The position numbers and the translations under genes are program-made. The notes under the pieces were generated by a model, which was not told the origin of the DNA, made no database searches, and worked only from the letters and a program-made list of their open reading frames with translations. Shown piece by piece: positions 1-39,260 of a DNA stretch of 39,260 bases; position 1 is the stretch's first letter; every line of letters starts with the position of its first letter. Source of the DNA: Theionarchaea archaeon. Lineage in GTDB: Archaea > Methanobacteriota_B > Thermococci > Methanofastidiosales > SZ-28-30. The stretch is taken from positions 1 through 39,260 of the forward strand of contig JACVGT010000042.1 in NCBI GenBank assembly GCA_018992685.1. The letters are read 5' to 3'.

Positions 1-2
1 AG

Positions 3-104
3 TACATCACCGACCCATACGGTGACTGTGACATCCTGATCATCGCAGGTGCTGACAGAGACGCCACCAGAGAAGCAGCTCAAGACCTGATTGACCAGCT
101 TTAA
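3..104 (+). CDS. S-layer protein, C-terminal end (gene truncated by window start)
   Basis: Frame 3 reads YITDPYGDCDILIIAGADRDATREAAQDLIDQL*, matching the 'ILIVAGxDRxxTxxAA' end of Thermococcales/Methanococcales S-layer proteins (S_layer_C). A long T tract follows. Confidence 0.8.
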   Translation, partial: YITDPYGDCDILIIAGADRDATREAAQDLIDQL

Positions 105-109
105 ACCAT

Positions 110-146
110 ATTTTTCTTTCTTTTTTGTTTATTTTCTCTTCTTTTT
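110..146 (+). terminator. Archaeal oligo-T terminator
   Basis: tttttctttcttttttgtttattttctcttcttttt immediately after the stop at 104. Confidence 0.75.
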
Positions 147-476
147 AGATTACAGCTGAAACGTTACTCTGTTCCTTAATATCATGTAACTTTGCTCTCT
201 TTTTCGAGGAGTGCTAGCTGCATGAACATGCTCCCTGCTTGATAATGTAACAACCATTTCACCACGACCTGTAAACAGAATAGCAGTTTTCTTTGTGAGA
301 AGATCCATGCACACCCAAGAGGTGGCTCCAAGCCTCTTGAGCCACGACTCAGAAAAGAACAGCAGTCACTCGTGAATAGCAGTCCAGAGAGTCATGCAGT
401 ACAGTTCATGCACTGCTACTTTTACCAAGAACGGCTACAAGAACCATCTCAATCAAGAATAAAAGTGAAAGAAGAA

Positions 477-1040
477 TTAGTCCACCTTTTCGTCATATAC
501 TCCTTGTGAGAAGCGATCCAGAATCATCGTTGGCTTTGAAATCTCAACATATAGAGGCAGTTCTGCCACAGTCTCTCCGGTTTCTCTGTCTACGACGACA
601 ATAACCCACTCTCCCACAGGAAAGTCCAGCTTAGTTCTCCCGATGAAAACAAAGATCCCATCCTCAAAGTAGAAAATGCTCCATCCACCAAGATCATGGC
701 ACCAAATGTAGAACTTCACTGAAACTTGGTCTCCCAGACATTCTGCACCGTCAACAGGAACATTGGCAACATTGGTCCGATCTCCATCGGGGTACTGCAA
801 GTAGAATTCAGGACACAAACAGAAATCCTTGCATTCTTCGGTAGAGATTGTCGCCTCTATCACGTCAATGGCCGGCACCTTGTACCACATGCCCTCCACC
901 AATAGTGGAATTCCATTGTACTCTGCTTCCATGCTCGCATAGGAAAGCACATTCTCACGTCCTCCCTGTACTATCCCGGTAAGGAACAGAACACACAAGA
1001 GGCCCACGATTCCAATTCTTCTCGTATTATCAACTCCCAT
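477..1040 (-). CDS. Hypothetical exported protein
   Basis: Likely start is the ATG at 1040 (MGVDNTRRIGIVGLLCVLFLTG, signal-peptide-like), overlapping the upstream stop. The longer ORF-track start lies inside the upstream gene. Confidence 0.65.
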   Translation of the reverse strand: MGVDNTRRIGIVGLLCVLFLTGIVQGGRENVLSYASMEAEYNGIPLLVEGMWYKVPAIDVIEATISTEECKDFCLCPEFYLQYPDGDRTNVANVPVDGAECLGDQVSVKFYIWCHDLGGWSIFYFEDGIFVFIGRTKLDFPVGEWVIVVVDRETGETVAELPLYVEISKPTMILDRFSQGVYDEKVD

Positions 1041-1515
1041 ACAAGTCAGGCTCAATGTACCAGTCAATGAACTTCCACTCACCGTTCTCCCACCGGTACT
1101 TGTGCAGTGTTGTCGTTTCAACTGGCTCCTGCCCTTGCTCAGTAATCCTCACATTGATGAAAACAGTGGCTATGTCACCCTGGATATCCAAATACTGGAT
1201 CCCTAGGTATTCCACCTGTCGATTTGTGTCCACAACTTCCTGCAGCATAATCCATATCTCCGTTTGAGCTGCTTCTTCTGACCCAGTCATCTGAATGAGC
1301 TTATCCTTGCTCTGCTGACTGAGCAGATCCCAATACATGGTCTTGTACTCTGGCTGATCCACATTGTTGAATACTTCGATGAAATACTGTACAGTGGGTT
1401 CAATCTTGCTCTCTCTGATTGAATACTCGCTCCGGCTCTGGATTACTGACACTACGGACAGAATGAGCACCACAGCCACAACTGCACAGATGAACGCGAT
1501 GATCTTTCTTTGCAT
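1030..1515 (-). CDS. Membrane-anchored protein, NTF2-like fold suspected
   Basis: N-terminal hydrophobic helix; 'YWDLLSQQSK', 'GDIATV' and 'RWENGEWK' are typical of NTF2-like/DUF4878-type domains. A TATA (aaacctttata) lies about 25 nt upstream. Confidence 0.7.
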   Translation of the reverse strand: MQRKIIAFICAVVAVVLILSVVSVIQSRSEYSIRESKIEPTVQYFIEVFNNVDQPEYKTMYWDLLSQQSKDKLIQMTGSEEAAQTEIWIMLQEVVDTNRQVEYLGIQYLDIQGDIATVFINVRITEQGQEPVETTTLHKYRWENGEWKFIDWYIEPDLYGS

Positions 1516-1766
1516 GTACTTTCCTTCTTCTGAGACATATAAAGGTTTTCCTGCTCTGAATGAAGAATGCCACGGTTTCTTGAGGGAAAGTGTATTTCAG
1601 ATCACAGGTTCAGCAAGGGAGGGAATCAGCAATAGAAAGTGAATCGACAATACGACATCAATGCTGGGCCGCTAGCAAGCTCTTGTTGATCTTCCTACCA
1701 GATCTACTAGCGAGATCACCCCCAGCGTAGCAAAACATTTTTATATGTTTCCTTGGATGAGCTCTC

Positions 1767-3089
1767 ATGAGATCCGTGATGATTTTGATGTTTCTACTGA
1801 TCCAGGTAGGATTCCCTCAGATGAATGAAGTCGCAGAGCAACCTTTTGAGGGATATGCCCATGTCCTTCTGACATCAGATCTGACGAACGACCAGTCGAA
1901 AGAGATAATCGTGTTTGATGAGATTGCGAGCACAGTGAAATGTTTCGACTGCTTTCTAACCCTGCTGTGGACGTTGGAAGTGGAATATCCAGTCATAACA
2001 GCTGCTGCCAGAGATGTGGACAGCGACGGAATGGAAGAGGTTTTCTTTCTGGAAGAGCTGAAAAGCGGTACTTTCTACCCATACCGTGTAATCAGTGTGG
2101 AACCTGATGGCACCCCCAACTGGAGGAAATTTATCGAAGTTAATGTTCATGCAGACCTGCAATTTCACTTCATTGATGCAGACGGAAATCCCGGAGAGGA
2201 AATCGTCATTGCCAACAGGATACTGATGGAAGACGGACTAGAGCGGCTGGCTTTTGAACGAGATAGGACCATTATCAGTGCTGTGCTGTCTGAAGGTATT
2301 CCTTATTTTCTGACCTATCTGCCAGAAGAGGCGTCATATGAGCTCTACACATTTGACACTGAGCCTCTGTGGAAAGGTGATGATTGCCGGGTCGAAGGAA
2401 CAGAAGTCACCTTGGAGATTCCGCTCTGCACCCTCTTCATGAAAGCTCACCTCTGTTCGTGCGTAGAGGACTGGGCTCTTGAACCTGGAGAACAGGTTGT
2501 GAAAAATGTACGTCTGTGGGCCGATATCACAGGTGACGGGGAAGAAGAGGCCTTGTTTGTTTCCGATACCACGATCAAGCTTCTAGATGATGAGGAAACT
2601 ACTGCGTGGACCTGGGAATGCCCAGATTCCGTGGAGAGTGTTTCTGTTATAGATTTTGCAGACGATGGTGTGCTGGAACTTGTAGTGGCCACTCCTCTAA
2701 AGGGAATTCGTGTTCCTTCGGTATATATCGTCGACAGCCAGGGCAGTCTCCTGACAGTTCTTTCGTTCGGCCTGTCAGAGCCTCAATTTCAGTTCACAGA
2801 TCTGGATGGGGATGATGACGTAGATGTGTGGACCTGCGACCTGAAATCCAGAGGAAGTACCCTTCGTGTCTACTCCAGTGATGCAGCCAGCGGGCCTCTG
2901 GATGCCTTGAGCCCCAGGGGCGTGCTTCGAACCATTGATCCTGCGGGCCCTGTCACGGCCTTTTGGAAACTCTTTGCACAATACCAGGCGCTGATGCTCG
3001 TAGCCCTCCTCGTTGCTGCGAGTGTAGTCCTGTTCCTCGTGAGGCAGAGAAAAAAAAGAAGAACAGAATCAACACAGAAGGGAGAATAA
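1767..3089 (+). CDS. Cell-surface protein with FG-GAP/VCBS-like Ca-binding repeats and C-terminal TM anchor
   Basis: Signal peptide; repeats DLTNDQSKEI, DVDSDGMEEV, DADGNPGEEI, DITGDGEEEA, DFADDGVLEL, DLDGDDDVDV; TM helix followed by RQRKKRR. Confidence 0.8.
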   Translation: MRSVMILMFLLIQVGFPQMNEVAEQPFEGYAHVLLTSDLTNDQSKEIIVFDEIASTVKCFDCFLTLLWTLEVEYPVITAAARDVDSDGMEEVFFLEELKSGTFYPYRVISVEPDGTPNWRKFIEVNVHADLQFHFIDADGNPGEEIVIANRILMEDGLERLAFERDRTIISAVLSEGIPYFLTYLPEEASYELYTFDTEPLWKGDDCRVEGTEVTLEIPLCTLFMKAHLCSCVEDWALEPGEQVVKNVRLWADITGDGEEEALFVSDTTIKLLDDEETTAWTWECPDSVESVSVIDFADDGVLELVVATPLKGIRVPSVYIVDSQGSLLTVLSFGLSEPQFQFTDLDGDDDVDVWTCDLKSRGSTLRVYSSDAASGPLDALSPRGVLRTIDPAGPVTAFWKLFAQYQALMLVALLVAASVVLFLVRQRKKRRTESTQKGE

Positions 3090-3183
3090 CCCAGTTAGAT
3101 CCTCAAGAAAAAACTCTTCGGATTATGACTGAGCAGACGCCATTTCAAGAAACACTTATAAGAGTCCCACTCGTCATCATGTT

Positions 3184-3900
3184 ATGATTGAATGGATATT
3201 CTTAGTAGTCGGAATTGTGACAGTCATCATCCCGCTCAGTGTTGCCTTTTTCTTGAATCGGAAATTCAGGAGCTCCTGGATCTTTCTGGTTTTTGGAGCT
3301 GCCATGTTTGTCTTGTCTCTGGTAAGGATTCCATTGAACCTTGGTGTCCAAGATATCTTCAACGCTCACCTTGTTGGTGTTCCACTTCTGGTAGTCAGTG
3401 CACTCTTCCCTTCAGCGACTGCAGGTATATTCGAGGAAGGGTGTAGGTATTTGGGGTATCGCTACCTGATCAATCCTGAGAAAAGAACCTGGCCCAACGG
3501 GTTAATGTACGGGGTGGGTCATGGGGGCATTGAAGCAATCCTTCTGTTAGGCCTGAACTATGTAGTTCTCTTTGTAGTATTGCGGTTTGCCACCGGACTG
3601 CTGCCCCCTGGAATGTTGTCTCAAGTAACGGATGTTCCCGCCTACATGCCCTTTGTGGCCTTTCTTGAGAGGATATTCGCCCTTTGTATCCAGATAGGAT
3701 TTTCCATTCTTGTGCTCCAGTGCTTCGTCCAGAAATCTCTCAAGTTTATCGGATATGCCATTGGACTACACCTTGCAGTCGACTTTCTAGCAGTGATGAT
3801 TGCTCAAAAGTCCATTGCTGCTGCAGAGGGAATAGCGGGTGCTTTCGCCATCCTCGGGCTCTATATTGTCTGGAGGTTCAGAGAGAGTACTAGAACTTAA
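3184..3900 (+). CDS. YhfC-family intramembrane glutamic/metalloprotease (PrsW/CAAX superfamily)
   Basis: Multi-TM protein with motifs AGIFEEGCRY, GVGHGGIEA, ERIFA and AIGLHLAVD. Confidence 0.85.
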   Translation: MIEWIFLVVGIVTVIIPLSVAFFLNRKFRSSWIFLVFGAAMFVLSLVRIPLNLGVQDIFNAHLVGVPLLVVSALFPSATAGIFEEGCRYLGYRYLINPEKRTWPNGLMYGVGHGGIEAILLLGLNYVVLFVVLRFATGLLPPGMLSQVTDVPAYMPFVAFLERIFALCIQIGFSILVLQCFVQKSLKFIGYAIGLHLAVDFLAVMIAQKSIAAAEGIAGAFAILGLYIVWRFRESTRT

Positions 3901-3957
3901 ATACCTGGGAAATACAGATAACTTTTTAAGGGCAAAGATGTAAAATATCGTGGTAGC

Positions 3958-6015
3958 ATGAGCCCACCTGAGGTTAGAACGGTTCCCGGGAATCATGTAT
4001 GTTGCATGGAATGTGGTGGAGAGTGGCTCCGGAATTCTGTAATGGAGGGAATAGCAAACAATCAGCAGTGCCTGCTGATGGGAGATGAAGCATCCCTGGC
4101 ACATATGAAAGAGGAGATCTCCGAAAATCAGGACAATGTCATCTTCTTTTCTCTTGGAAAGGAGGCTTCTAGGGTCAGACCTGCAGAACTCCTAAACACA
4201 GTTGAGACCTTCATTAAGAAAGCAAAAGACGACGGATTCTCCTCATTGAAAATAATCCAGGACATGAACTGGATTGAATCCAATGAAGTGAGCCACAACC
4301 AGTGTCGTGATTATGAAGCTCGCCTTGATATGATATGTAAAGAATCCAATGTGGTGTGTGTATGCCTTTATGGGACTGCTACTTCTTCTTCCGTCTTGTC
4401 AGAAGCCTTGAAGACACACCCTCTCGTTGCAATTGAAGAAGTCCTTTACGAAAATTGGTTCTACCTGCCGCCTGAACTTCTCTTACAGGATTGTGAGTCA
4501 GAGCTGGTGAGAGCATATCTCAGGAAAATCGTGGACTTCCAGGCTGAGGCTACACGGAGGGATCAAGCCTCAGAAAAAGAAGAGGAGTTTGATACGACTG
4601 GAACGAAAAAACAGGAGAAGAATCTGGAGTTTCTGGCTGGAGTCGTCGAAAATGTCATGGAGGCTGTGATTGTCACAGATGCCAAGGGAGTGATCACCTA
4701 CGTAAACCCTTCAGTATGTGAAATGTTTGGATATTCCAAGAGAGAGTTGAAGGGAAAACTTGTCAGCATGCTCAATTCCAAGAAGTCTCCGGTGACCTTC
4801 CACGAAATACTCCGTCAAAAGAAAAACTGGGAAGGAGAAATGCTTGCTATTCGAAAAAACGGGGTCCGATTCCCCATTTGGTTGAGGCTGTCTCCCCTGT
4901 ATAATGAAAGAGAGGAGACCACAGCCTTTGTGTCAGTGTGTCGAGACATTACAGAACAGAAAGAAGCAGAAGAAAAACTGCAGCGGTATGCACTATTACT
5001 GGAAATGAAGGTAAGAGAGAAGACTAGAGGAACAGAAACGTTGCTCAAGACCAGCTACAGTCTGAGAACTACATCCAACTGGCGAAAGGGAATAGAAACC
5101 ATAACCAAAGGAATTGTGGAGGGATTGGGATTCGACCGAGCTGCTGTCTTCTTTGTCAATGAGCATGAACAGGTCCTGGAATGCAAGGGGCAACTCAACA
5201 TGTCCGAGAAAATGTTGAGAGTGAAAATCCCGCTGAAAGATACCAGATACGCGGTGGTGAAATGTGTTACTGAGTGCGAGCCACTGCTTGTAAGAGATGC
5301 TTTATCTGATGTGAGGATACAGGTGCATCTGGAAGAAGAAGCCAGAGAATTCGTATGGGTGCCCATTTTGTTCCAATCTGGCGTTCTGGGAGCCATTGGG
5401 GCAGACAGAGCCAGAAGCCAGAATCCCATTGAATCAGAAGATGTGGATATGTTGGAACTCTATGCCAACCAAATTGCAGAGTTCATTGAGAGAACCAGGC
5501 TGGTAGTGGAGCCTGAAATTGAGAAGCAGGTCTCCACACCCCTCAAGTATGATCTGGAATCTCGTGAAGTATACATTGTAGAAGAAGAGAGCTCTGACAA
5601 AGCATTTGACATTTTTACAGACCTGGTTAAACACGGGTTCAAGGGGTTTGGAATTTGCAGGACTCATCCCCAGAAGGTTCGGGAGAAATATGCTCTGGAA
5701 AGGACTCCCGTGATGTGGCTCTCTGAAATCGAGAGCAAGCAGTTGGAGCAGGTGGGTCCTCAGGACATCCCCAAGTTGACGTATGTGGTGTCGGAGTTCA
5801 TCAAGCGAGCGCAGCCCGCAGTGGTAATACTGGAAGGTGTGGAATACCTGATGGTTCAAAATGATTTTAAGACAGTGTTGAAGCTGTTGCACACCCTCTC
5901 AGATTACGTAGTTACTTCCCAATCTATTCTGCTTCTACCTATAAATCCGAGGTCTTTGCCTGTGCATCAGCATGTTCTGCTCAGGAGAGCTTTCAGAACA
6001 GTACCAGAGGGATGA
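3958..6015 (+). CDS. MEDS-PAS-GAF-DUF835 sensor protein
   Basis: MEDS (DMNW...YEARL...CLY...THP), PAS (TDAKGVITYVNP...GYSKRELKG...RKNG...RDITEQK), GAF (VPILFQSGVLGAI) and DUF835 (GICRTHP, PVMWLS, VVILEGVEYLMVQNDF). Confidence 0.85.
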   Translation: MSPPEVRTVPGNHVCCMECGGEWLRNSVMEGIANNQQCLLMGDEASLAHMKEEISENQDNVIFFSLGKEASRVRPAELLNTVETFIKKAKDDGFSSLKIIQDMNWIESNEVSHNQCRDYEARLDMICKESNVVCVCLYGTATSSSVLSEALKTHPLVAIEEVLYENWFYLPPELLLQDCESELVRAYLRKIVDFQAEATRRDQASEKEEEFDTTGTKKQEKNLEFLAGVVENVMEAVIVTDAKGVITYVNPSVCEMFGYSKRELKGKLVSMLNSKKSPVTFHEILRQKKNWEGEMLAIRKNGVRFPIWLRLSPLYNEREETTAFVSVCRDITEQKEAEEKLQRYALLLEMKVREKTRGTETLLKTSYSLRTTSNWRKGIETITKGIVEGLGFDRAAVFFVNEHEQVLECKGQLNMSEKMLRVKIPLKDTRYAVVKCVTECEPLLVRDALSDVRIQVHLEEEAREFVWVPILFQSGVLGAIGADRARSQNPIESEDVDMLELYANQIAEFIERTRLVVEPEIEKQVSTPLKYDLESREVYIVEEESSDKAFDIFTDLVKHGFKGFGICRTHPQKVREKYALERTPVMWLSEIESKQLEQVGPQDIPKLTYVVSEFIKRAQPAVVILEGVEYLMVQNDFKTVLKLLHTLSDYVVTSQSILLLPINPRSLPVHQHVLLRRAFRTVPEG

Positions 6016-6209
6016 GGCAGCATGATCGCAGAATAGTCATTTTCGGCACATAGATAACCATGGGGCATCACTCTATTGAAAATGATATTCACTGTGAAAA
6101 AAGAAGATTTTTAAAAGAAAAGAACACTACCATAGGAATTTTTAGAAACGTGTAGAATAATTTTTTGGCTGATCTCATTCTTAATATATATTCTTCCTCA
6201 CCTGATTGT

Positions 6210-6323
6210 GAGGCATTTGTCAATGAAATCCAGGCACAGAAAGGCAAGAGGATATCAGAAGAAACGGCCGACATGCTGATCCAGTACGCTCAGAGTGTAA
6301 TTCAGCAAATTTGGACAACATAG
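6210..6323 (+). pseudogene. C-terminal remnant of a FIMAH-like domain protein
   Basis: Reads EAFVNEIQAQKGKRISEETADMLIQYAQSVIQQIWTT*, followed by a T tract. There is an upstream in-frame stop at 6153 and no upstream ATG (only a TTG at 6165). Confidence 0.6.
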
Positions 6324-6384
6324 AGACCAACCCTCTTTCTTTTTTCATTCTTGACAGATACAAAAGTCAATGCAACATGGTGGA

Positions 6385-6456
6385 TGCGGCTGCCGGGATT
6401 TGAACCCGGGTCGTGAGCTTGGAAGGCTCAAGTGCTAGCCACTACACTACAGCCGC
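6385..6456 (-). tRNA. tRNA-Gly (anticodon TCC), intronless, CCA not directly encoded
   Basis: GCGGCTG acceptor stem / CAGCCGC-A; anticodon arm TGAGC-CTTCCAA-GCTCA; T arm CCGGG-TTCAAAT-CCCGG. Confidence 0.97.
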
Positions 6457-6478
6457 TCACGTTCAAGTTCTCTGTCTG

Positions 6479-6493
6479 TTTATAAGGTTTTCC
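6479..6493 (-). promoter_or_regulatory. BRE/TATA promoter of tRNA-Gly
   Basis: Minus strand GGAAAACCTTATAAA about 23 nt upstream of the tRNA 5' end. Confidence 0.75.
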
Positions 6494-6517
6494 TCCTCAC
6501 TTCTCACTTCTCACTCC

Positions 6518-7969
6518 TCACTCTCCATTTGATCCGGTATCAACAACACTCTTCACGTACCACACGATGTACCCGAGAGCTGCAGCCATTCCCGAAAAAC
6601 TGACAATGAGGAGCCACATGTCTTCCTGAGAATAGCAGCTCAGCTGGTAGGCTGCTTTAACCACAACCTGCGTAGCATCTTTGAATATCTGCTGATCGAA
6701 ATGCTCCAGGTCATCGTGTCCAGTATGAATGTAGGGAACGACTTTTCCAAATCGTTTCCTATGGTAATAAAGAGTGTGACCTCCTCTTTTCTTGAAAAAA
6801 TCACTTTCGCCTGTGTATACCTCGGAAATCACAGGGCGTAGGAGATTCTTTTCGTCAACAGTTGTAATATCAGTTGTAGGTATCCCTGCCTCAGTGAAAG
6901 AAACGAAGTCAGAAACTCCTCCAGTGTCTTCGAGATGCAATCGCTGTGGAGTGTAGCCAAGAACCTCCGATGCCAGAGAAGACACATATTGATCAATGTA
7001 GTAATTCGTGCGGAGTTCTGGGTTCCACATGTCCGGATAGCGAGGAGTTTCACCCACGCAAACAGTGTTTCCTGAGCCTATGCAATCGACATTGATACCC
7101 ACGCAGTGTGGCAGTGAATGTGTTTCCACAAAAGCTCCAGAACCCAACAATCCAATCTCCTCTGCATCAAAGAACGCAAAATACACAGTAGCAGTCGTTT
7201 GCTTGTCAGAGAGAATCCGGGCGCATTCCAACAGCGCAGCCACTCCTGACCCGTTATCAATTACTCCGTCAGTGAATACGGAGTCATAGTGGGCAGAGAG
7301 AAGAACGGTTCGTCCACTCCCAGGCTTTATGCCGATCACATTGTAGCCTTTCACATCTTTTCGATATGAGGAGAAATTTACATACACCACGGATTCTTCT
7401 GTCCTCTCTTGATTTACGAGGAGATAATCCTGGTAGGATATAGAAAAGAACGTCTCCTGGTAGGGTGAGAATGCTGGTTCATGTTCGCTGTACACCAGAT
7501 ACACGCCCTCATCAGCAGGTTCTTCATATGCTGAAGCTTCCACCAGTTGCAGGGGGGCAACCTGGCTGTATCCATCTGTTTCTATACCCATAGGTGGGAT
7601 CGCCCTGTCAGTGAGGTTGATCTGATCCGGGGTGGACAGGTCTCCATCAAAGTCGACTAACAGCTCATATTCAGTTATCTGAGACGTGGAAATGGTGAAT
7701 TCCTGTATCTCTACAGTGTATCCATAGCCTTTGAGAGTATCTGCTATATAGGTAGAGGCTGACGTGCACCCCCCAATGGTCTCGTCAGTTGTCGTGCCTG
7801 ATCCTGTCAGGCGAGGAGCACAAGCTACAAGAGCTTCCAGGTGCTTGAGGGCTGCTTCCACGCGCACCTCCTCTGACACGTCGAACTCAGACTGATGAGG
7901 ATACAGGAGCAGGATACATAGGGTGAAAAGAGCTGCCACAGCAAGAAATGCGGGGATTATCTTCCTCAT
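6518..7969 (-). CDS. M28-family Zn aminopeptidase, membrane-anchored
   Basis: Motifs SAHYDS, DNGSGVA, DAEEIGLLGS, NVDCIG, YIHTGHD; hydrophobic helices at both termini. Confidence 0.88.
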   Translation of the reverse strand: MRKIIPAFLAVAALFTLCILLLYPHQSEFDVSEEVRVEAALKHLEALVACAPRLTGSGTTTDETIGGCTSASTYIADTLKGYGYTVEIQEFTISTSQITEYELLVDFDGDLSTPDQINLTDRAIPPMGIETDGYSQVAPLQLVEASAYEEPADEGVYLVYSEHEPAFSPYQETFFSISYQDYLLVNQERTEESVVYVNFSSYRKDVKGYNVIGIKPGSGRTVLLSAHYDSVFTDGVIDNGSGVAALLECARILSDKQTTATVYFAFFDAEEIGLLGSGAFVETHSLPHCVGINVDCIGSGNTVCVGETPRYPDMWNPELRTNYYIDQYVSSLASEVLGYTPQRLHLEDTGGVSDFVSFTEAGIPTTDITTVDEKNLLRPVISEVYTGESDFFKKRGGHTLYYHRKRFGKVVPYIHTGHDDLEHFDQQIFKDATQVVVKAAYQLSCYSQEDMWLLIVSFSGMAAALGYIVWYVKSVVDTGSNGE

Positions 7970-8442
7970 GTGTATCCTATCTCTTTCAGTAATGCTTTTC
8001 TTTCCTCCCTCTGGGGCTCGTTTTCAACGCATTCCACCGGTGTCCCGTCCACTACTCCGACGACAGCTCTTCCCAAATCAGTTGTAGCCACCACAACCTG
8101 TAATGGATTCTCAGAGGCGGCATACACCGTGCAGGTGGTAGGATACTCTTTCACTGTATTCAGTACGTTGATGGGAAATGCTTTCTGCATCATGATGACG
8201 AACACATGCCCGGCTCCAATAGCACAACACGCACCCGCTGCACACTCTCTAAGAGACTCGCTAGTACCTTCTACACGGGTAAGCCGAGGTTTGGCTTCAT
8301 TCATGGCAAGGCCGAATTCGATTCCAGGAACGGCAGTCTTCAATGCCAGGGCCAGATCAACCACCGTAAAAATGGAGAAATTCCCCTGGCCGATTATACA
8401 TTCCACGCCTTCTGGCTTCTCTATGGGAACTATGTCTAACAT
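7966..8442 (-). CDS. Adenosine-specific kinase family protein
   Basis: IIGQGNF, FGLAMNEA, IGAGHVFVI, AFPINVLN, AASENPLQV and GRAVVGVVDG are signature segments. Confidence 0.88.
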   Translation of the reverse strand: MLDIVPIEKPEGVECIIGQGNFSIFTVVDLALALKTAVPGIEFGLAMNEAKPRLTRVEGTSESLRECAAGACCAIGAGHVFVIMMQKAFPINVLNTVKEYPTTCTVYAASENPLQVVVATTDLGRAVVGVVDGTPVECVENEPQREERKALLKEIGYT

Positions 8443-8521
8443 GTCACCACGAATGTGCTTTCCGTGTGCTATTCTTATAGTTATCGGCTATGTGCCCACA
8501 GTCCTCCGCTAACCGGGAAGG

Positions 8522-9190
8522 TTAGGCCAGAAGATGCAAGAAGAGTTGCAGGACAAGATCACCTTTCAAGAAAGCAATGATACATCCTGTGAGCATGTAA
8601 AGAATTAAAGGAGAACCATAGGTCACCCATATGTTCTCTCGATCGCACCGTTCTCTAAACGCAGCGATGTCGATGTCAATGTCAGGCAGCAGGTGCAAAT
8701 TTCCTGCCTCATCCTCAAGAGGGAGAAATCGATAGTCAAGGCCCTCCCGTGAACGGGGAAAGCCTGTGAAATACAGAAGAACCTTCTTCCCCCAGGAGGC
8801 CTTGCCCCTGTACCGATTCCCTCTTATCATGTTATAACTGAAAACTATTCCTACTTCAAGCACTTTTAAGACAGCCAGGTTGTTGAACACAGAAATCACA
8901 AAAAGAGGACTTGCAACACCTGAATATGTAGGAACGAGACAAGCCAGGGCAATCAGTGCCTTCATGTCAGCGCCGCCAAACAACCCAGAAATTGCCAGCA
9001 CAAATGCCAGGCCGCACGCCACTGCCACCCCAACGCCCATGAGCCTCCACTGATTGTCCCACAGTCTGAGGATGAATCCCGAAGCGCCCATGGCCAGCCA
9101 CAGGCTGTCAGGTATCTCCCTTGTCTTCACGTCATAGTATGAGCCACATAGCAAGAACCCCACTGCCAGTGCTGGTGCAAAAGGTGGCAT
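8522..9190 (-). CDS. Prepilin/prearchaellin peptidase (A24, PibD/FlaK-like)
   Basis: SYYDVKTREIPD, FGGADMKAL, C-terminal IWVTYGSPLI; located in the pilus operon. Confidence 0.88.
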   Translation of the reverse strand: MPPFAPALAVGFLLCGSYYDVKTREIPDSLWLAMGASGFILRLWDNQWRLMGVGVAVACGLAFVLAISGLFGGADMKALIALACLVPTYSGVASPLFVISVFNNLAVLKVLEVGIVFSYNMIRGNRYRGKASWGKKVLLYFTGFPRSREGLDYRFLPLEDEAGNLHLLPDIDIDIAAFRERCDRENIWVTYGSPLILYMLTGCIIAFLKGDLVLQLFLHLLA

Positions 9191-9193
9191 GGG

Positions 9194-10042
9194 CTAGATC
9201 AGTCCCCATTCAGTTACTGCATTGAATAAGATGTATCCAGATGCGATCAGGATAATCGAATGTTTCAGCCCTGCGATAATCCTTTTCTCTGCCATTTTTC
9301 CTGCAGCCAACCCGATGAACAATCCCTGCAACATGAGCATCCTGAAGAACAACGTTGTAAATCCCTCTGTAGAGAGACCGCTCTCAATGAATCCTGCTCC
9401 TGCTCCCCCAGAAAGGGGCTGAATGAAGGTTTTGTATAGAATAAGAATAACTACCAGGAACACAAAGTAAGTAATATAGCAAATCAGGATGTAAGGCTTG
9501 ATCATTGTATCAGTCTCTCGCTCAATATTCTTGAGTTCCCTGGCGTTCCGGGAAGCTGCCTGCAGGATCTCCCTGATGTCTCCTCCTGCCTTGTTGGCCT
9601 CAATGATCAGGTACGTCAGTTTCTCAATGTAAGGACTCTTTGTTCTTTCAGTAAATCGTTTGAATACATTTTCGAAGGGAATACCCCAGGAGATCTGCAT
9701 GGCCATCTTCTCTATCTGTTGATTCAGAAGCCCATATTCTCTGTCCTTGGTAACATAGATTGCCTGGGGAATACTCATTCCCGAGTCTACACCAGAAGAG
9801 ACATCTGCAAGGAAACTTGGAAATTCGGCCTCCATTTTCCTCATGTGAGAGAACTCTATATACTTGCCTGCAGCAAAAGGGGCAACTCCAATAAGGAACG
9901 AAAATAAAATAAGATCATCAAAGAAGGGGCTTTCAAGATAGTTCAAAAAACTATACATGAAGAGTCCCATGGCGACGACACCAGGAACAGCTATGAGAAA
10001 AATGTCTTTTGGTGAAATCCGGAGTCCACCTTCGTCTGCCAT
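9194..10042 (-). CDS. Type IV pilus platform protein (TadC/FlaJ, T2SS F family)
   Basis: EFPSFLADVSSGVDSGMSIPQA, EYGLL, GGDIREIL, GKMAE..IIAGLKH. Start set at MADEGG after a GGAGG RBS. Confidence 0.9.
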   Translation of the reverse strand: MADEGGLRISPKDIFLIAVPGVVAMGLFMYSFLNYLESPFFDDLILFSFLIGVAPFAAGKYIEFSHMRKMEAEFPSFLADVSSGVDSGMSIPQAIYVTKDREYGLLNQQIEKMAMQISWGIPFENVFKRFTERTKSPYIEKLTYLIIEANKAGGDIREILQAASRNARELKNIERETDTMIKPYILICYITYFVFLVVILILYKTFIQPLSGGAGAGFIESGLSTEGFTTLFFRMLMLQGLFIGLAAGKMAEKRIIAGLKHSIILIASGYILFNAVTEWGLI

Positions 10043-10043
10043 G

Positions 10044-10928
10044 CTACTCCTCCGGAATGATTGAGTCAATCATTAGCAGGAAAAGTACTGAAAGGCCGGG
10101 GATTCCAAGGTACACCACCAGCATCATCATGTCCTGCATTGATAACGGTCCAAAATCCCCCCCACTGATCATGGTCAGGGTGGACATGACAATGACCAAG
10201 AAGATAGTGCCGAAAACCGGTATCGTAATGTAACTCTCAGCAAAAAGTCCCAAGTTTTCTGCAAAGTCTTTCATCATCTGCCTGTATTCAACCATCATGT
10301 TTTCAGCTTCATTATGCAGGTACATCTTGAGGTCTCCTCCTGAACGAACAGTAGTGGTGATGCCCATGAGCAGTTCAGAAAAACGCCGGGAAGGTGTGTG
10401 CTGTGTATAGTCATGGAGAACAGTCACAATATCCTTTCCAAAGAATCTACAGTCTCTAGTTATGTTCTTTGCCTCCTCTGCAATTTCTCCATACAGCTCA
10501 GATCTGGCCAGGGAGTCAAAGACAGCATCAGGGGGGACACCCGCTCCTGCCATTGCTGCCATGTATGGAACAGCAAAAGGCAATTTGGAGTCAATAGCCC
10601 GCTTTCTGGAGTCAGCCATGAAGCTTGGATAGATGTAGAAAAAGGCGAACATAAATATTGGAGTAAGAATAGAGGTTAAAGCCATTGCCAGGGTGATAGC
10701 TAGTCTTTCTTTCCCTAACAGGGACAAGAACATGGCTACCGCCAACATCATGAGAGGCATGATAATTGCAGTGATCAATGCTGCGTACGAGAAGTACTCC
10801 CCTACAGTTATGCGGATATTGGCCTTCCGAATACTTGCACGTAGACTTGCGGAGCTCCCGATTAAGGGATCGATGATTGGACCAAAAATCTTGTAGGCCA
10901 ATCGGGAAAGAGCAAGTGCAATATTCAT
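10044..10928 (-). CDS. Type IV pilus platform protein (TadC/FlaJ, T2SS F family)
   Basis: IDSKLPFAVPYMAAMAGAGVPP, YGEIAEE, TPSRRFSELL, SGGDLKMYL. Confidence 0.9.
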   Translation of the reverse strand: MNIALALSRLAYKIFGPIIDPLIGSSASLRASIRKANIRITVGEYFSYAALITAIIMPLMMLAVAMFLSLLGKERLAITLAMALTSILTPIFMFAFFYIYPSFMADSRKRAIDSKLPFAVPYMAAMAGAGVPPDAVFDSLARSELYGEIAEEAKNITRDCRFFGKDIVTVLHDYTQHTPSRRFSELLMGITTTVRSGGDLKMYLHNEAENMMVEYRQMMKDFAENLGLFAESYITIPVFGTIFLVIVMSTLTMISGGDFGPLSMQDMMMLVVYLGIPGLSVLFLLMIDSIIPEE

Positions 10929-12562
10929 ACTGTTGCCTCGATCTTGCCAAGAACTGAGTCAGGATCCCTATAGTACTCAGCAATGATTTCTGCCACGTCC
11001 TTGTAGAACCTGATCTGGTTATTGTGCATCCAGCTGATAATCTGCTTTCTTCTTTCAATCTCCTTGAGAATCTCTTCCATAGACATACCTTTCTCTTTTT
11101 CCAATCGCTCCAGCAGGTAACTTCTGCCTGTAAACCTGAAGGTATCTTCAAAGGGGTTCCACTCATACAGTGTATTGGTAATGACCTCTTTTGTGGAAGG
11201 GTCCAGATCCACCACTTCCACGATATCGGTGATTCTTCGGGTGATTTTTCCTCTGAGCCTCACCCTCGCTTGGAGCAAGACAATGTCCAGATTCTTAATA
11301 AGAATACGGGGGCAGTTAATGGGCTCTGATTCCAGACGGTGAACTACACCCTGAGGAGAATCAGCGTGAATTGTACCCATGGCAGCGTGACCTGTGGCTA
11401 TGGCCTGGAAAAGAGTATATGCCTCCTTACCTCGCACCTCTCCCACCACAATGTAATCAGGACGTTGTCTCAATGAAGCCTTCAGGAGGTCGAACATATC
11501 CACTTCACCCATCCTCTTGCCTGATGGTGAAATGGGTCCGAACCCTGCTCTGGTAACTGCAGGAATCCAGTTCTGGTGAGCTACATTGAGTTCAGCAGTG
11601 TCCTCAATAGAGACAATCTTAGCTTCGGGCCTGATGAACAGACACAGACAGTTCAGTGTGGTGGTCTTTCCAGATGCTGTCCCGCCCGCTATGAGAATAG
11701 ACACTCCCTTCTCCATGAAGAACCACATCAGAGCCAGCATGGAAGCAGAGAATGTACCAAATGTCATCATATCGGGGGGAGTCAGAGGATCCTCTCTGAA
11801 TTTACGGATAGTAAACGTAGAACCATGCATAGTTACCTCCTTCCCCAGTGAAAGCTGCACACGAGAACCATCAGGAAGAGACCCATCCAGCAAGGGCTCT
11901 GCAATGGAAACGTGGCGCTGGCATCGCTGAGCCAGCTTAATGATAAAGGAATCCAGTTCGTCTGCATTTCTGAATATGACGTTGGTCTTCAGGTTCTCAA
12001 AGTGCCGGTGAAAGATGTACAGAGGGATAGCCGGACCGTCACATGAGATATCCTCAATGTTTGGGTCTCTCAGGATGGGATCTATTCTATTGTATCCCAC
12101 GAATTCTCTAGTGACATAATAGGTGAGTCGTTCATAGCTTGGTCTGTCCATGCGCATCCGGTACTTCCTGATGACGTTGTTTACCTCTCTGCGTAGGTAA
12201 TCAGTAAGGCCACCCTCATCAAGTGTCTTGAAGTCAATGTTAATGGTCTCATGGAGAATGGCATTGATCTGCTCCATCTTCAATTCATCGTCCCGGGTAA
12301 GTCCTGGTTCCAGCACTTTATAGAACATTTCTTTACTATCAGAATCATAGTACACATTTGCATACGCATAGGGTGGGTTGATGGGATAGGTGATATTCAG
12401 CTTGTTGAGGGGAATTTCCAGAACGTCGGCATCCAGCAACGGGGATGCGAGCTGGACTCCTCCTGCATTGTAGATATTAACTGGTGGTCCGAACTTGGAT
12501 TCAGGTTCTTCTAGTTGGAGTTGTTTCTGTTTTGGTTTTCTGAGGCTGAGATTGAAAGCCAT
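10925..12562 (-). CDS. Type IV pilus assembly ATPase (FlaI/TadA/VirB11 family)
   Basis: DPNIEDISCDG, FTIRKF, Walker A GGTASGKTT, SIEDTAE, LRQRPDYIVVGEVRGKEA, TGH..MGTIHA. Confidence 0.95.
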   Translation of the reverse strand: MAFNLSLRKPKQKQLQLEEPESKFGPPVNIYNAGGVQLASPLLDADVLEIPLNKLNITYPINPPYAYANVYYDSDSKEMFYKVLEPGLTRDDELKMEQINAILHETINIDFKTLDEGGLTDYLRREVNNVIRKYRMRMDRPSYERLTYYVTREFVGYNRIDPILRDPNIEDISCDGPAIPLYIFHRHFENLKTNVIFRNADELDSFIIKLAQRCQRHVSIAEPLLDGSLPDGSRVQLSLGKEVTMHGSTFTIRKFREDPLTPPDMMTFGTFSASMLALMWFFMEKGVSILIAGGTASGKTTTLNCLCLFIRPEAKIVSIEDTAELNVAHQNWIPAVTRAGFGPISPSGKRMGEVDMFDLLKASLRQRPDYIVVGEVRGKEAYTLFQAIATGHAAMGTIHADSPQGVVHRLESEPINCPRILIKNLDIVLLQARVRLRGKITRRITDIVEVVDLDPSTKEVITNTLYEWNPFEDTFRFTGRSYLLERLEKEKGMSMEEILKEIERRKQIISWMHNNQIRFYKDVAEIIAEYYRDPDSVLGKIEATV

Positions 12563-12575
12563 AGTATCACCTACT

Positions 12576-12591
12576 TACTATCAGAATAGTA
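12576..12591. promoter_or_regulatory. Palindromic operator TACTAT-N4-ATAGTA at the predicted start site of the pilus operon
   Basis: TACTATcagaATAGTA between the minus-strand TATA (ggaaacctttaataa, about 12600-12614) and the RBS. Confidence 0.65.
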
Positions 12592-12729
12592 GTCCTTCCT
12601 TATTAAAGGTTTCCATGGATGAGCAGGAACCTGCAACATCAAGCAGGAAATAAGGCTACAACCTGCATATGACACAGTATATTCTGTATTGACACCCTCC
12701 TTTATAAACTTTAATCCCCCACTGAAGGT

Positions 12730-13428
12730 ATGTATTCCCCTGTAGAGAGGGCCCTCCACGTACAGGATATCGTGTCTTCAGGAGATAGGAGGAAATACTA
12801 CCGGTTCAGACCGGCACCCTTTTACGGGGGCATTGCAACTGCTGACTGCGTGGGATGCCCCCTGACCTGCGTATTCTGCTGGAGTGGCTTTCCGCGTGAC
12901 CATCCGGACAAAGCGGGGACCTGGTACAGCTCCCAACAGGTTTTTGACGAGCTGGTGAGCATTGCTAAGAAAAAAAGATACTCAAGTCTGAGAGTAAGTG
13001 GAAATGAGCCCACACTGGGGCAGGAACATCTCTTTAACGTGCTGGAAAAGGTTGAAAAGACCCCATATCAGTTCGTGCTGGAAACGTCCGGAATTCTCAT
13101 TGATGGCCAGTATGCAAGAGCACTTTCCCAGTTCAAGAATGTCCACGTACGGGTCTCTTTAAAAGGAACGTGTGAGGAAGAATTCGCCCACCTTACAGGA
13201 TGTGATCCCAATGGATTCAGACTCCAGCTTCGAGCACTACAGGAATTAATAACCCATGGTGTGCCCTGCCATCCCGCAGTAATGGTTTCATTCTCAACAC
13301 CAGAGAGAATTCGAGAACTCATGGAAAGGCTGACCTGTATTTCGACCACATTCTACATAGAAGAAGAACACGTAATGCTGTATCCTCTGGTAAAGAAACG
13401 ACTGAAAAGGGCAGGATTTCTCCCGTAA
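12730..13428 (+). CDS. Radical SAM protein (uncharacterised archaeal Fe-S oxidoreductase type)
   Basis: CPLTCVFC (CxxxCxxC), RVSGNEPT, LETSG, VRVSLKG; N-terminal RKYYRFR..FYGGIATADCVGC. Confidence 0.88.
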   Translation: MYSPVERALHVQDIVSSGDRRKYYRFRPAPFYGGIATADCVGCPLTCVFCWSGFPRDHPDKAGTWYSSQQVFDELVSIAKKKRYSSLRVSGNEPTLGQEHLFNVLEKVEKTPYQFVLETSGILIDGQYARALSQFKNVHVRVSLKGTCEEEFAHLTGCDPNGFRLQLRALQELITHGVPCHPAVMVSFSTPERIRELMERLTCISTTFYIEEEHVMLYPLVKKRLKRAGFLP

Positions 13429-13617
13429 CCAGGGGTGGTATTGGCAATCCCATGGGGGCAGATGTCACTGATGTGTAATCCTGGTTCCAACAGAACTTTG
13501 AAACTCTGGCTGCTATATCACTTATCCTAAGGGAAGGTAAAGGACTGTTACAATGATAAAATAGAAAATGATTTGTGACAGAAGGACAACCTTTTTAAGC
13601 CAAACAGAAAAAGAGCC

Positions 13618-15012
13618 ATGATGATAACCATTCCCGATGAGATCATGAACTTCCTTTCCAAGAAGGGAGGACAGACACTTCTCGTAAAAGGGAGCGCAGG
13701 GAGTGGAAAAACCATTCTCTCACTGTCTCTCATCAAGGCGTGCAAAAATAATGGCATCTACCTGTCAACCCGAGTGAGACCTGATGATTTGTACAGGGAT
13801 TGTCCGTGGATAAAAGACCAGTTGTCCAAGAACAATATTGTGGATGCCACAAATCCCCTCAAAGAAAGAATCGCTGTCCAGGAAAGAGACTTCTCAGAGG
13901 TAATTAAATACGGTTCCAAGGAAGACTTCCTGGTGGCTCTATACGAGCGAGTGGCCCAGCTGGCCCATCCAGTGGTGGTCATAGACTCCTGGGACGCTGT
14001 CATCTCCCACTTGTACACCTCTGAAGAACGGATGGAGAAAGCCATCATTGAATTGTGCAAAGAAACCCAGACAAACCTCATTCTGGTTGGGGAGCATCCT
14101 GAAGAAACCAAGCTGGACTATCTCATGGATGGCGTCACAGCACTTGAGCGCACCCGAATCGACGACAGACGACTGCGGGTCATCCATCTGTTAAAGCTGC
14201 GGGGTGTCGAGATCCATCAGCCTCAATATGTTTTCACGCTGGAAGATGGCATGTTCAGAAGCTTTGGGCGATTTGAGCCCAGGCACATTGAAAACCCCAA
14301 GAAGTGGAAACCTCTCTCTGACTCAGAAAGAGCTTTTTCTACCGGATGTAAGGATCTGGATAACATTCTGAAAAGCGGATTCAAGAAGGGGAGCCTCAAT
14401 TTGTTTGAAGAAGAACTTGATGTTTCCCGTACGGCTGAGGGATACTTGTGGAGGTGTTGCCTCTTTAATTTCCTGGCGCAGAATCGAGGTGTAGTTCTCC
14501 TGGCAGGGGAAGGAGTCAGTCCACAGAAACTCAAAGAGCTGTCAGTGCCCTATGTTGGGGAGGAGGTGTGGAACAGGTTGGTACGCATTGGTGTGTATGA
14601 TATTGAGGAAGCAGATGAGCCCTATATTATTCCGGTAAAGGGCACATCAGAAGAACGGTACGCAGCCTGGAAGACTGTGTTGAGTGAACTCAAGACGAAG
14701 ACTAACCAACCAATACAGGACTACACTGCCCTAGATACGCTTGAATTCAGAAGCGGTGTGGAGAACACCATAAAGAAAATGGGAAGAGGGGTTAGAGAAC
14801 TGAAGAATTCCGGGGACCTCCAGATTGCCCTGCTCAAACCAGGGCTTGAGGTGTCAAAGCAGATCATAAATCTTGCTGAGACGTATTTCAAGGTTCGATC
14901 CATGTACGGCACGGCATTACTGTATGGGGTCCATCCAGAAACAGGATTCTACGTCATTGAAGTGGATTCAACAGAAGGGATTCCTCAGGTTGAACTGGTT
15001 CCCATTGTGTGA
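13618..15012 (+). CDS. GvpD-like / KaiC-superfamily double-domain ATPase
   Basis: Walker A KGSAGSGKT, YLSTRV, VVIDSWD, LDYLMDGV, KLRG. The second RecA-like domain (FSTGCKDLDNIL) lacks Walker A. Confidence 0.85.
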   Translation: MMITIPDEIMNFLSKKGGQTLLVKGSAGSGKTILSLSLIKACKNNGIYLSTRVRPDDLYRDCPWIKDQLSKNNIVDATNPLKERIAVQERDFSEVIKYGSKEDFLVALYERVAQLAHPVVVIDSWDAVISHLYTSEERMEKAIIELCKETQTNLILVGEHPEETKLDYLMDGVTALERTRIDDRRLRVIHLLKLRGVEIHQPQYVFTLEDGMFRSFGRFEPRHIENPKKWKPLSDSERAFSTGCKDLDNILKSGFKKGSLNLFEEELDVSRTAEGYLWRCCLFNFLAQNRGVVLLAGEGVSPQKLKELSVPYVGEEVWNRLVRIGVYDIEEADEPYIIPVKGTSEERYAAWKTVLSELKTKTNQPIQDYTALDTLEFRSGVENTIKKMGRGVRELKNSGDLQIALLKPGLEVSKQIINLAETYFKVRSMYGTALLYGVHPETGFYVIEVDSTEGIPQVELVPIV

Positions 15013-15087
15013 AATCACCTGAGACACCACCAATTCCATTACATTCGTGCCATGCACCCCGGTGGGGGGAGTCTATTTTTCCTGACC

Positions 15088-15822
15088 CTACGCTATGCTC
15101 ATGACCAAGAGCAGCAGCAAGATGTAGAGGGCAAAAGGGAGTAGCCCGACAAGAGGAAGCAGCCCACACCAGTATTTATGAGCTCCCGGAGGACGAAGCC
15201 TTCTCACTTCATCAATTTCCTCTCGAACAACAAACGAGGGAGCCAGAACTATGATGGAATAGACAACAACGAAGAGGGGGATCACCATCACTGCAAGACA
15301 AAGGCCGGAGAACGTTGGCTCTTCCAGGATCTGTGCAAAGATACCGTCAGCTCCCAGCTCATACACCCCTCCCAAAAGGAGAATCTCAGTATAGGAATAG
15401 CTGTATCTGGTTTCAACAGTGTAGAGCAGCCACAACATTATCACATACCATGGCATGGTAATCGCCAAATCGAGGAACACATTGCTGCTTGCAGCAACTC
15501 CTGAAGCGCCAAACACCTTCTCAAGAAACCAGAAAACACATTCCACCCAGATTGCGCCCAGACTTCCCACTGCGATGAATTTTTTTCTGGGACTCCAATG
15601 GACACTCAAGAGAAGAGATACCCTCTTTCTGCTGCTCCAGAACAGGACTGTGGTCACAGCACAGACAAAGGCAGACCATGCAACAGTTCTGTCTTCTGCG
15701 TTTTCTCCCATACCGTTCGCAAGCAAGACAACTGAAACACACATAGTCCAGACAAAAAATAGCTTCATTCTACGAGATTGAAAAAAAAACTGCCATACGC
15801 CAGCCAATCCTTCCGATATCAT
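15088..15822 (-). CDS. Hypothetical integral membrane protein
   Basis: 244-aa ORF with about seven hydrophobic segments. Confidence 0.7.
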   Translation of the reverse strand: MISEGLAGVWQFFFQSRRMKLFFVWTMCVSVVLLANGMGENAEDRTVAWSAFVCAVTTVLFWSSRKRVSLLLSVHWSPRKKFIAVGSLGAIWVECVFWFLEKVFGASGVAASSNVFLDLAITMPWYVIMLWLLYTVETRYSYSYTEILLLGGVYELGADGIFAQILEEPTFSGLCLAVMVIPLFVVVYSIIVLAPSFVVREEIDEVRRLRPPGAHKYWCGLLPLVGLLPFALYILLLLLVMSIA

Positions 15823-15947
15823 AGACTTGAGTAATTAGTCAGCCATAAAAACGTTTCTGTATCGAGATTGGCCATAGCAAACGGGACGTGCTTCTCAACC
15901 AGAGCAGGAACCAGTAAGGTTAAAAAGGAGAAGACTTTACCTGCTGT

Positions 15948-16619
15948 ATGCACCCTCTCATTGAAAAGGCCTTGAAAGAAAAGAGGCACCTCCTAGAGCC
16001 AGAAGCCAAAACACTGCTCAGAGAGTACGATCTACCTGTGCCAGAGTTTCAGATGTGCTCTACTCCTGAGGAGGCAGCTGCTGCTGCTGAAAGGCTGACC
16101 TATCCTGTGGTCATGAAGGTTGTGTCTCCTGATATTCTGCATAAGACAGATATCGGAGGAGTGAAGGTGGGATTGCAGTCCAGGGAAGATACAAAAGCAG
16201 GTTTCAAAGAGATCAAGGAGGCTGCACAATCCCGAGGGACCTTTGCAGGAGTTATCGTGTATCACATGCAGGATCAAGGCACAGAAATCATTATTGGTGT
16301 TACCTATGATGCACAGTTTGAGCACGCTCTCATGTTTGGACTTGGAGGCGTATTCGTTGAAGTGTTGAGAGACATTTCGTTCAGGCTTATTCCCATCACT
16401 GAGCAAGACGCCCGGGAGATGGTCCGTGAAATCAAAGGACATCCTGTCCTTGCTGGCGTGCGGGGCCAACCTCCGAGGGACATTGAGGCGGTTGTGGATG
16501 CCTTGCTCAAAGTCTCTCTTCTGATAGAAGACAATCCTCAGATACGTGAACTGGATTTGAACCCTGTATTCGTCTACGACAAAGGAGTATCCATCATTGA
16601 TGCCCGGATCGTCCTGTGA
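15948..16619 (+). CDS. acdB: ADP-forming acetate/acyl-CoA ligase beta subunit (ATP-grasp)
   Basis: LLEPEAK, YPVVMKVVSPDILHKTDIGGV, MFGLGGVFVEVLRD, ELDLNP, DARI. Confidence 0.92.
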   Translation: MHPLIEKALKEKRHLLEPEAKTLLREYDLPVPEFQMCSTPEEAAAAAERLTYPVVMKVVSPDILHKTDIGGVKVGLQSREDTKAGFKEIKEAAQSRGTFAGVIVYHMQDQGTEIIIGVTYDAQFEHALMFGLGGVFVEVLRDISFRLIPITEQDAREMVREIKGHPVLAGVRGQPPRDIEAVVDALLKVSLLIEDNPQIRELDLNPVFVYDKGVSIIDARIVL

Positions 16620-16623
16620 TAGT

Positions 16624-17562
16624 ATGAGAATGGTTATTGCGCTGGGTGGAAATGCCATAAAGAAGCCCAAGGAAAAGGGCACTGCCAGTGAACAACTGGG
16701 AAACGTGCAGGAGACATGTCAACACATTTGGGAACTCGTGAGAGATCATCAGGTGGTAATTACTCATGGCAATGGACCCCAGGTGGGGAACATACTCATC
16801 CAACAGGAGGCCAGTGAACCCTACGTTCCCGGCATGCCATTGGACATCTGCGTTGCAGAAAGCCAGGGATTGATAGGGTATATGATTCAGCAGTCATTGA
16901 GAAATGTGCTTCAGGTACACGGCGTCAACAAGGAAGTGGTAACCATTATCAGTCAGGTGGTGGTCAGCAGGGAAGATCCTGCTTTCAAGACTCCTACCAA
17001 GCCCGTGGGCCCCTTTTTCTCCCAAGAACGGGCAGAAGAATTAAGGAAGGGAGGCATCTCTGTTGTGGAAGATGCAGGAAGGGGCTACAGACGCGTCGTT
17101 CCTTCACCAAATCCCTTGAGACTGATTGAAGCCCCTATGGTCGCATCACTCCTGGATCAGGGAAAAGTGGTTGTTGCAGCAGGGGGAGGAGGAATCCCCG
17201 TCGAAGAGAAAAAAGCTCTTTGTGGTGTCGAAGCAGTAATAGACAAAGATCTAGCCTCAGAGATTGTAGCAGAAGCCATCGAAGCCGATTACCTCATCAT
17301 TCTCACTGATGTCGACCAGGTAGCCCTGAACTACAACAAGGAAACTCAGGAGAATCTCGACATCCTCACAGATTGCGAGGCCGAAAACTATCTGGAACAA
17401 GGACAGTTTGCTCCCGGGAGCATGGGACCAAAGATCCTTTCTGCCATTCGATTCTTGAGAGGGGGTGGAAAGAAAGCAATCATCACCTCGCCCCGCAGAG
17501 TGCGTGAAGCTTTGTTAGGAGAGGGAGGCACTCAGATAGTACCTCATTCAGGCAGCCAGTAG
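16624..17562 (+). CDS. arcC: Carbamate kinase
   Basis: VIALGGNA, THGNGPQVG, PTKPVGPF, EDAGRGYRRVVPSP, GGGGIPV, EAVIDKD, GSMGPK. Start set at ATG 16624. Confidence 0.95.
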   Translation: MRMVIALGGNAIKKPKEKGTASEQLGNVQETCQHIWELVRDHQVVITHGNGPQVGNILIQQEASEPYVPGMPLDICVAESQGLIGYMIQQSLRNVLQVHGVNKEVVTIISQVVVSREDPAFKTPTKPVGPFFSQERAEELRKGGISVVEDAGRGYRRVVPSPNPLRLIEAPMVASLLDQGKVVVAAGGGGIPVEEKKALCGVEAVIDKDLASEIVAEAIEADYLIILTDVDQVALNYNKETQENLDILTDCEAENYLEQGQFAPGSMGPKILSAIRFLRGGGKKAIITSPRRVREALLGEGGTQIVPHSGSQ

Positions 17563-17699
17563 TACCATCAACATCGTTTGTCCTTATCCGTCATATTCTT
17601 CCTTTCTTATACTTCCTACATGCCACTGCAGACAAGGTGAGAAAAAGACCAGGCGAAAGGTTAATAAAGGGGCCGAAAAATTGTGGAGCAGGTGATGAT

Positions 17700-17936
17700 A
17701 TGGAAATGAGCGAAGAGGAGCTAATAGAACTGGACAGAGAAAACATCAGAATGGAAATGCGAGCTGCAGGGCTCCCTGTAGACGAAGAAGAAGTGGAAAA
17801 ACTCAGGATAGCCATGCTCAAAGCGATGGTGCTTCGTACTATTGCCTCTGCCGCCCTAGTTCCTGAGACTGAAGATGAGGAAAAAGCCCACCTGCTGGAG
17901 GCAATTTATACCAATGCTCTGGCTTCTCTGCTCTAA
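17700..17936 (+). CDS. Small acidic helical hypothetical protein
   Basis: Own promoter (gcgaaaggttaataa, about 17653-17668) and AGGTGA RBS before ATG 17700; 78 aa. Confidence 0.7.
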   Translation: MEMSEEELIELDRENIRMEMRAAGLPVDEEEVEKLRIAMLKAMVLRTIASAALVPETEDEEKAHLLEAIYTNALASLL

Positions 17937-19177
17937 TTCCTTTGGTCCCTGAGACTGTCTTCTTCTAACCTCTGCCTTACTTTTTGATAAAAAACCTCAT
18001 AGGGAAACTCAAGAGTCTGCTGTTCTTCATCATAATACTCCATCAAGATGCTCTGGCTCTTCCACCTGCCCGGAGGGTAGCTGCGCATTGGAAAAAACTT
18101 TCTGTCCACGAGTTCTTCACATTGATCTAGTTCAGTCATGAGCTTTCCCCCCAGAAATGGATCACCTACTGCATAGATTACACCATACGGTTCCCCTCTT
18201 TCCACAGACTGAACCATGCAGACTCGGGTGAAGATCCGCGTATTTCTCCCGAAATTGAAAATGATGCGCTTAGTAGCCTCAACGGAATCACATCGCAAGA
18301 AAAGCATGAATCGAGAGCATTTTGGGTTGGGGAATGGCCAGATGTAGTACACCTTTTCCAGAATGTTCTTGTTCATCAACAACTGGTAGGCTTCTCTGAA
18401 TTCCCTCAGCGAGAGATCTACGTTCCTCAAATCCCTCAATTCAGCTTTTAGCTCCTCTCTTTTTAGATCTAAATGCTCTTTGCGTAGCAGTTCTTTTAAT
18501 TCAGCCCTTCTTCTCTTCTTGAATTTCTTTTCAATTCGTACTATTCTCCTCAGATCGCATGCGCCGTGACCATTCCACACACGCATGATGAGAATCTGGG
18601 CGACCTTGTTCAAAGCAAGATCAGAAAAAGATCCCCAGCTTAAATCGGGAATAGAAACATCTCCCAGGAGACGTCCAAAATCGGGTTCAGGAAGAGCTTC
18701 CCTGCCATTGACCAAAAAGGTGGGGTTTATCAGCTTCCAATTTCCATCAAGCTCAAATAAATGATAGTACTTAATCACCTGGTTACTTTTCAAGAGGTCA
18801 AGGATGCGTTTTAGCTCGTTGAGATCTGTGTTCATGAAGCCAACCATGTACTTTCTGAAAATGCCTTCTTCCAGAGGAAAGAAGTAGGTCCAGCAGTTAA
18901 TTTCCTGGAGTATGGAAATAATATATTCGTAGTGACTGTCAAACATGACAAAGGCAAATACCCGGGAGACCTTGTTTCTAAAGATCTTGCCGAAGTCAGG
19001 ATACATGTATGGTCCACCCAGATACTCTCTTCTCTCCAGTTTTCTTTGCAGTGTCGTCACATATTCAGTATATTTGAACCCAATAAGACTGGAGAGCTCC
19101 TGATTGGTGAAATCCGGTTCCCGCCCCATCAACTGCAGCAACAGCTTCTCTCTTCTGGACAGATCTTTTCGCACCAT
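17933..19177 (-). CDS. Putative transcriptional regulator with duplicated Lrp/AsnC-like (wHTH-RAM)x2 architecture
   Basis: N-terminal HTH (LSRREKLLLQLM..TNQELSSLIG..LERREYL..PDFGKI), alpha/beta domain, then a second similar unit (LNKVAQILI..DLRRI..LLMNKNIL). Confidence 0.65.
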   Translation of the reverse strand: MVRKDLSRREKLLLQLMGREPDFTNQELSSLIGFKYTEYVTTLQRKLERREYLGGPYMYPDFGKIFRNKVSRVFAFVMFDSHYEYIISILQEINCWTYFFPLEEGIFRKYMVGFMNTDLNELKRILDLLKSNQVIKYYHLFELDGNWKLINPTFLVNGREALPEPDFGRLLGDVSIPDLSWGSFSDLALNKVAQILIMRVWNGHGACDLRRIVRIEKKFKKRRRAELKELLRKEHLDLKREELKAELRDLRNVDLSLREFREAYQLLMNKNILEKVYYIWPFPNPKCSRFMLFLRCDSVEATKRIIFNFGRNTRIFTRVCMVQSVERGEPYGVIYAVGDPFLGGKLMTELDQCEELVDRKFFPMRSYPPGRWKSQSILMEYYDEEQQTLEFPYEVFYQKVRQRLEEDSLRDQRN

Positions 19178-19196
19178 ACTACATTCATGGAATAGA

Positions 19197-19210
19197 AATA
19201 TTTAAATATT
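19197..19210. promoter_or_regulatory. Perfect 14-bp palindrome acting as bidirectional TATA box
   Basis: AATATTTAAATATT centred between divergent genes; gives TTTAAATA on both strands. Confidence 0.7.
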
Positions 19211-19240
19211 ATGCCGACGTCACGTACAATGGTGATACAA

Positions 19241-19447
19241 ATGAGAAGCCGAAAGATTCTTGCGGCTGTGCTGGTGGGGCTGCTACTGGTAAGCGCACTC
19301 GGGCCAGTGGTAGCTTTTGGTGAAGATAGTGACTCATTGGACTATACAACATGCACTCTTGAAGACTTGCTTGAGTGGCTTCTTGAGTACATGTTATGGC
19401 TCTTGGAAGGTCGACCAAATGGACCACCAGTTCCCAATTGTGGATGA
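19241..19447 (+). CDS. Small secreted peptide (68 aa, two Cys)
   Basis: GGTGA RBS; signal peptide MRSRKILAAVLVGLLLVSALGPVVA; followed by a hairpin/T-tract terminator. Confidence 0.75.
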   Translation: MRSRKILAAVLVGLLLVSALGPVVAFGEDSDSLDYTTCTLEDLLEWLLEYMLWLLEGRPNGPPVPNCG

Positions 19448-19493
19448 CCTCTTGGGGTTAATCCAAATGGTGGTTGAAAGACAAATCAGTTTG

Positions 19494-19522
19494 AGGGACA
19501 TAGCATGTCCCTTTTTATTTTT
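19494..19522 (+). terminator. Hairpin plus T-tract terminator
   Basis: AGGGACAT-agc-ATGTCCCT followed by ttttattttt. Confidence 0.75.
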
Positions 19523-19636
19523 CTGCACTTACTGACTACAGAATGTGCATGAGAGCACCCGCATCTCACGCCGCTTGCTGGAGTCCAAGGCAGAATTCAC
19601 CACAATGTTTTTAAGACCTGCAGAGACACACCCATC

Positions 19637-20416
19637 ATGAACATGAGAACGAATAAGGGTTACGCAGCCATAGGAATTATCATAGTTGTCGTTATAGCTA
19701 GTATCTACTATCTAGAATTCTACAAAACGGTAGCAATGGGAGATACAGTCTTTGTAAATTATACTGGAACACTGGATACCGGAGAGATCTTCGACACCTC
19801 ATTTGAAGAGGTGGCAATGGATGACTCTCAGGCCAAGGTGTGGTGGTTCAAACTGAGAACGGGCTATGAACCTCTGGAAATTGTTGTGGGGAAAGGAAAT
19901 GTGCTTCCAGATTTTGAAATGGCCTTGATTGGCATGCGGGAAGGACAGAAGAAAGAGATAGCAGTTGCTCCCGAGAGAGCAGCAGGACTAAAAGATTCCA
20001 CGAAAATCAAGGAGATCCCCTTGATTCAAACCCTGAACAAAGAGGAAGAATTGACTATTGAAGAATTCAAGACGAACTTCCGTCAGGACCCAATAGTAGA
20101 TGGAATTTACCAGTTCCAGGGCGTCCCCGTCATGGTTACAGAAGTCACGGAGGAGACTGTACACTTTGTCTTGCAGTTTCAGTTGGGCCAGGAAATCTAT
20201 ATTTCATTGGGAAACGCCAAGGTCACTGGCGAAACAGAAACAGAGTTTGAAATAACCCTTACTCCGACTTTGGGCGATGTGATTTACACCCTTTTTGGAG
20301 AAGGACGGGTCATCGAGATCAGAGAAGACGCTATGCTGGTAGATTTCAACGCGGTGCTTGCAGGAGAAACGCTCCATTACACAATCTGGGTGGTAAGAAT
20401 AGAAAAAGCAGAATAG
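19637..20416 (+). CDS. Membrane-anchored FKBP/SlyD-type peptidyl-prolyl isomerase
   Basis: N-terminal TM; GDTVFVNYTGTLDTGEIFDTS, ALIGMREGQKK, VDFNAVLAGETL. Confidence 0.88.
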   Translation: MNMRTNKGYAAIGIIIVVVIASIYYLEFYKTVAMGDTVFVNYTGTLDTGEIFDTSFEEVAMDDSQAKVWWFKLRTGYEPLEIVVGKGNVLPDFEMALIGMREGQKKEIAVAPERAAGLKDSTKIKEIPLIQTLNKEEELTIEEFKTNFRQDPIVDGIYQFQGVPVMVTEVTEETVHFVLQFQLGQEIYISLGNAKVTGETETEFEITLTPTLGDVIYTLFGEGRVIEIREDAMLVDFNAVLAGETLHYTIWVVRIEKAE

Positions 20417-20417
20417 C

Positions 20418-20582
20418 CTATTCGTCAGGAGTCCGTTCAGGGAAGACCTCCAGCATCACGGGACTTTCAAATCCGCATTCTTCACACACATAGGAAGACT
20501 GAGGAATAATGCCCATAAGGAAGGTCGTCCTCTTGAGCCTGGTGCTCCCACAATTCAGACAGACGAGAATGCCTTTCTTCAT
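20418..20582 (-). CDS. 54-aa zinc-ribbon protein (not in ORF track)
   Basis: MKKGILVCLNCGSTRLKRTTFLMGIIPQSSYVCEECGFESPVMLEVFPERTPDE*; two CxxCG motifs; ATGA overlap with the mbf1 stop. Confidence 0.8.
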   Translation of the reverse strand: MKKGILVCLNCGSTRLKRTTFLMGIIPQSSYVCEECGFESPVMLEVFPERTPDE

Positions 20583-21031
20583 GCTTTCCTCTTCTTTATT
20601 CTTATTACGTCGCCGATGGTCAAATCGTCAGAATACCGTCTGGTATGGACAATCTCTGGTTCAGACACTTTTTCCACCAGTGTTATTTCCAGAGCACCTT
20701 CCAGCTTTCGAGCCAGTTTGCGAGAAGGTCTCATATGACCCGTTTCTACTCTATGAATGACTGATTCTTTTTCATTGATGGTCCTGGCCAATTCTTTCTG
20801 AGTTAGCCCTCTTCTTTCTCTTCCTCTTCTCACAACATCGGGATACTCATCTACTACTTCATAGTCTTCTGTCTTGGGATGGAAGGCCGGTTTTCGATCA
20901 GATTTCACTGGTTTCTTCTTCACTACAGTGCCATAACGGACACAATTCTGACAAACAGTCAGCCTCGCACTCTCCACGAAAACTTCTCTACCCTTCCCTT
21001 TTATTGACCTTCCACATATTTCACACATCAT
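20579..21031 (-). CDS. mbf1: Archaeal multiprotein bridging factor 1 (Zn ribbon + HTH)
   Basis: CEICG..VCQNCVRYG, GLTQKELA..EKESVIHRVETG, C-terminal TIGDVI; divergent from pan. Confidence 0.93.
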   Translation of the reverse strand: MMCEICGRSIKGKGREVFVESARLTVCQNCVRYGTVVKKKPVKSDRKPAFHPKTEDYEVVDEYPDVVRRGRERRGLTQKELARTINEKESVIHRVETGHMRPSRKLARKLEGALEITLVEKVSEPEIVHTRRYSDDLTIGDVIRIKKRKA

Positions 21032-21154
21032 TATCCTAGGCTGGGCCAGAAATACTCTTAAAGTTTTCGCTAATCGATGCCACTAACCAAAAGATTTATA
21101 AAGGGTTGCAATAATATTAGTAGATAATGCTTTTACATAAAAGGGAGGAAATTC

Positions 21155-22360
21155 ATGTCATACCAGGCCAAGTATGATGAAGGAGGCCGACGCGAAGCAG
21201 ACCGCGTCGACACAGAAAGCTATTTGCAAAACCTCCAGAGACGAATAAAGAGTCTGGAACTGCAGAAACGTAATACGGAAACCGAATTGGTCCGGCTGCA
21301 GCGAGAGAACAGAGAATTGCGAAAAGAGTTGGATCGTCTTCGGTCTCCTCCTTTGATTACTGCGGTAGTGGAGGATGTTCTGGTAGACGGGAGGGCTGTG
21401 GTAAAAAGTTCCTCCGGCCCCAATTACGTGGTTAATGTCTCTCATTTTGTCAATACTAACGACATCGTTGTGGGCAGCAGGGTGGCTATGAATCAGAGAA
21501 CACTCTCTATTCTCGAAGTGCTGCCGTTCTCAAGGGATCAGGCGGTTTCCAGCATGGAGATTGTGAGAAAGCCTGCTGTGGCCTACAAGGACATCGGAGG
21601 ACTGGATGTGCAGATTGCAGAGATCAAAGAGACTGTTGAATTACCTCTAAAGCATCCTGAGCTCTTCGAACGAGTGGGGATTGAGCCTCCATCGGGTGTC
21701 CTGCTGTATGGTCCTCCGGGAAATGGAAAGACGCAACTGGCCAAAGCAGTTGCCAGTGAAACTGAATCAACCTTTGTCAAAGTCGTGGGTTCTGAATTCG
21801 TTCGCAAATTCATCGGTGAGGGTGCTCGCATTGTCAGGGAAGTCTTCCAGCTTGCCAGAGAAAAGGGTCCCAGCATAATCTTTATTGATGAGATTGACGC
21901 TATTGGATCCCGGAGAATTGATTCAGAAGTGTCTGGAGACAGGGAAGTCCATCGAACGATGATGCAGTTGCTTTCAGAAATGGACGGGTTTGATCCTTCT
22001 GGAAACGTCAAGATACTGGCTGCCACCAACAGGCCAGACATTCTGGACCCTGCCCTATTGCGTCCAGGAAGGTTTGACAGGTTGATTGAGGTCCCCCTTC
22101 CCGATAAGAAGGGCCGCTTAAATATTTTGAAGATACACACCTGCAACATGAATCTCAAGAGTGTGGAACTGGAAGATGTCGCAGAACGATCAGAAAATGC
22201 ATCTGGAGCAGACCTCAAAGCGATCTGTACTGAGTCAGGAATGTTTGCAATTCGAGAAGGCAGGGACTACATCGAAGAGGCCGACTTTTTCAGTGCTTGC
22301 GACAAAGTATTAGGGTCATACGAGGAGAAAGATTCAGAATCAGGGCTTATCTATGGATAA
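21155..22360 (+). CDS. pan: Proteasome-activating nucleotidase
   Basis: Coiled coil + OB domain, [42 protein letters not shown]-terminal HbYX (IYG). Confidence 0.96.
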
Positions 22361-22453
22361 GTTTCAGTCCACGCATTTTTTACTATCATTTGCATTTTTT
22401 GAGTTTTGAATTGTTATCAGAAATAAAAAGGAAAGGAGGAAGGATATAATTTA

Positions 22454-22492
22454 TCCTTATTGATAATAATTAGTATATAAAGATATCGGTAA
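22454..22492 (-). promoter_or_regulatory. Orphan BRE/TATA promoter facing the pan 3' end
   Basis: Minus strand TTACCGATATCTTTATATACTA...; 31/39 identical by manual alignment to the promoter at 24455-24493; no ORF downstream. Confidence 0.55.
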
Positions 22493-22770
22493 AAAGTATT
22501 GATTAAGAATACTATCGTCAACCGCTACAGCAATTAACGAACTAAAGAGAGATCCTATCCTCTGTTCAGGAATGTTCGTTCCAGCTCTCGGACTTTACAT
22601 ATGTAAAACATTTGTTTTCATCAGAGGATATCGGAAAACTAGCCGTTATCATTTACAAATGTAAACCGAGCGAAGAATTGCTATTTCATGGCCCGAAATA
22701 GGAAGGTGCCCGATTCCGGGTACATGAACAATGCGAAAACCTTATATTTGACATGATGCAAGAGGTGCCA

Positions 22771-22826
22771 GATGATGATACCGACAGCGTCTGACCCTAC
22801 GGGATGATGACAGATGGGCGGTCTGA
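22771..22826 (+). ncRNA. Box C/D 2'-O-methylation guide sRNA
   Basis: C ATGATGA 22772-78, 12-nt guide, D' CTGA 22791-94, CCC-TAC-GGG hairpin, C' ATGATGA 22804-10, 12-nt guide, D CTGA 22823-26; TATA at about 22742. Confidence 0.92.
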
Positions 22827-22845
22827 TACAACCAGGTGAATGAAT

Positions 22846-23835
22846 ATGAAATTTGGTATTGAGTTTAGTCCTGAAAAACCTACGTACGAAGTGGCGTATT
22901 ACTCTCGAGATGCAGAAGATGCAGGATTTCACCACGTATGGATAACTGACCACTATAACAACAGGAATGTGTACAGCACTATGACAGACATTGCCTACCA
23001 TACTAACAAGGTATTGATTGGATCTGCAGTCACCAATCCGTATGTGTCCAGCCCTGTGTGGACAGCCAGCGCCATATTCACCATCGATGAAATCTCCGGA
23101 GGGAGAGCAATCTTTGGCATAGGGGCTGGGGACAAAATGACTCTCAATGCTATTGGGATAAAGTGGGAGAGACCTCTAGCTGCTGTAAAAGAAGCTGTGG
23201 AAATCTTCCGGGAATTGAATGAGACAAAAAAGTGCACGTATAACGGAAGTTTCTTCAACATTCCCAATGCCAGAATCAAGAAGAAGCCCTCTCACAGAAT
23301 TCCTGTGTATATTGGAGCTCAGGGTCCAAAGATGCTCCAGATGTCAGCTGCCATGGCAGATGGGGTCTTGGTGAATGCATCCCATCCCAGAGACTTCGAG
23401 CCTGCAGTCAGGGCGTTGAAAGAAGGGGCTGAAGAAGGAGGAAGGAATCTCTCAGAGCTTGATGTAGCAGCGTATACCAGCTTTTCAATAGATGAAAAAC
23501 GGGATAAAGCAATAAAGAAAGCCAGAATTGTGGCAGGTGCAATTGCTGTGGGTTCTCCTGACTTTGTACTGGAACGGCACGGTATCGAACCGGAGACAAG
23601 AGATGCAATAAAGGAAATGGTCGCTGGCCAGGATTTCAAAGCCATGAAAGAAGGCGGGGTTCCCGATCATGTGGTAGAGGCATTTAGCATTGCAGGAACA
23701 CCCGAAGACTGCGTGGAAAAAATAAATGCACTTGGGAAGGCCGGGGTAACCCAGATTGTCACCGGAATGCCTCTGGGCAAGTCAAAAACAGATGCTATAA
23801 AACTGATTAAAAAAGAGGTAATTCCTCACTTTTGA
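22846..23835 (+). CDS. mer: F420-dependent methylene-H4MPT reductase (Mer)
   Basis: [65 protein letters not shown]. Start set by the AGGTGA RBS. Confidence 0.9.
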
Positions 23836-23837
23836 AC

Positions 23838-24371
23838 ATGGAATGCTTTACCTGTAAGATCACAACTGCTGTAGACAAGTCGTATCCAGTCCGCGAAGCT
23901 GTATTCGGGGAGAGTTCTGGACGGTGCCGGTGGCATGCGTGGGATAATGATGCCGTGTTCGTCTGCAGTGTATGCCGAAAGCCGAAATTTTCTGAACAGG
24001 TTGCCTGGTGCAGGAAAAAGGATGTACTCATTTGTACCGAATGCGGTCCCTCACAAACGGTAGAGAATCAGTTCTGGTTCTGGAAGAAGTACACCCTTAT
24101 CAGCTGTCCCCACTGTGGAGAACGCCACCCCACACTCAACCGTCAGGAATTCTTGGGTGAACACCCCTGGCAGGCCAACCCATTTCGCTGCCCCCAATTC
24201 CCTATCTGGTATCCAGGTGGCCGATTACTTGAGAAGAAGAATCTAGCCCAGAGAAAGCCGGGGATACGTTGCCCTCACTGTAATGCTCGTCTTTCAATTT
24301 CAGACCCTGGCACATACCAGTGTCCGTACTGTCACCAGACGTTCCAAGTACGAAAAAAATCTCACCGATAG
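23838..24371 (+). CDS. Cys-rich multi-zinc-finger protein
   Basis: CFTC, CRWH, CSVC, CTEC, CPHCGERH, CPHC, CPYC; directly downstream of mer. Confidence 0.78.
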   Translation: MECFTCKITTAVDKSYPVREAVFGESSGRCRWHAWDNDAVFVCSVCRKPKFSEQVAWCRKKDVLICTECGPSQTVENQFWFWKKYTLISCPHCGERHPTLNRQEFLGEHPWQANPFRCPQFPIWYPGGRLLEKKNLAQRKPGIRCPHCNARLSISDPGTYQCPYCHQTFQVRKKSHR

Positions 24372-24454
24372 CTGCATATCTAAAATACCTTCCCCCATGA
24401 TAGCGGTTCTTCCCTGATAATCTACTATGAAGATAGGTGGTTTTACCTTCCTTC

Positions 24455-24493
24455 TTACCGAAAGATTTATATAGTATTGATTAGCAATAATGA
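24455..24493 (+). promoter_or_regulatory. Promoter of the wHTH/giant surface protein operon with downstream palindrome
   Basis: ACCGAAAGATTTATATA then TATTG-attag-CAATA (24475-24489); ATG follows at 24497 (leaderless). Confidence 0.75.
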
Positions 24494-24496
24494 ACT

Positions 24497-24874
24497 ATGA
24501 GATTGAAAAGGAACATTGGTGATGCAAAGTATGAAACTACATTTCTCCTCAGGCCGGTAGATGGTGTTGGAGAAAGTATGAAAGCAGTGCTCAAATGCAT
24601 CTTCTGGAGAAAACCCGAACTTTCAGAACCTGCTTTGGAATTCCTTGAGATCATCAAAGAGAATAAAGGTGTTGATGACAGCCTGTGGGAGACGTTCTGC
24701 AGGAGCTCATCCATTACCCGGGGTCAGTATGACAGCATAATCAAGAAACTGAGAGGCTCGGGATTGATCTACAAGAGAGACAGCACCTGGATGCTTTCAG
24801 ATGATTTCATGGAGTTTCTTCAGACTGTACTTCAAATAGCAGAACACTGGAAGATCGAGGGTGAGTATCAATGA
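24497..24874 (+). CDS. Putative winged-helix DNA-binding protein
   Basis: ITRGQYDSIIKKLRGSGLIYKRDSTWMLSDDF resembles a recognition helix plus wing; ATGA overlap with the next gene. Confidence 0.65.
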   Translation: MRLKRNIGDAKYETTFLLRPVDGVGESMKAVLKCIFWRKPELSEPALEFLEIIKENKGVDDSLWETFCRSSSITRGQYDSIIKKLRGSGLIYKRDSTWMLSDDFMEFLQTVLQIAEHWKIEGEYQ

Positions 24875-27800
24875 AGAAGGCAATTCCCCTGATGCTCTTG
24901 GTGCTGCTAGCTGCTGCACAAGTGAACTCGCAGCAAGATACCAGTGTTCCCCAGTATCTCGAATTTGACGATCAGATTCTGGTAATGAGAGAGTCCTTAC
25001 GGCAGGATAGAATTGAAATGATTCGTTCAGAACGGTTTGAGCCTAATGAGTGGTATGCTGACGTCTATGGGCCAGCCCCTCCCTATTACTTCTTCCAGGC
25101 TCCCCTAGGAAGTGTGATGCAGGACCCCTCTGCAACATACTATGGAAGGCAGATTATTCTGGGTCCTAACTCCCTGTACATGATAATAGTCTATGATTTT
25201 GAACACGACTCCATTATTGAGGCGGGAGAGTGGAAAGATATAAATGGGAACTTCATTGCAGAAGCCGAGGAATGGTTTGACGAGAATATGAACAATGTCA
25301 GAGATTTCGGCGAATGGACAGATTCCAATGGAAATGGAATTGTGAACCTTGGAGAACTCACTGATGTAAATGGAAACGGTGTCTTCGATATTGGAGAATG
25401 GCATGAAGGAAAGAACACTGACGGAGACCCCACCAACAATTTGCCAGGAGAATTCAATGGGGCCGTTGATCCCAATGAATGGATCGGGATGAACCTTGAT
25501 CGATCTATAACAAAAAAACTGGCCCTGAAAATCTATAAGAGAGTTTACACAGCTGCGGTACCCATTTGGAAGGAGATGGACTACAAGGAATATGTCTATC
25601 CAACATACCCAGAAAGGGTTATCCAGCACCCAGCACTGAGATCCATGACATCCCTGACTGATAATCAGAAACTAGTGTTGCTCTTGAGACTTGAAGACTG
25701 TGAACGCTGTGAAGTCGTTGGGGATGTTGCGTGGTATGAAGATGAATTTGCTCGAATCGTATTTAATTTCCAGGGATTCGTCAGAGAAACACTTCACACC
25801 ACCCTCCCCCGTTGCGAGGGATGCTACCAGGCCACGGTATCTCATTACGCCAGGCTACAGATCTATGTCCACGAAAAGTTTGATCTGCTGTACGAAGATT
25901 TCTACCTGCACTCTGTGGAACCCAGAGGACTTCCTGACAATGCCGATGGAACCACGGGATACTACTACTCGCCACGGGACGAGATGTACCGTGCTGATCG
26001 GTATGAGAGAAGAATCCGTTCGCTGGTCAGCTTTGATCCATACTATCTCATCATCCGGGATAATAACGAAATGGTACTTTACGAGACAATCTATGGAAAA
26101 GCGCTGATTGTACCCTACGATGCTAAGGAAGAGGAATATGGTTCTCACATTTACGAACGCAAGTATCCTGACGGCACAGAAAAGGACATCCGCATAGAAG
26201 TGATCCATGTCTATCAGATTGAGACTCCATCCTGCGAACAGGTGCTTGTAGCCCGGCTGCTCATTGATGAGGACACTGAGGCCTACAATACGTCAAGTAT
26301 AGACCCTGACGAGAAGGTGTTCACAGTGTTCTATTACGCCTGTGACAACCACTTTGAAAATAACGTCATCTTCCCTGAAGAATATGATAGAGGTCTTTCT
26401 GATTTTGGCATCATAGTAGAGAAGATAGAACTGGAAGAGGAGAAGGTGTGGTTGAAATTCGTGAGAGAAGTGGAATCTGAGAGAATTCCCAATCCTGCGG
26501 GATTCCTTTTTGGAAGCCAGGACTATCAAATAGTGTTTGATGAATTAGACAGGGACAACCCCCTGGGCATGTGCGACTACTACGATAAACAAGAAGAGAA
26601 TATCCCTCGATTCGAGAAAATCCTGGTGGATGTGTCCTTACCTTACCGGTTTTTGTTGAACAATGCAGTCTTGAAATATGAGGACCTGAAAGGAAATCCC
26701 AATGAACTGGCCTCTTACGAGGAACAACCCTGGGAAATGACTGAATGGAACACAGAAGTGACCATTCTGCAGCTGAAAAAAATAGCCTATAATCCGAATG
26801 CTGCAGACTATACAGGGTTGGGGTACGACGATATTCCTATCTACAACCCACCATTGAATCCAGCTCCAGGATTGGTGCAGGTAGGACCTGATCTGCTACC
26901 TAATTTCCAGATTTCAGACGAGGACTTTTCTGGAACTTGTATCCCCGGGGATACTATCACATTCTATATTGAGGTGTATAACGGATCTGGGGGGCCAATG
27001 GCTGTGCAGGTCCAGGATGATATACCTGTTGGAATGCAAATGGATGCAGCCCAGATAACTCAACTGATTCTCTCAGGTGGTGTGTTGATTGAGATCCTCC
27101 CAGCTGATGGAATCGGGAATCCGGGAGAGACGGTAGTATGGAACATTCCCAATCTCCCTCCAGGATATACCTTGCTATCATACAATGCTACAGTTGTTTC
27201 CGACGGAACCGTTGGCTTTGGAGGAAGTATCATAAACGATGGATGCATTGCACAGTACTTCGAGACTGGAATCCCCAGGATTGCTGCAGCCCCTGCAGTG
27301 GAAATACTTGTTCAGTCTGCCCAAATTATAAAAGAACCCTTCGCAGACCTTGCATGCACCATTCCGGCTCCAACTATTCTTCCAGGAAGCAGATTGTATT
27401 ACAGACTGACTGTTTACGACACAATAGTGAATCCAGTGAGTCTCTACCATCCGCAAGTTATCGAGGTATCTGATGTTATACCCATTCCCACCATCAACCC
27501 CCAATACCACGTCTCATTTCCTGGACTGACCCCTCAACCAATTGTAGGGAACGTTGTTTTGTGGCAGGGAGTGAATGTACTGGGTTCAGGAGGTTCTATG
27601 ACCGGCATCTACAGTGTTTTTGTCCCCGTCGGATCAGCTGGAAATATTTTGAACGATGCATCAGTTACCTACGTTGTTCCCTTCCCTCTCCCAGGAGTAA
27701 CAACCGTAACGACAGTAAGCAACCTGGCAGAGACATGGATTGTGACCCAGTTGTCTCAGATAACTGAGCCGCTGGAGCCCTGTCTGTCCATGAATATCAG

Positions 27801-30800
27801 CAAAGAAGGTCCCGCATCGCAGGCAGGGGGAGTCATACGTTATGAAATTACTGTGGCCAACAGAGGGTCTGGGCCCTATGCAGATGCTTTCAACCTGGTA
27901 ATCATTGATAAACTACCTCAATATGCATCAGGACCTGTGAACATTCAATCCACTAACCCGTTGGTAACCTGGACCACACATGATTCTGATGGGGATTTTG
28001 TGGATGATGTCATTGTGTGGAAGGTCGATCAGCTCCCCGCGGGGTCAGACTTTGAACTGACCTTTGAAATAACCATTGAAACCACGCAAATCCCCTACAA
28101 CTGCTACATGATCAAAGTGTTTACCTATGATCTGTACAAACAGGAGGAGGATCGATATCTGGGAATGGGAGGTATTTCTCGGGTTGCTGAGTATAAAATC
28201 TCTCCCACTGACATGACTGAAGTAATAAAAGATTCGGTATTCACCCAGGTTATGAAAGGAGCAGAAAAGCTTGAAAACTACTTGATAAAGGTCTTTGAAA
28301 GCAGGATCTACGACAAGGAATTTTTCTTTCAGTTTGTAGAGTTCAATGAGAAGGAAAGATCCGCGCGGTTCAAGATGTTTGAGCGTGTGGGATCTGATCT
28401 GGACATGAACGTGTACTGGGGAGTCCTGGAACAATCAACCATGGAAACTGGCTCCTCTCAGATCTACTCTAATGATACCTTCCTGGCTCACGTCTTGCTG
28501 AGGAATGACGGAACTGGAACTATCTCAGACATCTCGTATGAACTGGATGCTCCTGATTTCTCTCCCATGGACATGACGTGGGAGTACAATATTGAGCAAT
28601 ACCTGGATTTAGATATCGGCCCGGATGAGCAAGCTGGACTCCTCTTCCTCATGAAAGCACCCCAGGTGTCTCATGAAACCACCTTCCCGCTCAAGGTGAA
28701 GCTGACATACACAGATGAAAGGGGAACCAGGAGTGAAACGAAGACTGCATACCTCAATGTCTTGGCTCAGAGACGAGCAAACGTCCAGATAAAGAAAACC
28801 ATTCTTGAAGGGAAGTCAGTGGTGAAGGAGACAGGAAAAGAAGTAGCTGACCTGCGGGTCGGAGAAGAGCGGACAATTGTAGCTTACATTCAGAATCTAT
28901 CAGAAGATGAGATTGAACAAGTCCACTTCATAGACCAAATACCTCAGGGATTGGAAGTGATTGAAGGATATGCAGAGTGGATGGGCGCTCTCAAGCCTGG
29001 TGAAACAGTAAAGGTCACGTACAAGATTAAAGTAAAACAGATTGGAATTTACCAGTTCAGAGGAAAGACCTTCTATAAAGACGAAAAGGATCACGTGTAC
29101 GAAGGAATAAGCAACATTACTGAGATCAGGGTAATAACGGCTCCCGGGCCCAAATTGAATCGAGAAGTCGACACTACCATTGTATCAAAAGGAGATGTTA
29201 TAACAGTCGTTATCAGAGTGGAAAATGACACGCCCACTACTCTCGAAGAAATTCAGGTTGTAGACATTGTACCGGAAGGATTTCAGGTAGAATCTTTGAA
29301 GACCAAGAATCTAGAAGAAGACAATGGAGCAATTCGGATCTATATTGACAGTCTAAAACCCAACAAATATGTTCTCATAGAATACACCTTACGAGCAGGC
29401 GAAAAGGCCGGAAAATTCACACACAAAGGAGTGAGACTGGCTTATGAAAACGGGGATGGCCTTAAAGAAGAAATATTGACAGACGACCAGGAATTGCTCA
29501 TTCCGGAGACGGAAACACCCAATATTTCCATGGACTACACCCTGAGAAGAAAGATAGACTCAGACGGGGAATATGTCACAACAGTACTCACCTTGTCCAA
29601 TTCAGGAGGAATTGCAGCTAAGGCCATAAAGGTTGTCACACCACTCCTGGAGGGAACAGAGTTTGTGGAAGCTTCCACCAACTATCTGCAGGAGAATGGG
29701 ATAATGAGCTTCATGGTGGATGAAATCGAGGCAGGAGAGCAATTTACTGTCAAGTATACCTTCAAAATTCCTCATTTCAACACGGATCGAACCTATGCTT
29801 TGAATTTTGATGTGGTGTATTCGGACGACTTTGACAGGGAATACTCAGACCAACTGGAAGGGGAGCTTGTGGTTCGGGCTCAAAAGCCACTTATCACGGT
29901 CACTAAGGTGATAGAAAAGAATGCAGTCAAACTGAACTTCTCGGTGAGAGTGGCTGTAAACATAATAAATGAAGGTGAAATTGCAGCTGATACTCAGGTA
30001 AGCGATCCTCTGCCTGACGGCTTGGTTCTCTTGTCAGGCACCAATGCGTGGGAAGGCAGGCTGGAACCAGGAGAATCTGCTCAGATCATGTATGAGGTTC
30101 TGTGCACTCGAGTAGGAACATTTGCACTCCCCCAAGCTGCTGCCATTTACAGCGATAGGTGGCAGATCGACTATGTCGCAGAATCTGACCCTACCAGCCT
30201 CCTCATACGGGGAATACTCATTGAAAAGAGCGCAGATGTTGCCGACCTGAAGACAGGGGAAGTAGTGGTGGTAACAGTGACAGTCACCAACACATATGAC
30301 GAACGAGCAGCCAATATAGTCATAGAGGACATGATTCCTGAAGAACTCACCCTTGTGGAAGGAAATCCCGGATGGAGCATTGGCGTTTTGAACCCCGGTG
30401 AATCTGTTACCTTCACATATTCTCTCAAGCCCACGAAGCCTGGAACCTTTAGTCTGGGACCTGCCAGAGCTACGTTTATTGATGTGTACAATGATAAGCA
30501 TGAGTCTTCTTCAGGTTCAGTGACTATCAATGTAATAGAAATGGTGCCTCCAGAGACCAAACCTCCTACTTCAACTCCCCCCGAAGAGAAAGAGAAAGGG
30601 ATGGGACAGAGGGTCGCGGAATCTTTTGACATCGCCATGATCCTGTTGATAGTGCTTGTTATGTTCATCTCCATGGTAGTGGCATTCCTGTTGATAGAAA
30701 GGCGAAGATCAGAGGAAGAGGAGTACTACGAACTGGAAGAATTACCTGCGCCACCTCGTGAAGCTGTGTATGAGAGAAGAGAAGAAGTGAAGAAGGCTCT

Positions 30801-31422
30801 CCCTACACCAGAGGAACGCGGAGAAGCAGAAGAAGAAATAACGCCGCTGGACGTCTTAAAAAGAAGGCGGGAAAGCCTAGAGGAGAAGCGAGAGAAAGTG
30901 GAAAAGGTGGTCGAAACCAAAGATGTGCATGAGCTCTTGAGAAAAGAAGGGACGAAGGCCAGGAAAATCCCTGAGGAATTTGAGTTTGGTAAAGAACCTG
31001 AGGAATTTGAGTTTGGTAAAGAACCTGAGGAATTTGAGTTTGGTAAAGAATTCGAGTTTGGTAGAGAAGCTGAAAAACCAAGAGGCAAGGGACAGCTAGC
31101 AGAAGAGCTTGGTCTCGAAGACCTGTTTGTTGAAGAAGAATCCAAGAGCACCGAAGAATCCCCTTCAGAATTTACCGATGTCCGTGACATTCTCCGGATG
31201 CCAAAAGAAAAAGAAGAGCCTTCAACAAAAGAAGAACCCCTCAGATGGAAACCAGAAAAACCAGACAATGCAGAAAAACCACACAATGAATTCCTTGATA
31301 TCCATGAAATTATTAAGGGGCCCAAAAAAGAAAAAGAGGAGAAAAAGTCAACGACACTTGAATCTCCTGAGGAAGACGACGAGGATTTTGATCCTCGAGA
31401 TATTCTAAAAAAGAGAGACTAG
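24871..31422 (+). CDS. 2183-aa single-pass cell-surface protein with Ca-binding repeats, multiple DUF11/Ig-like domains and acidic cytoplasmic tail
   Basis: Signal peptide; EWxDxNxNG repeats; repeated 'K..GE.V.V...V.N...D.IP.GL....G...W.G.L.PGE....Y'; TM IAMILLIVLVMFISMVVAFLLI; E/K-rich tail. Confidence 0.88.
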   Translation: MKKAIPLMLLVLLAAAQVNSQQDTSVPQYLEFDDQILVMRESLRQDRIEMIRSERFEPNEWYADVYGPAPPYYFFQAPLGSVMQDPSATYYGRQIILGPNSLYMIIVYDFEHDSIIEAGEWKDINGNFIAEAEEWFDENMNNVRDFGEWTDSNGNGIVNLGELTDVNGNGVFDIGEWHEGKNTDGDPTNNLPGEFNGAVDPNEWIGMNLDRSITKKLALKIYKRVYTAAVPIWKEMDYKEYVYPTYPERVIQHPALRSMTSLTDNQKLVLLLRLEDCERCEVVGDVAWYEDEFARIVFNFQGFVRETLHTTLPRCEGCYQATVSHYARLQIYVHEKFDLLYEDFYLHSVEPRGLPDNADGTTGYYYSPRDEMYRADRYERRIRSLVSFDPYYLIIRDNNEMVLYETIYGKALIVPYDAKEEEYGSHIYERKYPDGTEKDIRIEVIHVYQIETPSCEQVLVARLLIDEDTEAYNTSSIDPDEKVFTVFYYACDNHFENNVIFPEEYDRGLSDFGIIVEKIELEEEKVWLKFVREVESERIPNPAGFLFGSQDYQIVFDELDRDNPLGMCDYYDKQEENIPRFEKILVDVSLPYRFLLNNAVLKYEDLKGNPNELASYEEQPWEMTEWNTEVTILQLKKIAYNPNAADYTGLGYDDIPIYNPPLNPAPGLVQVGPDLLPNFQISDEDFSGTCIPGDTITFYIEVYNGSGGPMAVQVQDDIPVGMQMDAAQITQLILSGGVLIEILPADGIGNPGETVVWNIPNLPPGYTLLSYNATVVSDGTVGFGGSIINDGCIAQYFETGIPRIAAAPAVEILVQSAQIIKEPFADLACTIPAPTILPGSRLYYRLTVYDTIVNPVSLYHPQVIEVSDVIPIPTINPQYHVSFPGLTPQPIVGNVVLWQGVNVLGSGGSMTGIYSVFVPVGSAGNILNDASVTYVVPFPLPGVTTVTTVSNLAETWIVTQLSQITEPLEPCLSMNISKEGPASQAGGVIRYEITVANRGSGPYADAFNLVIIDKLPQYASGPVNIQSTNPLVTWTTHDSDGDFVDDVIVWKVDQLPAGSDFELTFEITIETTQIPYNCYMIKVFTYDLYKQEEDRYLGMGGISRVAEYKISPTDMTEVIKDSVFTQVMKGAEKLENYLIKVFESRIYDKEFFFQFVEFNEKERSARFKMFERVGSDLDMNVYWGVLEQSTMETGSSQIYSNDTFLAHVLLRNDGTGTISDISYELDAPDFSPMDMTWEYNIEQYLDLDIGPDEQAGLLFLMKAPQVSHETTFPLKVKLTYTDERGTRSETKTAYLNVLAQRRANVQIKKTILEGKSVVKETGKEVADLRVGEERTIVAYIQNLSEDEIEQVHFIDQIPQGLEVIEGYAEWMGALKPGETVKVTYKIKVKQIGIYQFRGKTFYKDEKDHVYEGISNITEIRVITAPGPKLNREVDTTIVSKGDVITVVIRVENDTPTTLEEIQVVDIVPEGFQVESLKTKNLEEDNGAIRIYIDSLKPNKYVLIEYTLRAGEKAGKFTHKGVRLAYENGDGLKEEILTDDQELLIPETETPNISMDYTLRRKIDSDGEYVTTVLTLSNSGGIAAKAIKVVTPLLEGTEFVEASTNYLQENGIMSFMVDEIEAGEQFTVKYTFKIPHFNTDRTYALNFDVVYSDDFDREYSDQLEGELVVRAQKPLITVTKVIEKNAVKLNFSVRVAVNIINEGEIAADTQVSDPLPDGLVLLSGTNAWEGRLEPGESAQIMYEVLCTRVGTFALPQAAAIYSDRWQIDYVAESDPTSLLIRGILIEKSADVADLKTGEVVVVTVTVTNTYDERAANIVIEDMIPEELTLVEGNPGWSIGVLNPGESVTFTYSLKPTKPGTFSLGPARATFIDVYNDKHESSSGSVTINVIEMVPPETKPPTSTPPEEKEKGMGQRVAESFDIAMILLIVLVMFISMVVAFLLIERRRSEEEEYYELEELPAPPREAVYERREEVKKALPTPEERGEAEEEITPLDVLKRRRESLEEKREKVEKVVETKDVHELLRKEGTKARKIPEEFEFGKEPEEFEFGKEPEEFEFGKEFEFGREAEKPRGKGQLAEELGLEDLFVEEESKSTEESPSEFTDVRDILRMPKEKEEPSTKEEPLRWKPEKPDNAEKPHNEFLDIHEIIKGPKKEKEEKKSTTLESPEEDDEDFDPRDILKKRD
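30970..31068 (+). repeat. In-frame 27-bp tandem repeat, three exact copies plus one partial
   Basis: CCTGAGGAATTTGAGTTTGGTAAAGAA at 30970, 30997 and 31024, then TTCGAGTTTGGTAGAGAA; encodes PEEFEFGKE. Confidence 0.95.
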
Positions 31423-31584
31423 CCCTCTCACCTATTTATCTGGGAAGACGTGCCCCCTGTTGACCTTACCATCTAATCCCCGCAATTGCGAATTTCAGAG
31501 TGGTTCCGGAAGTTCTGCGCGATGCACAAGGTGTATCAAGGCGAAAAAGGAAACCTTTTTATTACCTAAGTACAGGCTCTCTAT

Positions 31585-32331
31585 ATGCAGTATTTCAAGA
31601 CAGGAATCAAGGGGTTCGATATCATCATGGACAAAGGTCTGCCGGATAGAACCACAATAATTCTTCATGGACCCCCTGGTACTGGAATCCGAGTTTTCGG
31701 CCAGCAGTTCATCCATTCAGGACTTCAACTGGGAGCGCAATGTATCTATTTCACTTCAGAAAGGTCAAGCACCGAAATCATGGATGACATGAAGTTCTAT
31801 GATTGGGATGTTGACCAATTTGTCGGAAAGAAGCAGCTCACCTTTATTGACGCTTATACCACCAGGTACGAGAAAAGTTATTCTCAGGATCTGGACATCT
31901 TCAAGGAGCTGGTATGGGATGTGGGTGCTTCCAATCAATTGCGCCTGGCATTAGGTAAACACCTGGAGCAGATGGCTGGCCAGAAGGGGACTGAGATACG
32001 CTGCATGATTGATTCTCTGTCGTCACTATTTCGAACAGAAAACCCTGAGGACGTCATCGATCTGTTCGAGATCATTCAGATGGATGCAAAGAAATACGGA
32101 GGAATATATCTATTCATCCTGGATAAGGGAGTTCATGATGAGCGGCTGGTGAACACCCTGCTGTATCTGGCGGATGGGATCTTCGATTTCTCTACCCGGG
32201 ATCGAGGTTCAGAACTTGAGCATGTGATGCGGGTTCAGAAACTGAAAAACATGATATTCTCAACTAAGTTGATTCCCTATATCATCAGCCAAGAAGGAGT
32301 GGTGGTGGAGACCACTGAGCGAATCATCTAG
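31585..32331 (+). CDS. KaiC/RAD55-like single-domain ATPase with degenerate Walker A
   Basis: KTGIKGFD, GPPGTGIR (instead of GKT/S), IDAY, IDSLS, LADGIF, VQKLK. Confidence 0.85.
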   Translation: MQYFKTGIKGFDIIMDKGLPDRTTIILHGPPGTGIRVFGQQFIHSGLQLGAQCIYFTSERSSTEIMDDMKFYDWDVDQFVGKKQLTFIDAYTTRYEKSYSQDLDIFKELVWDVGASNQLRLALGKHLEQMAGQKGTEIRCMIDSLSSLFRTENPEDVIDLFEIIQMDAKKYGGIYLFILDKGVHDERLVNTLLYLADGIFDFSTRDRGSELEHVMRVQKLKNMIFSTKLIPYIISQEGVVVETTERII

Positions 32332-32369
32332 TTGCGCACGGAAAAGACGGTGAGGGTCAGCTGGTGCCA

Positions 32370-33437
32370 ATGAAGATCATTATTGTTGGAGGTGGAGTCG
32401 CTGGATGTTATCTCGGGCAGTTGCTCAGGAAAAGAGGACTTTCGCCTCTCCTGCTGGAAGAGCATACCGAGATTGGCAACCCAGTGCAATGTGCGGGACT
32501 GATCGGGAGAGAAACAGTGGACAGTGCCAAAGTACCTTTTCCCCGTCATGTCATTCTGAGACGCATTGATGGAGCCACCTTCTACCTGGGTGGAAACCAC
32601 TTCACCATCGAACGAGACAGTGCAGCATATGTTGTGGACAGAGCTCTACTGGACAAGCACTTCTCTCGCGGATTACCCATTAACTGTAAAGAGAAGGTGA
32701 TCTCTTGTAAACCCGGGACTCCAATCTCAGTGACAACCACAAAGAACCAGTACACCTGCGACATCCTGCTGGGGTGTGATGGACCGTTTTCTGTGGTCCG
32801 AAAAGAAGTAGGATTCTCTCTAACCCCCTCATTCTACCCAGCAGCTCAGTACGTAGTCCAATTGGCGCCTGAGGACGATTTTGTACATCTTCACGTTCAT
32901 CCCCCCTTCTTCTTCTGGCTGATACCTGAGACAGAAGAGACGATGCGTGTCGGATATGCCGGTCCCCAACCTGTCAGCCACCTCAACAAATTCTTAGAGC
33001 GCAAAGAAATCAGAGGAACTATCCTGGGGAGGCAGGCGGGGCTCATCCCGCTGGGTGAGGGTGAAATAGCTAGGAAGAATATTGCCCTCGTTGGTGACGC
33101 AGCCTGTCAAGTCAAGCCCATGACAGGGGGTGGAATATACTACGGCATGAAAGCTTCAGAAATGGCCGTTCAGTCCCTGGAGGATCTTAATGACTATGAG
33201 AAAGCCTGGAAAAGGAATTTCGGAACAGAAATAAGGACTGCTCTAAGAATCAGAGGAATCTATGAGACTATAAGCATGAAAAATCTCACCAGAGCTTTCA
33301 ATATCTTCAAAGATAATACCTCCCTCATTGAGACTATGGCAGATTTTGAGAGACACACATCGATCCTCAAAGAATTCGCCAAAAACCCTGTCATATTCAA
33401 ACTTGTTGGTTCTGCAATCCGGGGGCTGCTGCGGTAA
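32370..33437 (+). CDS. Geranylgeranyl reductase family FAD oxidoreductase
   Basis: IVGGGVAG, IGNPVQCAG, VDRALLD, GCDGPFS, LVGDAACQVKPMTGGGIYYG. Confidence 0.88.
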   Translation: MKIIIVGGGVAGCYLGQLLRKRGLSPLLLEEHTEIGNPVQCAGLIGRETVDSAKVPFPRHVILRRIDGATFYLGGNHFTIERDSAAYVVDRALLDKHFSRGLPINCKEKVISCKPGTPISVTTTKNQYTCDILLGCDGPFSVVRKEVGFSLTPSFYPAAQYVVQLAPEDDFVHLHVHPPFFFWLIPETEETMRVGYAGPQPVSHLNKFLERKEIRGTILGRQAGLIPLGEGEIARKNIALVGDAACQVKPMTGGGIYYGMKASEMAVQSLEDLNDYEKAWKRNFGTEIRTALRIRGIYETISMKNLTRAFNIFKDNTSLIETMADFERHTSILKEFAKNPVIFKLVGSAIRGLLR

Positions 33438-33443
33438 CCACAG

Positions 33444-33595
33444 TCCCATGGCAGTATGCGGTGGATGACCTTGACGCTTTTTTCGTGAAGCGCACGTCAG
33501 GTTTCCTCTGCAACTGTATTATCTGACTCCTACCCCCTCCTTTTGGGCCAGCGTTACAAAGCCTCATCTCTTACGGTCAGGGATGAGGCATGGGA
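33444..33595. other. Structured intergenic element (candidate ncRNA or MITE-like element)
   Basis: Bounded by TCCCATG/CATGGGA; long irregular hairpin 33451-33517 and an 11-bp stem 33561-33589. Confidence 0.4.
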
Positions 33596-33629
33596 AAAAG
33601 CTTTTATACACCAGAAACCATAACACGGC

Positions 33630-34061
33630 ATGCGGAAGTTTTCGGATGAAGAGCTTTTGGAGTTTCATCGAAAAGGGTTAACAGATAGGGAGATCAGTGA
33701 GAAGTTGGGTGTGACTCAGGCCGCAGTCAACTATCGCCGGGAGAAACTGGGTCTGGAAAATAATTACCAGCCAATCACATTTTCCGACCAGCAGCTGCTC
33801 GCCCTGTACAATCAAGGCTTGAATGATAGGGAAATAAGTGAAACCCTTGGCGTGACTCAAGCTGCTGTAAACTACAGAAGAGGGAGACTGGGACTGAAAT
33901 CGAATCACATATCGGAAAGAGTTTTCTCAACCCTGTATGAAGAAGGATTGTCTGCTGAAGAAATCGCTCACCGGTTGGATGCCCCGCTTCCAGCAGTTTT
34001 GCATAAGATGAAGAAATTCGAAATCGTTTCAGAACATGGTGTGGCAGAGGCAGAAGTATAA
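33630..34061 (+). CDS. Protein of three tandem HTH repeats
   Basis: FSDEELLEFHRKGLTDREISEKLGVTQAAVNYRREKLGL, a near-identical second copy, and a degenerate third (LYEEGLSAEEIAHRL). Confidence 0.85.
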   Translation: MRKFSDEELLEFHRKGLTDREISEKLGVTQAAVNYRREKLGLENNYQPITFSDQQLLALYNQGLNDREISETLGVTQAAVNYRRGRLGLKSNHISERVFSTLYEEGLSAEEIAHRLDAPLPAVLHKMKKFEIVSEHGVAEAEV

Positions 34062-34193
34062 TTCAGGGACTCATTGTTCACCCCTTACTGATTTCTAGCT
34101 ACAACTGGTTTGCTTCAAAATCATTAAACATTGACCGAAAGACTTATATAGGATTATTGTTAAAGGTGTCAAAACGAGTAAAGGTGGAAAGCT

Positions 34194-34364
34194 ATGAAAA
34201 ATATCACTTTCAAGAACATACCAGACAATCTGTACTACAAGGTAGTTGAATGGAAGGGAAAGTTGCGCTGTGCTACATGGCAGGATTTCCTCGAGAAGGT
34301 AATTTTCGTCCTGGAAGAATCTGAAGATACCATGGTAGTAGAACAGGCGTCAGAAAGAGCGTAG
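34194..34364 (+). CDS. 56-aa ribbon-helix-helix-like protein (not in ORF track)
   Basis: MKNITFKNIPDNLYYKVVEWKGKLRCATWQDFLEKVIFVLEESEDTMVVEQASERA*; promoter GACCGAAAGACTTATATA and AGGTGG RBS. Confidence 0.78.
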   Translation: MKNITFKNIPDNLYYKVVEWKGKLRCATWQDFLEKVIFVLEESEDTMVVEQASERA

Positions 34365-34523
34365 AACGCTGGGAGGCATTGCCTGCCGCCTTCATACCAC
34401 TGCAACAACTTCTTGTGTGAGCACGAAGCTTTCTTACGAATCCGATCGTAATTTTGGATTTGTCACGCAAATGTCCCTTTATCTTCACAAAGGAAACCTC
34501 ACATGAAGATTTTGATTAAAGTA

Positions 34524-34541
34524 ACTACTATGATAGTAGTA
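34524..34541. promoter_or_regulatory. Operator-like palindrome upstream of the 1379-aa gene promoter
   Basis: ACTACTAT-g-ATAGTAGT, which also reads TACTAT-gata-GTAGTA; TATA at about 34617-34625. Confidence 0.55.
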
Positions 34542-34735
34542 AACAGAAAAACAACGAAAAAGAAATCTTTCTTTTTATCCTCAACAATGACCTTATATGC
34601 CTTCCTTAAGCGAAAAGTATATAAAGGGATAGATGTATAAGAATTAAAACCTTCAATTAGACGAAAGTTCCAAAAGATGGCATGAGAAAAGTTCTCTGAC
34701 CATCTGGGATCAAGTCTGACAAAGGAGGAAAGGAT

Positions 34736-37700
34736 ATGGCAACCACAAAAAGAAAGGTTAACGGTCTTCTCATATGCGTGCTCCTGGCAGGGAGCATGAT
34801 CATACTGAACTCGAGAGAAGTAGCAGCCCAGAGTATTGGAGGTACTGTATACGAAGACTCCAACATGAATGGTGTCTTCGATGCAGGCGAGGGTTTCCTC
34901 ACGGGTGGAACAGTCTTTCTCGATCATCCTGCTGGAATCTCCATCCCCATTGGAGGAGGTGGTGTCTACAATTTGGCCACTTCCATGGGATTTCACTGGG
35001 TAACAGTACGTATCCCGGGTTACAAGGCAGTAACGAAGAACGTCAACGTCACAGGTGCCATGGCCGTAAACTTCGGAATGGTACCCTTTGAGTCCGTAAC
35101 AGGCAGAGCAGTGAAGACAGATGGCACTGGTGTTGTGGGCATGCATGTGGAAGTCTATGATCAAACATTCACGTATGTCATGGAAACCTACACCGATGCT
35201 TTTGGGAATTACTGTATCCATGGGTTGCCTCCAGGCATTTACAACTTGCGTATTCAAAAGGCAGAATACTTCGACCAGTGGAAATTCAATATCACAGTGG
35301 ATGGAACCACTATCAGTGGTGTGCAGTATAACTGGCACACTACATCCAACGTTGATTTCACCAATTTGAGTTACGATCACGGAATGGTTTTCGGAACAGT
35401 GAACAGTGGAGGGAATCCCTTGCCTGGAGCAGTGGTTGAGGTTCCCGGACTAGGGTTGAGTACTACGACGGACGTTTTCGGTAACTACAGTATCCATAAC
35501 ATTCCCGCAGGCTGGTTCTACATTGTGGCCAAGAAACCTGGGTTCCAGACCGGTGTTGAATTGATTTGTGTTACCAATGGAACTACCGGTCCTACAGGCC
35601 CCACCATCTTTAACCTGGTAACTGCAACGGGATTGCCCATAATACAAGGATCAGTCACAGATGGTCAGCAAGCCATTGAAAATGCACTGGTGGAAATACC
35701 CGGTCTCGGATGGTCATACGGAACTGGATTAGAGATTTACACCGACAAGGCGGGGTTCTACATTTTCGCCGACTACGGGGCCAGTAATTCGTACACTGCC
35801 CATCCTCTGACAGCAGGAAAATTCAACATTGTGGTGCGCAATGAAGCAGGAAGCGTTACTGATGAAAGCGATAATCACCACAAAACCAACGCTCGCATTG
35901 TCACAGCTCAAATGGGGCGAGTTACGGTCTCTGACTTCAGGTTAGAGGAGAACTATGGCATCAAATTCGGGCGCGTAATCAACACAGATGGAATTGGAGT
36001 TGAAGGGGCTACTGTCTATGTTCCCTACTCTCCGTATAAGACAGTGACAGACAGCAATGGAGTCTTCGCCATGAAGCTGCCCTCTGAAACCTATTCTGAG
36101 GACTGTGACTCAGCCGTGCTACCCTACCAGACAACTCGAGGATTTGACGAAATGACCTACTGTGGTATGATAGATACGTTCCAGACGAGCTGTACTGGAA
36201 CTCCTCCAGATTGCCATCGAATGCACAAAGCCCGGTATCTCATCAAAGCAGAAAAGGCATCATACACGGTAACGCTGGAATATTATATACCGGTTCCTGG
36301 AGGACCGGGACTTGCCAGTCCTCCTGATCCTTGTGACTTGTGCGAAAACGGCATCATCCTCAATCACAGGACAGGAATTCTCAAAGGACAGGTATATGAT
36401 GCAGGCGGGATGCCTGTCACCAATGGCTTCGTATTTGTGGCCGGACGTGACGTACCGCTGCTGGCCAATGGGTATTTCGAAACCCATGATGTGGCTCCAG
36501 GAATCTACACTGCTGCAGTCATCGATCCTACGAGGACCATTCTGGGAAGGGAGACTGGAATTCATGTCTATCCCGATCAGATTACCTACGAGATTATCAA
36601 TCTCGGTGCTACTCCCACTACTCATTTCATATCAGGATTCATCTACAGCAACAAGGTCATACCTGATGGTGCAGGTAATATGATTCCTGATACCAATGGA
36701 TATACGGCAGGCGCATCTTTTGATCCGGGAGAGGGAATTTATGGAGTTACCGTGGAGACGACTGCCAGCTCCAGTTACAATGCAACGACTGACAGTTATG
36801 GGTTCTACTGCATAACAGGAATTGACACGACAATAGCAGCCACTACTATCGTGGCAGTAAAGACTGGGTACATTACTATTGCCAATCCCTCAGTGACTCC
36901 TTCTTTTGTCCTAGCATTCTTCTCCGGGTTTGCAGGAACTGCAGGTGCCACTGTATCTCCCATGAGCAAGTTCAGAGGAAGTCTATCAGGGAGAGTAACA
37001 AATGAATCAGGAAGAGATGTATCCAGTGCCATAGCTGCGATTTGGGAGCCAGCCATGATTACGGACGAAACCGACACCAATGGATTCTACATCTTTGATG
37101 ATGTTGAATACGGTTCCTATTTGGTGATGGTGTGTGGCGGAGGAGCATGTGGTATTGACTACCAGGTGGCTTTCAGCCAGGGTTCCTATGCACCAGTGAC
37201 TGTCAATGGAAATGTGACCAAGGACATTACCATAGAGAAAATGAAGGGCAGAGTTGAAGGGATAGTGGACGACGGCGCCAATCCCCTTGTTGATGTTGCA
37301 GTAAGAATATCTGGAATGTATTCTGCTTCAACAGACAGTGCAGGGTACTATACGGTGCTGAACGTTCCTTCCGGTACGCATACTGCCTATGCATACGCAT
37401 ACGGATACATCCTGCAGAAGCACAACAACGCAGATCAGAGCATCGGTATTGTCGGAGGACAGATAGCAACTGCAAACTTCTCGTTGGCCGCTGGAATTAT
37501 GAACACCGGATGGGCAGATGGGTTCATAACTCTTGAGCTCACTGATGGGTTCTGCAATATTGTAGCCAGACTCAATCCATCCTTCGATTTTGCCTTGACT
37601 GATAGTGAAGGGTACTACCTGATCACCAATATCAACAGCGGAACCCAGTACTACGTACATGGTGAACTCGCTAACTACGAAGTCTCAGCTGCGGGTCCCT

Positions 37701-38875
37701 TTGCAGTGAGTGCAGGAACGGGCACACGAGTAGCTGTCATTCACCTCAGACGGTGCACAGGTACCATTGATGGATATCTCACAGATTCCCAGACTGGAGC
37801 ACCCATCGTGGGAGCCACAGTCAAACTCTCGGACATGAACAGGAACAGTGAGGTTTCGTTGTGGTCTCCCGGCGTGGACTACTACACAGATTACAGCAGA
37901 ACCCAGATATACCAGACGACCACTGATTCTCTAGGGTACTACCAGTTCACCCTTGTCCCATGGAATGACGCGAATACGTCCGGACTGAACAAAACGTGGG
38001 CATGGAGTGTGGTAGTCATCAAGACAGGGTATGCGGTGGGCACGAGCAATGCCGCAGTGGCGTGCGGTTCCACGAGTACGGTGAGCTTCACAGTTGATCC
38101 GTTGTGTGGAGTCTCTGGCACTGTGACATTTGACGTATTGTGTGCCACCACAAGCACGGTGACTGCTACCCAGGTTGCAGGCGGGGAAGAAGGACTCACT
38201 GAGTTTGGCTGGTCAACGAATGGTGTTGCCACCGTGACTACAAATGGAGGCAGTTACTATATCGGTCACTTGCACCCCGGAGCCTACAGCGTGACAGCCA
38301 CTGCAGGCAGCTGCATCATGAGCAGTCCATCCACACCCTATACGGGAGCTAATGCAGTAGCACTGAACTACAGGAAGACAACCCCAGATATTGACTTTGG
38401 ATTTGGCCTAGTTGGATCACCAAGTCCTGTGTCCGGATCTGAATCTGGATCTGAAACGGGAACAGGAACAACATCTGGTTCAGACTCTAGCAGTGGCTCG
38501 AGTTCTGAAACTGGTGACCAAGGATCCGGTAGCGAAGGAGATCAAGAGAGCGATTCTAGCAGTGGGAGCAGTACTACTCCCTCACAGGGCGGTCAGTCTC
38601 AGAGTCAGGAACCTGAACAGGGATCCTACTACAACAGACTCCTCAAAGAGGTAGCAGAAAACGTCGTTAAGCAGGCTAGAGCGCTGAAGAACAGGATCTA
38701 CGAAACGTTGGAAACAGATACCGTCCCAGATAATATCAGGCGGATGCTCACGCTGGCAGATTCCAACCTGGAGAATGCAGAGACGGCCCTCACTCAGCAG
38801 AACTACGTAGAGGTTCTCAAATTCGCGCAGACTGCCATTTCATACTACGAGAAGATCCTTCAAGAACTCACTTAA
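34736..38875 (+). CDS. 1379-aa secreted protein with tandem Cna-B/carboxypeptidase-regulatory-like domains, Ser/Gly linker and C-terminal helical domain
   Basis: Signal peptide; SdrD-like GTVYEDSNMNGVFDAGE; about a dozen 'G.V....G.P..GA.V....TD..G.Y....P.G.Y' units; no C-terminal TM; GGAGG RBS. Confidence 0.88.
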   Translation: MATTKRKVNGLLICVLLAGSMIILNSREVAAQSIGGTVYEDSNMNGVFDAGEGFLTGGTVFLDHPAGISIPIGGGGVYNLATSMGFHWVTVRIPGYKAVTKNVNVTGAMAVNFGMVPFESVTGRAVKTDGTGVVGMHVEVYDQTFTYVMETYTDAFGNYCIHGLPPGIYNLRIQKAEYFDQWKFNITVDGTTISGVQYNWHTTSNVDFTNLSYDHGMVFGTVNSGGNPLPGAVVEVPGLGLSTTTDVFGNYSIHNIPAGWFYIVAKKPGFQTGVELICVTNGTTGPTGPTIFNLVTATGLPIIQGSVTDGQQAIENALVEIPGLGWSYGTGLEIYTDKAGFYIFADYGASNSYTAHPLTAGKFNIVVRNEAGSVTDESDNHHKTNARIVTAQMGRVTVSDFRLEENYGIKFGRVINTDGIGVEGATVYVPYSPYKTVTDSNGVFAMKLPSETYSEDCDSAVLPYQTTRGFDEMTYCGMIDTFQTSCTGTPPDCHRMHKARYLIKAEKASYTVTLEYYIPVPGGPGLASPPDPCDLCENGIILNHRTGILKGQVYDAGGMPVTNGFVFVAGRDVPLLANGYFETHDVAPGIYTAAVIDPTRTILGRETGIHVYPDQITYEIINLGATPTTHFISGFIYSNKVIPDGAGNMIPDTNGYTAGASFDPGEGIYGVTVETTASSSYNATTDSYGFYCITGIDTTIAATTIVAVKTGYITIANPSVTPSFVLAFFSGFAGTAGATVSPMSKFRGSLSGRVTNESGRDVSSAIAAIWEPAMITDETDTNGFYIFDDVEYGSYLVMVCGGGACGIDYQVAFSQGSYAPVTVNGNVTKDITIEKMKGRVEGIVDDGANPLVDVAVRISGMYSASTDSAGYYTVLNVPSGTHTAYAYAYGYILQKHNNADQSIGIVGGQIATANFSLAAGIMNTGWADGFITLELTDGFCNIVARLNPSFDFALTDSEGYYLITNINSGTQYYVHGELANYEVSAAGPFAVSAGTGTRVAVIHLRRCTGTIDGYLTDSQTGAPIVGATVKLSDMNRNSEVSLWSPGVDYYTDYSRTQIYQTTTDSLGYYQFTLVPWNDANTSGLNKTWAWSVVVIKTGYAVGTSNAAVACGSTSTVSFTVDPLCGVSGTVTFDVLCATTSTVTATQVAGGEEGLTEFGWSTNGVATVTTNGGSYYIGHLHPGAYSVTATAGSCIMSSPSTPYTGANAVALNYRKTTPDIDFGFGLVGSPSPVSGSESGSETGTGTTSGSDSSSGSSSETGDQGSGSEGDQESDSSSGSSTTPSQGGQSQSQEPEQGSYYNRLLKEVAENVVKQARALKNRIYETLETDTVPDNIRRMLTLADSNLENAETALTQQNYVEVLKFAQTAISYYEKILQELT

Positions 38876-38895
38876 CTTCTTCTTTTTTCCTTTTT
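38876..38895 (+). terminator. Oligo-T terminator
   Basis: cttcttcttttttccttttt after the stop. Confidence 0.7.
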
Positions 38896-38899
38896 AAAT

Positions 38900-39002
38900 T
38901 ACTATCGTAATAGTAATTTCAATTCACTACCCGAACGAGCCAGTATTCTTTCTTACTACTTAAATAGTATCTTTTTTAGGAAAAGCAACTATCATAATAG
39001 TA
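38900..39002. promoter_or_regulatory. Cluster of three TACTAT-N4-ATAGTA-type sites
   Basis: TACTATcgtaATAGTA 38900-15, TACTACttaaATAGTA 38954-69, AACTATcataATAGTA 38987-39002; two TATA boxes follow (about 39056 and 39082). Confidence 0.7.
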
Positions 39003-39207
39003 GTATTACAGGATTAGACCCTAGAAGAATATTTATTTATATTCAAAATAAAGACCTTATATAGGATGAATGACCGAAAAGTATTTAAAGGGTAATAATC
39101 ATAAGCATTTAGCAAAGAATCAGAACTCAAATCCAAAATAATGGCAAGATATATTCCCTTGTCATTGAGGATGAAGTCTGACGAACCAATAGTAGGAGGT
39201 AAAAAAG

Positions 39208-39260
39208 ATGGAAAACAAACCAGCGAAGAGAGGCTTAAGCCTCTTCATATGCATCATACT
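39208..39260 (+). CDS. Start of an exported protein (truncated by window end)
   Basis: AGGAGGT RBS, then MENKPAKRGLSLFICII... Confidence 0.75.
   Translation, partial: MENKPAKRGLSLFICII

Follow-up and report, generated by a model that had tools for sequence, protein, structure and literature searches.

By its boxes, its two guides and their conservation among relatives, the segment at 22772-22826 (+) of the window, that is, the whole stretch of 39,260 nt of DNA that was analysed, is a genuine archaeal dual-guide box C/D sRNA. We consider it likely that this RNA is transcribed with and excised from the leader of mer, the gene for 5,10-methylenetetrahydromethanopterin reductase, and that it directs the methylation of two rRNA nucleotides, C1402 of the 16S rRNA and U2504 of the 23S rRNA (E. 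coli numbering).

Box C/D Architecture of the sRNA

On the + strand, the sRNA begins with a C box AUGAUGA (22772-22778), which is followed by the D′ guide UACCGACAGCGU of 12 nt (22779-22790) and the D′ box CUGA (22791-22794). A 9-nt spacer, CCCUACGGG (22795-22803), which possibly forms a 3-bp internal stem, leads to the C′ box AUGAUGA (22804-22810), the D guide CAGAUGGGCGGU, again of 12 nt (22811-22822), and the D box CUGA (22823-22826). In E. coli numbering, the predicted target of the D′ guide is 23S U2504 and that of the D guide is 16S C1402. The segment thus has the features that define an archaeal box C/D sRNA at the sequence level, namely four canonical boxes, an internal D′/C′ pair and guides of exactly 12 nt. 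All of the boxes and both 12-nt guides that a sequence-only reading of this DNA had listed were found within 22772-22826.

The rarity of this architecture was evaluated by pattern scans of both strands of the 3,026,495-base genome. A strict pattern (RUGAUGA, 11-13 nt, CUGA, 2-12 nt, [AGU]UGAUGA, 11-13 nt, CUGA) gave 1 match, which is the sRNA site, while five first-order Markov genomes of equal size gave 0 matches each. With relaxed boxes, the single genomic match was again at the sRNA site. A still looser scan returned 14 candidates, vs. 3 in the reversed genome; one of the 14, located on another contig, is a second fully canonical C/D candidate.

Rfam searched at the gathering score reported nothing at the sRNA site. 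When an E-value threshold was applied to 22600-23000, 11 matches were obtained, all to box C/D families and all on 22767-22841 (+), of which the best was sR2 with 26 bits vs. a gathering score of 42 (E 7e-4). As all 11 matches were under the gathering score, the sRNA belongs to no existing curated Rfam family. The genes of the protein partners are present in the window's genome, those of Nop5 and fibrillarin being adjacent on contig C19 and that of L7Ae lying on contig C1 (profile scores of 272.9 bits for PF01269 and 168.2 bits for PF01798, both on C19, and 103.5 bits for PF01248 on C1).

The sRNA Lies in the Probable Leader of mer

The mer gene (22846-23835, +) was recognized by TIGR03555 with 433 bits vs. 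a cut-off of 348.7. A three-species alignment placed its start at ATG 22846 (MKFGIEF), which is conserved in G001 and G002, and not at ATG 22840 of the open reading frame list. At the window locus, the D box is 19 nt from the mer ATG on the same strand, and sequence and alignment divide this interval (22827-22845, +) into a linker, a ribosome-binding site GGUGA (22835-22839) and a spacer to the start codon. On the 5′ side of the sRNA, a BRE/TATA element, GCGAAAACCTTATATT (GCGAAAACC-TTATATT; 22733-22748, +), is conserved in G000, G001 and G002 while its flanks diverge, which bears out the earlier placement of the sRNA between a TATA element and the mer ribosome-binding site. Further upstream lie the gene of PAN, the proteasome-activating nucleotidase (21155-22360; TIGR01242, 581.5 bits), with T-runs after its stop codon, and then the aMBF1 gene on the opposite strand. 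At the distal end of mer, the stop codon is overlapped by a conserved ORF of 179 aa, possibly part of the same transcript.

The leaders of the window's genus were then compared, using three genomes and nine metagenome contigs that gave 12 loci, 8 of them distinct. At 12/12 loci the end of TATATT and the C box are separated by exactly 23 nt, and a conserved CAG or UAG stands directly 5′ of the C box. The boxes and guides are invariant in the 12 loci save for one change in the D guide, at its 5′ end, which is unpaired. Downstream, a linker of 3-8 nt connects the D box with GGUG at every locus, and another 4-6 nt lead to the ATG. Neither a T-run nor a TATA-like element was found between the sRNA and mer in the 12 loci. 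In the genus, the 3′ half of the sRNA, which is G+C-rich, contains no TATA-like element and is followed by none; the sole conserved promoter element is the one 5′ of the sRNA.

Based on the fixed spacing between TATA and C box and the usual archaeal TATA-to-start distance, the transcription start is predicted ~2 nt upstream of the C box, in the conserved YAG at 22769-22771 (+) and probably at A22770. Because the promoter spacing is fixed and the linker of 3-8 nt contains neither a T-run nor another promoter, this geometry makes co-transcription of the sRNA with mer very likely, and with one transcript running through the sRNA into mer, the sRNA would represent almost the whole mer 5′ leader. 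Metatranscriptome data, used as contigs, were compared for 4 of 6 runs; two of them gave contigs, all lying within or adjoining mer and none covering the sRNA body, and the stretches without cover speak neither for nor against a transcript. One of these RNA contigs, 22823-23086 at a depth of 3.8, reaches 4 nt into the sRNA side and does not bridge the sRNA-mer junction.

A leader of this kind may in addition be regulatory, which would be compatible with the guide function proposed above. L7Ae or the sRNP, bound 3-8 nt upstream of the ribosome-binding site, would block the 30S subunit on unprocessed transcripts, and mer translation would depend on sRNP assembly, on free L7Ae or on excision. We hold this to be unlikely, though more probable than the other alternatives. 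With 3-8 nt between the D box and GGUG in 12/12 loci, a k-turn protein bound there would sit directly beside the ribosome-binding site, and this arrangement is kept in 8 distinct sequence variants. The distance of 7 nt given by the sequence-only reading between the L7Ae site and the ribosome-binding site holds when counted to AGGUGA, while the D box is 8 nt before GGUGA. According to Daume et al. (2017, PMC5539422), L7Ae represses translation through 5′-UTR k-turns, both in Sulfolobus and in reporter assays. Further, according to a review (PMC7994747), a reporter gene was expressed much less strongly when a C/D sRNA overlapped its 5′ end, so the mer arrangement may carry a cost and not be neutral.

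However, the linker varies in both length (3-8 nt) and sequence, which argues against a precise operator geometry, and the predicted fold shows no special structure sequestering the ribosome-binding site. The region 22768-22875 folded no better than its shuffles (z 0.25; 118/200 shuffles fold at least as well), and no structural switch is proposed for the leader. Moreover, the same sRNA is found in quite different contexts in other families (see below); as it works in those contexts, its position beside mer may be no more than a chance gene order that is tolerated. The idea of the sequence-only reading, in which mer translation is coupled to the assembly of L7Ae or the sRNP, is accordingly rated as plausible but of low probability. 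Somewhat less probable is a version in which sRNP assembly at the 5′ end of the primary transcript decides whether this becomes a guide or a translatable mer mRNA, or else stabilises the mRNA. If true, the output of a central C1-pathway enzyme would be tied to the ribosome-biogenesis capacity.

The D Guide Is Predicted to Target 16S C1402

The window's own assembly contains no 16S or 23S genes, so the rRNAs of three relatives were used to evaluate the targets of the dual-guide sRNA, namely those of G001, which belongs to the same genus and has an identical 56-nt sRNA, and of G004 and G005. In all three, the D guide forms 10 pairs, one of them G-U, with the 16S sequence ACCGCCCGUC. The N+5 nucleotides are C1343 in G001, C1346 in G004, and C1344 in G005. 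In the annotated E. coli 16S rRNA, the decamer ACCGCCCGTC begins at 1398, and the target is therefore C1402. The same pairing with a single G-U and the same N+5 nucleotide had been proposed from the window alone, and both were confirmed on the G001 16S rRNA together with the annotated E. coli numbering.

As a control, random genomic 12-mers were matched with the G001 rRNAs, and 185/3000 (~6%) matched as well as the D guide. The D guide also has a second run, of 11 pairs, on the 23S rRNA at ~616, which includes four G-U pairs and one of these at N+5; at the targets named here, the N+5 pairs of both guides are Watson-Crick. On this evidence, C1402 in the decoding site of the 16S rRNA is predicted to be 2′-O-methylated via the D guide.

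The D′ Guide Is Predicted to Target 23S U2504

With the 23S sequence CGCUGUCGGU of G001, G004, and G005, the D′ guide forms 10 contiguous Watson-Crick pairs, and the N+5 nucleotides are U2559, U2572, and U2581, respectively. The homologous E. coli stretch is CGAUGUCGGC. The annotated E. coli 23S copy has 2906 nt, and three landmarks in it are 2 nt above their textbook numbers (G2447, G2502, and A2602); allowing for this offset, the D′ target is U2504. The 23S rRNA of the lineage differs from the canonical one in carrying C, not A, at 2503 and U at 2510, and this is why the sequence-only reading saw just an imperfect match of the D′ guide to 23S 2501-2510 and left the guide unassigned. The match is indeed imperfect against the canonical CGAUGUCGGC, but the guide does have a candidate target, since the 10 Watson-Crick pairs on CGCUGUCGGU lead to U2504.

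Further, the guide and its target co-vary. C occupies 23S position 2503 in G001, G004, G005, G041, and 5/5 genomes of the sister family (Thermococcaceae-type), while A was found in three Undinarchaeales-type genomes and in E. coli. Five Undinarchaeales-type loci carry a related D′ guide, ACCGACAUCGAU, which has U in place of G, so that a guide G faces a 23S C in the one case and a guide U faces a 23S A in the other. In the Undinarchaeales-type loci the register is shifted by one nucleotide, and N+5 is A2503. This provides a clean natural case of guide-target co-variation, the guide having changed along with the C that the class carries at 23S 2503.

In the control with random genomic 12-mers, 59/3000 (~2%) matched the G001 rRNAs at least as closely as the D′ guide does. 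Taken singly, the match of either guide is thus only moderately unlikely, and the weight of the assignments comes from the conservation, the co-variation and the nature of the sites. On this basis U2504, in the peptidyl-transferase centre, is predicted to be 2′-O-methylated via the D′ guide.

It is conceivable that the RNA pairs without methylating, acting as a folding chaperone on the 16S and/or the 23S rRNA, or that one guide serves a tRNA or mRNA target, and that C1402 or U2504 is then unmethylated; we judge this improbable, and less probable than a regulatory leader. Across the class (38/133 genomes matched), U is opposite G1405 in every copy and C in none, which would suit conserved pairing without methylation. 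PMC6009581 describes chaperone-only guides with conserved pairing in Pyrobaculum, and also many dual guides that hit close sites in one rRNA, whereas the targets here are on two rRNAs. Against this stand the Watson-Crick pairs at both N+5 positions, the length of 12 nt of both guides, and the genome itself, in which no other exact guide complement was found. Complements with one mismatch number 2 for the D′ target and 5 for the D target, few enough for chance. Among the 35 tRNAs of the genome, the best runs covered 8-9 positions with several G-U pairs and were not credible as targets; the comparison with the organism's tRNAs that the sequence-only reading had called for thus yielded no pairing beyond 8-9 positions.

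Genomic Context of the sRNA in Relatives

The placement of the sRNA in the mer leader is, by sequence comparison, specific to the window's genus. mer itself was found in 4/34 genomes of the order, each of them a member of family f1. In G003, which represents a sister genus of the same family, the two guides are on two separate sRNAs, and mer has its own TATA ~20 nt before GGUGAU with no sRNA there. The Methanofastidiosum-type genus retains the gene order aMBF1, PAN, sRNA, and there the sRNA overlaps the end of PAN, the TGA stop of which lies inside a variant C box, AUGAGGA; a T-run comes after the D box. The sRNA of family f4 is ~150 nt upstream of an ORF whose translation has sequence motifs that suggest an aspartokinase. 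In family f2 it is upstream of two ORFs, for which sequence motifs likewise suggest a small zinc-ribbon protein and an aspartate carbamoyltransferase-like protein. By record name, the sRNA is present in Candidatus Methanofastidiosum, Methanofastidiosia and 'Thermococci archaeon', and the sRNA-mer form in Theionarchaea archaeon.

The T-run after the sRNA in the Methanofastidiosum-type genus and the own promoter of the G003 mer would agree with independent units, in which the sRNA is made and terminated alone and a different promoter serves mer. For the window's genus, however, this is very improbable, because the D box and the mer ATG are only 19 nt apart with no T-run in the genus, no TATA-like element lies within or after the 3′ half of the sRNA, and the conserved promoter is only upstream.

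Conservation of the sRNA across and beyond the Order

A 201-nt query gave matches in 28/40 related genomes. By family, these were 2/3 in f1, 4/6 in f2, 17/17 in f3, and 5/7 in f4, vs. 0/7 in the sister family f5. Beyond the genus, most matches cover query positions 72-127 or 72-128, that is, the sRNA alone. With the window's own locus counted, CGACAGCGUCUGA and AGAUGGGCGG are unchanged in 28/29 loci. These 28 loci come from four families of the order. Their boxes, apart from one C-box position described below, and their guide cores do not vary, and this includes the core CGACAGCGU of the D′ guide and AGAUGGGCGG in the D guide. The 29th locus (L029 of G031) has suffered a deletion and its D box is gone.

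The loci gave 18 distinct sequences, and in their alignment the guide cores and nearly all box columns are invariant, including the whole D′, C′, and D boxes. In the C box, 6/7 positions are invariant, and the fifth is G in the Methanofastidiosum-type genus of f3, giving AUGAGGA. The flanks, the spacer and the unpaired outermost guide positions are variable. In other families, the flanks pair into a terminal stem that shows compensatory changes and is absent in the window's genus. Pairing was seen in 69.4% of the cells of this stem vs. 55.2% in shuffles (0/500 shuffles reach the former), and its covariation score was 0.414 vs. 0.206 in shuffles (0/500) and 0.192 for the best slid control; as the sequences are related, these figures are supportive and are not to be read as probabilities.

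The spacer is 3-4 nt long in the other families vs. 9 nt in the window's genus, where it possibly forms a 3-bp internal stem. In detail, the variants CCUUACGGG, CCUUGCGGG, CUUCACAGG, and CUUCCCAGG retain the pairs 1-9, 2-8, and 3-7 (C-G, U-G, and U-A), while two variants of 8 nt, CACUACGG and CAGUAUGG, fit the internal stem less clearly.

The boxes, the rarity in the genome and the conservation across the order together upheld the earlier identification of a box C/D sRNA. That the motif is a chance assembly or a decaying relic with no RNA function, as the Rfam scores under the gathering score and the truncated copy of one relative might suggest, is hardly credible given boxes and guides that stay invariant across the order between variable flanks, the 0 matches in simulated genomes and the compensatory stem changes in other families.

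Beyond the order, a pattern consisting of the C′ box, the D guide, and the D box was found at 73 loci in a one-genome-per-species collection, of which 69 are archaeal and 4 bacterial by record label. The archaeal loci belong to DPANN groups, Thermoplasmata, Thaumarchaeota, Brockarchaeota, and others, while the 4 bacterial loci are without the remaining boxes. By regular expression, 62/74 pattern matches have the full four-box architecture, and the D guide is joined to different D′ guides in different lineages. A homologue in Thermococcaceae was also considered, as the D pattern matched in 9/97 and the D′ pattern in 19/97 genomes. The 8 places inspected there had no boxes and controls read backwards matched as well, so these matches were treated as chance for these forms of the guides.

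Proposed Mechanism

We infer the start site, the co-transcription, the excision and both methylations from the sequence comparisons described above, and they can be combined as follows. Transcription from the BRE/TATA element at 22733-22748 would begin ~2 nt upstream of the C box and proceed through the sRNA into mer. L7Ae would bind the C/D and C′/D′ kink motifs on the nascent RNA, and Nop5 and fibrillarin would then join. Cleavage or trimming within the linker of 3-8 nt would free a protected core of 55-57 nt from the mRNA. In the model reviewed in PMC7994747, the bound protein shields the sRNA body and the exposed flanks are trimmed, with no specific flanking signal required. The resulting sRNP would 2′-O-methylate 16S C1402 in the decoding site via the D guide and 23S U2504 in the peptidyl-transferase centre via the D′ guide. 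The leftover mer mRNA would keep a short leader with its ribosome-binding site, similar to the mer leader of G003, which is without the sRNA.

The proposed system is like archaeal dual-guide box C/D sRNAs (Rfam sR2, sR18, sR12, and snoPyro_CD) in having four boxes, 12-nt guides, N+5 targeting and a length of ~55 nt. It also resembles them in aiming at functional centres of the rRNA and in its presumed dependence on L7Ae, Nop5, and fibrillarin, here represented by their genes. In contrast to the Rfam C/D families, the guides of the window sRNA are different, one targeting the 16S and the other the 23S rRNA, and in place of a terminal stem the window's genus has the 9-nt spacer with a possible internal stem. 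A well-supported methylation-guide family is thereby added to an uncultured archaeal order without RNA annotation, with a single RNA predicted to ribose-methylate two nucleotides that rank among the most conserved in the ribosome, 16S C1402 and 23S U2504.

For the cytidine of 18S rRNA that is equivalent to C1402, yeast snR70 and human SNORD43 are the guides, and the pseudouridine at 2504 is made by RluC in E. coli. At C1402, E. coli RsmH and RsmI make m4Cm1402, according to PMC11551388. Bacteria thus have stand-alone enzymes at the same positions, while here a guide RNA is predicted, and 2504 would carry a 2′-O-methyl group and not be a pseudouridine. In a study of N. equitans and I. hospitalis, a modified nucleotide was placed 'at, or adjacent to, C1402', and A1408 was assigned an sRNA.

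In the literature searched, no archaeal C/D guide was found named for C1402 or U2504; other work found there concerned m4,2C918 and RlmM. Neither position 1402 nor position 2504 comes up in the main text of Dennis et al. (2015, PMC4644070), though equivalent guides may already be catalogued in the supplementary target tables of that survey and of PMC6009581. Likewise, nothing was found that links snR70 with C1402, or that joins Theionarchaea, Methanofastidiosa and methanopterin.

Adjoining Protein Genes in Other Archaea

Arrangements of this kind have been described before in other archaea, so the mer leader extends, and does not overturn, the current understanding. sRNA genes within 25 nt of ORFs, stop codons in C boxes, and positions that shift between relatives have been reported elsewhere in archaea (PMC7994747; PMC6009581). 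Like the C/D sRNAs that adjoin or overlap protein genes in those accounts (Tripp et al., 2017, via PMC7994747; Lui et al., 2018, PMC6009581), the window sRNA is on the same strand, <25 nt upstream of an ORF and has no separate promoter. Unlike the cases described there, it is wholly in the leader and clear of the ORF, with the promoter-to-C-box spacing fixed at 23 nt in 12/12 loci. In Pyrobaculum, only 2/17 guides overlapping a 5′ end had targets (PMC6009581), whereas the window sRNA is clear of the ORF and thus both of its guides can keep their predicted rRNA targets. A functional-looking dual guide that forms the leader of a metabolic gene at a fixed promoter spacing would offer a convenient system for studying how sRNA and mRNA are separated in archaea.

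The mer leader also resembles the L7Ae-repressed 5′-UTRs in having a kink-turn motif near the ribosome-binding site; the operators described in PMC5539422 are single k-turns, whereas the mer leader contains a complete guide RNA. The PAN stop codon that lies inside the C box of the Methanofastidiosum-type genus corresponds to the 3′-overlap arrangement described in PMC7994747 and PMC6009581.

Guide registers at 23S position 2503 and 16S G1405

The D′ guide of the box C/D sRNA in the mer leader is predicted to direct modification of 23S U2504, and the adjacent position 2503 (E. coli numbering) was compared among 23S loci (L035-L037, L113, and L121-L125). All nine genomes examined from the class and its relative G041 carry C rather than A at position 2503. 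Three Undinarchaeales-type genomes have A there, as does E. coli. A2503 is known in bacteria as the residue that carries m2A and that Cfr methylates. Five Undinarchaeales-type records (L051, L081, L089, L092, and L106) carry a related sRNA with a D′ guide, ACCGACAUCGAU, that complements the canonical form of the 23S; this guide pairs in a register one nucleotide away, and the N+5 rule accordingly predicts A2503 rather than U2504 as the target. As for the D guide, a U faces 16S G1405 in all copies, forming a G-U pair, and a search of 133 genomes of the class turned up no copy with a C opposite G1405.

Variant forms of the sRNA in relatives

In the Methanofastidiosum-type genus (L005, L016, L025, and L028, at about positions 1499-1550), the sRNA and the 3′ end of PAN, the proteasome-activating nucleotidase gene, overlap, such that a variant C box, AUGAGGA, contains the PAN stop codon TGA, and the D box is followed by a T-run. 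In the sister genus, represented by G003, the two guides are split over two sRNAs, L154 on contig C123 and L177 on contig C23, in each of which the guide is joined to a different partner guide; this split is an example of guide re-pairing. In the copy of the relative G031 (L029, contig C9, about 1509-1551), the D guide is cut short at its 3′ end and no D box follows; either these bases are truly deleted or the assembly is wrong here.

The window's own genome has one further box C/D candidate that is fully canonical; it lies outside the window, on the minus strand of contig C21 (29639-29690), with the layout AUGAUGA, 10 nt, CUGA, 8 nt, AUGAUGA, 12 nt, and CUGA. Its pairing with rRNA reaches only 8 pairs at best. 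Box C/D RNAs of this kind seem to be very few in this genome.

Sequences flanking the sRNA-mer locus

A 14-nt palindrome, TTTACAWATGTAAA, occurs twice, at 22594-22607 and 22652-22665, with the copies 58 nt apart and approximately 80-150 nt upstream of the TATA box, and similar palindromes are present at the aligned places in the same-genus genome G001. These palindromes look like binding sites of a transcription regulator for the sRNA-mer promoter. Further, an 11-nt direct repeat (AGGTGCCCGAT at 22704-22714 and AGGTGCCAGAT at 22763-22773) flanks the promoter segment, the 3′ end of the pair reaching the 5′ edge of the sRNA; it may be a remnant of the rearrangement behind the junction, or else a chance occurrence.

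Downstream, an ORF of 179 aa (23832-24371, plus strand) that contains several CxxC pairs overlaps the mer stop codon. It matched no NCBIfam family, is conserved with 84% and 68% identity in the same-genus genomes G001 and G002, respectively, and is probably carried on the same transcript as mer.
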